From assembly GCA_963847705.1 (NCBI GenBank), contig CAWKBC010000032.1, positions 1-64,000 of the forward strand: DNA of 64,000 nucleotides, written 5' to 3'. The translations under genes and the position numbers were made by a program. Shown one piece after another: positions 1 to 64,000 of this stretch. The stretch is from an uncultured Pseudomonadota bacterium. Its GTDB lineage: Bacteria; Myxococcota_A; Polyangia; Fen-1088. A model generated the notes under the pieces. It had not been told where the DNA came from. It ran no database searches and worked only from the letters and a program-made list of their open reading frames with translations. Numbering within the stretch: the first letter of the stretch is position 1; every line of letters begins with the position of its first letter.

Positions 1-281
1 GACGTCCTCCGGCTCGGCGGACTCCTCGAGATGGATGACGATCGCTCGGTGGTGTGCCCCGGGGCCGGCTCCATCACGGAAGGCGCCAGCTCGGGGCCCT
101 CCGGCCCGTCTTGCAGGTCGCCGGAGATGGCGCTGGCGGCCATCAGCGACAGCCCCCCGAGGCCCAGCGCGACGCTCCAGTAGAGAAAGGCCGCCACGAA
201 CAAGAGCGGCATCCAGGCGACCCACCGGGTGGAGCGCGGGATGACGGTGGACGAGGCCAAATGCTCCCTCTGGTCGTACAT
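1..281 (-). CDS. Hypothetical membrane protein, partial (runs off the window start)
   Basis: My translation from ATG at 281 is MYDQREHLASSTVIPRSTRWVAWMPLLFVAAFLYWSVALGLGGLSLMAASAISG, containing one hydrophobic helix. It lies directly downstream of clpX and is not in the ORF track. Confidence 0.5.
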   Translation of the reverse strand, partial: MYDQREHLASSTVIPRSTRWVAWMPLLFVAAFLYWSVALGLGGLSLMAASAISGDLQDGPEGPELAPSVMEPAPGHTTERSSSISRSPPSRRT

Positions 282-307
282 GCGAATCCCTCCGTGATGC
301 GTGAAGG

Positions 308-1585
<1,278 letters not shown>

Positions 1586-1695
1586 CTAGAAAAATGTAGC
1601 ACAGGTCCGGGTACGCAAGCGGCCGCTTGTGCCTGAGGGCGGCTTCTTGGCGTTCTTGACCCTTCCGGATACCGTATGGAAACAAAAGACCTCCC

Positions 1696-1884
1696 ATGAC
1701 CTCCGATCTCGACGGCGACGATCCAGAGTATGATCTTGATGTCGAAGAGAAGGATCGAGCAGAGGCATCGCTACGGAGATTGGCGCGGGACCTCTTGAGG
1801 CAAGGAAAACAGAAGGAACGGCGGAAGGTGCTTTCCCGAGCCGTCGAGATATCGAGACGTAAGTCGAGGCGGGCTCATCAATGA
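1696..1884 (+). CDS. Small hypothetical protein (62 aa, acidic N-half, basic C-half)
   Basis: ORF overlaps the next ORF by ATGA (1881-1884); A/T-richer than the flanks. Confidence 0.55.
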   Translation: MTSDLDGDDPEYDLDVEEKDRAEASLRRLARDLLRQGKQKERRKVLSRAVEISRRKSRRAHQ

Positions 1885-2684
1885 AAAGACCCGACTTCAA
1901 GATAAGCGCATCACCTTCGACGAAGGAGCAATACAGGGACCTTCTCTGCCGGGACTACTCAGAGACAGCCCTCGAAGAGACTCTTGCGCTTTTCAGGCGA
2001 GTGCTCGAGACCAGCGGCTACCGGATTATCTTCGCCTGGGAGGAGCGTACTTCTAGCCGAAAGCGACCCTACGAGATTCCCGTCGCCGCAAACGACTACC
2101 TGAAGGAGTTCCTCGAGCGGGCAAATGCCAACTTGCCCGCCGAAATGCCAGATGAGCTCCACGACAAAACAGGCCTCGAACGTCGGGCTCAAGAGGCCGC
2201 CGTCTTCCTCACCTTCCAATCGCGCGTGACATTTCAGGGCGATGCTGGGTTCGTGCGCGATGTTCAAAGCCTACTCTTCCAGCAGTGCGTTCACGCCCTC
2301 TCGCCGCGACTGATGTCTCGTCATCTCAGCGAGGCGAACGCATTCTTGCTGCACGCTCTCTACGCCCACGCGCAGCTTGCCTGGACGGACGTTCCCGGGC
2401 ACCAACACTACCTCCTGAGCGTGCTTTTCGAACATCTGGAGGACAGGACAGCGGCTCTACAGTTCCTGCGCGCGTCGCTGGAGAATTCATCTCCCGAGGA
2501 GCATGACTTCTTGACCAAAGCACAAAGCTACTGGTCTCAGCTCATCGAGGCTGGCAAGCGGAGCGATGCGAAGGCATTCATCCTGGATTTGTATCGCCGA
2601 GCGGCGCCCAAAGACCTTGCTGAGGTTCAGGAGCTTGTCGACGATACCTATGCCCTTGAGGGCAACCTCAAGCGCGCATCCTGA
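1881..2684 (+). CDS. Hypothetical 267-aa helical protein with a TPR-like C-terminal half
   Basis: Long ORF with natural protein composition; helix-pair pattern HYLLSVLFEHLEDRTAALQFLRASLE; atypical codon usage. Confidence 0.75.
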   Translation: MKRPDFKISASPSTKEQYRDLLCRDYSETALEETLALFRRVLETSGYRIIFAWEERTSSRKRPYEIPVAANDYLKEFLERANANLPAEMPDELHDKTGLERRAQEAAVFLTFQSRVTFQGDAGFVRDVQSLLFQQCVHALSPRLMSRHLSEANAFLLHALYAHAQLAWTDVPGHQHYLLSVLFEHLEDRTAALQFLRASLENSSPEEHDFLTKAQSYWSQLIEAGKRSDAKAFILDLYRRAAPKDLAEVQELVDDTYALEGNLKRAS

Positions 2685-2689
2685 GCTCT

Positions 2690-2838
2690 TCAGACGTCGT
2701 GGTCGACGAGGCGCCGGTCGCTGCGCGCTTCGAGGCCGCGCAGGGCCTCCAGCTTCTCCTTGATGGCCCGAGCGTTCTCGGCCGCGCTCTGCCCGTGCGC
2801 CTCGGGCTTCAGCCTCCAGAGGACCAGGTGCTTGACCA

Positions 2839-2839
<1 letters not shown>
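2690..2839 (-). pseudogene. Internally deleted Dabb (stress-responsive A/B barrel) family gene, 49 aa
   Basis: GTG start overlaps the clp[39 protein letters not shown] resembles the Dabb N-terminus and [12 protein letters not shown] the C-terminus; the central half is missing. Confidence 0.65.
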
Positions 2840-3474
<635 letters not shown>

Positions 3475-3489
3475 GGATTGTCCCTTTCC

Positions 3490-4876
3490 TTAGGGCTTTT
3501 TCGCGGAGGGAGTCTTTTTGGCTTTTCCGCTGGAGGCAGCGGCGGCGGTTTCCAGGCGGGCCTGCTCCGGTGTGACGATCAGGGAAGGCGCCGCTTCGCC
3601 GTCGGTGATCTTAGCCTGCGAGATCAGCAGTTCAAGCGTCTTCTGTTCGCGGATCTGCGTCTGCAGCTGGTGGATGCGATGATCCTTCTCCAGCTCGGCG
3701 CGCAGCTGCTTGGGGTTCTCGTTGCGCGCTTGCGCCAGCTCGGCGATCCGCTTTTGCACGTCGGCGTCGCTGGCGGTGATCCCCTCGCGCTCGCCGATCG
3801 CCTGCAGCAGGATCGCGCCCCGCGCCTCTTCTTCGGCCTCGGTCTTCACCTCGGCGCGCATCTTGGCGTCGTCGACCGACTCCACGTCGACGCCCATCAT
3901 CATGAGCTGGCTCTTGGCCCGGTTGACGATCGCCTGCGCGTAGCGATCGACCAGCGCGGGGGCGATGGGAAACTCGTTGCGCGCGACCAGCTCCTTGACC
4001 AGGGCCCGCTCCAGCTCCCGCTTGATGCGCGTGCCGTCGGTCTCGGCCAGCTTCTCGCGCACCTTGGCGCGCAGCCCGTCGAGCGTCTCCGCCTCGCCGG
4101 TGTCCTTGGCCAGCTCGTCGTCGAGCGCGGGGACCTGCTTTTCGCGCACCTCTTTGATGCTGACGTGCAGGTGCACGTGGCGCCCGGACATCTCGGCCGG
4201 GACCCCCTCGGCGGGGAGCGTGTAGTCGACCTCGATTGGCGCGTCGCCGCCAATCGGCTTGCCGCGCAGGCGGCTGGCCAGCCCGGGCAGCGGGCCGCCC
4301 ACGTCGTCCTCGAGGTCGACCATCAGCTCGCGCTTCTTGATCTTGTGCTCGCCGACCTTGCCGGAGACCTCGGCCCGCACCAGATCGGCCTCGCCGGTCT
4401 CCTTGCGGGCGTCGACCGGCTTGAACTGCGTCATCCGGCGGCGGTACCCCTCCAGCGCCTCGGCGACCTGCTCGTCGGTCACCTGGGGCGGCCGGCGGTT
4501 GAGCGGGATGCCGGAGTAGTCCTTGGGCGTCACCTGCGAGCGAACCTCGACCCGCGCGGAAAACTTGAAGGGGGCGCCGCTCTTGATCTCGATCTCGGCC
4601 ACGGCGGGCGGCGCCACCGGCTGGATTCTGATTCTCCTGGATGGCCTGGCCCAGCGAGCGCTCGACCAGCTCGCGCGCCACCTCGTCCTCGACCTGGCGG
4701 CGGTACATCCGCTCGAGAATCGCCCGCGGGACCTTGCCGGGGCGGAACCCGGGCAGCTTCACCTCACGGCGCAGGGAGTCGTAAGCCTTGTCCAGCTTTG
4801 GCGCGACGTCGGCCCAGGGGAGCTCGAACTCGACCTTTTTCTCTACCGGCGACAGGTCTTCAATCGTGATCTGCAT
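3490..4876 (-). CDS. tig: Trigger factor, split by a 1-bp insertion at about 4626
   Basis: The N-terminus with GFRPGKVP is in ORF 3632..4876; the PPIase and C-terminal domains (PALDDELAK) are in ORF 3490..4617. Removing one base restores ENQIQPVAPP. Canonical tig-clpP-clpX order. Confidence 0.92.
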
Positions 4877-4990
4877 GGAAAGGGGCCTTGTCTACCCTCG
4901 CCTTCCCCCTGGCGCAAGCGTTGCGCAGGCGTTGCGCGATTTCGCCTTGCACGCCCGCGGGGGTTTCGGTCAGCATAGGTCCCTTCAATC

Positions 4991-6640
4991 ATGGGTCTCG
5001 CCGGATTCACGCTCGCTGATCGATTGGGGGCCAAGTCGTCCCCGTGTTCCGTTCCTGGGTGCACGCGCACCTGGATCTCGATCGCCGGGGGCAAGGGCGC
5101 CAAGCTCGGCGGGCGTGGTGCGGCCAATCCGGCCGATCCCGCCTCGTCGATGTGCGATCCCTGCCGCGAGAAGTTCTCGCGGGTGACCGACGCGCAGCGC
5201 CCCTGTGACCGCCCGGGCTGCGACGGAACCTGGACCTGGAGCGCCAAGGACCAGCTGGAGGCGTTCGCCACCAACCGGCAGGCGCCGCGCGGAATGTGCG
5301 CCGGGTGCGAGGGAAAGCTGGCCGCGCTGGCGGACCAGCAGCTCCCCTGCGCCGTCCCCGGCTGCACGCGCACCGCCGTCTTCACCAAGCGGGCGCAGCT
5401 CCTGGCCGGTGCGCCCGAGGTCGAGCTTGCGACGCCGGCGCTCCGCTGCGTTCAGTGCGAGAGCGTCTACCGCAAGCTGAAGGACCGCGCCGTCAACTGC
5501 GGCATCAACGGGTGCAAGCAGAAGTGGAGCTGGAGCGCCGACGAGCAGATCCAGGCCTATGCCAGCGGCCTGTCGAACGATCCGCCCCGGCGGATGTGCG
5601 AGGCCTGCAAGGCCGACTTCGGGGCGATCGCCGACCGCGAGGTCCGCTGCCGCACCTCGGGCTGCAAGAAGACCTGGGTCTGGAATCGGAGCGATCAGCT
5701 CGACGCCTGCGTGGCCCGCAAGCCGACCCCCAAGGCGCCGCACCGGATGTGCGAGAGCTGCATCGGGATCTACCAGGGGCTGAGAGACGTCGAGCGCCCC
5801 TGCCGCCGCAGCGGCTGCAAGCGGACCTGGACCGACAAGCGCGGCGGCCAGCTGGCCCGGGCGGTGCGCGGCAAGACCGGCGATCCCTATCCGCAGTACT
5901 GCGAGATCTGCGCCAAGGAGATGGGCGATCTCGAGGATCGTCAGGTCGCCTGCAAGACCGAGAACTGCGAGGGGACCTGGACCTGGACCAAGCAGGCCCA
6001 GCTCGCCGCCGGCGTGCGGCCGGAGCCCAAGGTCGAGGAGAAGCTCGAAGAAAACGGCGCCGACAAGGTCGAGCACAAGGTGCAAGACACGACGGAGGCG
6101 AAGGGCGTCGAAGCCGAGGTCTCGCCCGCCGGGGAGGCGGCGGATGCCGCTTCGGCGGCGGTTCCCGGCACCTCGGCCATCGACGCGGAAGCTCCGGCCA
6201 TCGTCGCCGCCACCGCAGGCGGTGACAGGACGCGGGGCGACAGGTCGGGCGGCAAGCGGGGGCGCAACAACAAGAAGAAGCGGCGCCGGGAGATCCGTCC
6301 GCCCGAGCGCGTCTGCCAGTCCTGCAGCGACTTTCTCAAGGACAAAAAGACGATGGAGATCCCGTGCAAGACCTGCCGGACGCCCATCTACTGGCCGCCC
6401 GAGAGCCAGCTGCAGACCCACCTCGGTGCCTGGGCCGCCCCGGCGATGTGCGGCGCCTGCAAGCGCGACGCGATCGAGGCGGCGCGCGCCATCGAGCGCG
6501 AGGCGTTGCGCGCGGCCGTCACGGCCGCCCAACCGGGTGGCGCCCCGCACGCCGAGGGGGCGCCCGAAGCAGTCTCGGAGGCAGTCGCGCCCACCCCGGC
6601 TCCCGAGCCGGCGCCAGAACCGTCGCCCGACGCGAACTGA
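4991..6640 (+). CDS. Cys-rich protein with eight tandem zinc-ribbon (zf-trcl-like) repeats
   Basis: Repeated D-x3-C-x4-C-x3-W-x-W-x4-Q...P-x2/3-C-x2-C motif; GC3-rich codons. Confidence 0.8.
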   Translation: MGLAGFTLADRLGAKSSPCSVPGCTRTWISIAGGKGAKLGGRGAANPADPASSMCDPCREKFSRVTDAQRPCDRPGCDGTWTWSAKDQLEAFATNRQAPRGMCAGCEGKLAALADQQLPCAVPGCTRTAVFTKRAQLLAGAPEVELATPALRCVQCESVYRKLKDRAVNCGINGCKQKWSWSADEQIQAYASGLSNDPPRRMCEACKADFGAIADREVRCRTSGCKKTWVWNRSDQLDACVARKPTPKAPHRMCESCIGIYQGLRDVERPCRRSGCKRTWTDKRGGQLARAVRGKTGDPYPQYCEICAKEMGDLEDRQVACKTENCEGTWTWTKQAQLAAGVRPEPKVEEKLEENGADKVEHKVQDTTEAKGVEAEVSPAGEAADAASAAVPGTSAIDAEAPAIVAATAGGDRTRGDRSGGKRGRNNKKKRRREIRPPERVCQSCSDFLKDKKTMEIPCKTCRTPIYWPPESQLQTHLGAWAAPAMCGACKRDAIEAARAIEREALRAAVTAAQPGGAPHAEGAPEAVSEAVAPTPAPEPAPEPSPDAN

Positions 6641-6696
6641 CCCCGCACGAGGGGCGTCTCGCTCCCGGGCCGATGCTCCGCCTCGACGGAGCGCGG

Positions 6697-7086
6697 TCAG
6701 CCGGCGGCGAGCGCGCGCGCCAGGGGGTAGTCGGCGGGGAGCAGGTCCAGCTCCGGCAGGCGCGTCGCCTCGACCCAGGCGATCTCGGCGACCTCGCGCG
6801 CGTGCGGCGTGCCGCGGGCGATCGTCGCCGCGTAGACCAGCATGTAGAGATCGAACTCGGGGTAGGCGTGAAAGACCACCTCGTGAATGCGGCCGACCTC
6901 GACGTCGCAGGCCAGCTCCTCGCGCACCTCGCGGGCGAGCGCGTCGGTCGGCGACTCGCCCGGCTCCACCTTGCCGCCGGGGAACTCCCAGAGGCCCGGC
7001 ATCGGCTGGTCGGCCCGCCGCCGCGACATGAGGACGCGCGTTCCGTCGCGCACCAGCGCGGCGACCACCAGCTTGCGCGGGCGCAT
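6697..7086 (-). CDS. MutT/NudG-like NUDIX (d)NTP pyrophosphohydrolase
   Basis: WEFPGGKVEPGESPTDALAREVREE Nudix box; LLPAD near the C-terminus. Confidence 0.93.
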   Translation of the reverse strand: MRPRKLVVAALVRDGTRVLMSRRRADQPMPGLWEFPGGKVEPGESPTDALAREVREELACDVEVGRIHEVVFHAYPEFDLYMLVYAATIARGTPHAREVAEIAWVEATRLPELDLLPADYPLARALAAG

Positions 7087-7092
7087 CGCCCT

Positions 7093-8800
7093 TCAGCTCA
7101 CCCGCGGCGCCGGGCGGCCCGGGCCGGCGGGGGCCGGCGTGCTCGCTCCGCGGGCGGTCCGATCGATGAGCGACATCATGTCCTCCAGCCGAAACGGCTT
7201 CTGGATGACCACCGCCACCGAATCCTCCAGGAACTTGCGCGCGTCGCTGGAGAAGGCGCCCCCGGTGACGAACACGAAGCGATCGGCGAGCGCCGGGAAC
7301 CGCTCGCGGACGGCCGCGAAGAGCTCCATCCCCGAGACCTCCGGCATCTGCAGATCGCACAGCACGACGTCGAAGGCCACGTCGCGCCCGAGGATGCGCA
7401 GCGCCTCCGTCCCCCCCAGCGCCGTGGTCAGCTCGTGCGCCTCGCCGAGCATGCGCCGGTAGGCCTTGAGCAGCAGCGCCTCATCGTCGACCGCCAGCAC
7501 CCGGCGGCGCGGGTAGCCGCGGGTCGGCACCGGCACCGGGGTGGCGGTGCGCTCCGGCGCGCTGCTCTCGTCGGCGGGGAGCCGCACGCGGAAGGTCGCC
7601 CCCTGGCCCGCCCGGCTGTCCACGACGATCTCCCCGCCCAGCGTCCGCACGATCCCCAGCGAGATCGGCAGCCCGAGTCCGGTCCCCATCCCGCGCGGCT
7701 TGGTGGTGAAGAACGACTCGAAGATGCGCGGCAGGACCTCGGCCGCGATTCCCGGCCCGTTGTCGGAGATCTCGACGACCACCTCCCGGCCCTCGTCGAA
7801 GCTGCGCACGGTCACCAGGTTGCGCCGGGAGCCCGCCTCGTCGAGCGCCTGCGCGGCGTTCAGGATCAGGTTCAAGAACACCTGCCCGAGCCGGGGCGCG
7901 CTGGCCCGCACCAGGCGCTTGGCGCGCAGGTCGCGTTCCACCCGCGCCCGGTACTTGAGCTCGTTGCGCAGCATCCCCAGCGCCGAATCGATCGCCGAGT
8001 TGACGTTCATCGGCACGATCGTCTCTTCGTCGCTGTGAGAGAACGACCCGAGATCGCGCACGATGCGGTGGATGCGGGCCATCCCCTCCTTCGACTCCTG
8101 GAGGATGACGTTCGCTTCGAACAGCAGGTCCGAGATCCCGCGCCGCGCCGCCTCGACGTCGGGATCGCGCAGCCGCTCCTCGACCAGGCGCAGGTGGCCG
8201 GTCAGCGCCTCGATGTTGGCCAGCACGAAGGCGGCCGGGTTGTTGATCTCGTGCGCCACGCCGGCGGCCAGCAGGCCGATCGAGGCCAGCTTCTCCGCCT
8301 GCAAGCGGCCGATCTCGCGCTCGCGCTCGTCGGTCGCGTCGCGCACGTAGAGGACCGCGCCGCGCCCCGGCAACGGATAGGCGCGCACGGCGAACGCCCG
8401 CCCGCCCTCGGAGAGGCCGCGGTCGGCGCTGGCGCCGGTGGAGATCGCCTCGCGCGCCGCCGCCTGCAGCTCGGCTTGCAAACCACCGCCGTAGAGCCGC
8501 GCGCCGATGGCGTTGGCGATCTCCAGCGTGCCGTCGGGGGCGACCAGGCAGACGCCGTCCTCGAACACGTCGAACGTCTCCCGCAGGACGTCGCGGCCGG
8601 CCCCCGGAGCGCCCGCGAGGGATGAGGACGCTGACGGCGATTCCAGCGCCGCCAACCGCTCGGGTCGGAGGACCACGAAGTCGTAGCCGTGCTCCCCGAG
8701 CTTCGTCAGCGCCTCGGCGGCCGACCCCACCGTGTCAGTTCGATGACGCCCCCGTCCAGAGCCCAGGACCTCGGCTGCCGCCAGCGCGGAGCCCGGTGGG

Positions 8801-8826
<26 letters not shown>
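7093..8826 (-). CDS. Hybrid sensor histidine kinase (degenerate REC, PAS-like, HisKA, HATPase, REC)
   Basis: AGVAHEINNP H-box, NLILNAAQA, DNGPG, FFTTK, GTGLGL; C-terminal receiver VDDE...DLQMP...KP. Start inferred at MARILLVDD. Confidence 0.9.
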
Positions 8827-10285
<1,459 letters not shown>

Positions 10286-10295
10286 CTGCTCCTCC

Positions 10296-11285
10296 TCAGG
10301 TCGAGCTGGCGGCGGCCGCCGGCGCCTCGTTCCGCCCCTTGTCGAGGATCTCGCCCAGCGCCTCCCGCAAGAGAGGATGGCGAAACCCATACCCGGTCTC
10401 CATCGTTCGCACCGGCATCGCCCGCTGGCTCGCCAGCAGGAGCTCGTCGGTCATCGCGCCGAACGCCAGCCTCAGCGCGAACGCCGGCGCCGTGAACACC
10501 GTGGGGCGGCCCAGCGTCTCGCCGAGCGTCCGCACGAACTCGCCGTTCGTCACCGGCTCAGGCGCCACCAGATTGAGCGGCCCCTGCACCGCCTCGTTGG
10601 CCATCGCATGGCGAATGAGGCCGATCTCGTCGTCGAGGTGGATCCAGGGCATCCACTGGGCGCCGCTGCCGATCTTGCCGCCCAGGCCCAGTCGAAACGG
10701 CGGCAGGATCTTGCGCAGGATGCCGGCGCCCCGCGCCAGCACCAGACCGCTGCGCAGGAGCACCACGCGCATCCCGAGCTCTGCCGCCTTCATCGCCTCC
10801 GCCTCCCAGTCGCGCCCCAGCTCGGCGATGAACCCGGTCCCGAGGGACGAGGTCTCGGTCAGGATCTCGTCGCCGCGATCGCCGTAGTAGCCGACGGCGG
10901 ACGCCGAGATCAGCAGGCGGGGCGGCTTCGGCAACCCCCGCAGGACGTCGACGAGCGCCCGCGTCCCGACCACGCGGCTGTCGCGCAAGCGCTTCCTGCG
11001 CGCCTCGCTCCAGCGCCCGCTGGAGACCGACTCGCCGATCAGGTTGACCACCACGTCGACCCCTTCGAACGCCGCCTCGGGCGGGGGGGCGCCGGTGGCG
11101 TCCCAGGCATGAAGCTTCGCCGTCGGGAGCCGCTCCGCCCCGAGCTTGGTGTCGCGCACCAGCGCCGCGACCCTGATCCCGTCCCGCGCGCACGAGGCAG
11201 CGAGCGCCGTCCCGATGAGCCCGGTCGCCCCCGTGATTGCAACGGCGCCCGCAACCGCGCCTGCGCCTCCGCCGGTGCCCATCAC
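10296..11285 (-). CDS. TIGR01777/YfcH-family NAD-dependent epimerase-like protein
   Basis: ITGATGLIG, SASAVGYYG, GSGAQWMPWIHLDD, DUF1731-like C-terminus. Confidence 0.92.
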   Translation of the reverse strand: MMGTGGGAGAVAGAVAITGATGLIGTALAASCARDGIRVAALVRDTKLGAERLPTAKLHAWDATGAPPPEAAFEGVDVVVNLIGESVSSGRWSEARRKRLRDSRVVGTRALVDVLRGLPKPPRLLISASAVGYYGDRGDEILTETSSLGTGFIAELGRDWEAEAMKAAELGMRVVLLRSGLVLARGAGILRKILPPFRLGLGGKIGSGAQWMPWIHLDDEIGLIRHAMANEAVQGPLNLVAPEPVTNGEFVRTLGETLGRPTVFTAPAFALRLAFGAMTDELLLASQRAMPVRTMETGYGFRHPLLREALGEILDKGRNEAPAAAASST

Positions 11286-11668
11286 GAGACGATCACGTCC
11301 AGCTTGGACGCCAGGATGAAGTCATTTTCGGACAGACCGCGCGCCGCGTGGGTCCAGAGCGTCACGTCGACGCGGCCGTAGTGGACGCAAAAATCGGGGT
11401 GGTGCCCCTCCTGCTCGGCCAGCGCTGCCATCTTGTCGACGAAGGCCATCGCCCCCAGGAAGTCGGCGAAATCGAAGCGCTTGCTGATCTGCGCCGGCTG
11501 CCCCGGCTCGTTCCGCAGCGTCCAGCCAGAGACGTCGCCGAGCAGCAGCTTGGAGGTGGCCTCGTCGAGCGCGGGGACACCGCCCTCGCAGGGGACGCAG
11601 TGCCTGTCTTTCAGCTGCTTTTTCCGGTCTTCGGCCGGCTGGTCCTCTCGTTTATTTGGCAGCTGCAT
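11282..11668 (-). CDS. phhB: Pterin-4-alpha-carbinolamine dehydratase
   Basis: CVPCEGG, AEQEGHHPD, TH...GLSENDFILASK; GGAG before ATG 11668. Confidence 0.9.
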   Translation of the reverse strand: MQLPNKREDQPAEDRKKQLKDRHCVPCEGGVPALDEATSKLLLGDVSGWTLRNEPGQPAQISKRFDFADFLGAMAFVDKMAALAEQEGHHPDFCVHYGRVDVTLWTHAARGLSENDFILASKLDVIVS

Positions 11669-11734
11669 GTCATCTCCACCCGACGGCTCTTGAACGCATC
11701 CTCCGATTTTGGCACGGTTGTCGCGCAAACGTCG

Positions 11735-12118
11735 ATGTCGTCCACACTGACACGGGGAATTCTGGTCACGGTTCGGAGCGAGTACATCCCTGAACGTTCG
11801 TCGACCCATGCCCGGCAGTACGCCTTCGCGTACAAGGTCAACATCGCCAACCAGGGGACCGTGACGGCCGAGCTCAAGAGCCGGCACTGGATCATCACCG
11901 ACGCCTTCGGCGCCGTGCAGGAGGTGCGCGGCGAGGGGGTGGTCGGCGCGCAGCCGGTCCTGCGCCCGGGCGAGTCGTTCGAGTACACCAGCTGGTGTGT
12001 GATCGCCACGCCGACCGGAACGATGCAGGGGACCTATCAGATGGTCACCCGCGACGGAGAGCGCTTCGACGCCGAGATCGCCCCCTTCGCCCTCACGCAG
12101 CCGCAGCTGCTGAATTGA
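11735..12118 (+). CDS. apaG: ApaG protein
   Basis: YAFAY, SRHWIITD, VRGEGVVGAQP, FEYTS, GTMQGTY. Confidence 0.95.
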   Translation: MSSTLTRGILVTVRSEYIPERSSTHARQYAFAYKVNIANQGTVTAELKSRHWIITDAFGAVQEVRGEGVVGAQPVLRPGESFEYTSWCVIATPTGTMQGTYQMVTRDGERFDAEIAPFALTQPQLLN

Positions 12119-12197
12119 CCTATTTGGCGCGCGGGGGCAAGGGCGCGTGGCGCGCCGCCCGATCGAGTGGCATCTTAGAAGACGGAGGGCCCTGCGG

Positions 12198-12392
12198 ATG
12201 GAGAGCCTGATCGAGCGCGACAAGGTGGTGGCCAAGAAAAAAGGGACGTTCGCCGCGGCAGCGTGGGGCGGAACCGTCCTGCTGGGCGTCGCCGGCGCCA
12301 GCACGTTCTTCATCCTCCCGGCGGCGGCCGGCGCGGGATACCTCACCTGGAAGTGGTTCCACTACCGCGCCAAGCGCGGCATGCGCTTCTGA
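12198..12392 (+). CDS. Small membrane protein (64 aa)
   Basis: GGAGG RBS; hydrophobic hairpin followed by the basic tail WKWFHYRAKRGMRF; GC3-rich codons. Confidence 0.7.
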   Translation: MESLIERDKVVAKKKGTFAAAAWGGTVLLGVAGASTFFILPAAAGAGYLTWKWFHYRAKRGMRF

Positions 12393-12507
12393 GCGGCGCT
12401 CGGCGCGGCCCCGCGCGGTCTGCGCGCTGCCTCTAGTGCGCGGCGACCGGGTAGGACGGGCCACCGCGGGCGCGTCGAAAGCGCCCGCGACGGCGGCAGC
12501 GAGCGCC

Positions 12508-13161
12508 TTACTTGCAGGCTGCGTTGAGCGAGGCGCCCGCCGTCAGGATGGTCTGGCAGTCGGAGATGATGGTCGCCTGATCCGCCGCCGGCGTCGAGTT
12601 GCAGGTCGCAGAGGTGACCGCCGTGCACGCGCTGGCGCCCTCGATCGCGGTGCAGCAGGCCTGCGCCTTGTCGCAGATGGAGCAGGAGGCGTTGGTGCCG
12701 CTGGTGCCGCCGGTTGCGCCGCTGGTGCCGCCGGTCGCCCCGCTGGTGCCGCCCGTCGCCCCGCTGGTGCCGCCGGTCGCCCCGCTGGTGCCGCCGGTCG
12801 CCCCGCTGGTGCCGCCGGTGCCGCCGGTCTCACACTCCGGGATCGTGGCGCCGCAGGCCAACAGATCCGTGCAGGTGGTCTTGGAGAGACAGGCATTCGC
12901 CGCGCTCTGCATCGCCGCCGCGTTCTTGCAGGCGCCGCCGCCGGTCGTCATTGCACTCTGGGTGCAGCCTTGAACACACTCCGCCATCGTCTCCGTGAAG
13001 CCGGCGTCAGCCTCGCACGGCAGGATCTTGGCGCAGCCCTGCATACAGGTCTCCGCGAAGTTGCCGCTGCTCGACGACGACCCGCATCCCTGCACTGCGG
13101 CAAACGCGAAGCCCACCGCCAGAAACGATCCGATCACCGCGGAAACTGTTTTTCTCGACAT
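12508..13161 (-). CDS. Cys-rich lipoprotein with a Gly/Thr/Ser repeat spacer
   Basis: Signal peptide plus lipobox AVQGC; two Cys-rich modules separated by (TGGTSGA)n. Confidence 0.8.
   Translation of the reverse strand: MSRKTVSAVIGSFLAVGFAFAAVQGCGSSSSSGNFAETCMQGCAKILPCEADAGFTETMAECVQGCTQSAMTTGGGACKNAAAMQSAANACLSKTTCTDLLACGATIPECETGGTGGTSGATGGTSGATGGTSGATGGTSGATGGTSGATGGTSGTNASCSICDKAQACCTAIEGASACTAVTSATCNSTPAADQATIISDCQTILTAGASLNAACK
12698..12823. repeat. Coding 21-bp tandem repeat (ccgctggtgccgccggtcgcc, about 6 copies)
   Basis: Directly visible; encodes the TGGTSGA repeats. Confidence 0.9.
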
Positions 13162-13324
13162 CGCGCGCTATCTCCTCGTGGTTTTGTGGAAGGCCGGAAG
13201 GTATCACGACCCGCTGGCGGGCCCCATTTCATGTGTGACCACCGATCCCGCATTCCATTAAGGAGATTGAGTAAATTCCGGCTCCTGCGCGGGCGTCTCG
13301 ATGCCGGGCACGAAGAGGTAGGCC

Positions 13325-13777
13325 TCAGCGGGCGAGCGGCAGGCGCCGCAGGCGGCGCTCCAGCGCGAACATCACCGTCGCCTCCGCCTTCTTCTTGTGG
13401 TCGTGGCCGAACAGATGGCAGAGGCCGTGGACAGCGAGGCGCTCCAGCTCGGCGCCGAGGCGGCGGCCGTGGGCGCGGCGGCGGGCGGTCTCGACGGAGA
13501 TGACGATGTCGCCGAGCGCGATGCCGTCGCCGGCCGGATCGCCCTCCCCCGCCAGCTCTTGGAGGTGAAAGCTGAGCACGTCGGTGGCCCGATCGTGCTT
13601 GCGGAAGTCGCGGTTGAGGACGCGGATCTCGTCGTCGTCGGTGAAGACCAGCGTCACCGAGGAGCGCGACCGGCCGAGCGCGCGCAGCGCCACCCGCACC
13701 CGCGCCGCCACCCGCCGGCGCACCTCGGGATCGAGCGCGCCCCGGGCCCGCCCGCGTGACAAGGTGAAGACAGGCAC
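13325..13777 (-). CDS. ybeY: rRNA maturation endoribonuclease YbeY
   Basis: LNRDFR...TDVLSF, LGDIVIS, HGLCHLFGHDH; GTG start inferred. Confidence 0.92.
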   Translation of the reverse strand: MPVFTLSRGRARGALDPEVRRRVAARVRVALRALGRSRSSVTLVFTDDDEIRVLNRDFRKHDRATDVLSFHLQELAGEGDPAGDGIALGDIVISVETARRRAHGRRLGAELERLAVHGLCHLFGHDHKKKAEATVMFALERRLRRLPLAR

Positions 13778-13779
13778 GC

Positions 13780-15378
13780 TCAGAGGACTTTCTTGTAGAC
13801 CTCGCCCTCGACGAATACTCGAAAAAGCGCGGGGTCGCACTTTCCCGCCTTCACCTCGGACTCGATGATCCCCAGCGCCTTGTCGACGGGGACGGCCTTC
13901 TTGTAGGGGCGGTCCGAGGCGGTGAGGGCGTCGAAGATGTCGGCGATGGTCATGATGCGCGACTCGATCGGGATCTCCGGCGCGCCGAGGTGGTGAGGAT
14001 AGCCGGTGCCGTTCATGTACTCGTGGTGGGCAGCGGCGATGCGCGGCACGTCGGCGTAGCGCTTCCCCCAGGGGACGGCCTTGAGGAACCTCTCGGTGTG
14101 CTTGACGTGGCTCTCGATCTCGACCCGCTCCACGTCGGTGAGGCTCCCGCGGCGGACCTGCAGCGCGGCGACCTCGTCTCGTTCCAGGTAGGGGCGCAGC
14201 TCGCCGTCGGAGGCCAGGTAGACGAGGCGCGCGATCTCCACCAGCCGCTCGAACCCACCCTGGTCGAGGACGGTCGGCTCGTTGGCCCGATTGACGAAGG
14301 CCCAGGCCTCGTCGACCTCGTCCATCCGGCGTCCCAGCTCGGCGTCGATCTCGGCGAAGCGGCCCGGCAGATCTTCCTTGGCCAGCTCCAGGGCCACCCG
14401 CAGCTTGCGCTCGGCGTGCTCCACCTCGAGCGCCTTCTTGATGAAGGCGAAGCGCAGGCTGATCGAGCGGCGGTCCTCTTCGTAGAGCTTCTTGGCCTTG
14501 ACCAGCACCCGCTCCCGCACGCCGACCTTGCCGAAGTCGTGCAGCACGGCGGCGTACTCGATCTGCTGCAGCCGGTTGTCGTTGAATTTCTCACCGGCGA
14601 AGGGCCCCTCAGAGAGCCCGTCGAGCTTTCGGGCCAGATCGAGCGAGAGGGTGGCGACCCGGCGCGAGTGGCCCGAGGTGGTCGGATCGCGCGACTCGAT
14701 GGCCTGCACGGAGGCCTCGACGAACCCGTCGAACAGGTTGCGGATCTCCTTGTGAAGGAGCGCGTTCTCCAGCGAGACGCCGGCCTGGGCCGCCCAGGCC
14801 GCCGCCAGCTCCTCGGCGCGCGGGTCGAAGGGGATCACGTCCCGATCGAAATGCGCCAGCGCCAGCGGCTTGCCGGGATCGCGCTTCTTGTTGATCAGCT
14901 GGACGACGCCGATCACCTCGCCCATCGCCGAGAGCATCGGCACGGTCAGCATCGAGCGGGCCCGGTAGCCGGTCTTGTCGTCGAAGCTGCGGTTGTGGCG
15001 GAAGGTCGGCGTCTTGCCGACCTCGGGCGCACGTCCGAGGTCGGAGATGTTGATCGGCTGGCCGGTCAGCACCGCCTGGCCGACGACCGACTTGTCGTCG
15101 ACCGGCAGAATGAACGCCTTGAAGTCGATCTTGATCGAGTCGTTCTGGGACTGCATGGACCGCAGACGCTTCGGCACCGGCACGCCCTGCTCGTCTTCAT
15201 CCTCGATGACGTAGACGCTGCCGGCGTCGGCGCCCGTCACCTGACGGCAGCTCTCCAGGATCAGCGCCAGCAGCTTGTCGATGTCGCGCTCCGAGGCGAG
15301 CGCGCGCGAGGTGGCGACCATCTGGGCCAGCACGTAGCTGGACTGGTCGGCCGCGGCCTGCGCCTCCGGGTCGCTCAC
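13780..15378 (-). CDS. GAF + HD-GYP cyclic-dinucleotide phosphodiesterase
   Basis: GAF (SMLTVPM...GVVQLINK), TSGHSRRV, LHDFGK, HHEYMNGTGYP, ADIFDALT...RPYK. Confidence 0.92.
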   Translation of the reverse strand: MSDPEAQAAADQSSYVLAQMVATSRALASERDIDKLLALILESCRQVTGADAGSVYVIEDEDEQGVPVPKRLRSMQSQNDSIKIDFKAFILPVDDKSVVGQAVLTGQPINISDLGRAPEVGKTPTFRHNRSFDDKTGYRARSMLTVPMLSAMGEVIGVVQLINKKRDPGKPLALAHFDRDVIPFDPRAEELAAAWAAQAGVSLENALLHKEIRNLFDGFVEASVQAIESRDPTTSGHSRRVATLSLDLARKLDGLSEGPFAGEKFNDNRLQQIEYAAVLHDFGKVGVRERVLVKAKKLYEEDRRSISLRFAFIKKALEVEHAERKLRVALELAKEDLPGRFAEIDAELGRRMDEVDEAWAFVNRANEPTVLDQGGFERLVEIARLVYLASDGELRPYLERDEVAALQVRRGSLTDVERVEIESHVKHTERFLKAVPWGKRYADVPRIAAAHHEYMNGTGYPHHLGAPEIPIESRIMTIADIFDALTASDRPYKKAVPVDKALGIIESEVKAGKCDPALFRVFVEGEVYKKVL

Positions 15379-15404
15379 AGCCCCAGATTACCTCAGTTCC
15401 GCTG

Positions 15405-16394
15405 TTACTTGCCGCCGCGCTCGGTCCGCTGGGCGTCGTAGGCCTTGATGATCTGCTGCACCAGCGGGTGGCGCACCACGTCCACCTCGGTGAAATAGCG
15501 GAAGGCGATCCCTGGGATGTCGGAGAGGATGCCGATCGCCTCGTTCAACCCCGACCGGCGGTTGTCGGGGAGATCGATCTGCGTGACGTCGCCGGTGATG
15601 ACCGCCTTCGACTCGAAGCCGAGGCGGGTGAGGAACATCTTCATCTGCTCGGGCGTGGTGTTCTGCGCCTCGTCGAGGATGACGAACGCATCGTTCAAAG
15701 TCCGGCCACGCATGAAGGCGATGGGCGCCACCTCGATGAGGCCGCGTGCGACCAGCTGGTCGGCCTTCTCGAAGTCCATCATGTCGTGGAGCGCGTCGTA
15801 GAGCGGCCGCAGATAGGGCGAGACCTTCTCCTCCAGGCTGCCGGGGAGAAACCCCAGCCGCTCGCCCGCCTCGACGGCCGGACGGGTGAGGACGATCCGC
15901 TTGACCTGCTTCTCCATCAGGGCGCGGACGGCCAGCGCCATCGCCAGGTAGGTCTTGCCCGTCCCCGCCGGCCCGACGCCGAACACGATGTCGTGCTCGC
16001 GGATGGCGTCGACGTAGCGCTTCTGCGCGAGGCCCTTGGGGGCGATGGGCCGGGCGCGACCGGCGACCAGGATCGTGTCGTGGAAGACATCGCGCAGATC
16101 CACCCGTCCATCGGCCCGCAGCGCGATCGCCGCCCGGCCGATGTCTTCCGGGCTGATCGCCGCGCCGGTGCGGGCCATGCCGTAGAGCTGCTCGACCAGG
16201 CTGCGCGCGACGACGACGTCGTCACCGGCGCCGACGATGGTCAGATCGTTGCCCCGGCTGTGGACCTGCGCTCCGGTCTCACGCTCGATCAGCTTGAGGT
16301 TCGCGTTCCGCTCGCCGAAGAGAGCCAGGGCGACTCGGTTGTCTTCCAGAGTCAGGCGTTCGGTGACCAGCCGTTCGATGACGGGTTCGCTCAA
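15405..16394 (-). CDS. phoH: PhoH/YbeZ-family ATPase
   Basis: [43 protein letters not shown]; TTG start inferred. Confidence 0.93.
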
Positions 16395-16447
16395 TCTGTT
16401 GCAGATAGCATGCGCCCGGGCCCTCTTCAACGCGATATGCTCCGCGC

Positions 16448-17299
16448 GTGGTCGACGACAAGCTCCCCGATCTGACACCGTTGCCTGGCAAACAGACCGG
16501 CGCCGAGGTGACCAAGCTGGTCGGCCTCATGCAGCGGCTGCTGGCGCCCGACGGCTGCCCCTGGGACCGCGAGCAGACCCTGGAGACGCTGGTCCCCTAC
16601 CTGGTCGAGGAGACCTATGAGGTCGTCGACGCCCTGGCCGAGGGGGACGCCGACGATCACCGCGAGGAGCTGGGGGATCTCTTGCTGCAGATCGCCTTCC
16701 AGTCGGAGCTGCGCTTCGCCGAGGGGAAGTTCGGCATCGACGACGTCGCGCGCGGCATCGTCGCCAAGCTGGTCCGCCGTCACCCGCACGTGTTTGGGGA
16801 CGTGGTGGCCAAGGACGCCGGCGCCGTGCTCAGCAACTGGGCCAAGCTGAAGGCGGTCGAGAAGGCCGAGAAGGGGAAGCACGGCGCGCTCCACGGCGTC
16901 CCCAGGAGCGCCCCGGCGCTGCTGCGCGCCACCCGCACGGGGGAGAAGGCGGGCGCCGTCGGCTTCGACTGGCCGGACGCCGAGGGGCCCCGCGCCAAGG
17001 TCGACGAGGAGCTGCGCGAATTCGACGAGGCCCGCCGAGGCGGCGATCGGGAGGAGATGCAGCGCGAGCTCGGCGATCTGCTGTTCGCCACGGTGAACCT
17101 GGCGCGCAAGCTGGGGCTCGACGCCGAGCAGGCGCTGCGCGGCGCGACCGACCGCTTCGCCAGCCGGTTCGCCCACCTCGAGCGCGCGCTGGCGGCCGAG
17201 GGGCGCGCCGTCGCCGACGCCCCGCCCGACGAGCAGGAGCGCCTCTGGGAGTCGGCGAAACGCGCCGAGGCGCAAGTCGGCCCAGAAGGGGTAAAGTAG
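16448..17299 (+). CDS. mazG: Nucleoside triphosphate pyrophosphohydrolase MazG
   Basis: [31 protein letters not shown]. Confidence 0.95.
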
Positions 17300-17304
17300 C
17301 CGCC

Positions 17305-18219
17305 ATGCCCCTCATGAGACAGAAGACCAATCTGGCGATCGCGCTGGCCCTGTCGACCGCCACCCTCGGCGCGATCGGCTGTGGCGTCAACGAAGACCTC
17401 TACAACTCGACGGTCAAGGATCGCGACGCGCAGAAGCAACAGCTCGCCGCCACCCAGACCGCGCTCGAGGCCGAGAAGGCGCAGCGCAAGAAGGACATCG
17501 ACGCCCGCGACGCGCGAATCCTGGTGCTCTCCAACAAGCTGTCCTCGCTGGGGCAGGACGTCTCGCGCCTGGAGACCGAGCGGGGAAGCCTGGGCGGCGA
17601 GCTGGCCGAGGCCCAGAAACGCATGGAGGAGCTGAAGAAGGCGCAGGCCCAGGCTGAGGCGCGCGCCGCGCAGTTCCGCAAGCTGGTGACCCAGTTCAAG
17701 GCGCTCACCGACGCCGGCAAGCTGCAGGTCGAGATCCGCGAGAACCGGATGATCGTCCGCCTGGGCGACAAGATCCTGTTCGACCCCGGCAAGACCGACC
17801 TCAAGCCTGAAGGAAAGGATGCGCTCACCCAGGTGACCGCGGTGCTGAAGTCGCTGCCGAACCGCAACTTCCAGGTCGCCGGCCACACCGACAACGTGCC
17901 GATCAAGTCGAAGCGCTTTCGCTCCAACTGGGATCTGTCGACGGCCCGCGCGGTGGAGGTCACCAACTTCATGATCGGCGCCGGCATGGAGCCCAAGCGG
18001 GTCTCGGCGGCCGGGTACGCCGATCAGTCGCCGGTCGCCCCCAACGACACGCCCGACAACATGGCGAAGAACCGGCGCATCGAGATCACCTTGGTCCCCA
18101 ACCTCGACGATCTGCCGCCCATCGACGACGCGCTCAAGGGCGATGCGCCGGTGGCACCGGCCGCACCGGCTGCTGGACCCGCCGCGCCATCCGCCACGCC
18201 CACTGCGCCGCCGTCTTAA
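17305..18219 (+). CDS. OmpA/MotB-domain lipoprotein with a coiled coil
   Basis: Lipobox AIGC, coiled coil, GHTD, NWDLSTARA, NRRIEI. Confidence 0.9.
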   Translation: MPLMRQKTNLAIALALSTATLGAIGCGVNEDLYNSTVKDRDAQKQQLAATQTALEAEKAQRKKDIDARDARILVLSNKLSSLGQDVSRLETERGSLGGELAEAQKRMEELKKAQAQAEARAAQFRKLVTQFKALTDAGKLQVEIRENRMIVRLGDKILFDPGKTDLKPEGKDALTQVTAVLKSLPNRNFQVAGHTDNVPIKSKRFRSNWDLSTARAVEVTNFMIGAGMEPKRVSAAGYADQSPVAPNDTPDNMAKNRRIEITLVPNLDDLPPIDDALKGDAPVAPAAPAAGPAAPSATPTAPPS

Positions 18220-18250
18220 GCGCCGCGCCCGCGCCTCCGTCTCCCCGTCG

Positions 18251-19072
18251 ATGATGCTTGCCCGCCTCGTGGCGTTCGCCACTCGCACCGCGCGCGGCAA
18301 GCGCCTGCTGTGGCGGGCCTGGTATCAGTTTTTGGCCGCGCGCTACCCCAACCCGCGCTGGACGTTCATGAACTACGGCCACCGCGCGCCCGAGGCGACC
18401 CCCGCGCAACCGCCGCTCGCGCTCGAGCTCTCCGAGGAGGACAATCGCTCCTGCATCCAGCTCTACGATCTGGTCGCGCGCGGCGCGCCGGTCGCGGGGC
18501 GCGAGCTCCTCGAGGTGGGGTGCGGACGTGGCGGCGGCGCCGATTACCTGGCGCGCAAGCTCGACCCGCGTCGGGTGGTGGCCGTCGATCTCTCGCCGCG
18601 CGCCGTCGCGCTCTGCCGCCGGCGCTTCGCGCACCCTCGCCTCTCGTTCGAGGTCGGCGATGCCGAGCGGCTGCCGTTCTCCGCCGGTTCGTTCGACGTC
18701 GTGCTCAACGTCGAGTCCTCGCACTGCTATGGGCGCTTCGAGGCGTTCCTGAGCGAAGTCCGCCGCGTGCTGCGCCCGGGCGGGCACTTCCTGTACGCGG
18801 ACTTTCGCCCGAGCGGCGAGCTCGACGGATGGCGCGCGAGCCTCCTCGCCGCCGGCTTCGCGATCCAGGCAGAGCAGGACCTGCGCCCGGGCGTCGTGGC
18901 GGCACTCGACGCCGACGACGGCGAGAAACGCGCGCTCATCGGCCGCCTCATCGATCGGCCGCTGGCTGGAATCTTTGGCGAGTTCGCCGCGCTCCGGGGC
19001 AGCCAGCTCAACGCCGCGCTTCGCACGGGCGACTTCGGCTACCGCGCCTTCGTGCTGACGCCTACCGCTTGA
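18251..19072 (+). CDS. Class I SAM-dependent methyltransferase (phthiotriol dimycocerosate methyltransferase-like)
   Basis: FMNYG, LEVGCGRGGG, GDAERLPF, LNVESSHCY, LRPGG. Confidence 0.85.
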   Translation: MMLARLVAFATRTARGKRLLWRAWYQFLAARYPNPRWTFMNYGHRAPEATPAQPPLALELSEEDNRSCIQLYDLVARGAPVAGRELLEVGCGRGGGADYLARKLDPRRVVAVDLSPRAVALCRRRFAHPRLSFEVGDAERLPFSAGSFDVVLNVESSHCYGRFEAFLSEVRRVLRPGGHFLYADFRPSGELDGWRASLLAAGFAIQAEQDLRPGVVAALDADDGEKRALIGRLIDRPLAGIFGEFAALRGSQLNAALRTGDFGYRAFVLTPTA

Positions 19073-19817
19073 GGGAAGCCGGCAGGTCGATCGCCTCGCC
19101 CAACATCTCGCGGACCTCGGGCCTGAAGCCGCCGCCCGCCTCGTGCACGATGAGCGGCGACTCCACCACCAGGGGGACCTCGCCCCCTCGCCGCGCTTCG
19201 ACCAGCACGCGCGAGGCGGGCTCGTCGGCGTGGGGATGCACGTTTCGGGTGCGTGCAGGCCGCAGATCGCTCGCGGTGAGGGTCCGGAAGAGCTCGGTCG
19301 AACGCTCCATCGGGAGAATCGCGGCGAGCCGCCCACCGGGACGGACGACCCGCGCGGCGATGGCGACCCACTCGTGCAGGCGAAGCGCGATCTCGTGGTG
19401 CGCCAGGGCCCTCTCTCTGTTCGGCGACGGCGGGCTCGCCTGGAGCGTGCGATAAGGCGGATTGGTCACCACCAGATCGAACGTCCCCTCGCCCAACCTC
19501 CCGCCCAGCGCGCGTACGTCCCCCTCGAGGATCTCGAGCCGCTCGTCCCAGCCGTTCTCGGCGCGGCCGCGCACCGCCAGAGCCGCCAGCCGCGGCTGAA
19601 TCTCGACGCTCACACCGGTCGCCGCCGGATCGCCCGCCAGCAGCAAGAACGAAAGCGGTCCCGTCCCGCACCCGATGTCGAGAAACCGCCCGAAGGGCGG
19701 CGCCACGAAGCCTGCCAGCAGGACCGGGTCGAGGCTCATTCGCGCGCCGCGCGCCGGCTGATACAGACGCACGCGGCCGTGCAAGAGCGCGTCCGCCGTG
19801 ACTGCGTCGTCCATCAT
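19062..19817 (-). CDS. tRNA1(Val) A37 N6-methyltransferase-like (TrmN6/YfiC family)
   Basis: DPVLLA, LDIGCGTG, VEIQ, NPPY, AHHE. Confidence 0.85.
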   Translation of the reverse strand: MMDDAVTADALLHGRVRLYQPARGARMSLDPVLLAGFVAPPFGRFLDIGCGTGPLSFLLLAGDPAATGVSVEIQPRLAALAVRGRAENGWDERLEILEGDVRALGGRLGEGTFDLVVTNPPYRTLQASPPSPNRERALAHHEIALRLHEWVAIAARVVRPGGRLAAILPMERSTELFRTLTASDLRPARTRNVHPHADEPASRVLVEARRGGEVPLVVESPLIVHEAGGGFRPEVREMLGEAIDLPASLKR

Positions 19818-19827
19818 CGACCGCGCG

Positions 19828-21135
19828 CTACCGGGGCGCCGGGCCGTCGAGGCCGTACATCACGAGGCCGGTCGCCAGCTTGGGCTGGAAATAGGTCGAC
19901 TTCTGCGGCAGCACGAAGCCTGCCTCGCAAACGGCCAGCACCTCCTCGACCTTGGTGGCGTTCATGAAGAAGGCCGCCTGCGCCTGGCCGGCGGCCACGC
20001 GCGCCATCGCCTCGGCGGTGTCGTGGGTGTAGCCGAGGTACGACTGGCTCTCCATCGCCGCGGCGTCGATCCCCAGCAGCGGCGCCAGGATCACCCCGTG
20101 CAGGACCGTGACGTCCAGCTTGCGCAGCACGGGCGGCCCCAGCGCCGAGAGATCGACGAACGACTTGAGCGTGAACCAGGTCGTCCCGGCCTGACCCGGC
20201 ACGCGCGCCGCGAACACCACCCCCGCGGTCCCCTCGCGCCCCAGCCGCTCCTCGATCGCCGGCGCCGTGGCCTCGTCGCCCTCGACGATGTCGAAGGCCG
20301 CCCCCGCCCCCGCGCACAGCGCCGGGAAGTCGAAGTCGGGCAGATCGCGAATCAGCCGATGCGTCGGCAGCACCAGGAGCCCCGGATCCTCGGCGCGCGC
20401 CAGGAACATCATCGCGAAGTCGGCCGCCGCGCCCCCCGCCGCGTAGTCGAGCGCACGCAGCTCCGGACCGAGTCGCAGCAGCGTCTCGTAGCGGTGGTGA
20501 CCGTCGGCGATCAGGATCTGCTTGTCGGCCAGCAGTCGCACCAGGCCGGCGATCGCCGCCGGCTCGCCCAGCCGCCAGAGTCGATGCCGGATCCCGTCGG
20601 CGGTGGTCGCATCGAGCGCCACCTGCGCCGCCGTCGCACGGTCGATGATCTCGCGCGCGGACCCCTCGGAGTCGCGGAACAGACCGAAGATGGGAGAGAT
20701 CTGGGTGCGGGTCGCGCGCATCAGCTTGAGGCGATCCTCCTTGGGCCCCGCCAGTGTCTTCTCGTGCGGCAGGATGGTGCGCCGCTCGAAGGGCTCGAGG
20801 CGAACCGCGGCGAAGAATCCCCGCCGCGTGTAGATCCGACCGGCCGCCTGCGGCAGCGTGAACTGCTGCTCGTAGACGTAGAACGCCGGCTTGGCGTCGG
20901 CGCGCAGGATCCCTTGGGCCACCCAGTCGCCCAGCAGGCGCGCCGCTTCGGCATAGCGCCCATCCCCTTCGCCGAGCGGCAGCTCGATGCGCACCACGTT
21001 CTGCGGGTGCCGCGCCTCGAGCTCCGACCGCTCCGCCTCGCCGATCACGTCGTAGGGCGGCGCCAGCACGCGCGAGAGGTCGCCCACCCGCGCCGGCTCG
21101 TAGCGAATCCCCAGGAATGGAACGATGTCAGCCAC
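19828..21135 (-). CDS. DUF1015 family protein
   Basis: PPYDVI, PHEKT, IADGHHRYET, PTHR, PQKSTYFQPK. Confidence 0.9.
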   Translation of the reverse strand: MADIVPFLGIRYEPARVGDLSRVLAPPYDVIGEAERSELEARHPQNVVRIELPLGEGDGRYAEAARLLGDWVAQGILRADAKPAFYVYEQQFTLPQAAGRIYTRRGFFAAVRLEPFERRTILPHEKTLAGPKEDRLKLMRATRTQISPIFGLFRDSEGSAREIIDRATAAQVALDATTADGIRHRLWRLGEPAAIAGLVRLLADKQILIADGHHRYETLLRLGPELRALDYAAGGAAADFAMMFLARAEDPGLLVLPTHRLIRDLPDFDFPALCAGAGAAFDIVEGDEATAPAIEERLGREGTAGVVFAARVPGQAGTTWFTLKSFVDLSALGPPVLRKLDVTVLHGVILAPLLGIDAAAMESQSYLGYTHDTAEAMARVAAGQAQAAFFMNATKVEEVLAVCEAGFVLPQKSTYFQPKLATGLVMYGLDGPAPR

Positions 21136-21589
21136 GGCGCCCCGATGATTGTCTCACGATTTTCCGCGAATACGCGTACCAAGAGGGGAGCGCGATGCTG
21201 AAGACCAGCATGCCCGCGAAGCCGCAGCGCGGATCGTTCGACCCGACGCCGAAAGCGAGCAGACCCAAACCCATGAATGAAACAGCAGCGGCGATTTCGT
21301 TGGCGCGCCGCGATCCGCGGCGCTCGAGCGGAAGCGGCGGTCCAAACAGACGCGCGAGCGACGGCTCGAGGGTGGCCTGGTCGGCCGCGTCGGCCTCCAG
21401 CTTCCAGCTCACCGCGGAGCCATGGAGGCGCGCCACGGTCCCGTCGACCACCCAGCTCTCGACGCCTGACCGCGCGATCTCCACCTCGCCCAGATGGAGC
21501 GTCCCGCCCAGGACCTGAAGCTCTCGCCGACCGAGCCGCCCGTAGGCACGAATGAACGCGCGCAGGACGTACAGGTAGAAAACGCCCAC
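21128..21589 (-). CDS. Hypothetical membrane protein (possibly N-terminally truncated)
   Basis: Hydrophobic segments at both ends; stop overlaps the DUF1015 start region. Confidence 0.5.
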   Translation of the reverse strand: MGVFYLYVLRAFIRAYGRLGRRELQVLGGTLHLGEVEIARSGVESWVVDGTVARLHGSAVSWKLEADAADQATLEPSLARLFGPPLPLERRGSRRANEIAAAVSFMGLGLLAFGVGSNDPRCGFAGMLVFSIALPSWYAYSRKIVRQSSGRRG

Positions 21590-21633
21590 TAGCGCGCCGC
21601 GCTCCAGAAGAACTGCGACCTCCGGGGGCCGTC

Positions 21634-22221
21634 TCAGAACCTGGCCGAAACGCCGGGGCCCCAGGCGATGGCGCGCTCCGTCTGGATCCGGGTTGGCGTG
21701 ATGGCGAAGCCGGGTGGCAGGCCCAACCGCGCGCCGAGCTCGTGGTTGTACTGGTCGGCGGCGAGATAGGCGTCGATGGGACTGTACACGATGCCGCCCG
21801 TCACCAGCGCGAGCCCCAGGTAGAACTCGTTCGAGACGCCGCTGGTGTTGAGGCCGTGGCTCCCGAGCGCGATGCCGCCGATGATGAGGGACCAGGTGAT
21901 GAGGGCGCCGGTGTAGTGCCCGGCGTAGACGTTTCCGAGCCCTGGCCAGAGGAGCGAGAGCAGCGCCGCGCCGGCGGGACTCTTACAATCTCGTTCGTAC
22001 GCAAAGAGAGCGCGCGGGGAGATACTCTGGCCGGCAGAGGGAGGCACCTCGGCGGCGTAGTCGTAGCTGCCGGCCGGCGGCCAGTAGGTCGGTGGCGCCG
22101 CCGGCGGTGACTGCGGTGCCGTGGGCGGCGTCGGAGCGGCGCCCGTCGATGGCGGCGACGGGAGCTGCGCGTACGCCTGACTGGAGATCAACGCGATGGC
22201 GAAATAAGCAAGGAATCGCAT
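21634..22221 (-). CDS. Hypothetical exported/membrane protein with a TM2-like motif
   Basis: Signal peptide, Pro-rich linker, KSPAGAALLSLLWPGLGNVYAG, C-terminal Phe. Confidence 0.7.
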   Translation of the reverse strand: MRFLAYFAIALISSQAYAQLPSPPSTGAAPTPPTAPQSPPAAPPTYWPPAGSYDYAAEVPPSAGQSISPRALFAYERDCKSPAGAALLSLLWPGLGNVYAGHYTGALITWSLIIGGIALGSHGLNTSGVSNEFYLGLALVTGGIVYSPIDAYLAADQYNHELGARLGLPPGFAITPTRIQTERAIAWGPGVSARF

Positions 22222-22299
22222 CCCCGCACTTTACCGCCAGGGAATGAGAACCCGTTGGCGCCGAGATCACGACGCGCCCCGACACCGAGCGGCGCCCGA

Positions 22300-23004
22300 T
22301 CAGGGCTGACAGAAGGAGGCCGAGACGACCGAATCGGCGGTGATCTTGAACGTGCAGGTCATGCCGCTCATCGCGGCGCCGGCGCCGCAGTCGAGCCCCT
22401 CGAAGTGGCTGCCGCTCAAGGTCTGCGCGGTGACGGTGACGTCCGTCCCCGGCGCGAACTGATAGAGGCAGGTCTTCTGGAAGCTCGCGGCCGTCGCCAT
22501 CATCAACGTGCAGGCGCTCATGCTGTTCGGCGACGCGGTTCCGCTAGCGGTGTAGGCAGACTGGCAGCCGTCGTCGTCGATGACCAGCAGGGTGAGCGTG
22601 ACCGGCTTCGTGGTCGCTCCCCCCTGACCACCGCCGCCGCTCGTTCCCGCGTGACCGCCCCCGGATCCGGTCATGCCGCCGGTGCCCTTCGCGCCGCCGC
22701 CTCCGCTGTTCTTTCCGCCGCTGCCGCCGGTACCGGTCAGACCGCCGGTTCCGCGTGCGCCGCCGGTTCCCGTCAGGCCGCCCGTTCCCGTCGCACCGCC
22801 GGTTTCGCGCAGGCCGCCGGTTCCCGTCATGCCGCTGGTCCCCCCCGCACCGGCGCGACCGCCGCTGCCCCCGGCCCCGCCCGTCCCTTGACCGCCCTCG
22901 CCCCCGGTGGTGTCCCCGGCTCCGCCCGTCCCGCCGTCGTTCGCCGAGATGGAGCCACAGCCGAGGACCAGACACACGATCAGCGAGAGGGCCCAGCGTC
23001 TCAT
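22300..23004 (-). CDS. Lipoprotein with a long Gly/Thr spacer and a small beta-rich C-terminal domain (InlB B-repeat-like)
   Basis: Lipobox VLGC; GTGG repeats; GTDVTVTAQ...F.G...CTFKITADSVVSASF. Confidence 0.72.
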   Translation of the reverse strand: MRRWALSLIVCLVLGCGSISANDGGTGGAGDTTGGEGGQGTGGAGGSGGRAGAGGTSGMTGTGGLRETGGATGTGGLTGTGGARGTGGLTGTGGSGGKNSGGGGAKGTGGMTGSGGGHAGTSGGGGQGGATTKPVTLTLLVIDDDGCQSAYTASGTASPNSMSACTLMMATAASFQKTCLYQFAPGTDVTVTAQTLSGSHFEGLDCGAGAAMSGMTCTFKITADSVVSASFCQP

Positions 23005-23037
23005 CCGACGGACGCTATGGCGGCGCCGTCACGGCTG

Positions 23038-23625
23038 TCAAGAATGGCCGGGGGCGGCGAGCTCGACCGCGCCGCGGCGCAGGATCTCGACGGCGTCGCC
23101 GCGCACGCGCACCAGCGTGCTCGGCGCGCCACCGGTGGTCGCGCCCCCGTCGAGCAGATGGCAGCCGCCGCCGAGCGCCGCGGCGACAGCCGCGCCTGTG
23201 GTGGCGGGCGGCTCGCCCGCGCGGTTGGCACTGGTGGTGGTGACGGGGCCGCCGAAGCGGATCACCAGCGCCCGGGCCAGCGGGTGCGGCGACTGCCGGA
23301 CCGCCACGAAGCCGTCGGAGACCAGCGCCGCAGGCAACCCCGCGCGCGCCGGCAGCGCGATCGTCAGCGCGCCCGGCCAGTGGCGCCGCATCAACTCGGC
23401 GGCAGCCGGAGGCACCTCGGCACAGAGGCGCGCCAGCATCGCGGCTCCGTCGATGAGGACCGAGATCGCCTTCTCGCCCCGACCCTTGACCGCGCGCAGG
23501 CGTTCCAGCGCCGCCTCGTCGAAGGCGTCGACCCCCAGACCGTAGAACGTCTCCGTCGGGTAAGCGACCACCTCGCCGCGCCGGAGCGCGGCGACCGCAG
23601 CCGTTATGTCGCCGTCCTCGCTCAG
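23038..23625 (-). CDS. tsaC: L-threonylcarbamoyladenylate synthase (Sua5/YrdC)
   Basis: [28 protein letters not shown]; start uncertain. Confidence 0.9.
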
Positions 23626-24131
23626 GCCTTCGTCTCTCGTTGAACTTCAGCGTCGCTCTCCAGGACCTTCTTGCGGCGCGAGGCCCGCTCCTCCTCGACC
23701 TTCGAGGCCAGCGCCGGGTCGGCCAGGGCGGCGATCTGCGCGGCGAGCAGCCCGGCATTCTCGGCGCCGTTGACGGCCACGGTCGCCACCGGCATGCCCG
23801 GCGGCATCTGCACCGTGGAGAGCAACGAATCGAACCCGCTCAGCGCGCCGTTGGCGATCGGCACGCCGATCACCGGGCGGGTGGTGTGCGCCGCCACGGC
23901 GCCCGCCAGGTGCGCCGCGCCGCCGGCGCCGCAGATGAAGGCCTTGACCCCCCGCCGGACGGCGTCCTTGACGAACGCCGCGGTCTCCTCGGGCGTCCGG
24001 TGCGCCGACAGCACGCGCACCTCCACCGCCAGACCCAGCTTCTGGCAGATCTTGGCCGCCGGCTTCATCGTCTCGAGATCCGACTTCGATCCCATCATCA
24101 CTGCCACGTCGATCTTGTCGCTGTTGCTCAT
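23622..24131 (-). CDS. purE: N5-carboxyaminoimidazole ribonucleotide mutase
   Basis: [34 protein letters not shown]; its own ATG overlaps the true purD stop. Confidence 0.93.
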
Positions 24132-25406
24132 GCGTTCTTTGTCCCTCGTAGGCCGATGTCTCGGCGAAAGTGCATCCCCTCGAACTGAATCTTCTCGATG
24201 GCTCCGTAGGCGCGGGCGCGGGCGGCGGCCAGGTCGGTGCCGAACGCGGTGACGCCGAGGACGCGTCCGCCGGCGGTCACCAGCTGGCCGTCGGCCAGGC
24301 GCGTGCCGGCGTGGAACGCCCTCAGAATCGTCGCCGGCGGGCGGCAAGCCGGCGATGGCGTCGCCCAGGCGCGGCGAGGCCGGGTAGCGGGCCGCCGCCA
24401 GCACCACGCAGGTCGCCACGCCCGGACGCGCGCGCGGCGCCCCGGCCGGCAGCGCACCCGCGGCGGCGCCCGCCAGCCAGGGCAACAAATCCTCATCGAG
24501 ACGCATCAAGACCGACTGCGTCTCCGGATCGCCGAAGCGGCAGTTCCACTCGATCACCATCGGGCCGCGCTCGGGCGTCAGCATGAGACCGCCGTAGAGC
24601 AGACCACGAAACGGCCGCCCGGCCGCCGCCAGCGCCCGCACCGTGGGGACGAACAGCGTCTCGACGATCCGTTGCGCCGAGGCGGCGTCGACCAGCGGCG
24701 ACGGCGAGTAGGTCCCCATGCCGCCGGTGTTCGGCCCCTGATCGCCGTCGCGCACCGTCTTGTGATCCTCCGACGAAGGCAGCAGCGCCAGCCGCGTCCC
24801 GTCGCACAGCGCCATCATCGACACCTCGCGGCCGGTGAGGCGCTCCTCGATCACCACGCGCGCGCCGGCGGCGCCGAAGGCGCCCTCGCTCAGCATGTGG
24901 CGCACGGCGGCCTTGGCCTCGGCCTTGTCGCCGGCGACCACCACGCCCTTCCCTGCGGCCAGGCCGTCCGCCTTGACCACCACGTTTCCGCGCTGCGCGT
25001 CGATGAAGGCCTCGGCGGCGGAAAGATCCTCGAACACGCCGAAGGCGGCGGTCGCGACGCCAGCGTCTGACATCAGCCGCTTGGCGAAGGCCTTCGACCC
25101 CTCGATCTCCGCCGCGCCCTTCGAAGGTCCGAAGAACGACAGCCCGGCGGCCCGCATGGCGTCGCCCAGGCCGGCGCAGAGCGCCACCTCGGGACCACAC
25201 ACCACCAGATCGGCGCGTTCCGCCACCGCGGCGGCGGTGAGCTCGCCGATGGCATCGCCGGCGATCGGGATGCAGGTGACCTTGGGCTCGCCGGCGATCC
25301 CCGGGTTGCCGGGCGCGACCACCAGCCGCTCGCAGAGCGGGCTGGCCGCGATTTTCCAGGCCAGCGCGTGCTCGCGTCCGCCCGATCCGACTAGAAAGAC
25401 ACGCAT
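24128..25406 (-). CDS. purD: Phosphoribosylamine--glycine ligase, with a 1-bp insertion at about 24326
   Basis: [34 protein letters not shown]; the C-terminal FHAGT...GGRVL...RRDIG lies in the frame of ORF 24128..24496. Confidence 0.93.
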
Positions 25407-25421
25407 GTCAGCCGCGCACGC

Positions 25422-26987
25422 CTAGTGCCGGAAGTGCCTCTCGCCGATCATCACCATCGCCATCCCGTGCTCGTCGGCGGCGGCGATGGATTCGGCGTCG
25501 CGCATCGAGCCGCCCGGCTGGATGACCGAGAGCGCCCCCGCCTTGGCCGCCTCGTCGACGCCGTCGCGAAAAGGGAAGTAGGCGTCGGAGGCGACCGCCG
25601 AGCCGCCGAGCGGCGCGCGCGCCTTGGAGACGGCGATCCGCACCGAGTCGACGCGCGACATCTGGCCGGCGCCGATCCCCAGCGTGCGCCCGTCGGCCGC
25701 AAACACGATGGCGTTCGACTTGACGTGCTTGCAGACGCGCCAGGCGAAGTCGAGATCGCGCAGCTCCGCGGCGGTCGGCGGCCGCTGGGAGGCGACCTTT
25801 CCGTCGGCGGCGGCGGCCGTGTCGCGGTCGCGGGTCTGGACCAGGAAGCCGCCCGCCACGCTGCGCAGCTCGACCGCGCCGGCAGCGTCGCGGCCGATCT
25901 CGGCGGCCAGCAGGCGCAGGTTCTTCTTGGCGGCCAGGAGCGCCAGCGCCTCGGGGGCGAAGGCCGGCGCGATCACGCACTCCAGGAAGGTCTCGGACAG
26001 CTCACGCGCCAGCTCCCCGTCGACGGGGCGGTTGACCGCCACGATCCCGCCGAAGGCCGAGACCGGATCGGTGTCGCGCGCGCGCCGGTAGGCCTCGGCG
26101 ACGCCTGCCTGGCTGATGGCGGCGCCGCAGGGGGTGTTGTGCTTGATGATCGCCGCCGCCGGCTCGGAGAACTCGGCGCAGAGGCGCATCGCCGCGTCGA
26201 GATCGAGCAGGTTGTTGTACGACAGCTCCTTGCCCTGCAGGACCTCGGCGCGCGCCAGCGACGGCCCCGCCGCGTTGACCGCATAGAACGCCGCCTTCTG
26301 GTGGGGGTTCTCGCCGTAGCGAAGCGCGCGGGCCAGCGTCCCGGAGATCACCAGCGCCTCGGGGAAATCGGCCAGCGGCGCCTCGGGCGCCGACATCCGC
26401 CCGAGGTGCGAGGCGATCGCGCCGTCGTAGGCGGCCGTGTGGGCGAAGGCCTTCCTGGCCAGGCGAAACCGGGTCGCGGCCGAGATCTCCCCCTCGGCGT
26501 CGATCTCGGCGAGCACCGGCGCGTAATCGGCCGGATCGACGATCACCGCCACCCGCTCGTGGTTCTTGGCCGCCGAGCGGATCATCGCCGGGCCGCCGAT
26601 GTCGATGTTCTCGATGATCTCGTCGAACGGCGCGCCGCGCGCCACGGTCTCGCGGAACGGGTAGAGGTTCACCACCACCAGGTCGATGGGGTCGAGACCG
26701 GCCTTCTGCATCTCGGCCCGGTGCTTGAGCGTCGGGCGCCCCAGGATCCCGCCGTGGACGCGCGGGTGCAGCGTCTTCACCCGGCCGTCGAGGATCTCGG
26801 GCGCGCCGGTGAAGTCGCTCACCTCGCGCACCGGAACCCCCGCCTCGCCGAGGGCGCGGGCCGTGCCGCCCGTCGACAGAATCTCGAGACCGGCGGTCGA
26901 CAGCCGGCGGGCAAACTCCACCACGCCCGCTTTGTCCGAGACCGAGATCAGCGCCCGGGAAATCTTCGCCAGCTTCGTGCTTGCCAC
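25422..26987 (-). CDS. purH: Bifunctional AICAR transformylase/IMP cyclohydrolase
   Basis: [47 protein letters not shown]. Confidence 0.98.
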
Positions 26988-27091
26988 GAGCGGGTTTCTA
27001 TCACTTCTCGCCCCAGCGAGGGCGAGCTTCCAGCGCCTTCTTGGGACCCTTTACTTGATCCTGGCGTGGCTGCCGCCCGTCATCCCGCGCG

Positions 27092-27820
27092 TCATCCTGC
27101 AACACCTGCCCCCTCCAGCCCCGCGCGCCGGCGCAGATCGGCGGCCTCGACCTTCGTCAGATCGCGCCAGCCCCCCATCTTCAGCCCCTCGAACGACAGC
27201 CCGCCCAGGCGCACGCGCGCGATCTTCAACACCGAATGGCGGATCAGATCGCCGGCCGCCTTCAGCGCGCGCGGCCGCGTCTCGCCGACCACCATCTCGA
27301 CCCAGCTGTTCTTCTCGGTGACGGCCAGCCGCTCGACCGAGGCCGGCTTGACCGGCTTGCCTTCCCATTTCCAGCCGCGGGCCAGGCGCTCGACGTCGTT
27401 GTCGCTGATCATCCCCTGCAGCTTCACGTGGTAGGTCATCGGGACCCGCGACTTGGCCAGCGCCTGGCCGAGCGCTCCGTCGTTGGTCACCAGCACCACG
27501 CCCTCGGCGGGGAAATCGAGCGGCGCGACCACCTGCCACCCGGGCTCGGCGTCGCGCAGGTAGCGTTTCAGCGTGGGCCGCGCGCCGCTGGCGGTCAGGG
27601 TGGCCAGGCAAGCCCGGGGCTTCAACACCAGGCGGTAGACGGGCGACTCGGCGTGCACCCGGCGCCCGTCGACCTCGACGCGGTCCTTCGACGGATTGAC
27701 GTTGGAGCCGAGCGTGCTCACCACCTCGCCGTTGACGCGCACCGCGCCGCTGGCGATCAGCGCCTCCGCGCGCCGGCGCGATGACACGCCGGCCTGGGCC
27801 AGGAACCTCTGCAGGCGCAC
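27092..27820 (-). CDS. RsuA/RluB-family pseudouridine synthase homolog with degenerate catalytic motifs
   Basis: S4 domain RLQRFLAQAGVSSRRRAE; APLD in place of GRLD; scpA-scpB-rluB synteny. Confidence 0.85.
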   Translation of the reverse strand: MRLQRFLAQAGVSSRRRAEALIASGAVRVNGEVVSTLGSNVNPSKDRVEVDGRRVHAESPVYRLVLKPRACLATLTASGARPTLKRYLRDAEPGWQVVAPLDFPAEGVVLVTNDGALGQALAKSRVPMTYHVKLQGMISDNDVERLARGWKWEGKPVKPASVERLAVTEKNSWVEMVVGETRPRALKAAGDLIRHSVLKIARVRLGGLSFEGLKMGGWRDLTKVEAADLRRRAGLEGAGVAG

Positions 27821-27823
27821 GGG

Positions 27824-28925
<1,102 letters not shown>

Positions 28926-28939
<14 letters not shown>

Positions 28940-29982
28940 TCTTTTCCTTGAGCGGTTCTTCGAGCGGCTCTTCGGACTTCTCCTCGAGCGGCTCGTCGGG
29001 CGTTGCGCCTGACGTCTCGTCCGGCGTCTCTTCAGGTATCGCGGCAAGAATCTCTTCCAGCGTCTCGTCGGACGTTTCCTCTGACGCTTCTTCCGCGCTC
29101 ACCTCTGATGAGCTCGCCGCGAGCGGTCCTTCCGACGCCGTCGCGTCTTCGCCGGGCTCGTGCTCCGGGGGACCCTGATTGGTGTCGCCGGCGGTCAGCG
29201 CCGCCTGGCGCGCGCTCTCCAGCGTCACGCCGGCCGCCTGGGTGATGAACAGCGTCTCGCCGTTGGGCGACTGCAGCACGCGCACCACCTTGAGACGCGC
29301 CAGCTCCAGGATCGCCAGCAGGGTCACCACCACCTGGTTGCGCAGCTCCACCTCGGGCAGCGACAGATCGAAGCAGGCCTCGAACTGGAACGAGCCGCTC
29401 CCCTTTTCGATGCGGTCGATGAGCTGCCCCATCCGATCGCCGATCGACACCCGATCGATCGCCACCTCGTGGGTCTTCCTGGTCCCGCCCGCCTTCTCCA
29501 GGATCCGCCCGAACGCCGCGATCAGCTTCCAGACCGACTGCTCGGCAAAAGGGGCGTCGGGCGCGTCGTTCGAGAGCGTCATCCCACGGCCGAACACGTT
29601 GCGCCCCTCGATCGGCCGCCCCCCCAGCTTCTCGGCCGCGTCCTTGTACTTCTGGTACTCGAGCAGCCGGCGGATGAGCTCTTCGCGGGGGTCGAGCACC
29701 TCCCCCTCCTCCTCGGCCCCCACCTCGAGCGGCTCGGGCGTGGGGACCAGCTCGCGCGACTTCAGATAGGCCAGCGTCGCCGCCATGACCAGATAATCCG
29801 CCGCGACGTCGAACGGCATCGATTGCATCAGGTCGAGGTACTCCAGGTACTTCTCGGTGATGAAGGCGACCGGAAGCGTGACGATGTCGATCTCGTGCGT
29901 CTTGCAGAGGTGCAGCAGCAGGTCGAGCGGCCCCTCGAACTCCGGGAGCGCGACGCGGTAAGGCGCCGGCGTCCGCGCTCAC
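28926..29982 (-). CDS. scpA: Kleisin ScpA, with a 1-bp insertion at about 29960
   Basis: [18 protein letters not shown] read just after the indel; [18 protein letters not shown]; [13 protein letters not shown]; LLAILEL. Confidence 0.9.
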
Positions 29983-30649
29983 GAAGCCACGATCCGCGCA
30001 ACGTGTCGGCCCAAAGCTGAACGAGGTGATAGGCCGGACGCATGACGACTCCCAGGAATCCCGAAAGGAAAAGGACGAAGAACAATACCGTACCGTAGCG
30101 CTGGAGTGTGCGGGGAATGAACAGGAGCGACTCGGGAAGAAATCCGGACAGCACAGCCGCCCCGTCGAGCGGGGGCAGCGGGATCAGATTGAAGAACATG
30201 AGTGCGATGTTGAGCGCAAGGAAATACCGGACCAGGATGTCCGCCACCGTCGGTGAGAGGTGGCCGCTCTTCCCCAGCAAGATGAAGACGATCGACACCC
30301 CCACCGCCAGGACGAGGTTCATGACCGGCCCGGCCAGCGACACGAGCATGTGGCCCACCCGGGGCGACAGCGGCCCGGTGTAGTTGCGCGGGTTGGTCTG
30401 CACCGGCTTGCCCCAGGCGATGAGCGGATACCCCCCCGGCAGGAGCGCCCCCGCCAGCGGCAGGATGATCGTCCCCAGAAGGTCGATGTGGGCCAGCGGC
30501 GAGAGCGTCACGCGCCCCTGCGTGCGCGGCAGCCGGTCGCCCAGGCGATCGGCGACGAAGGCGTGGCCGAACTCGTGCACCGACACCGAGACCACGAAGG
30601 CGATGAGCGTCAGGACCGCGCGCTGAATCTGCTCCGCCGAGAGGCCCAT
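29979..30649 (-). CDS. Site-2 protease (M50) family; probable 1-bp deletion near the 3' end
   Basis: HEFGH, SLAGP, FNLIPLPPLDG; a shifted frame ends IVAS-stop overlapping the scpA GTG. Confidence 0.9.
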
Positions 30650-30739
30650 GCGGGGCGAGGTTAGCCGATCGACCCCGCCGATTCACGGTCTCCCGCGAAG
30701 GCGCGGAGGCGATCCTAAATCACGAGCATCGGGGCGTCG

Positions 30740-33700
30740 TCACCCTTTCATGCTGGCCGGGCTGGCCGCCGCGGACGCCTCGCCGGTGGCCGCCAGCAGC
30801 TGGCGACGCACCCGGTCGCTCACCAGGCGCGCGCTCTTCTCCGCCAGGGCCAGCGCCTGTTCGAAGAGCGGAATCGCCTCGTGCCGGCGCCCCGCCCGCA
30901 GCGCGGCCAGCCCCTTCCATTCGACCAGCTCGACGATGTCCTGGGGCTGGAGCGCCAGCTCGTGCCCGCGCGCGATGAGCGCGTCGAACTCGGCCGGCGA
31001 TCCGGAACCGAGCGCGGTGCCGACCTGATCGAGCGCCAGCCGTTCGCTGCCGGTCAGGATCGAGTCGCTCTGGCCGGCGGCCAGCGCGGCGGCCTGCTGC
31101 GCCGTCACCTTGCGAAAGATCTCCCCGGCCGCCTCGACGTCGCCGCTCCACCACTTGAGCCGCGCCAGCTGCACCTCGCAGTTGATCGAGCGCGCCGCCA
31201 TCTCCCCGAACGCCTGGGTGTACATGGCGTGGGCGCGCCGGATGTAGGGCTCGCCCTCCACCGGCTTGCCGAGCGAGAGGTAGATCTCGCCGAGATCGCG
31301 CACGCACATGCTCTCCGCCAGCGGCATCCCGAACTCGCGGCTGATCTGCACCGCGCGCTCGAGGTCGACGAGCAGGCGATCGATCTGGTCGGTCAGGAAG
31401 GAGAGCATGCTGCGGTTGATGAGCGCGTAGCAGATGCCGACGATGTCGCCGTGCTCCTCGCAGACCCGGAGGATGCGATCGCTCCAGGCCTCCGAGAGCG
31501 CGAACTGTCCCAGCGCCGCGGCCGCCGTGCTCCCCAGGGACATGCTGGTGGTGTAGGCCTCGTAGGCCTCGTCGCCGAGCGGCTCCCCCACCTCGATGGC
31601 GCGCTTGAACGCCTCCACCGCCTCGACAGGCTTGTCGCCCCGCCAGAGACCGCGCGCCTGGGACATGACCAGCCGGGCCGTCACCACCGGGGTGGCCAGC
31701 CCGGGCTCGGTCTCGAGGAGCGCGGCCGCCTCCTCGGTGGTGGCCGCTGCGCGCGGCAGGTCTCGCACGTGGTCGAGGACGATCCCCTCGTCGAGCAGCA
31801 CGTCGATCTGGGCCGCCTTGGAGCCGGCTGCGCGCGCCCGTGTCAGCGCCGCGTTGTAGTCGGCGAGCGCGTCCTCGGGTCGCCCCAGCCGGTACCGCAT
31901 CTGGGCGCGCCCCTGCGCCGCCGCGATCTGACCGGTTTGATCCTCCGTCGGAATGTTCTCCAGCGCGTTCTTGAAGAGCAGCTCCGCGTCCAGATAGCCA
32001 TGCCGCGCGCGCGCCCGGCCCGCCAGATCCAGATAGAGCCGCCCCGCCTCGAGCTTGAGCCCGCTGCGCGCGGCGTGGAACGCCATCGGCGGCAGGCGCG
32101 CCCCGTCGGGGAGCCGATCCTGGCGGCGGTAGTAATCGTAAGCGGCGCGATGGATCGCCTCACGCTGTGGCGGCGAGACCGACTGGTAGACCGTGTCGCG
32201 CAGGAGCGCGTGGCGAAAGCCGGCCCTGCCTCCGCGATGGCGCGCGAGGATGCCGCTCTCGACCAGGCGGCGGACGCCGATCCCCGCGTCCAGCTGGGTC
32301 TCGGCCGAGACGCCGCCGCGCTCGAGCTCCTGCACCACCCCCTCAATCTCCTCGCTGCTGAACTCGGCGCCCAGGACCGAGGCCAGCCGCGCGTGCGCCA
32401 TCAGATCGGGGGGCAGCGACTCCGTCTCGCGGCTGGCCAGCCACTGGACGAGCGGGAGATCGGGCAGCCGATCGAGCTCGTCGGTGGCGAGCGTCCAGCC
32501 CTGCCCCTTGCCCGACTTGCGCACCAGGCCGTCCCGCTTGAGGCCGCGCACGAGCTCGACCAGCAAGAGCGGGATCCCCTCGGTGCGCGCGGCCAGCAGC
32601 GCCAGCGCGGTGGCCGGCACGTTCTCCGCCGGCGACAGCAGCCGGCGCGCCAGATCGGCGGCCGCCCCCGGCTCCAGCGCGGGGAGCGTGATCTCGCGCC
32701 GGGCGGCGGCGCGACCGGCCCAGTCGGTGCGCCCGCGCCCGAAGCTGGGACGACCGACCACGCAGATCCAAATCGGGCAGCCCGCCTCGGCGAGCGCGGC
32801 GTATTCCAGCGCGTCGAGCGCCGTCTCGTCGACGAAGTGCGCGTCCTCCAGGACCAGCGCCAGCGCCCGGTGGCGGGCCTTGGCCCGCAACGCCTCACCG
32901 GCGGCGCGCGCGGCGGCCGAACGGATGGCGCCTGGCGCGGCGGTCAGCGCCCGCAGTTCCGGATGCTCGGGCGGGGCCCACCCCATGGTGATCGCCACGC
33001 CGGCCCAGACCTCCCTGGCCAGCTCCGCCCCGAGCCGCTCGGCCAGGAGCGCCCGGCCGAGATCCGCCGGCGCCGCGTCGGGGAGCGACAGCGTCGAACG
33101 CAAGAGCTCGCGGGTGGTCTGCTCCTCGACGCCGCCCAGGACCTCCTTGGCGCGCACGAACAGCAGCTGGAACGCCGGCACGATCTCCAGGTGCTGCACC
33201 AGCATCTGCGCCAGGTGGGTCTTGCCGTAACCTGCCGCGCCCAGCAGCGTCACGATGGTCGGCGTCGAGCCGCTCGCCGCCGCGCGCGCCGACTCGAGCA
33301 GCGTGCGCAGAAGCTCGTCGCGGCCCACCAGCGGCGCCACGCCCATCCGGGTGGTGGTCCGCTCGGCGGCCTGCGCCGCCGCCTTCTGCAACCGCGAGGT
33401 CCCCTGGCGCCCCGGCACCGGCTCGACCGGAAGATCGGGCAGCACCTCCAGCGCGGCGGGGGAGAGCAGGATCCCCTCCGGATCGGACTCGCCGGGATAC
33501 TGCTCCTTCTTGGCAAACAGCGGGCTTTGATAGCGGCGCGTCCCGTCGGGCCGGGCCTGGATGGAGACCGAAGCCAGGTCGACCAGCGCCCGCTTGGCGA
33601 GCCCCCGCGCGACGATCATCTCCCCCGCGTTGGCCGCGGCCCGCGTCGGGTTGTCCCCCACCTCGTGCCCGAAGGCGAGCACGTACTGCGCGCCCGCCGC

Positions 33701-34864
33701 GTGCGCCAGCTGCGCCCCGACGCTGGACATCGCCTCGCGCACCGCGGCCACGCTGCTCTTGCTCTCGAAGAAGAGCAGCGCGACCGCACGCCGTTCGCGC
33801 GGGGGGGCGGCCGGCTTGGCGGCGACCTTGCCGTCCGGCTTGGCGTCGGCGGACCCGGCAGCCGGCGGCGTGGCCGCAGGCTGCGCGGCGTCGCGTCGCG
33901 CCCGCTCCGCGGCGATCCCCGCCTGCAGTGCGCGGCGAAGATCGGCGATGCTGGCCGGCCGCCGCTCGGGATCCTTGGCCAGGCAGCGCATGACGGCGTC
34001 CTCGAGCGCCACCCCGATCTCCGCCCGGCGCGACAGCGCGGGGGGGCGCCGGCTGCGGTGGTTCTGCTGCACCTCGGCCGAATTTCCCCAGAACGGCGGT
34101 GCGCCCGCCAGCATCTCGTAGAAGATCACGCCCAGCGCGTAGATGTCGCTGCGGGCGTCGATCTCGGTGCGCCCTTCGCACTGCTCGGGCGACATGTACT
34201 CGGGCGTTCCGGCCGGGGCCTCCTCCTTGGTCGACTCGACGCGATCGCCCCCGGCGCCGACGCTGCGGACCAGGCCGAAGTCGAACAGCTTCACCCCCGT
34301 TTCGTCGACGAAGAGGTTCTCCGGTTTGAGGTCGCAGTGGACGAAGTCGCGGCCGTGCGCCGTCTCGACCGCCGCCAGAATCGCCAGCGCGTCGCGCGCG
34401 AACTCGTCGAGCGACATCGTCGGCGTCTTCGACTTGGGCGAGCTCGGATCGGAGAGGGCGGCCAGTCGTTCGGCCAGGAGCGGCGCCCGGACGAACTCCA
34501 TCACCACGTAGACCGAACCGTCGTCGAGGACGCCCCGCTCGTAGACCGCCGGAACGTGAGGCACACCGACGGCAGAGAGCGCGTATGCCTCACGCATCAG
34601 GCTCTCGCCGGCGGCCGCGTTGTCGGAGCGGGCGACCTTGATCGCGACGGTCTGTCCGTCGGAGATCCGCTCGGCCAGGAAGACGGCGCCGAATCCCCCC
34701 TGCCCCAGCGTGCGCCGCACGCGGAAGATCGGCAGATCGGGCGTCGGCACCACGAACGGCGTCGTGTCGTCGGGCTGCTCGGCGACGGGCGGCGGCGTCC
34801 CGTGCGCCGCGCAGACGGGGGCCGCGTCGCGCAGGCGGCGGCCGCAGGTCGGGCAGCGGATCAT
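30740..34864 (-). CDS. Ser/Thr protein kinase fused to a degenerate cyclase-like region, a STAND/AAA_16 ATPase and TPR repeats
   Basis: GQGGFGAV, VAIK, HCDLKPEN, DFG, GTPEYMSPE; Walker A GAAGYGKT, Walker B LVLEDAH, GIPL, FRHALLRD; C-terminal helical repeats. Confidence 0.9.
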   Translation of the reverse strand: MIRCPTCGRRLRDAAPVCAAHGTPPPVAEQPDDTTPFVVPTPDLPIFRVRRTLGQGGFGAVFLAERISDGQTVAIKVARSDNAAAGESLMREAYALSAVGVPHVPAVYERGVLDDGSVYVVMEFVRAPLLAERLAALSDPSSPKSKTPTMSLDEFARDALAILAAVETAHGRDFVHCDLKPENLFVDETGVKLFDFGLVRSVGAGGDRVESTKEEAPAGTPEYMSPEQCEGRTEIDARSDIYALGVIFYEMLAGAPPFWGNSAEVQQNHRSRRPPALSRRAEIGVALEDAVMRCLAKDPERRPASIADLRRALQAGIAAERARRDAAQPAATPPAAGSADAKPDGKVAAKPAAPPRERRAVALLFFESKSSVAAVREAMSSVGAQLAHAAGAQYVLAFGHEVGDNPTRAAANAGEMIVARGLAKRALVDLASVSIQARPDGTRRYQSPLFAKKEQYPGESDPEGILLSPAALEVLPDLPVEPVPGRQGTSRLQKAAAQAAERTTTRMGVAPLVGRDELLRTLLESARAAASGSTPTIVTLLGAAGYGKTHLAQMLVQHLEIVPAFQLLFVRAKEVLGGVEEQTTRELLRSTLSLPDAAPADLGRALLAERLGAELAREVWAGVAITMGWAPPEHPELRALTAAPGAIRSAAARAAGEALRAKARHRALALVLEDAHFVDETALDALEYAALAEAGCPIWICVVGRPSFGRGRTDWAGRAAARREITLPALEPGAAADLARRLLSPAENVPATALALLAARTEGIPLLLVELVRGLKRDGLVRKSGKGQGWTLATDELDRLPDLPLVQWLASRETESLPPDLMAHARLASVLGAEFSSEEIEGVVQELERGGVSAETQLDAGIGVRRLVESGILARHRGGRAGFRHALLRDTVYQSVSPPQREAIHRAAYDYYRRQDRLPDGARLPPMAFHAARSGLKLEAGRLYLDLAGRARARHGYLDAELLFKNALENIPTEDQTGQIAAAQGRAQMRYRLGRPEDALADYNAALTRARAAGSKAAQIDVLLDEGIVLDHVRDLPRAAATTEEAAALLETEPGLATPVVTARLVMSQARGLWRGDKPVEAVEAFKRAIEVGEPLGDEAYEAYTTSMSLGSTAAAALGQFALSEAWSDRILRVCEEHGDIVGICYALINRSMLSFLTDQIDRLLVDLERAVQISREFGMPLAESMCVRDLGEIYLSLGKPVEGEPYIRRAHAMYTQAFGEMAARSINCEVQLARLKWWSGDVEAAGEIFRKVTAQQAAALAAGQSDSILTGSERLALDQVGTALGSGSPAEFDALIARGHELALQPQDIVELVEWKGLAALRAGRRHEAIPLFEQALALAEKSARLVSDRVRRQLLAATGEASAAASPASMKG

Positions 34865-34974
34865 CGGCGACCCTCTTTTTAACCCGAACGTCACCCCTTT
34901 ACCCACCTCGGCGCATGTTGTGCGAGGCTTGTCCTCTCCACGTGGCATCTTCATCGACGGGCGGAGCCCCCGGC

Positions 34975-37569
34975 TTGACGCCGTTGCCCATCGACGCGTC
35001 CGTTCCGGCCATCGTGAACGCGCTGGAGGCCGACGGCGCGGTGGTCGTCGAGGCGCCACCCGGCGCCGGAAAGACCACCCGCGTGCCGAGCGCGCTCCTC
35101 GACGCGCGCCTGTCCGGTGCGGGCGAGATCTGGGTCCTCGAGCCGCGGCGCCTGCCGGCGCGCCTGGCGGCCACCCGGGTGGCCGCCGAGCGCGGGGAGC
35201 GGGTCGGCGAGACCATCGGCTACAGCGTTCGCTTCGACGAGGCGGGGGGTCCCCGCACCCGGCTGAGGTTCATGACCGAAGGGCTGTTCGTGCGGCGCCT
35301 GCTCGCAGCTCCGGAGCTCCCTGGGGTTTCCGCCGTCGTGCTGGACGAGCTGCACGAGCGTCACGTGGCGACCGATCTGGCGCTCGCCTGGCTGCGCCGG
35401 CTGCGTCAAGGGGCACGCCCCGATCTGGCGGTGGTGGCCATGTCGGCGACGCTGGAGGCCGAGCCGGTGCGGGCGTTTCTGGCCGGTGGCGCCCGGCGGG
35501 CGACCACCGTGCGGAGCGAAGGGCGCCGGTTCGACGTGGCGATCGAACATCTGCCGGTGGCGCAGGCGAGCGACGACCGTCCGCTCGAACGGCGGATCGC
35601 GGCGGCGGTCCGGCAGCTTTTGCGCGAGGAGCCCGACGGCGACCTGCTGGTCTTTCTTCCGGGCGCCGGCGAGATCCGGCGCGCGCAGGCCGCGCTCGCC
35701 GAGCTGCCGCAGGCAGGCGAGCTGGCGATTCTTCCCCTGCACGGCGAGATGCCGCTCGAGGAGCAGACGCGCGCCGTGCGCCCCGCCGGGAGGCGCAAGG
35801 TGGTCCTGGCGACCAACGTGGCCGAATCGTCGGTGACCATCGACGGCGTGGTGGCGGTGGTCGACACGGGGCTGGCGCGCGTCGCCGCGCACTCGCCCTG
35901 GACGGGCCTGCCCACGCTGGCGCTGGCCAAGATCAGCCGCGCCGCGGCCGAGCAGCGGGCCGGACGCGCCGGACGCACGCGCCCCGGACGCGCGCTGCGC
36001 CTCTTCACGCAGCACGACTTCGAGCAACGCCCCGCCTACGATCCACCCGAGATCGCGCGGGTCGATCTGACGGACCTGGCGATGACGTTGTCGGCGCTCG
36101 GCCTCTCCGACGCCGACGCGCTCGACTGGCTGGAGCCGCCGCCCGCCGCCGCGTGGGGCGCGGCGCGCGAGCTTCTCCAGCGGCTGGGGGCGATCTCGGC
36201 GGCCGGCTCCCTCAGCGACGTCGGCCGGCGCATGCTCCGGTTCCCAATCCATCCCCGGCTCGCGCGGCTGGTGGTCGAGGGGGAGGCGCGCGGCGCCGGC
36301 GACGCCGCGGCGCTGGCGGCCGCGCTGATCGGCGAGCGCGACATCCGCGCCAGCGCGCGGGCCTCGTTCGGCGGTGGCGCCGGGGCGCGCCCCGATCGGG
36401 GCGCCGACGTCCTCGATCTCGTCGATCTTTACCGCGAGGCCGAGGCCGGGCGCTTTCGCCCCGACCTCCTCCGCCGGCTCGAGCTGGACGCCCGCGCGGT
36501 CGAGGAGGTGGGCCGCGTCCGGCGACAGCTCACCTCGGCGCTCGACGGCCGCCGCGCGCGCGCCGACGCGGCGACCGAAGCGCCGGCCTTGCGGCAGGCG
36601 ATTCTCACCGCCTTCCCGGATCGCGTCGCGCACCGGCGCGAAGCGGGCGGCAAGACCGCCTTGCTCGCGGCGGGCGGCAGCGCAGAGCTGGGCCTCGAGC
36701 AGACGGGCGACTGGCTGGTGACCGTCGACGTGGTGGAGGATCGCAAGTCGGGGCGAAGCGGCCTTTCGGGGCGCGCGCCCGTGGTCCGTCTCAGCGCGCG
36801 CATCGAGCCCGAGTGGGTGCTCGATCTCTTCGCCGAGCGCGTCGTGGAGATCGATCGCCGCGCGTTCGACGCGCGCACCGAGCGGGTCGAGCGCACCACC
36901 GGCCTGGCGTTCGGCGCGCTGGCGCTCGACGCGCGCACGGAGCCGGCGCCTCCCGACGAAGAGACCGCGCGGCTGCTGGCGGAGGCGGCGTTGGCGCGGG
37001 GGATCGACAAGCTCCCCGGCGGCCAGGTGATTCCGGCGCTTCTGCAACGAATCACCTTCGCCCGCCAGGCTGCGCCCGAGGCGCCGCTTCCCACCCTCGG
37101 CGCTGACGCCGTGAGCGAGCTGGTGCGGCTGGCCTGCGTCGGGCGAAACAGCTTCGCCGAGCTGGCGACGCCGGGGGCCGATCTGGGGACCGCGGTCCTG
37201 GCCGCGCTCCCGCCCGAAGCGCGCCGGGCGCTCGACACGCTGGCGCCGCTGCAGATCACGCTCTCCGGCGGCCGTACGGTGCCGATCCACTACGATCCCA
37301 CCAGCCCGCCCTGGATCGAATCGCGGCTGCAGGACTTCTTCGGGACGCGCGCCGCGCCGGTCATCGGCGGCGGCCGCGTGCCGCTCACGGTGCACCTGCT
37401 GGCGCCCAACGGACGGGCGGTCCAGGTGACCCGCGATCTGGCCGGCTTCTGGACGCAGCACTACCCCGCGCTCCGCCGTGAGCTCGGGCGGCGCTACCCG
37501 CGGCACGCCTGGCCAGAGGACGGAGCCACCGCGCGCCCCCCGGATCCGAATTCCCACCGACGCCGCTGA
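34975..37569 (+). CDS. hrpB: ATP-dependent RNA helicase HrpB
   Basis: APPGAGKTT, DELHER, MSAT, ATNVAESS, QRAGRAGR, C-terminal YPRHAWPED; TTG start inferred. Confidence 0.94.
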   Translation: MTPLPIDASVPAIVNALEADGAVVVEAPPGAGKTTRVPSALLDARLSGAGEIWVLEPRRLPARLAATRVAAERGERVGETIGYSVRFDEAGGPRTRLRFMTEGLFVRRLLAAPELPGVSAVVLDELHERHVATDLALAWLRRLRQGARPDLAVVAMSATLEAEPVRAFLAGGARRATTVRSEGRRFDVAIEHLPVAQASDDRPLERRIAAAVRQLLREEPDGDLLVFLPGAGEIRRAQAALAELPQAGELAILPLHGEMPLEEQTRAVRPAGRRKVVLATNVAESSVTIDGVVAVVDTGLARVAAHSPWTGLPTLALAKISRAAAEQRAGRAGRTRPGRALRLFTQHDFEQRPAYDPPEIARVDLTDLAMTLSALGLSDADALDWLEPPPAAAWGAARELLQRLGAISAAGSLSDVGRRMLRFPIHPRLARLVVEGEARGAGDAAALAAALIGERDIRASARASFGGGAGARPDRGADVLDLVDLYREAEAGRFRPDLLRRLELDARAVEEVGRVRRQLTSALDGRRARADAATEAPALRQAILTAFPDRVAHRREAGGKTALLAAGGSAELGLEQTGDWLVTVDVVEDRKSGRSGLSGRAPVVRLSARIEPEWVLDLFAERVVEIDRRAFDARTERVERTTGLAFGALALDARTEPAPPDEETARLLAEAALARGIDKLPGGQVIPALLQRITFARQAAPEAPLPTLGADAVSELVRLACVGRNSFAELATPGADLGTAVLAALPPEARRALDTLAPLQITLSGGRTVPIHYDPTSPPWIESRLQDFFGTRAAPVIGGGRVPLTVHLLAPNGRAVQVTRDLAGFWTQHYPALRRELGRRYPRHAWPEDGATARPPDPNSHRRR

Positions 37570-37611
37570 GGCCGGCTGCGCCCGCCGGATCCGGGGCCCT
37601 ATCATCGTGGG

Positions 37612-37989
37612 GTGGACCAGCGAATCACCTGGGTGACGGGCCAGCGGGGGGACGGGCCCAGGGAGACCATTGGCGTGCTCGAGCTCGAGGCCGACGGCCG
37701 CTGCCGCGCCGTCTTCGCCGAGCGGGCCGAGGTGGACGGCCACTGCCACGTCCTGCTGGCCCGTCAGGCCTGGGGCGGGAAAACCTCACTCGGGACCCGA
37801 TAGTGGAGTCTGGTGCTCGACCCTGATCACAAGGTCTCGACGAGACGCAACGGTTCCTGCGGCGACCCCATCACCAAGGCAGACATCCCGCAGATCCTGC
37901 GCGCTCTCGCCGAGCTCGATCTGCTCAAGAAGGGCACCATGATCGCCGTGGATGCAGGTGGCTCGGTCATCGTGGGGCTGAACGCCTGA
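37612..37989 (+). pseudogene. Hypothetical ORF interrupted by an in-frame TAG at 37801
   Basis: The frame stays open with GC3-rich codons for 61 further codons past the TAG, to TGA at 37987-37989. Confidence 0.5.
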
Positions 37990-38025
37990 CTGAACAGCGT
38001 CGCCGCCAGCGGATATACTCCGGCC

Positions 38026-39429
38026 ATGCAGCCGCGCGCTCCCGATCGGACCGAGCTGCAGCGGCGCGCCGGCGAGCAACGGCGCGCCCGCCTCGCCAAG
38101 CTGCTGGGCCCCCGCCCGGCCTTGATCGCGGCCGGCCTGCCGCGCCCGCGCAACTACGCCGCGAACCTCTACCCGTACCGCGCCAGCAGCCACTTTCTGT
38201 ATCTGTTCGGCCTTCCGCTGCGGGGCGCGATTGCGGTTTACGACGGCTCCGCCTTCACCCTCTACCTGCCCGAGCCGCACCCCGATCAGGCGCTCTGGGA
38301 GGGACCGGCACCGACCTTCGAGGAGATCTCCGCGGCGACCGCTTGCCCCGTTCGCCCGCTCGCCCGTCTGGCAGCCAGCGTGCGCGGGCGCGCCGTCGCC
38401 ACGCTCGCCGCGCCGGACCTGGAGACCTGCCTCGAGCAGAGCCGCCTTCTCAACCGCGAGATCCGTCCGGGCGTGATCGACGTGCTCGACGCGCCACTTT
38501 GCGACGCGATGATCGCGCTCCGCCTGCAACACGACGAGGCCGCTGTCGCTGAGCTGCGCCGCGCCGCAGACGCGACGGCCGCAGCGCATCAGGCCGGAAT
38601 GGCCGCCACCCGCCCCGGGCGCACGGCGGCCGCGGTCCGCGCGGCGATGGAGGCGGCGCTCATCGCGCGCGGAATGAGCTGCGCCTACCCATCGATCGTC
38701 ACGCCGCACGGCGAGATCTTGCACAGCGAGCGCTACGATCACGAGCTGCGCCAAGGCGATCTGCTGCTGGCCGACGTCGGCGCGGAGACCGAGGGTGGCT
38801 GGGCTGGCGACGTCACCCGCACCTGGCCGGTCTCCGGTCGCTTCTCCCCCACGCAGCGCGATTTTTACCAGCTGGTGCTGGAGGCGCAGCGGCGCGCGAT
38901 CGCGGCGGTCGGCCCCGGCACGCGTTATCGCAACGTCCACGTCATCGCCTGCCAGACGCTGGCGTCCGGTCTGGTCGATCTCGGCGTCCTGCGCGGCGAT
39001 CCGATCGCGCTGGCGGCAGACGGGGTGGTCGCGCTGCTGTTTCCGCACGGGGTCGGACATCTGCTGGGGCTCGACGTGCACGACATGGAAGACCTGGGCG
39101 ATCGCGCCGGCTATGGGCCCGGACGAGAACGGTCGAAGGAGTTTGGCCTGCGTTCGCTCCGCCTCGACCGCGATCTCGTCCCCGGTATGGCCATCACCAT
39201 CGAGCCCGGCCTCTACCAGGTGGAGTCAATTCTGCAGGATGCGGCGCTGACCCGGGTGGCGGGCGATCGCCTGGACCGCAACAAGCTTGCCGCCTTTGCC
39301 GACGTTCGCGGCATCCGGATCGAAGACGACGTCCTGGTGACCGAAACCGGACGAGAGGTCCTCACCGAGGCGATCCCCAAGTCGATCGCCGCGGTCGAAA
39401 GCGCAATCGGTGTGGCCCCTGGCCCCTGA
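38026..39429 (+). CDS. pepP: Xaa-Pro aminopeptidase (M24B)
   Basis: LLLADVGAE...GDVTRT, HGVGHLLGLDVHD, TIEPGLY, GIRIEDD. Confidence 0.9.
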   Translation: MQPRAPDRTELQRRAGEQRRARLAKLLGPRPALIAAGLPRPRNYAANLYPYRASSHFLYLFGLPLRGAIAVYDGSAFTLYLPEPHPDQALWEGPAPTFEEISAATACPVRPLARLAASVRGRAVATLAAPDLETCLEQSRLLNREIRPGVIDVLDAPLCDAMIALRLQHDEAAVAELRRAADATAAAHQAGMAATRPGRTAAAVRAAMEAALIARGMSCAYPSIVTPHGEILHSERYDHELRQGDLLLADVGAETEGGWAGDVTRTWPVSGRFSPTQRDFYQLVLEAQRRAIAAVGPGTRYRNVHVIACQTLASGLVDLGVLRGDPIALAADGVVALLFPHGVGHLLGLDVHDMEDLGDRAGYGPGRERSKEFGLRSLRLDRDLVPGMAITIEPGLYQVESILQDAALTRVAGDRLDRNKLAAFADVRGIRIEDDVLVTETGREVLTEAIPKSIAAVESAIGVAPGP

Positions 39430-39457
39430 CGCCGCTCGCTGAAAGCGCCTTCGAGCG

Positions 39458-40492
39458 CTACTGATTCGGGGACGGCGCTTGCGGCACGCTCGCCGGCGGC
39501 GGGCTGGTCTCAGGCGCCATCGTGGTGGGAGCAGCCGTGTTGGGCGCAATCGTGGGGGCGCTCTGAGGAGGCTGGCCCGTCGGTTGCGACGGCTGCGCCG
39601 GCACGGTGGTCGTTTGGCCATACGAGTCGACGCCGACGACGTTCGAGCTCTGCCCGCTCGCCGGAGCCTCGGGCGCCTCGGCGGCAGCCCCGGGCGCCGC
39701 CACCGGAGCTCCAGGGGGGGCTGCCCCTTCCGGTGGTGCAGCGGCAGCGGGTGGCGTCGCCTCACCGGGCGGCGTGGCCGCTTCGGGCGCCGCGGCCGTA
39801 TCAGGCGGGCTGGCCCGAACCGGGGTGGCATAGAGCGGCACCACGGTGGTGGCGGGTGCCCCAGCGGTGGACGGCGCCGCCGCCGCCGGATTGACTGGCT
39901 CCGCCGTCAAGGGCGCCGCTGCCGGAGTCTCCGAGGCTGGCGCGGCCAGTGGGGTCGACGTCACCGGGGCGGCAAACGGCGTCGCGGTTGCCGGCGCAGC
40001 AAACGGCGTCGCGGTCACCGGGGCAGCCGTCGAAGAGCTGGCGCTGGTCGGCGGCGCAGCGGGCCCCGGCGCGAAGGGAGGTGTCGCCGTCGAGGGGACG
40101 GGGATGGCCGGCGGTCTGGCGGCCGCCAGGGGAAGTTGCGCGGTCATGACCTGAGCGCTCCCGGGAGGCGCGGCGACCGTGGTGCCATCGGTGGTCGGCA
40201 CCTCGGCCACCTGGGGCTTCGCGACCGCCTGCTTCGCCGCCTCGCGCTTGCGCGCCGCTGTCGCTTGCACGCTCCTTGGATTGAACGGCGGCGGATCCGT
40301 CGCCTTTCTCACATAGTCTGCAGCGGCCGTCGATTCATCTGGACCGCTCGGTGTGGGGAGTGCCGAGATCGAATCTGGCCCTTCAGCCTGTGCCTGCGCG
40401 GTGGCGGCGAAGGAAGAGAAGATCGCGATCCCGCAAACCGCGCCCAAGAAAATCGCTGATCGCAGCCACATACGAACCGCACGTCCGAGCAT
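39458..40492 (-). CDS. Exported Pro/Ala/Thr-rich low-complexity protein
   Basis: GGGGAGGG before ATG 40492; signal peptide ending AQA; TATPFAAP repeats. Confidence 0.65.
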   Translation of the reverse strand: MLGRAVRMWLRSAIFLGAVCGIAIFSSFAATAQAQAEGPDSISALPTPSGPDESTAAADYVRKATDPPPFNPRSVQATAARKREAAKQAVAKPQVAEVPTTDGTTVAAPPGSAQVMTAQLPLAAARPPAIPVPSTATPPFAPGPAAPPTSASSSTAAPVTATPFAAPATATPFAAPVTSTPLAAPASETPAAAPLTAEPVNPAAAAPSTAGAPATTVVPLYATPVRASPPDTAAAPEAATPPGEATPPAAAAPPEGAAPPGAPVAAPGAAAEAPEAPASGQSSNVVGVDSYGQTTTVPAQPSQPTGQPPQSAPTIAPNTAAPTTMAPETSPPPASVPQAPSPNQ

Positions 40493-40640
40493 CTGATCTC
40501 CCTCCCCTGACTTTCTAGATCGCTTGAGTTGACTGTCGCTTCGTCTCGCTTGTTCGCCCTCCAATGAATTTAGGCTCTGAGAAGCACAGGGTGAGTCCCT
40601 TGCGGCTTCCGGGGCCGTTGCCAGATTCCAGGAGGTACCT

Positions 40641-40961
40641 GTGGAGAAGTTGCAACCGCAGAAGCTGCCCGGGCTCATCCGCGATCTGCGCGCCGAGCTG
40701 CGGCGCCCCGACCGGGGGCCGCGCGCGCAGCTCTACGAGCTGGCGCGGCGGCGGATCGAGGCGCCGCACGAAATTCTCGACTGGGCCAAGCGTGACCGCC
40801 GCTGGTCGTTCACGTTGGCCGAGATCATGACGGGAACGTTGTCGCGTCCGCGCGATCTGGCAACTGGGTTGGTGGTGGCGATCGCCGATGAGCTCGAAGA
40901 AGAGCGCGAGATGCTCGACGATGACGATCTGGAAACATGGAGAACGGCGCCGATCGAGTAA
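40641..40961 (+). CDS. Hypothetical protein (106 aa)
   Basis: AGGAGG RBS before the GTG; GC3-rich codons; acidic C-terminus. Confidence 0.7.
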   Translation: MEKLQPQKLPGLIRDLRAELRRPDRGPRAQLYELARRRIEAPHEILDWAKRDRRWSFTLAEIMTGTLSRPRDLATGLVVAIADELEEEREMLDDDDLETWRTAPIE

Positions 40962-41012
40962 CGTTTGCGTCAAGCAAGCAGTTTTTTTGCGCCGCGCGCG
41001 AGGTGGTTTTAT

Positions 41013-41261
41013 ATGATCGAGTTCATGAAGATCACCGGGCGGAAGACAGTCAAAGGGGAGAAGACCTCGGCACCCAAGGCCGTGAAGGCGGGGACGGGGA
41101 AAACGAAGACCTCGAACGCGGCCAAGCCAGCAATGGCAGTTGCGCCGACGTACGAGGAGATCGCCAAGCGCTCATACGAGATCTATCTCGAGCGTGGCGG
41201 CGAGCACGGCCACGCCGAGGAAGACTGGGCGCGCGCCGAAGCCGAGCTGCTCGGCAGCTGA
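41013..41261 (+). CDS. DUF2934 domain protein with a Lys-rich N-terminal tail
   Basis: EEIAKRSYEIYLERG...GHAEEDWARAEAEL. Confidence 0.85.
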   Translation: MIEFMKITGRKTVKGEKTSAPKAVKAGTGKTKTSNAAKPAMAVAPTYEEIAKRSYEIYLERGGEHGHAEEDWARAEAELLGS

Positions 41262-41316
41262 CCACCAGCAGCCAGGTCGTCCTGACGGTTGGCCGCTGGC
41301 CCGCGTCAGGTCAACC

Positions 41317-42558
41317 TCAGCCGAAGCGGCTGAGGACGAGGCACGCGTTGGTGCCGCCGAAGCCGAAGCTGTTCGAGAGCACGTGCTGGACCCGCGCCTC
41401 GCGCGCGGTGTTCGGCACGTAGTCGAGGTCGCAGGCCGGATCGGGCGTCGTGTAGTTGATGGTCGGCGGGATCACCCCGCGCGACAGCACCAGCGCGCAG
41501 ATGGCGCTCTCGACGCCGCCGGCCGCCCCCAGCATGTGTCCGGTCATCGACTTGGTCGAGCTGACCATGAGCTTGCCGGCGTGGTCACCGAACACCTTCT
41601 TGATGGCCAGCGTCTCGGTGGCGTCGTTGATCTCCGTCGACGTCCCGTGCGCGTTGATGTAGCCGATGTCCGCCGGCGAGAGCTTGGCGTCCTTGAGCGC
41701 TAGGCGCATGCAGCGCTGGGCGCCCTCCCCGCCGGGCGCCGGCGAGGTGATGTGGTGCGCGTCGGCGTTGGCGGCGTAGCCGCTCACCTCGGCGTAGATC
41801 TTGGCCCCGCGCGCCCTGGCGTGCTCCATCTCCTCGAGGACCAGGACGCCGGCCCCCTCGGCGATCACGAACCCGTCGCGATCCTTGTCGAACGGGCGCG
41901 AGGCCTCCTGCGGCGCCTCGTTGTGGGTGGACAGCGCGCGCATCGCATTGAAGCCCCCCACCCCGAGCGGGGTGATGGTCGCCTCGGTGCCGCCGCAGAT
42001 CATGGCGTCGGCGTCGCCCCGCTCGATCACCCGGGCGGCGTCGCCGATGGCGTGTGTCCCGGTCGAGCAGGCCGAGACCTGCGAAAGGTTCGGCCCCTTG
42101 GCGCCGAACTTGATCGACAGGTTCCCGGAGGCCAGGTTGACGATGATCATCGGCACGAAGAATGGCGAGAAGCCGTGCCGCGGCCCTTTCTCCCAGAGCG
42201 TCTTGCAGGTCGCCTCGATGGTGGTCACCCCGCCCAGCCCCGCGCCGACGAAGCAGCCGACCCGCTCGGCGAACTCGCCCGAGATCTCCAGGCCGGAGTC
42301 GGCGACCGCCAGCGACCCGGCCGCCACCGCGTAGCGGACAAAGGGATCGAGGGTCTTCGCCTCTCGCGCCGTCATCCAGCGCAAAGGGTCGAAGTCCTTC
42401 ACTTCGCCCGCGAAGTGCGTGGCAAAGGCGGTGTGATCGAATTTCGTGATGGGGCCAATGCCGGACTTCCCGGCCAGCAGCCCCTGCCACGTCTCTTCGG
42501 TGCCGACGGCGATCGGCGTGACGAGCCCGATTCCGGTGACGACGACCCTGCGTGCCAT
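41317..42558 (-). CDS. fabF: 3-oxoacyl-ACP synthase II
   Basis: [41 protein letters not shown]. Confidence 0.97.
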
Positions 42559-42630
42559 TTAGCGTCCTTTTTCCTGTCTTCGGCGCGCCTCGACGGCGCG
42601 CAGCACCACCGCTCGCCGCGTCTTGCTCGC

Positions 42631-42870
42631 TTACTTGGCGTGCGACTTGATGTAGTTGATGGCGTCCCCGACGGTCTTGATCTTCTCGGTGTCCTCGTCC
42701 GGGATCTCGAGCTTGAACTGCTCCTCGAGCGCCAGCACCAGCTCGACGACCGCCAGCGAGTCCGCCTTGAGGTCCTCGGCGAAGGAAGCCTCGGGCTTGA
42801 TCTTGTCGGGCGCCACCTCGAGCTGCTCGATGATGATCTTCTTGACCCTCTCTGCGATGTCGTCTGCCAT
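42631..42870 (-). CDS. acpP: Acyl carrier protein
   Basis: [13 protein letters not shown] phosphopantetheine site; fab cluster position. Confidence 0.96.
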
Positions 42871-42949
42871 GTTGTTTCTTATCCTCTCGATGACGTGTTT
42901 CTGGTTCGCAATCCGGATTCGCAAACCCGGTTTCGGAAAGGCGCGTACC

Positions 42950-43702
42950 TTACATTAAAAGTCCGCCGTTGACCCGTAAGACTTGCCCCGTGACATAGGC
43001 TGCGCCGGGGCCCGCCAGATAGGCGACGGCGGCCGCCACGTCGTCGGGTGTCCCCACGCGTCCAAGCGGAATCGTCTTCATGAGCTCCTCGCGGCGCGCG
43101 GGGGGCAGCTCGCTGGCGGTCATGTCGGTTTCGATGTAGCCGGGCGAGACCGCGTTGCAAGTGACGCCGCGCGAGGCGTACTCCTTGGCCAGCGTCTTCG
43201 TCAACCCGATGACCCCGGCCTTGGCGGCGACGTAGGGCGCCTGACCAGCCGAGCCCCCCTCCCCCGTGATCGACGTGATGTTGATGATGCGGCCCGCCTC
43301 GCGCGCCTTCATCAGCGCGCGCAGCGCCGCCCGGCAGCAGTGATAGGTGCCGCTCAGATTCACGTCGAGTGACCGCTTCCAGTCGGCGTCCTTGCCCCCG
43401 AGCACCAGCCCGTTGACGGCGATGCCGGCGTTGTTGACCAGGATGTGCAGCGCCCCCTCGGCGGCGATGAGCTCCTTGAAGGCGGCGTCGACCGCGGCAG
43501 AGTCGGCCACGTCGAATCGCTTGGCGGCCGCCGTCCCACCGGCGGCGACGACGGCGGCCACGGCCTCCGCGGCGGCCGTCTCGTTGGACGTGTAGTTGAC
43601 GATGACCTTGGCGCCTGCGCGCCCCAGCGCGACGGCGATGGCGCGCCCGATCCCGCGAGATCCGCCGGTGACGACCGCGATCTTCCCCTCGAGCTCACGC
43701 AT
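42950..43702 (-). CDS. fabG: 3-oxoacyl-ACP reductase
   Basis: [25 protein letters not shown]. Confidence 0.95.
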
Positions 43703-44663
43703 TTGCACGATCCTCCCCCGCATCGGCCGCCAGTGCCAGGACAGCGTCTGGATCGCCCGCCGATGCCGTCGTGATGGCCGGCGCGATCCGCCGGACGAGC
43801 CCCGCCAGGACGTTCCCTGCGCCGACCTCGATGGCGCGCGTCACGCCCATCGACGAGAGGCGCTCGATTGACTCTTCCCAGCGCACCGGCGCCGTCACCT
43901 GGCGGATGAGGAGCTCGCGCACGCGCGTCGGGTCCTGGTTGGGCGCCGCCTCGACGTTGGTCACCACCGGCACCTCGGAGGGAGCGATCTCGACGCGCGC
44001 CAGCTCGGCCGCCAACCTGTCGGCGGCCGGCTGCATGAGCGCGCAATGAAACGGGGCGCTCACCGCGAGCGGGACGGCGCGCTTGGCGCCGCGGGCCTTG
44101 GCGCCGGCACAGGCCCGCTCGACCGCCGCCTTGTGACCGGCGATCACCACCTGGCCGCCTCCGTTCAGGTTGGCGGGGCTCACCACCTCGGCGCCAGCCG
44201 CCTCGCGGCAGGCGGCGGCCACCTCCTCGGCGCCGAGCCCCAGGATGGCGGCCATGGCGCCGACCCCGGGCGGAACGGCCTCTTGCATGAACTTCCCGCG
44301 CAGGTGAACCAGCCGAACCGCGTCGGCGAACCGCAACGCCCCCGTGGCCACCAGCGCGCTGTACTCGCCGAGCGAGTGCCCCGCCACGGCGATCGGAGCC
44401 ACCGCCGTGTGAGCGCGAAGGAATCCCAGCGCCGCGATGCTGACGGTCAAGATTGCCGGCTGCGCGTTGGCGGTCGAGGTGAGCTCCGCCTCCGGCCCTT
44501 CGAAGCAGATCTTGGAGAGCGCGTAGCCGAGCACGGCATCGGCCTCCGCGAAGAGGGCCCGCGCCCCCGCGTCCGCGTCGTGGAGCGCGCGGCCCATCCC
44601 GACCTTCTGGGAGCCCTGGCCGGGGAAAAGCAGCGCGGTCGCCGGCGACGAGGCCGCCTTCAC
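43695..44663 (-). CDS. fabD: Malonyl-CoA:ACP transacylase
   Basis: FPGQGSQ, GHSLGEY, VSAPFH; GTG overlaps the fabH stop. Confidence 0.96.
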   Translation of the reverse strand: MKAASSPATALLFPGQGSQKVGMGRALHDADAGARALFAEADAVLGYALSKICFEGPEAELTSTANAQPAILTVSIAALGFLRAHTAVAPIAVAGHSLGEYSALVATGALRFADAVRLVHLRGKFMQEAVPPGVGAMAAILGLGAEEVAAACREAAGAEVVSPANLNGGGQVVIAGHKAAVERACAGAKARGAKRAVPLAVSAPFHCALMQPAADRLAAELARVEIAPSEVPVVTNVEAAPNQDPTRVRELLIRQVTAPVRWEESIERLSSMGVTRAIEVGAGNVLAGLVRRIAPAITTASAGDPDAVLALAADAGEDRANA

Positions 44664-45649
44664 CACCGGACCGCCGCCGAGGCCCAGGCGAGACCGCCGC
44701 CCAGCGCCGCGAAGATCAGCAGATCGTTCGGCTTGAGCTTCCCCTGCTCGATCGCCTCGTCGAGCGCCGTCGGCACCGAGGCCGAGGAGGTGTTGCCGTA
44801 CCGATCCACGTTGGTGAAGAAGCGGGACATCGGGATCCCCACCCGGTCGGAGACCCCCTCGAGGATCCGGAGGTTCGCCTGGTGCGCGATCACCCAGGCG
44901 ACGTCGTCGGGCGAGTAGCCATTGGCCTCCAGCGCCGTGCGCGCGCAGGCCGCCATGTTGCGCACGGCGTGCTTGTAGACCTCGCGCCCGTTCATCTGGA
45001 CGTACTGGCGCTTGGCGGCGACGGCCTCCGGGGTCACGGGCTCGCGGCTGCCGCCGACCGGCTGCCACAAGATCTCGGCCTGGCTGCCGTCGGCGAAGAG
45101 GTGCGTCGAGAGGAGCCGCCCGGCGCTGGTGTCGTCACCCGCCGTCATCAGGACAGCGCCGGCGGCGTCGCCGAAGAGCACGCAGGTCGAGCGATCGGTC
45201 CAGTCGACAATGCGGGAGAGCACCTCGACCCCGATCACCAGCACGTTCTTGAACTGCCCGATGCGGATGAAGGCGTCGGCGATCGACATCCCGTAGAGAA
45301 AACCGGCGCAGGCCGCCGAGAGATCGAAGGCGCAGCTGCCGGAGGGCGCGCCCAGCTTCTTCTGCACGAAGGTGGCGGTGGCCGGAAAGGGGCAGTCGCC
45401 GGTGACGGTCCCCACGATGATGCAGTCGACGGCCGAGGGATCGACGCCCGCCTTGCGGCAGGCCTGCCGCCCCGCCTCGGCCGCCAGATCGCTGGCCGCC
45501 TGCGAGGGATCCAGGATGTGGCGCTCGCGGATGCCGGTGCGCTCGACGATCCAGGCGTCAGAGGTGTCGACCATGCGCGATAGGTCGTCGTTGGTCAGGA
45601 TCTTGGGGGGAACCGCCCGACCGGTCCCCACGATGCGGCTGCGGATCAC
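44660..45649 (-). CDS. fabH: 3-oxoacyl-ACP synthase III
   Basis: RTGIRER, AACAGF, LFGD, HQANLRI, GNTSSAS. Confidence 0.96.
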   Translation of the reverse strand: MIRSRIVGTGRAVPPKILTNDDLSRMVDTSDAWIVERTGIRERHILDPSQAASDLAAEAGRQACRKAGVDPSAVDCIIVGTVTGDCPFPATATFVQKKLGAPSGSCAFDLSAACAGFLYGMSIADAFIRIGQFKNVLVIGVEVLSRIVDWTDRSTCVLFGDAAGAVLMTAGDDTSAGRLLSTHLFADGSQAEILWQPVGGSREPVTPEAVAAKRQYVQMNGREVYKHAVRNMAACARTALEANGYSPDDVAWVIAHQANLRILEGVSDRVGIPMSRFFTNVDRYGNTSSASVPTALDEAIEQGKLKPNDLLIFAALGGGLAWASAAVRW

Positions 45650-46710
45650 GAGATGGCCTCCGCGCCCGGCGGCGAAGCGGCGGCCGCCTCCGCCAGAAAG
45701 GCGTGGCGCGCGACCGCGGCCGACAGCTCCTTGCCAAGACCGATCTGCGCGAAGCGATCGGCAACATAGACGGCGTTTTGCATGGCGGTCGCGTTCGAGC
45801 CTCCGTGACAGATGAGCGCGATCCCGTCGACGCCGAGGAGCGGCGCGCCGCCATGTTCGGCGTAGTCGGTCCGCTTGCGGAGCCGCTTGAGCGCCCCGGT
45901 CATCAACGCCGCGCCGATCTTGGCCAGGACGCCGGAGCGCGAAACCTCTTCCTTGACGATCCCCAGCATCGTCTCCGCGGCACCCTCCACGCACTTGAGC
46001 AAGACGTTGCCGGTGAACCCATCGGTCACCACCACGTCGACCTGCCCCTCGAAGATGTCGCGCCCCTCGACGTAGCCGACGTAGCTGAAGTCGGGGTTGC
46101 TGGCCGGGATGCGCGCCAGGATCTGATGCGCTTCGCGGGTCAGCGGCGTCCCCTTGTGCTCTTCGGAGCCGTTCGAGAGGAGACCCACCTTGGGGCGTGT
46201 CTTGCCGTGCAAGAGCCGCGCGTAGACCGATCCCAGGACCCCGAACTGGGCCAGCACCGCCGGCTTGGGATCGACGTTGGCCCCCATGTCGAGGAGAGCG
46301 CACTCGCCGGCCCGCGTGGGGAAGGTGGTCACGATCGCCGGCCGCTCCACCCCGGGCAGCCGTCCCAGCACGAACAGGCCACAGGCCATCATCGCGCCTG
46401 AATTGCCGGCCGAGACGACCGCGTCGGCCTCGCCGGACTTCACCAGATCGAAGCAGACCCGCATCGACGACTTCTTCTTCTGCTTCACCGCCATCGACGG
46501 CGGATCGTGCATGGTGATCACGTCGGGCGCGTGGCGCACGACGATGCGCGCCGCCTCGGCGCCGAGCCCCTTCAGCTCGGCCCGCAGGCGCGCCTCGTCA
46601 CCGACCAGGACGACGTCGATTCCGCGCGCGCGCACGGCGGCCACGACGCCCTCGACCTCGACACGAGGTGCGGCGTCGGACCCCATGGCGTCGACGGCAA
46701 TGCGCGGCAT
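45646..46710 (-). CDS. plsX: Phosphate acyltransferase
   Basis: IAVDAMGSD, SAGNSGA, LDMGAN, DGFTGN, GGAPLLG, HG. Confidence 0.96.
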   Translation of the reverse strand: MPRIAVDAMGSDAAPRVEVEGVVAAVRARGIDVVLVGDEARLRAELKGLGAEAARIVVRHAPDVITMHDPPSMAVKQKKKSSMRVCFDLVKSGEADAVVSAGNSGAMMACGLFVLGRLPGVERPAIVTTFPTRAGECALLDMGANVDPKPAVLAQFGVLGSVYARLLHGKTRPKVGLLSNGSEEHKGTPLTREAHQILARIPASNPDFSYVGYVEGRDIFEGQVDVVVTDGFTGNVLLKCVEGAAETMLGIVKEEVSRSGVLAKIGAALMTGALKRLRKRTDYAEHGGAPLLGVDGIALICHGGSNATAMQNAVYVADRFAQIGLGKELSAAVARHAFLAEAAAASPPGAEAIS

Positions 46711-46749
46711 GTTCGCGGCCCTATAGAATGTGGCCGCTCGCTCCCAGAC

Positions 46750-46944
46750 TCACGCCTGCTCTTCTTCCTTCGGCGCGATCACCAGCCGGTCGCGGTAGTA
46801 GCCGCAACCCGCGCACATCCGGTGGGTGCGCTTCGGTTCGCCGCAACGCGGGCAGGGAACGAAGTTCGGCACCGGCTTCTTCATCACCTGCGCGCGCCGG
46901 ATCGCGGAGCGGGATTTGGACTGTCTTCTCTTCGGAACGGCCAT
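46750..46944 (-). CDS. rpmF: 50S ribosomal protein L32 (Zn-binding type)
   Basis: MAVPKRRQSKSR; CPRCG...HRMCAGCGYY. Confidence 0.96.
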   Translation of the reverse strand: MAVPKRRQSKSRSAIRRAQVMKKPVPNFVPCPRCGEPKRTHRMCAGCGYYRDRLVIAPKEEEQA

Positions 46945-46968
46945 GGGTCGAAACCTTTCTTAATGTGC

Positions 46969-47493
46969 CTACTGGGAGTTGGAAAGTTTCAGCTTGCCGA
47001 GCGCGGCGAACGTGCCCCCCGCCGCGACGTCGGTCTTGCAGGCGCAAGCGGTGAGGTTGCGGTTGCCGCCGCAAACGGTGCAGAGCCCGCGACAAGCTTC
47101 CTTGCACAGCGGATTGATGGGCAGGGCCAGCAGGATCTCGTCGCGAATTTCGTCGCCCACGTCGATCTCGTTGCCCAAAAAAGCAATCACGTCGGGGTCC
47201 TCGTCGTCCCCCGTCTTGTTGGCCTCGGCCGAAACGAAGGTGACCACCAGCGGCACGTTGAGGCCGACCTGGGCCGGCTCCAGGCAGCGGGCACAGGTCG
47301 TCTCGATCTGTCCCTGCAGGCTGGCGCGCAGCAGGTAGTCCTCACCCATTTTTTCGAGCCGGCCGCGCAGGGCCAAGCCCTTCGGTCCTGGGTGGGCATC
47401 CAGATCGGGGCACGCGGCGGCCATCCAATCGGATGTCACCGGCACGCTCAGCGGAAGCCCTTCAGCTCCGATCTCGTTGATTTTAAACCGCAT
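46969..47493 (-). CDS. yceD: YceD/DUF177 family protein
   Basis: CARCL; LLALP..PLCKEACRGLCTVCG; directly upstream of rpmF. Confidence 0.9.
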   Translation of the reverse strand: MRFKINEIGAEGLPLSVPVTSDWMAAACPDLDAHPGPKGLALRGRLEKMGEDYLLRASLQGQIETTCARCLEPAQVGLNVPLVVTFVSAEANKTGDDEDPDVIAFLGNEIDVGDEIRDEILLALPINPLCKEACRGLCTVCGGNRNLTACACKTDVAAGGTFAALGKLKLSNSQ

Positions 47494-47632
47494 TTTGAGC
47501 GACACGTCACCCGGAGGTGGGTCGAAAAGGTGAGTTACTATAGGAAGGAGGCCCCCGGAGTCAAGCCGAGCGGCTTGGCGCAAGGCAGCAACCCCCAGAC
47601 TTCAGCTCGCTTCTTCCGCTTGCTCCGGGACC

Positions 47633-49178
47633 TTACTTGGAGGCAGCCCCCGCGGCGGCGCCCCCGCCGACCAGCAACAGCGACTTCAGAATCCTCGTCG
47701 TTGAAGCGGAGTTGCAGGCCCAGGAACCAGTCAAAGCCGCCGCCGGTCCCGGCTTCGCCGCGGTGGTAGTTGAGGAGATCGTCCGCGCCGGCCACCGCGT
47801 AGAAGGTCTTGTTCCAGAGCTCCCCGGCGACGGCCACCTTGACGCGAGGATTCTGGCCCACCGTCGACTGGGCGAAGCCGAAGACGTCGGCGGACAGCTC
47901 GAGCTTGTCGTCGAACAGGTAGAGATCGCCGCCCACGCCGCCGGTCGACTCCTTGATCCCGAAGCGCCCCGCGACCGTCGCCCCTCCGAAGCTGATCCGC
48001 TTGCCGAACATCAACGAGAACCGCAGGGCGTCGGAGGTGGTGGTGGTGATGTCACTGACGAAGCCATTCGTCGAGCTGTGCGACGCGGTGAGAACCGTGT
48101 TCGAGTAGCCGCGCGGATCCTCGATGAGCTCGATCAGGTAGAACTTGTCTGGCCGGGGCATGATCTGCACCGACAGATAGTTCTTCAGCGTGTTGGAGAG
48201 GATGTTGTACTCGGTGCGCAGCCCGACGATGGTCTGCAGCTTGGTGACGCTGCGGATGAAGCCGCTGGCGTTCTCGGTGATGTCCTCGACGTTGCGCGCG
48301 ATGGTGTCGTCGTTGAGGATGTGTCCGACCGTCCCGTCGCCCTTGTCGATTCGTTCGGTGATCGCCTCGATGTTCTTCATCGACTTGTCGAGGTTGTCGA
48401 GCGTGTTCTGAAGCCGATCGATCGAGCCTTGCATCTTGTTTCCGGTCCCCGCGATTTGCCCCTGCGTGGTCCCCACCAGCGACTTGATCGAATCGGTGAT
48501 GTCGCGGACGTTCTTGATCGACGCCTTGACGTCGCCCGCCTCGGTCGAGGTCACCCCCTCGACGTTGGCGGCGATGGTGTCGACCCGCTCCAGGAGGCGC
48601 CCCAGCGTGTCGGCGTTGCTCTCGATCAGCTTGTTGATGTTGTCGGCGATGTCGGTGATGGTCCCCGAGGTCAGCTTGCGGACGTCCGCCAGGATGTCGT
48701 GCAGGATCGGCAGCAGCGTGCCGACATCGTCCATGATGTCGCCCATCGCCGTCGGCTCGCGGATGTTCTTGATCTGGTCACCATCCACCAGGACCCGCAT
48801 CTTCTGCTTCTGCCCGTTGACCAGGCCGTAGGGCGACCCGGGATCGACCTCCAAGAAATATTCGCCCAGCAGCGAGGCCGACTTCTTGGAGACCAGGGCG
48901 TTCTCATAGAGCGTGATGCCCGGGAGCATCTTGATGGTGATCTTGGCCTTGGCCGTCTCGGGATCGAGCTTGCGCTCGCCGATCTCGCCGACCGAGATGC
49001 CGGCGGTCTGCACCCGCGACTTCTCGAACAGCCCCGAGGCGTCGCGAAACAGCCCCCAGACGGCGATGCCGCGCGAGCCGGAGTTGTGCTCGGAGGTCGA
49101 GCGCACCAGGATGTAGCTGAGGACGCCCACGATCAACACCAAGAGGCCGACCGTCACCGACGCCCAGCTGCGCCTCAC
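47633..49178 (-). CDS. mlaD: MlaD/MCE-family protein with a long helical region; 1-bp insertion at about 47690
   Basis: N-terminal TM plus MCE (DASGL...V..AGI.VG...LLGEYFLEVDPG). Removing one base gives FNDEDLKSLL...ASK-TAA ending at 47633. Confidence 0.85.
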
Positions 49179-50041
49179 GCGTGCGCTCCCGATCCGGGCG
49201 TGCCGGGCGTGCTGGGCGCAACCAGCCCCGAGGTCTCCACGAACTCGCGCAGCTCCGGCTGCTGGCTCACCAGCACCTCGGCGGGCGTGCCGCTCACGAT
49301 GATCTTGCCGCCGGCCAGCATGGAGATGCGATCGCCGATCCGGAAGGTGGAGGCCATGTCGTGCGAGATCACCACCGAGGTGACGCCGAACTCGTCGGCG
49401 GTGCGGCGGATCATCTCGTCGACGTTCTTGGTGGCCACCGGATCGAGCCCGGTCGTCGGCTCGTCGTAGAGCAGGATCTCCGGGCGGTCGATGAGGGCGC
49501 GCGCCAGACCGACCCGCTTGCGCTGGCCACCCGACAGCTCGGGCGGAAACTTCTGTTCGATGCCTCCCACGTTCTCCAGATCGAGCCGCTTCAACAGGTC
49601 GCGCACCCGCTCCATCACCTCCGCGCGCGGAAGGTTGTAGCGCTCGAGCAGCGGGAAGGCGATGTTCTCCACGACATTCATCGAATCGAACAGCGCCGCG
49701 TACTGGAACACCATCCCGTACTTCCGCCGCAGCGTCCTCATTTCCTGATCGCCGAACGGCACCACGTCGACGCCGTCGACCCAGATCTGGCCGGCGTCGG
49801 GCTTGAGCAGCCCCATGAGGTGCTTCATCAGCACCGACTTCCCCTGCCCCGAGCCGCCGATGATGATGTTGGTGCGGCCGCGCTCGATGTCGAGATCGAC
49901 GCCGCGGAGCACGTGCTGCGGCGGGAAGCTCTTGTGCAGCCCGCGGACGCGAATCTGCCAGCGCTCATCGCGCCGGGCGAACTCGCCCCCGCCCGCGGAC
50001 GGATCGACGACGGCCGGAACAGTGGCGTGCTGCGCGTTCAC
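49175..50041 (-). CDS. mlaF: MlaF-like ABC transporter ATP-binding protein
   Basis: GGSGQGKS, LSGGQRKR, LYDEPTTGLDP, SHD. Confidence 0.92.
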   Translation of the reverse strand: MNAQHATVPAVVDPSAGGGEFARRDERWQIRVRGLHKSFPPQHVLRGVDLDIERGRTNIIIGGSGQGKSVLMKHLMGLLKPDAGQIWVDGVDVVPFGDQEMRTLRRKYGMVFQYAALFDSMNVVENIAFPLLERYNLPRAEVMERVRDLLKRLDLENVGGIEQKFPPELSGGQRKRVGLARALIDRPEILLYDEPTTGLDPVATKNVDEMIRRTADEFGVTSVVISHDMASTFRIGDRISMLAGGKIIVSGTPAEVLVSQQPELREFVETSGLVAPSTPGTPGSGAHA

Positions 50042-50889
50042 GATTGATAGGGCCAAAGGATGTGGAAGATATCGATCAAGAAATAATCGGACACCAGAAC
50101 CGAGACCGAGCCTGCAACCACTGCCCTCGTCGTTGCAAGCCCCACTTCCTTGGCGCCGCCCCGGACATTGAACCCCTGGAAGCAGGCCGCCACCGAGAGC
50201 GTCACGCCGAAGACCGCCGCCTTGGTGGCGCCGATGATGTAGTCCTTGGGGTCGGTCCAGTACTTGAATTGCTCCAGGAACTGGCCGAGATCGATGTGCT
50301 CCAGGAAGATCGAATAGAGATAGGCGCCGATGAGGCCCACGATGTTGAACACCATCGTCATGATCGGCATCATGAAAACCGAAGCGACGATCCGGGGCGT
50401 GACCAGGTATTGAACCGGATCGACCGCGAAGGTGGTGAGCGCGTCGATCTGCTCGGTGATCCGCATCGACCCCAGCTCGGTCGCCATCCCCGAGCCGGCG
50501 CGGGCAGTGATCATGAGCGCCGTGAAGACTGGCGCCAGCTCCTGGGCCAGCGACAGACCGACGGTGGCCCCCACGAAGCGTTCCTGGTTGAAAATGCGCA
50601 GCGCGCTGATCGCCTGCTGGGCCGAGACGGCGCCCGAGAAGAACCCCACCAGGCAGATGATGGGGAGCGACCCCACCCCGACGAACTGCATCTGGTCGAG
50701 GAACAGCTTCAGCCGGAAGGGCTTCCGGAAGAGGCCGGCCATCGCGTTCCCGAGCAAGAGCGTGTGGTCCCCGAAGTAGGTCAGGATCGACCGCAGCGGG
50801 GCGTACGCCGCCTCCAGCAGCGCGGCGCCGACGCCCGGCTGGGCCGCCGCCCCTCCGTCGGGGGGATCGACCGTCGACGCCGCGCTCAT
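50038..50889 (-). CDS. mlaE: MlaE-like ABC transporter permease
   Basis: ELAPV, ARAGSGMATELGSMRITEQIDAL, GAKEVGLATT. Confidence 0.93.
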   Translation of the reverse strand: MSAASTVDPPDGGAAAQPGVGAALLEAAYAPLRSILTYFGDHTLLLGNAMAGLFRKPFRLKLFLDQMQFVGVGSLPIICLVGFFSGAVSAQQAISALRIFNQERFVGATVGLSLAQELAPVFTALMITARAGSGMATELGSMRITEQIDALTTFAVDPVQYLVTPRIVASVFMMPIMTMVFNIVGLIGAYLYSIFLEHIDLGQFLEQFKYWTDPKDYIIGATKAAVFGVTLSVAACFQGFNVRGGAKEVGLATTRAVVAGSVSVLVSDYFLIDIFHILWPYQS

Positions 50890-52115
50890 CGCGCGCCCGT
50901 CGGGGCACCGCAGATGATCGCAGCGTCACGAAGAACGCGCGGCACCCGTTTCGAGATCCCGCAGAGGATCTCGTAACTGACCGTTCCCGCCCAGCGCGCC
51001 AGGTGGTCGACCGTGATCTCCTCGGCGCCGTCGCGGCCGATCAGCGTCACTGGCCCCTCCAGCGCCGAGGCGGGCAGATCGGTCACGTCGATCATCATCA
51101 TGTCCATACATACCGCGCCCACGATCGGAACGCGCTGCCCGGCGAGCAACACCTCGGCGCCGCGGACGTGGCGCGGGTAACCGTCGGCGTAACCGACCGG
51201 CAGCGTCGCCACCCGAGACGGGCGCGCCGCGCGCCAGAGCGCGCCGTAGCTGACCCCGACCCCGACCGCGACGTCGCGCACCGCCATGACGCGCGTGCGC
51301 AAGGCCAGCGCCCCCTCCAGCCCCGGCAGGGCCACGCGCTCGGAGGGCATCGCGCCGTACAGCGCCAGCCCGGGCCTGACCGCATCGAGGCGCGCCAGCG
51401 GGAAGCGAACCGCCGCCGCGCTGTTGGCGGCGTGGTTGACGAGACCCTGGAAGCCGAGCTGCGCGGCCCGCTCCAGCCCCTTGCCGAACTGGGCCAGCGC
51501 CGCCTCGGTGCTGCCGGCGTCGGCCAGATCGGCCGAGCCAAAGTGGGTGCAGATCCCCGCCAGGCGCAGGGCCGGGAGCTCGGCCAGGCGCGCCAGCATC
51601 GCCTCGAGATCGGCCGGAGCGATCCCCAGGCGGCTCATTCCGGTGTCGATCTTGACGTGCACGTCGGCCCGACGCCCCCGGCGCGCGGCGGCCGCGGCGA
51701 ACTTCTCGAGCTCCCCGCGATCGTAGACGACGGGCGTCAAGCGCTCGGCCAGGACTTCGTCTTGATGACGGTTGTAGTAGGCGCCGAGCACGAGGATGGG
51801 GGCGCGGATCCCTGCCGCGCGCAGTTCCAGACCCTCTTCGACCAGAGAGACCGCCAGGGCGTTGCACAGCGGCTCGAGCGCACGCGCCACCGGTACGGCG
51901 CCGTGCCCGTAGGCGTCAGCCTTGACGACGCCGAACAGGCGGACCCCCGGCCCGACGAGCTGCCGCAGACGCGCCTGATTCCGCTGCACGGCACCGAGAT
52001 CGATCTCGGCGACCGTGGGACGAATGGAGGTGCGAATGTCGACTTCGGCGAACGGGACGCGTATCCCTTCCGCCGCAGCCCCACCGACTTTGGGTTGGCT
52101 GGCCAATCCCTGCAA
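50886..52115 (-). CDS. alr: Alanine racemase
   Basis: VVKADAYGHG (PLP Lys), KIDTGMSRLG, GYADG, VCMD; start uncertain. Confidence 0.95.
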   Translation of the reverse strand: MQGLASQPKVGGAAAEGIRVPFAEVDIRTSIRPTVAEIDLGAVQRNQARLRQLVGPGVRLFGVVKADAYGHGAVPVARALEPLCNALAVSLVEEGLELRAAGIRAPILVLGAYYNRHQDEVLAERLTPVVYDRGELEKFAAAAARRGRRADVHVKIDTGMSRLGIAPADLEAMLARLAELPALRLAGICTHFGSADLADAGSTEAALAQFGKGLERAAQLGFQGLVNHAANSAAAVRFPLARLDAVRPGLALYGAMPSERVALPGLEGALALRTRVMAVRDVAVGVGVSYGALWRAARPSRVATLPVGYADGYPRHVRGAEVLLAGQRVPIVGAVCMDMMMIDVTDLPASALEGPVTLIGRDGAEEITVDHLARWAGTVSYEILCGISKRVPRVLRDAAIICGAPTGAR

Positions 52116-52196
52116 AGTTTCACCCGCGCTCGACGCAGCGTCAATTCTTGCCGTGCGTTTCGAAGCTCGGCCACACGCCGAGCGCGACCGCGCCCC

Positions 52197-52943
52197 TCAG
52201 GCGGCGGTTTCGACGAGCCGCCTGCTCACCAGCAGGGAGCGTCCGCGCGGCGTGAGCAGTCCTTGACGGACCAGCTCCGAGACGGTGCGCGAAACCGTCT
52301 CCCGACAGGCGCCGATCTGATTGGCCAGCTCCTGCTGGGTCGGTCGGTTGCGGATCAGCAAGCCCTCCGGCCCAGCCGTCCCATCCTGGCGGCCGATGGC
52401 GACCAGGCGCGAGACGACGCGTTCCTGCACGCCGGCCAGCGCCAGCCCGGTCGCCAGCTGCTTCGACCGCTCGAGCCGGGCCACCAGGTCAGCCCCCAGC
52501 GCCAGCGCCATCTCGGGCGTCGCCCGCAGACAGGCCAGAAAGGGCTCGCGGGGGATGATGAGGAGCGTCGAGGCCTCGACCGCCTCCCAGTCGTGTGCGA
52601 GCGGCGTCTCCGGCGCCAGCGCCCCATCGGCGATCAAGTCACCTGCGCGAAAGATCTCCATGGAGATCTCCCGGCCGTTGACGGCGCGGCAGACCGCGCG
52701 AACCTTCCCCCGCACCACGGCGACGGCGACGTCGAGCCGCCCTCCTTGAGGTGCGATGTTCGCGCCCCGTCCGACCGCCCGCAGGGTGGCGTCCCGCGCG
52801 AGAAGTCGGAGCGCCTCCGCCGGTGCCCGCTCGAGCTGCGGGCAGGCCTTGAGCGCCTCCATGATGGGTGCGTCGGCCGGGACGGCCGGCCTCATCAATT
52901 TGCCGAACGAATCGAAATCGAGTGTTGCTGGTGCGATGGCCAT
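52197..52943 (-). CDS. Crp/Fnr-family transcriptional regulator
   Basis: cNMP-fold N-domain; HTH TQQELANQIGACRETVSR; AAGGAGG RBS. Confidence 0.9.
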   Translation of the reverse strand: MAIAPATLDFDSFGKLMRPAVPADAPIMEALKACPQLERAPAEALRLLARDATLRAVGRGANIAPQGGRLDVAVAVVRGKVRAVCRAVNGREISMEIFRAGDLIADGALAPETPLAHDWEAVEASTLLIIPREPFLACLRATPEMALALGADLVARLERSKQLATGLALAGVQERVVSRLVAIGRQDGTAGPEGLLIRNRPTQQELANQIGACRETVSRTVSELVRQGLLTPRGRSLLVSRRLVETAA

Positions 52944-53043
52944 GCGCGCCTCCTTAGGCTTGGCCGCATCTCCATCGCAACGGCGGTGCCAACGCCACAG
53001 GCGCGAAACCACTAGGGATTTTTCGAAAGCGCCCGGGCCGGCT

Positions 53044-53072
53044 CGGTGTGACGTGGCGCGCACGCCACACCG
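53044..53072. promoter_or_regulatory. 12-bp inverted repeat (1 mismatch, 5-nt loop) upstream of the Crp gene
   Basis: CGGTGTGACGTG-GCGCG-CACGCCACACCG; function unknown (operator or terminator-like hairpin). Confidence 0.35.
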
Positions 53073-53135
53073 GCCGTGAAAAATCCGGGCCCTCGAAGCC
53101 CCCCTGGGCGTCCATCGAGCCCCCGGGGCGCCCGA

Positions 53136-53501
53136 TCAGGCGGCCTTCTTGGCGACCTTCCCCTTCGCCTTCCCCTTGGCCTTCTCGGCGCGGCGCTGCT
53201 CCCGGTACTTCTTGATGTCGGCTTTCGGCAGATCCTTGTGCTTGGAGCAGACCATCCCGAACACCGGGGCGGCGCGGTTGGAGCAGCCAGGCACGGGACA
53301 GAGCTGAATCGGTCCCTTGCGCCGCTTGCGACCACTGCCGGCGAGCTTGCCGGCGCCACGCGCCAATCCGGCCGGCGCCTGACCGCCGAACGCGGTCAGC
53401 ACGGCATCGCGCGCGCGAGAGACGGTGTCCTGCTCGATCAATGAAGCCAATCTATCGACGAACTGTTCTACGAGGTCCTGAATATCGGTCGTTCTAGCCA
53501 T
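53136..53501 (-). CDS. Small basic Cys3His zinc-finger protein (VegA-like architecture), 121 aa
   Basis: GGGGAG RBS before ATG 53501; amphipathic N-helix, RKRRK linker, CPVPGC...CSKH, Lys/Ala tail. Confidence 0.8.
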   Translation of the reverse strand: MARTTDIQDLVEQFVDRLASLIEQDTVSRARDAVLTAFGGQAPAGLARGAGKLAGSGRKRRKGPIQLCPVPGCSNRAAPVFGMVCSKHKDLPKADIKKYREQRRAEKAKGKAKGKVAKKAA

Positions 53502-53600
53502 TTTTTCTCCCCCTGGTTGCGCGCGCAGACTAGCTGTGAACGATCGTCGATGCAAAGGTAAAAGCCTTGATTCGCCGTCGATCCGTGTCAAAAGGAGACG

Positions 53601-54788
<1,188 letters not shown>

Positions 54789-55936
54789 TCAGCTGGCGAA
54801 CCACCGGGCGGGGGATCCAGCCGGGCCTCCTGCGATCCCATCCGTCCCATCCGTCCCATTCGTCCCATCCGTCCCATCCGTCCAACGACCGGGAGGTCGG
54901 CGATGGACAGAGGCACGGTCCGATTGGTACCCCCGCGCACGAAACCGATGACGACCCGCGCCCCGACCTCCTGCTCGGCGATGAGCTCGACCAGATCGGC
55001 CGGTGTCGGCACCTCGTGGTCGTTGATCGAGGTGATGACGTCTCCCCGCCGCAGACCCGCGCGCCCCGCGGGAGCGTCGTGCCAGACCCGACTCACCAGG
55101 GCACCGCTGCCGGGGATCGCCCCCAGCGTGCGCCGCTCGCCCGCATCGAGGTCCCGCAGATCGCGCAGGCCGACGCCGATGTACGGGTGCAAGGCATGCC
55201 CCTCCTTGATGAGGGAGACGGCGACGCGCCGGACGCTGTTGATCGGGACCGCGTACCCGTAGCTGCCGCCCGGTCCGGCGCTGATCGCGGTGGTCAAGCC
55301 GATCACCTCGCCGTCGAGATCGACCAGGGGACCGCCCGAATCGCCGGGGTTCACGCTGGCGTCGGTCAGAAGATAGCGGCGCTGGGGGCTGGTGCGCGCC
55401 TCGTCGACCTGTTGTGACCGGCTGCTGATGATCCCGGCGGTGACCGTCTGGTCGAGCCCCAGCGGACTGCCCACGGCGAGCACCCATTCGCCGACCGTCG
55501 CCTCGTCGGAATCTCCGAAGCGGGCCGCAGAGAGATCGCCCGGCGGCTGCCGCATCCTCACCACCGCGACGTCGCTCCCGGCGTCCAGCCCGACCAGCTC
55601 TGCCGAAAGCGTGCGCCCATCGACGAGCACGACCGTGATCGCGTCCGCTTCGCCGCCGGGGGGCGGCGACCAGCCGTCGAAGACGTGGCTGCTGGTGACG
55701 ACGTTCCCCCGCGTGTCGAGGATGACACCGGAAGCGGTGGCGTCCTCGCGGTCCCCGCTCACCTCCAACCGGACCACCGACGGCCCGATGGCCTGGGCGA
55801 CCGCGGCGAACACGTGCGAGAGTTCACGCGCGGGGGCTGGCTCGGGGGTCGAAGATGTCACCCGGCCACGGGCAGGGCGGGCGGACGAGCCTTCCAGAAC
55901 CACGAGCGCGACGGCACACAACCACGATGCTTGCAT
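54789..55936 (-). CDS. HtrA-family serine protease with one PDZ domain; probable 3' frameshift near 54884
   Basis: TSSHV, DVAVV, NPGDSGGPL triad; PDZ. An alternative frame ends at 54789, abutting the convergent gene. Confidence 0.85.
54837..54881. repeat. 9-bp tandem repeat (cccatccgt x5, one variant unit)
   Basis: Directly visible at the 3' end of the HtrA gene. Confidence 0.9.
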
Positions 55937-56058
55937 CGGCGATCCCCGCCGTCAGGCAAAGCATCAGCCGTGCCCCGGGGCGGCGCCGAATCGACGCGCC
56001 CGAAGCGCTGGGCGCGCCCGGCGCTGTTACGGGCGCAGACCGCGCCCGACCGCGGCCG

Positions 56059-57624
56059 TCACTTGACGGTGACGAACCGGGTCCCGTTCGGCCCGCGCAC
56101 GCGCAGCAGATGCCCACCGCTCTTCGCAGTTCCATGAAGTGCGGCGACCGCCTCGTCCGCAGACCCGACCGGCCGCCGATCGATCTCGACGATCACGTCG
56201 CCCGGGCGCAGGCCCGCCTGCTCGGCCGGGCTGCCCGTGACGACGTCGGTGATCACCGCGCCCTTGGTGGCGCGATCGATCCCCAGGGAGGCCGCCACAT
56301 CGGGCGTCAGCGTCTGCACCGCCAGACCGATCTTCCCCTGCCCTTGCACGTCGGCGGTCTGCCGCTGGTCCTCGTCCGGGAGCTCCCCCAGCGCAACCTG
56401 CGTCTGCGTGGGGCGACCGTCGCGCACGTAGTGCAGGAGCACCCGGGTCCCGATCGGCTGGCTCGACACATAGTCGACCACGTCACCGGCTCCGACGATC
56501 TTCTGGCCGTTGACCTCGGTGATGACATCGCCCGGACGCATCCCGGCCTTGCCGGCCGGCCCCCCCGGTGTGGTCTCGGCGACGAAGGCGCCCGCCGGTG
56601 GGACCGCCTTGCCGAGCTTGGCCTTCTGGGCGTCGTCGAGATCCTTGACGTCGGTGAGCATGAGCCCGAGGTAGGCGTAGCGGACACGCCCGTCCTTGAC
56701 CAACGCCTGTGCCACCCGGCGGACCTCGTTGACCGGAATGGCGAAGCCGTAGGCGCCGCCCGCGCCGACCTGGATGAGCGTGTTGACGCCGACCACCTCC
56801 CCCTCGAGGTTCACCAGCGGCCCGCCCGAGTTGCCGGGGTTGATCTTGGCGTCGGTCTGGATGTACCCGCGCACGCGCCGGCCGGACATCTGCACGTGCC
56901 GCCCGGGGCGGCCCTTGCCGCTCACGATCCCGGCGGTCACGGTCTGCTCGAGCCCGAGCGGGCTGCCGACAGCGACCACCCACTCGCCCACATCCAGCTT
57001 GTCGGAGTCACCGAGGCGCGCCACCACCAGGTTCGAGGGCGGGTGATCGAGCTGCACCACCGCCACGTCCGTCTGCGCGTCCTTGCCGACCACGTGGGCG
57101 CTGTACTCCTTGTCGTCGTTCATGGTGACGGTCACCTTGGTCGCGCCCTGCACGACGTGCCGGTTGGTCACCACGTCGCCGTTCGTGTCGATGATGAAGC
57201 CGGAACCGACGCCGTGCGCGGGGCCGGGCGCCGGCATCCCGCCGCCTCCACCGCCGGGGCCAAACTGAAAGAAGTGGCGGAAGAACGGAGGGACCTGGTT
57301 GTCGTTTCCGTTGCCGCCGCCGTCGTCATCGTCTCCGTCGTCGTTCGGCATCTGCGGCGCGCGGCCGTGCGGCCCCATCCCGCGCCCGCCGCCGATCTCG
57401 ACCTCGATCCGGACCACGGACGGGCCGAGCGCCTTCGCCACGTTGGAGAAGGCGTGCGACAGGGCGCGCGCCTCGTTGGGCGCCTCCGTCTTCGGCGTGA
57501 CCGCCGGGCCCGCCGCCTGGACGGTGGCCGGGGCGAAGACCGAGGTCGGCGTGCGAGCACCGAGGCCGACCGCGGCGCCGAGCACCGCCAGGCAAAAGAC
57601 GAGGCGCAGACGAGTCCGGTTCAT
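56059..57624 (-). CDS. DegP/DegQ-family serine endoprotease with two PDZ domains
   Basis: Signal peptide; GSGFII, TNRHV, TDVAVV, QTDAKINPGNSGGPL; two PDZ domains. Confidence 0.93.
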   Translation of the reverse strand: MNRTRLRLVFCLAVLGAAVGLGARTPTSVFAPATVQAAGPAVTPKTEAPNEARALSHAFSNVAKALGPSVVRIEVEIGGGRGMGPHGRAPQMPNDDGDDDDGGGNGNDNQVPPFFRHFFQFGPGGGGGGMPAPGPAHGVGSGFIIDTNGDVVTNRHVVQGATKVTVTMNDDKEYSAHVVGKDAQTDVAVVQLDHPPSNLVVARLGDSDKLDVGEWVVAVGSPLGLEQTVTAGIVSGKGRPGRHVQMSGRRVRGYIQTDAKINPGNSGGPLVNLEGEVVGVNTLIQVGAGGAYGFAIPVNEVRRVAQALVKDGRVRYAYLGLMLTDVKDLDDAQKAKLGKAVPPAGAFVAETTPGGPAGKAGMRPGDVITEVNGQKIVGAGDVVDYVSSQPIGTRVLLHYVRDGRPTQTQVALGELPDEDQRQTADVQGQGKIGLAVQTLTPDVAASLGIDRATKGAVITDVVTGSPAEQAGLRPGDVIVEIDRRPVGSADEAVAALHGTAKSGGHLLRVRGPNGTRFVTVK

Positions 57625-57755
57625 AGCGTTCCTTTGTATCGAGTTGGATGAGCTGTCAAGCCGAGTGGGATGCCCGCCCGGAGGCGCATTCTTGCGAATC
57701 TTCGTAACCCCCTGGATAACCGGTCCTCCACAGTGAAACATTCCTGTCTCGCCCC

Positions 57756-58451
57756 ATGAAGTGGCTCCTCCGTCTGCGCGAAGCGCCTGTCACCAGCGCG
57801 CTCATCGCCGCCAATCTGGCGGTCTACATCATCATGTTCGTGGTATCGGGGTGGCGCTGGTCGTTCGACGGCACCACGCTGATCGCGGCCGGCGCGTCGG
57901 TCTCCGGGGGCGGCGCCGAGGTGTCGCACTGGCGGTGGCTCACCGCGGCGTTCATCCACGCCAACCTCTTGCACATCGTGATGAACCTCTGGGTGCTGGG
58001 CCAGATCGGCGTGCTGTCCGAACGGGCGCTCGGCCGGGGTCTCTACGCCGCCACGTACGTGGTCACCGGCGTGCTCGGCAATGTCCTGTCGACCGTGATG
58101 GCGGCCGGGCGCCCACAGATGACCGTCGCGGTGGGGGCCTCGGGCGCCATCATGGGGCTCATCGGGATGGCGGCCACGTTCGCCTGGCGCAGCGGCCAGC
58201 GCGCCGCCGCCAAGGCGCTCGCCTTCAATATCCTGTTCGTGCTCGGGGTCGGGCTGTCGCTCTCGGCGCGGGGGATCAGCCTGGTCGACAACGCGGCCCA
58301 CATCGGCGGCCTCTGCGCCGGGGCGGCGATCGGCCTGGTCCGGGTGTCGGTGCGGCGCCCCACGCCGCGCTGGCTCGACACCACGGCGATCGTGCTGTCG
58401 TTCGCGCTCTCGGCGGTCGCCTTCGCCGTCGTTCTGCTGCAAGGCGGGTGA
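57756..58451 (+). CDS. Rhomboid-family intramembrane serine protease
   Basis: WRWLTAAFIH..LLHI..N, GASG, AHIGG. Confidence 0.92.
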   Translation: MKWLLRLREAPVTSALIAANLAVYIIMFVVSGWRWSFDGTTLIAAGASVSGGGAEVSHWRWLTAAFIHANLLHIVMNLWVLGQIGVLSERALGRGLYAATYVVTGVLGNVLSTVMAAGRPQMTVAVGASGAIMGLIGMAATFAWRSGQRAAAKALAFNILFVLGVGLSLSARGISLVDNAAHIGGLCAGAAIGLVRVSVRRPTPRWLDTTAIVLSFALSAVAFAVVLLQGG

Positions 58452-58591
58452 GGGTGGCGGCGGGCGGGACGCCTGGGGCTCAGCTGGCCCTGCTCGCGTA
58501 AAAAGCGAGGGTCGGCTGTCGATCCGGCGCCCCCTCGATCGACTCACTGCCGGGACGTTGATCTTTCAACCACGCAGACAGGAGAGAGGCC

Positions 58592-58966
58592 ATGCAGTAC
58601 ATGCTGTTGATCTACACAAACGAAGCCGCCATGAAGTCCGCGACCGACGCCGATCGCGACGCGATGTTCCGGGCCTACCACGAGTACACCCAGGGCATCA
58701 TCAAGAGCGGAAACATGAAGGCGGGCGACGCGCTTCAGCCGACCACCACCGCGACCACGGTGCGCGTGCGCGACGGCAAGACGCTGACCACCGACGGTCC
58801 GTTCGCCGAGACGCGCGAGCAGCTCGGCGGCTATTACCTGGTCGAGGCCAAGGATCTCGACGAGGCGACCAAGCTGGCGGCCCGCATCCCGGGCGCGCAG
58901 GTGGGCGGCATCGAGGTGCGGCCGGTGATGCAACTGCCGCCCGACTATCCCCGTCCGAGCCGCTAG
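58592..58966 (+). CDS. YciI/DGPF-family protein
   Basis: TDGPFAETREQLGGYY, IEVRP. Confidence 0.92.
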   Translation: MQYMLLIYTNEAAMKSATDADRDAMFRAYHEYTQGIIKSGNMKAGDALQPTTTATTVRVRDGKTLTTDGPFAETREQLGGYYLVEAKDLDEATKLAARIPGAQVGGIEVRPVMQLPPDYPRPSR

Positions 58967-59013
58967 CAGCGGGTCGGCAGCCGTGCACGCGCAGGTGAGG
59001 CGCGTGCACGGCT

Positions 59014-60300
59014 ATGATCGGGGGCGCCATGCAGGTCGAAGTCGAGGTCGTCGAGCGCGTCTTCCGGGAGCAGCGGCGGCGCATCCTGGCGACGCTGATC
59101 CGCATCCTCGGCGACATCGATCTGGCCGAGGATGCGCTGGCGGCCGCCTTCGAGGCGGCGCTCGGGCAATGGCCCGCCGAAGGCGGCGTTCCCGACAACC
59201 CGCGCGCCTGGTTGATTCGCACCGCGCGCAACAAGGCCATCGACCAGCGACGCCAGGCCACGCTTCACCAGGCCAAGCACGCCGAGCTCGCCGCGGAGAG
59301 CGACACCACCACCGCGCCCGGCGTCTTCCTGGGGGACGAGCGGACCGTCGAGGACGATCAGCTGCGCCTCATCTTCACCTGCTGTCACCCGGCGCTGGCG
59401 ATCGAGGCCCAGGTGGCGTTGACGCTGCGCACGCTCGGCGGCCTCGAGACCGAGGAGATCGCCCGCGCGTTCCTGGTGCCTCCGGCGACCATGGCGCAGC
59501 GGCTGGTGCGCGCCAAGGGCAAGATCCGCGACGCGGGCATCCCCTACCGCGTGCCCGATCCGGAGGAGCTGCCCGAACGTCTCGAGGCCGTGCTCGCCGT
59601 GGTCTACCTGATCTTCAACGAAGGCTACGCCGCCAGCTCGGGCGCGGCGCTGGTGCGCGCCGACCTGTGCGCGGAGGCACTCCGGCTCGGGCGCCTGCTG
59701 ATCGCGCTGATGCCGGCGCGTCCCGAGGCGGGCGCGCTGCTGGCGCTGATGCTCCTCACCGACGCGCGGCGCGACGCGCGCGTGGACGCCAGCGGCGAGG
59801 TCATGCTGCTCGAGGAGCAGGATCGGTCGCGCTGGCACGCCGGGGCGATCGAGGAGGGACTGGCCCTGGTCGAAGAGGCGCTGCGCGCCGATCCCTTCGG
59901 GGCTTACACGCTGCAGGCGGCGATCGCCGGCGTCCATGCGCGCGCCGCGCGTGCCGCCGACACCGACTGGCCCGAGATCGCCGCCCTCTATGCGCTGCTG
60001 GCCGCGCGCCATCCCTCGCCGGTCGTCGCGCTGAACCACGCCGCCGCCATCGCGATGGCCGAGGGGCCCGAAGAAGGGTTGCGCCGGCTCGACGCCCTCG
60101 CCGCCGGTGGAACCCTGGCGGGCTATCACCTGCTGCCGGCGGCGCGCGCCGAGCTGCTGCGCCGCCTCGGTCGCGTCGACGAGGCCGCCGCCGCCTACCG
60201 GGCAGCGCTGGCGCTGGTCGGCAACGACGCCGAAGGGCGATTCCTGCGCCGCCGTCTCAGCGAGCTCGGCGGCAGCGGCGCGCGCGCCGGCGGCCGCTGA
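59014..60300 (+). CDS. ECF sigma factor with a DUF6596/TPR C-terminal extension (ECF42-type)
   Basis: AEDAL, WL...[28 protein letters not shown]; adjacent DGPF gene. Confidence 0.9.
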
Positions 60301-60390
60301 GGGCCCGGTCGATCCGGCGGCCCGGCCTGCTCGAGGTTGCGCGGAATGCCCGGTCGACGACCGCCTGCGCTGCATTACATTGGACGGACC

Positions 60391-61770
60391 ATGCGGATCG
60401 AGAGCGTCAATCCCGCCACCGGCGAGCGGCTGCGGGCATTCGAGGTGGAGGGCGCCCCTGCGGTCGAGGCCAAGCTGGGGCGCGCGGCGACGGCGTTCAG
60501 GGCCTGGAGCCGGCGGCCCCTCGGCGAGCGGGCCGCGATCGTGGCGCGCGCGGGCAACCTTCTCGAGAGCGAGCGGCAGACCTTCGGCCGGCTGATGACC
60601 CTGGAGATGGGGAAGCTGGTCGGGGCCGCGGCGGACGAGGCGGCCAAGTGCGCCACGGCCTGCCGCTACTACGCCGAGCGCGGCGAGGAGTTCATGCGCC
60701 CCGAGCTCGTCGCCGCAGCGGCCGGCGATCGGGACGCGATCTGTTTCGAGCCGCTGGGGGTGGTGCTGGCGGTGATGCCCTGGAATTTCCCCTTCTGGCA
60801 GGTGATCCGCTTCGCGGCACCGGCGCTGGTGGCAGGCAACGTGGGCCTGCTCAAGCACGCCTCGAACGTCCCGCAGTGCGCGCTGGCGCTGGAAGATCTG
60901 TTTCGCCGCGCCGGCGCCCCGGAGGGCGTCTTTCAGACGCTGCTCATCGGCTCGGAGCCGGTGGCCGGCCTCATCGCCGACGATCGCGTCGCCGCGGTGA
61001 CGGTCACCGGCAGCGAGGCGGCCGGCCGCGCCATCGGTGCCGCGGCCGGCGCGCATCTGAAGAAGAGCGTCCTCGAGCTGGGCGGCAGCGATCCCTTCCT
61101 GGTGCTGGCGAGCGCGGATCTCGACCGCGCGGTCGCCACGGCGGTGAAGGCGCGCATGGTCAACACCGGCCAGTCCTGCATCGCCGCCAAGCGCTTCATC
61201 GTCGCCGACGCGATCTACGATCGTTTCGCGACGGCGTTCACGGCAGCCATGGCCGCGCTGGTGGTGGGTGACCCATCCGATCCAAAAACGCAGGTCGGCC
61301 CGCTGGCGACCGCCGCCATCCGCGACGGGGTGGCCGAGCAGGTCACGCGCTCGGTCGCCGCCGGGGCGCGCGTGCTGACCGGCGGACGCGCGCAGGAGGG
61401 CCCCGGCTATTACTACCCGCCGACGGTGCTCGCCGATGTGCCGCCGACGGCCCCCGCGGCGCGCGACGAGGTCTTCGGTCCGGTGGCCGCCCTCTTCCGG
61501 GTCGCTGGCCTCGAGGAGGCGATCGCGCTGGCCAACGCCACGCCGTTTGGCCTGGGCGCGGCAGCCTTCACCCGCGATCGCCAGGAAGCCGACCGGCTGG
61601 CCCGGGAGCTCGAGGCCGGCAGCGTCTTCATCAACGGGATGGTCGCCTCCGACACCCAGTTCCCCTTCGGCGGCGTGAAGAGGTCTGGATATGGCCGCGA
61701 GCTCTCGCGCTACGGCCTGCGCGAGTTCGTGAACGTGAAGACGGTCCGGATGACAGGGCTCGCGGGATGA
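60391..61770 (+). CDS. NAD(P)-dependent succinate-semialdehyde dehydrogenase-like aldehyde dehydrogenase
   Basis: [48 protein letters not shown]. Confidence 0.92.
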
Positions 61771-61777
61771 AGGCTGG

Positions 61778-63055
61778 CTAGCTGGGATGCTGCTCTTCCA
61801 GCCGATCAAGGCGGGCCAGCGCCGGCACGCGCCAGGCGGTGACCAGGGTGACCGCCACGGTGATGAGGCCGCCCACCACCACGGAGCAGACGGTGCCGAG
61901 CAGCTTGGCCGCCACGCCCGACTCGAAGGCGCCAATCTCGTTCGATGACCCGACGAAGATCTGGTTGACCGCCGAGACGCGGCCCAGCATTCCAGACGGC
62001 ACCATCACCTGCATGAGCGTGCTGCGAAAGTAGACGCTCAGCATGTCGGCGGCCCCGCTGGCCGCGAGCAGCAGGAGTGACAGCCAGATCGACCGCGACA
62101 GCGCGAACGCGATCATGAAGACGCCGAACAGCGCGACGGCCGAGAGAAACAGCCGCCCCGCCCGCCGGGGTGGCGGGCGCAACGCCAGCAGGCTGGACAT
62201 CAACACCGCGCCCACGGCCGGCGCCGCGCGCAGAGCGCCCAGGCCCTGCGGCCCGACGTGAAGGATCTCCTGGGCGAAGATCGGCAGGAGGGCCACCGCG
62301 CCGCCGAACAGCACGGCCAGCAGATCGAGCGTCATGGCCCCGAGAAAGATGGGACGGGAGAAGAGGAACGTCAGCCCGGCCCGCACGCTGGCCACCAGCG
62401 GCTCGGCCCGCGCTGCCCGCTGGCGCGCGGGGGCCTCGATGCGCCCCACGGTGACCAGAGAGACGGCCATCAGCCCCGCGGCGATGGCGTACGACGAGGT
62501 CGCGCCGACCCAGGCATAGAGGATGCCCCCCATCGCCGGACCGGTGACGGCGGCGACCTGCCAGATGCCGGTGCGCCAGGCGACCGCGCTCGGGAACAGC
62601 GGGCGGGGGACCAGGTCGGCGCCGAGCGCGTTGCGCGCCGGCAGCAGAAAGCTGCGCGCGCCGCCGCAGACGACGATCACCGCGTAGATCGTCCAGCGGA
62701 TCCAGCGGCCCGTCTGCCCGCGCATCAAGAAGAGCAGGCTCGTCACCGCCAGCGTGGCCGCGCAGAGAAACAGGATCACCAGGGCCAAAAGCGCGATCCG
62801 CTTGCGATCGCGGAGGTCCGCCACGTGCCCGGCGTAGAGGGCGAAGGCGATGAAGGGCGCGGCCTCGGCGAGGCCGACCATCCCCAAGGCCAGCGGATCG
62901 TGCGTGATGGCGTACATTTGCCAGGCGACCACCACACCCTGGATCTGGGCGCCCATCGCCATGGCCAAAATGCTGGCGACGAACCAGCGGAAATTCACCA
63001 GTCGGAGCGGGGCATAAGGATCGTGCGGAAGGGGAAGAGCAGGCGCTTGAGACAT
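61778..63055 (-). CDS. MFS transporter (EntS/MFS_3-like)
   Basis: About 12 hydrophobic segments; GHVADLRDRK; LDLLAVLFGG; SNEIGAFESG. Confidence 0.9.
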   Translation of the reverse strand: MSQAPALPLPHDPYAPLRLVNFRWFVASILAMAMGAQIQGVVVAWQMYAITHDPLALGMVGLAEAAPFIAFALYAGHVADLRDRKRIALLALVILFLCAATLAVTSLLFLMRGQTGRWIRWTIYAVIVVCGGARSFLLPARNALGADLVPRPLFPSAVAWRTGIWQVAAVTGPAMGGILYAWVGATSSYAIAAGLMAVSLVTVGRIEAPARQRAARAEPLVASVRAGLTFLFSRPIFLGAMTLDLLAVLFGGAVALLPIFAQEILHVGPQGLGALRAAPAVGAVLMSSLLALRPPPRRAGRLFLSAVALFGVFMIAFALSRSIWLSLLLLAASGAADMLSVYFRSTLMQVMVPSGMLGRVSAVNQIFVGSSNEIGAFESGVAAKLLGTVCSVVVGGLITVAVTLVTAWRVPALARLDRLEEQHPS

Positions 63056-63108
63056 CCGTCCCTAGATTACGGTACAAAGGCGTTCGCTCCACCACACCCA
63101 AGGACCGC

Positions 63109-64000
63109 GTGACGACGCTCGGAAAAGACTTTCGCCTCCCCCCGGAGATCAAACCCCAGAGCTACGACGCCGAGCTGCGCATCGATATGGCGGCGGGACG
63201 GTTCGAGGGGGCTCTGGGGATCGCCCTGCAGATCTCCTCGGCAGGGAACGAGCTCACCCTGCACGCGGTCGGCCTCGACGTGACGTCGGCGACCGCGGAG
63301 CTGGCCGACGGGCGACGCCTCTCGGCCAGCGCAACGGCCGACGCGACCAGCGAGACGGTCACCCTCGCCTTCGGCGAGGCGTTGCCGGCCGGTGCCGCCA
63401 AGCTGCTGCTGGCCTACGAGGGGGCCTTCAGCCCCGGGCTGCGCGGCCTCTACCGGGCCGGCCCGCTGGCCGTCACCCAGTTCGAGGCCGCCGACGCGCG
63501 CCGCGTGTTTCCCTGCTTCGACGAGCCCGGCTTCAAGGCGATCTGGCGTGTCTCGGTGTCGGGCGTTCCGACCGACGCGGTCGCGCTCTCCAACGGCGTC
63601 GCCACCCACGACGAGAGCGACGGGCGCGGCGGCCGGCGGGTCACCTTCGCGCCGACGCCGCCGCTGTCGTCCTACCTCATCGCGCTCATCGTCGGCCCGA
63701 TCGTGCCGAGCGCCGTGGTCCGGGTGCGCGACATCCCGATCTGCACCTGGACCACGGCCGAGAAACGCCACCTGACCTCGTTCGGGCAGGAGACGGCCTC
63801 GGCGGTGCTGCCGCGGCTGGAGGACTACTTCGGGCTCCCCTACCCGTTCGGCAAGCTCGATCAGATCGGCATTCCCGACTTCGAGGCGGGCGCCATGGAG
63901 AACGCGGGCGCCGTCACCTTCCGCGAGGTGGCGCTGCTGGCCGATCCCGCCACCGCGCCGCTGGCGGTGCAGAAGCGGGTGGCGGAGGTGATCACCCATG
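63109..64000 (+). CDS. M1-family aminopeptidase, partial (runs off the window end)
   Basis: My translation from GTG 63109 gives FRLP, TQFEAADARRVFPCFDEP, GAMEN, and VITH(E) at the window edge. Confidence 0.92.
   Translation, partial: MTTLGKDFRLPPEIKPQSYDAELRIDMAAGRFEGALGIALQISSAGNELTLHAVGLDVTSATAELADGRRLSASATADATSETVTLAFGEALPAGAAKLLLAYEGAFSPGLRGLYRAGPLAVTQFEAADARRVFPCFDEPGFKAIWRVSVSGVPTDAVALSNGVATHDESDGRGGRRVTFAPTPPLSSYLIALIVGPIVPSAVVRVRDIPICTWTTAEKRHLTSFGQETASAVLPRLEDYFGLPYPFGKLDQIGIPDFEAGAMENAGAVTFREVALLADPATAPLAVQKRVAEVITH

Follow-up and report, generated by a model that had tools for sequence, protein, structure and literature searches.

The window analysed here, a stretch of DNA 64,000 nucleotides in length, carries a gene for an array of eight four-Cys zinc-finger-like units. 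The single module belongs to a family that is already known, though not characterised; for the array as a whole, with its cap, its fixed junctions and its eight units, we found no model in the four profile libraries scanned, no significant match among solved structures and no paper in the literature searched. A literature search, outside which most subscription papers lay, returned no description of the window protein or of PF13451, zf-trcl, zf_Tbcl, TIGR04272, PF23477 or IPR025306 beyond the papers on CxxC-x17-CxxC proteins. Bacterial zinc fingers are mostly single, and the familiar examples of long finger arrays are eukaryotic.

How is this protein composed? Of its 33 Cys residues, 32 form 16 pairs and thereby eight units (Table 1). 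The first-pass annotation of this DNA had described these eight units, and its description, including the three units that it quoted, agrees with the translation of positions 4991-6640. Its statement that the first Cys pair is mostly C-x4-C is true of seven units, which read C-x4-C...C-x2-C; the last, unit 8, reads C-x2-C...C-x2-C. The two pairs of an ordinary unit are separated by 24-30 residues, compared with 115 in unit 7, which had been described as split by an acidic and Ala-rich insert with a basic end and does contain an Ala/Glu-rich insert ending in KRGRNNKKKRRR. As had also been claimed, there is no signal peptide: hydropathy over 19 residues reaches at most 1.04. The protein has no hydrophobic leader, no CxxCH and no CxxCxxC, and so shows neither the motifs of a multiheme cytochrome or a ferredoxin nor an export signal. 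A leader is likewise absent in 120 of 120 relatives, and CxxCH, present somewhere in 26 of the 120, is not a family feature.

Table 1. Features of the finger gene, its product and its surroundings in the window.
Feature	Positions	Strand	Remarks
Finger gene ORF (P0002), eight four-Cys zinc-finger-like units	4991..6640	+	549 aa plus stop, one open frame
N-terminal cap motif F-x-L-x-D-x-L (predicted short helix) and unit 1 (C19, C24, C55, C58)	4991..5188	+	
Units 2-6 (residues 67-315)	5189..5935	+	13 residues between units; layout of each: hairpin with C-x4-C knuckle, W-x-W strand, helix with Q, loop, P-x-R-x-C-x2-C helix
Unit 7, first half (C321, C326)	5936..6025	+	
Unit-7 loop insert	6026..6253	+	Variable, Ala/Pro/Glu-rich, predicted disordered
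Lys/Arg patch KRGRNNKKKRRR (residues 422-433)	6254..6289	+	End of insert
Unit 7, second half (C442, C445)	6290..6349	+	
Unit 8 (C459, C462, C487, C490)	6350..6526	+	Distinct terminal unit, long conserved C-terminal helix
C-terminal tail	6527..6637	+	Variable, Pro/Ala/Glu-rich, predicted disordered
Trigger factor gene tig	3490..4876	-	Divergent neighbour; extra base near 4626 shifts frame in assembly
NUDIX gene	6697..7086	-	Convergent; tail-to-tail in 60/79 loci
Promoter-like site of finger gene: TTGCAC, 18 nt, CAGCAT	4947..4976	+	14 nt before ATG; putative
Promoter-like site of tig: TTGCGC, 17 nt, TAGACA	4889..4917	-	Inferred

The window protein has 358 homologues at E<=0.001 among 7996 candidates; in the best 120 of these, which were listed, the named ones are called 'Polyangia bacterium, hypothetical protein'. 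No family reached its cut-off when the protein was scanned against Pfam and NCBIfam, no match was obtained with PADLOC or PHROGs, and Rfam gave none for window positions 1-9000. Among viral contigs there was no close relative of the finger protein. A recent transfer of the gene was ruled out, its GC content of 69-72% being similar to that of the adjoining genes.

The first-pass annotation had also pointed to PF13451 (zf_Tbcl, earlier zf-trcl), and this kinship was upheld at a distance. Unit 4 scores 16.6 bits against the profile, under the cut-off of 24 bits, and the whole protein gives no match; a profile search of the genome for PF13451 was negative. Two eight-unit relatives exceed the cut-off with single units (29.3 and 24.8 bits). 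In a set of 98 aligned units, five from the window and 93 picked by pattern from 24 loci, 16 match PF13451 at E<=0.05, more than match any other family. When the unit profile was compared with 12 canonical zf_Tbcl domains, all from the same class as the window genome, hhalign returned a probability of 87% (E 4e-6, 45 columns), with Asp, the aromatic pair, Gln, Gly and Pro all in register. The two strand sites are aromatic in 99% and 97% of the 98 units, a pair required by the pattern with which part of the units had been picked; Q is found in 89%, P in 92% and K/R in 76%. On these alignments the units are distant homologues of zf_Tbcl, sharing the layout D-x3-C...aromatic-x-aromatic-x4-Q...G...P-x-R-(x)-C-x2-C. 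PF13451 has two C-x2-C pairs, whereas in the window protein only unit 8 does; the other seven units differ by a C-x4-C first pair with Gly before its second Cys. Further differences from PF13451 are W-x-W instead of F-x-F and one extra residue before the second pair. Neighbours of the zf_Tbcl kind in the ESM Atlas, at 0.81-0.83, are leads only. In the window genome's own family, only 3 of 36 relatives have canonical zf_Tbcl proteins, which in other families coexist with the array; the array therefore does not simply replace them. PF23477 (zf_Tbcl_2), a domain that accompanies zf_Tbcl in canonical proteins, likewise has a four-Cys site, but it is one small domain only, its spacing is x17 rather than x24-30, and neither the window protein nor its units gave a direct profile match to it. 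Small CxxC-x17-CxxC proteins of Methanosarcina bind zinc, as passages of one paper report from ICP-MS on two proteins (PMC12704099).

The name 'zinc ribbon', under which the units had first been described, was not retained. In the whole-chain AlphaFold model (mean pLDDT 79, pTM 0.55), a prediction that the first-pass annotation had called for, the fold of the unit is repeated eight times, and the insert and the tail are modelled as disordered. The pLDDT is about 85-97 in units 2-8, patchier in unit 1 (57-95) and below 50 for residues 351-427 in the unit-7 insert. The single-unit model (pLDDT 89.6) runs in the order hairpin with knuckle, helix, loop, and helix starting at the second Cys pair, which opens a helix in both models. 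Because of this helix, the units as modelled are not zinc ribbons, a fold in which both Cys pairs lie on beta-hairpin knuckles (PMC4506424); the Pfam name is now 'probable treble clef'. A classical treble clef takes two ligands from a knuckle and two from a helix start, according to sections of PMC4999995 and PMC4506424. The predicted units follow this ligand rule, but a helix and a loop stand between knuckle and final helix, where the classical fold has its primary beta-hairpin.

Neither model had a significant match among solved structures. The best E reached with Foldseek was 0.01 for the whole model and 1.6 for the unit model, and VIA-align against 48,161 chains found none at Z>=5 for either the unit 4 model or the whole model. 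The best score of unit 4 was Z 2.8 (rmsd 3.0, 41 aligned, HPV E7 CR3), small domains scoring low in general, and that of the whole model was Z 3.5 (rmsd 4.9, 56 aligned). The weak top rows include a ribosomal large-subunit chain (Z 3.5), which we take to be eL34, and ZAD domains (Z 2.8-3.2). These rows were set aside as functional evidence, since they indicate RNA binding and protein binding equally.

An alignment of 110 proteins holds Cys in 3433 of the 3520 cells of its 32 ligand columns; the remaining cells are 47 gaps, from sequences shortened at the N terminus, 37 Asp, all in one column, and 3 Gly. The only common ligand substitution is thus Cys to Asp at one site, in 37 of the 110 proteins. 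Such a swap suits metal ligands better than it suits disulfides. One zinc is predicted per four-Cys unit, with zinc as the probable metal on account of ligand conservation.

From the last Cys of one unit to the first Cys of the next there are exactly 13 residues in all 413 junctions of close relatives (counted in the 59 of 121 close proteins whose Cys pattern is clean), and the same linker occurs in 183 of 189 junctions of distant relatives (counted in 27 of the 150 representatives listed at 50% identity, again those whose pattern is clean). Loops within units, unlike this linker, range from 19 to 175 residues. Because the linker is fixed while the inner loops vary, we infer that the array is rigid and rod-like. 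The word 'modular', used in the first-pass annotation, understated the case, as the fixed junction argues for a rigid array. An F-x-L-x-D-x-L-like motif precedes unit 1 in distant relatives also, and may cap the array. A unit-profile search among 1.84 billion entries gave 176 representatives with at most nine matched stretches each; eight units are the usual number in the full-length ones, with nine in a single protein and about six in a second group. The best match of a unit in other lineages lies at the same position for 28-44% in units 1-7 and 83% in unit 8, where chance would give 12.5%. This positional identity points to one ancient eight-unit ancestor, rather than to repeated expansion. 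Conservation reaches at least 90% in 35 of 50 columns of unit 6 and in 35 of 55 columns of unit 8.

Within the class, the finger gene was present in 171 of 401 genomes and not found in 230, usually as one locus with 5-8 unit matches. Presence divides sharply by family: the gene occurs in 69 of 71 genomes of its own family, in 64/71, 16/21, 12/14, 3/3 and 2/2 genomes of other families that carry it, and in 0/33, 0/25, 0/67 and 0/23 genomes of four further families; in its own family and some others of the Polyangia it is thus near-universal and single-copy. When 301 genomes were drawn evenly from the phylum, 3 carried the gene, all of them in the same class. The six-unit form is found in the cultured Nannocystis exedens, N. 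radixulma, N. bainbridge and Pseudenhygromyxa sp. WMMC2535.

Fused forms also exist. In records named Lentisphaeria and Verrucomicrobiota, the eight-unit array is joined to an SGNH domain; among 17 such fusions, 13 have Asp/Glu at the catalytic Ser position, two have Gln, one has Cys and one has Ser, and 2 of 16 retain the catalytic His, in neither case together with Ser. The fused domain is therefore a pseudo-enzyme, catalytically dead. Family members are annotated as 'hypothetical protein' in Polyangia and, despite the lost catalytic residues, as 'SGNH hydrolase' in Lentisphaeria. The OSK domain of Oskar, as described in parts of PMC10792757 and PMC5785220, is a dead SGNH fold that binds RNA and has Asp at the catalytic-Ser site, and the C-terminal SGNH fold of the Lentisphaeria form, in which Asp/Glu stands for this Ser, resembles it; the window protein differs in having no SGNH domain. 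A specific link to OSK was ruled out: the dead domain has no match to it in Pfam or PDB sequences, and the likeness is an analogy only. Also ruled out was a free-standing SGNH partner in the window's own genome, where the best match to the dead domain has E 0.66. One further protein, P0212, combines the array with TPR and a DEAD/DEAH helicase; this fusion does not recur, being a singleton (1 match among 1388 candidates).

The whole unit-7 loop is 53-175 aa long in relatives. At least seven K/R within 15 residues were found in 120 of 120 unit-7 inserts of the close, own-family relatives examined and in 64 of 64 six-unit relatives, as against 6 of 212 ordinary loops, which are shorter and so bias the count toward inserts. 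In the six-unit form, the insert lies in a unit matching position 3 or 5, not 7 (64 of 64), although the mapping of these proteins is coarse, with small score gaps. Because of this difference in position, the basic-patch insert was probably gained twice. The patch is absent from many eight-unit relatives, including most SGNH fusions.

Does the genomic neighbourhood offer a clue? The 114-bp divergent gap between the finger gene and tig, noted in the first-pass annotation, is correct (4877-4990). The synteny with tig that it proposed to check across homologues holds among close relatives, where 76 of 79 loci have tig head-to-head with the finger gene and no more than 400 bp away; two of the three other loci have <470 bases upstream. 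At eight distant loci, tig, clpP and clpX are nearby in none, and in one genome with the six-unit form 1.8 Mb of the same contig separate tig from the finger gene. The link to tig-clpP-clpX implied earlier is therefore weak, being confined to one family with a separate promoter-like site on each side, and would be a positional habit of that family, with back-to-back promoters. The intergenic region measures 100 to 359 bp in relatives. A stock sigma-70 scan of it gave no match, and the promoter-like sites were derived from comparison of relatives: the finger-side pattern (TTG-N3, 17-18 bases, CA-N3-T) occurs at 65 of 76 loci against 1.65 expected from shuffles, and the tig-side pattern (TTG-N3, 17 bases, TAGAC-like) at 37 of 43 against 0.02. 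The putative -10 box of the finger gene lies 9-23 bases before the ATG across relatives, and a Shine-Dalgarno-like word occurs at 7 of 76 loci; together, this closeness and this rarity suggest a near-leaderless mRNA, with a predicted start near 4983 in the window. The direct repeat GCGTTGCGC reported in the intergenic region is present twice (4918, 4929), but it is private to the window genome. One copy is found in 1 of 43 intergenic regions of relatives and two copies in none, and its six occurrences in the window (3.2 expected) are reached by 15 of 100 shuffles; an operator role was accordingly ruled out.

Distant neighbourhoods are otherwise unrelated to each other. An MtaB/MiaB-type radical-SAM gene, which we presume to act in tRNA modification, stands directly upstream at three loci, which are 49-56% alike in this gene and may be one lineage. 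At two loci of one other family, the finger gene immediately follows the gene of a putative heavy-metal exporter (ArsP_2, PF11449), and at two loci an FHA-LuxR gene follows downstream. The SGNH fusions precede OmpA and NUDIX genes; of the Lentisphaeria-type NUDIX neighbours, which might mark a link across phyla, 3 of 8 match the window NUDIX best and 5 of 8 another paralogue. No partner gene was seen to travel with the finger gene across lineages in the close and distant loci compared. Contigs from RNA libraries cover parts of the finger gene of relatives (two of the three runs look like one data set), and such contigs cannot show transcription. A search of sequencing runs found none that contains the window strain (best share 0.21).

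What might such an array do? Nucleic-acid binding, one of the roles proposed in the first-pass annotation, is still the most probable. Our best guess, to which we give somewhat less than even confidence, is that the finger protein is an RNA-binding zinc-finger rod. Each of the eight four-Cys modules would hold one zinc, and the modules would stack through the 13-residue junctions into a stiff rod, the last helix of each unit packing on the next hairpin and the cap motif supplying the helix for unit 1. Such a rod could grip a long structured RNA, aided by the flexible Lys/Arg-rich loop; the ligand would probably be a housekeeping RNA, rRNA or tRNA during maturation, and the protein would be expressed steadily from its own promoter on a near-leaderless mRNA. 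Several observations point this way: the basic patch that marks the inserts and is rare in ordinary loops, its apparent residence in different units of the eight- and six-unit forms, the net basic charge of the array in 26 of 27 representatives, the helicase fusion, the probable tRNA-modifying gene upstream at three distant loci, and the fusion to a dead SGNH domain, for which OSK is a documented parallel. Against them, eight Zn(Cys)4 sites, each formally -2, would about cancel the median charge of +14 over eight units; the patch is missing from many eight-unit relatives and its count is favoured by the shortness of ordinary loops; the helicase fusion is single, the OSK parallel an analogy and the radical-SAM association possibly that of one lineage among otherwise unrelated neighbourhoods; and canonical zf_Tbcl offers no known function to borrow. 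Because the finger gene was not found in 230 of the 401 genomes of the class, the RNA role would not be universal.

The main rival is a protein-binding scaffold, which we hold to be possible but somewhat unlikely. The rod would then resemble the treble clefs of LIM, ZAD and ClpX/CsfB, with each finger, or the conserved C-terminal unit, docking a protein partner and the dead SGNH domain serving as a further docking module. Treble clefs often bind proteins, as parts of PMC5890618 and PMC4506424 state, and the high position-specific conservation of units 5-8, the near neutrality of the array after metal binding and the fusions to TPR and a dead enzyme fold would all suit such a role. It is the basic patch, in all 184 insert-bearing proteins examined, and the helicase fusion that speak for a polyanion instead; moreover, no partner gene co-travels across lineages, and the own genome contains no free-standing SGNH domain. 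DNA could be that polyanion, since the patch suits it as well as RNA, and the protein might be a nucleoid-associated or sequence-reading counterpart of the eukaryotic C2H2 arrays. TFIIIA, CTCF and KLF/WT1 likewise consist of tandem zinc modules with a fixed short linker, the fingers in our array are position-specific, and over about 20 residues the C-x4-C knuckle is similar to the one in ZNF410/WT1/KLF fingers (E 7e-4). Yet the C2H2 likeness ends at the knuckle, for the window units are Cys4 modules of 50 residues with two helices rather than Cys2His2 fingers, and eukaryotic multi-finger arrays gave no significant fold match (Foldseek best E 0.01, TM <0.15), so that the relation is one of analogy, not homology. 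There is also no rapid turnover of finger number and no expansion of paralogues, with one copy per genome as the rule, no conserved operator-like repeat in the promoter region of the finger gene, and fusion partners are not DNA-acting; a DNA reader therefore seems quite improbable.

We attach still less weight to a zinc store or a metal or redox sensor, presumably comparable to metallothionein or McsA, in which 32 thiols would release zinc on oxidation. The conserved Cys residues and the position behind a putative exporter would fit, but the exporter link concerns two genomes of one family, no metal-response genes were seen among the own-family neighbours tested (a fixed set of window genes), and the conserved non-ligand residues, unit number and linker exceed the needs of storage; the redox-sensing reading of the first-pass annotation thus found little support. 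There is, lastly, a very slight chance that the protein assists trigger factor or ClpXP as a cofactor or adaptor and that the shared intergenic region regulates them together. The head-to-head arrangement in close loci favours this, as does the binding of adaptors by the ClpX N-terminal treble clef, described in portions of PMC5890618. The eight distant loci have none of the three genes nearby, tig is remote in the six-unit genome, finger gene and tig have separate promoter-like sites, and the length of the spacer varies.

Returning to the RNA-binding rod, we may extend it into a fuller picture, which we consider unlikely as a whole. Several deep lineages in two phyla would share an old, capped eight-finger zinc solenoid of unsolved fold that reads long structured RNA finger by finger, an independent counterpart of the TFIIIA type built from a single zf_Tbcl module, and it would be drawn into RNP assembly by its partner modules, namely the basic loops acquired on two occasions, the dead esterase that recalls Oskar and the DEAH helicase. 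A conserved array of eight units with fixed junctions, core to its lineages, would represent a new type of repeat protein and might offer a new programmable scaffold for binding RNA or protein. Its study would also provide a way into zf_Tbcl, which is widespread but has neither a known function nor a solved structure. Because family members exist in cultured bacteria (Nannocystis and Pseudenhygromyxa), these ideas are testable now.

Upstream of the finger gene, which encodes eight four-Cys units, a conserved -10-like box lies 9-23 bases from the ATG in the window and in the close relatives (L011-L089), and a Shine-Dalgarno word is rare, being found before the gene in seven of 76 loci. Because the box stands so close to the ATG and the Shine-Dalgarno word is rare, these sequences suggest that the finger-gene transcript is near-leaderless. 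In the divergent trigger factor gene, tig, the frame-shifting base is probably an assembly error, since it is absent from the close relative L011 and from contigs of sequencing runs X1, X15 and X16. Two copies of the finger gene, L059 and L061, occur in one assembled genome; one adjoins tig, and the other has no tig within 2.8 kb upstream. This pair could reflect either a duplication or a binning mix.

Features located in the window and at loci of distant relatives
Feature	Location	Strand	Remark
tig	3490-4876	-	one surplus base near 4626, frame shifted
Orphan ORF, 267 aa	1881-2684	+	between clpP and clpX, strand opposite to both
Stretch before finger gene	4947-4990		-10-like box
Exporter-linked family	L092 4483-5502	+	PF11449
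Exporter-linked family	L094 1596-2615	-	PF11449
SGNH-fusion lineage	L150 5001-8515		example locus

Among distant relatives, those of the SGNH-fusion lineage (L150-L178) usually have an OmpA-family gene and a NUDIX gene behind the finger gene, and in many cases this NUDIX gene also encodes a radical-SAM domain. NUDIX neighbours of the finger gene thus occur in two phyla, either as orthologues or as separate members of the family. A putative 10-TM heavy-metal exporter precedes the finger gene, on the same strand, in one distant family. One relative's protein, P0212 (1769 aa), combines approximately six finger units with TPR repeats and a DEAD/DEAH helicase; a second TPR/helicase fusion of this kind was looked for and none was found. 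In the canonical zf_Tbcl proteins of the class (L099, L102, L104 and L106), the disordered linker joining the two zinc domains carries repeated Y-R-(S/A)-P-x-F motifs.

The orphan ORF is present in one of 79 related loci, and its GC content is reduced (56-62% in the bins covering it). It had no match in Pfam or PHROG, and a PADLOC scan gave a single weak match (E 0.014). The size of the clpP-clpX gap differs among relatives, and this gap may be an insertion spot.
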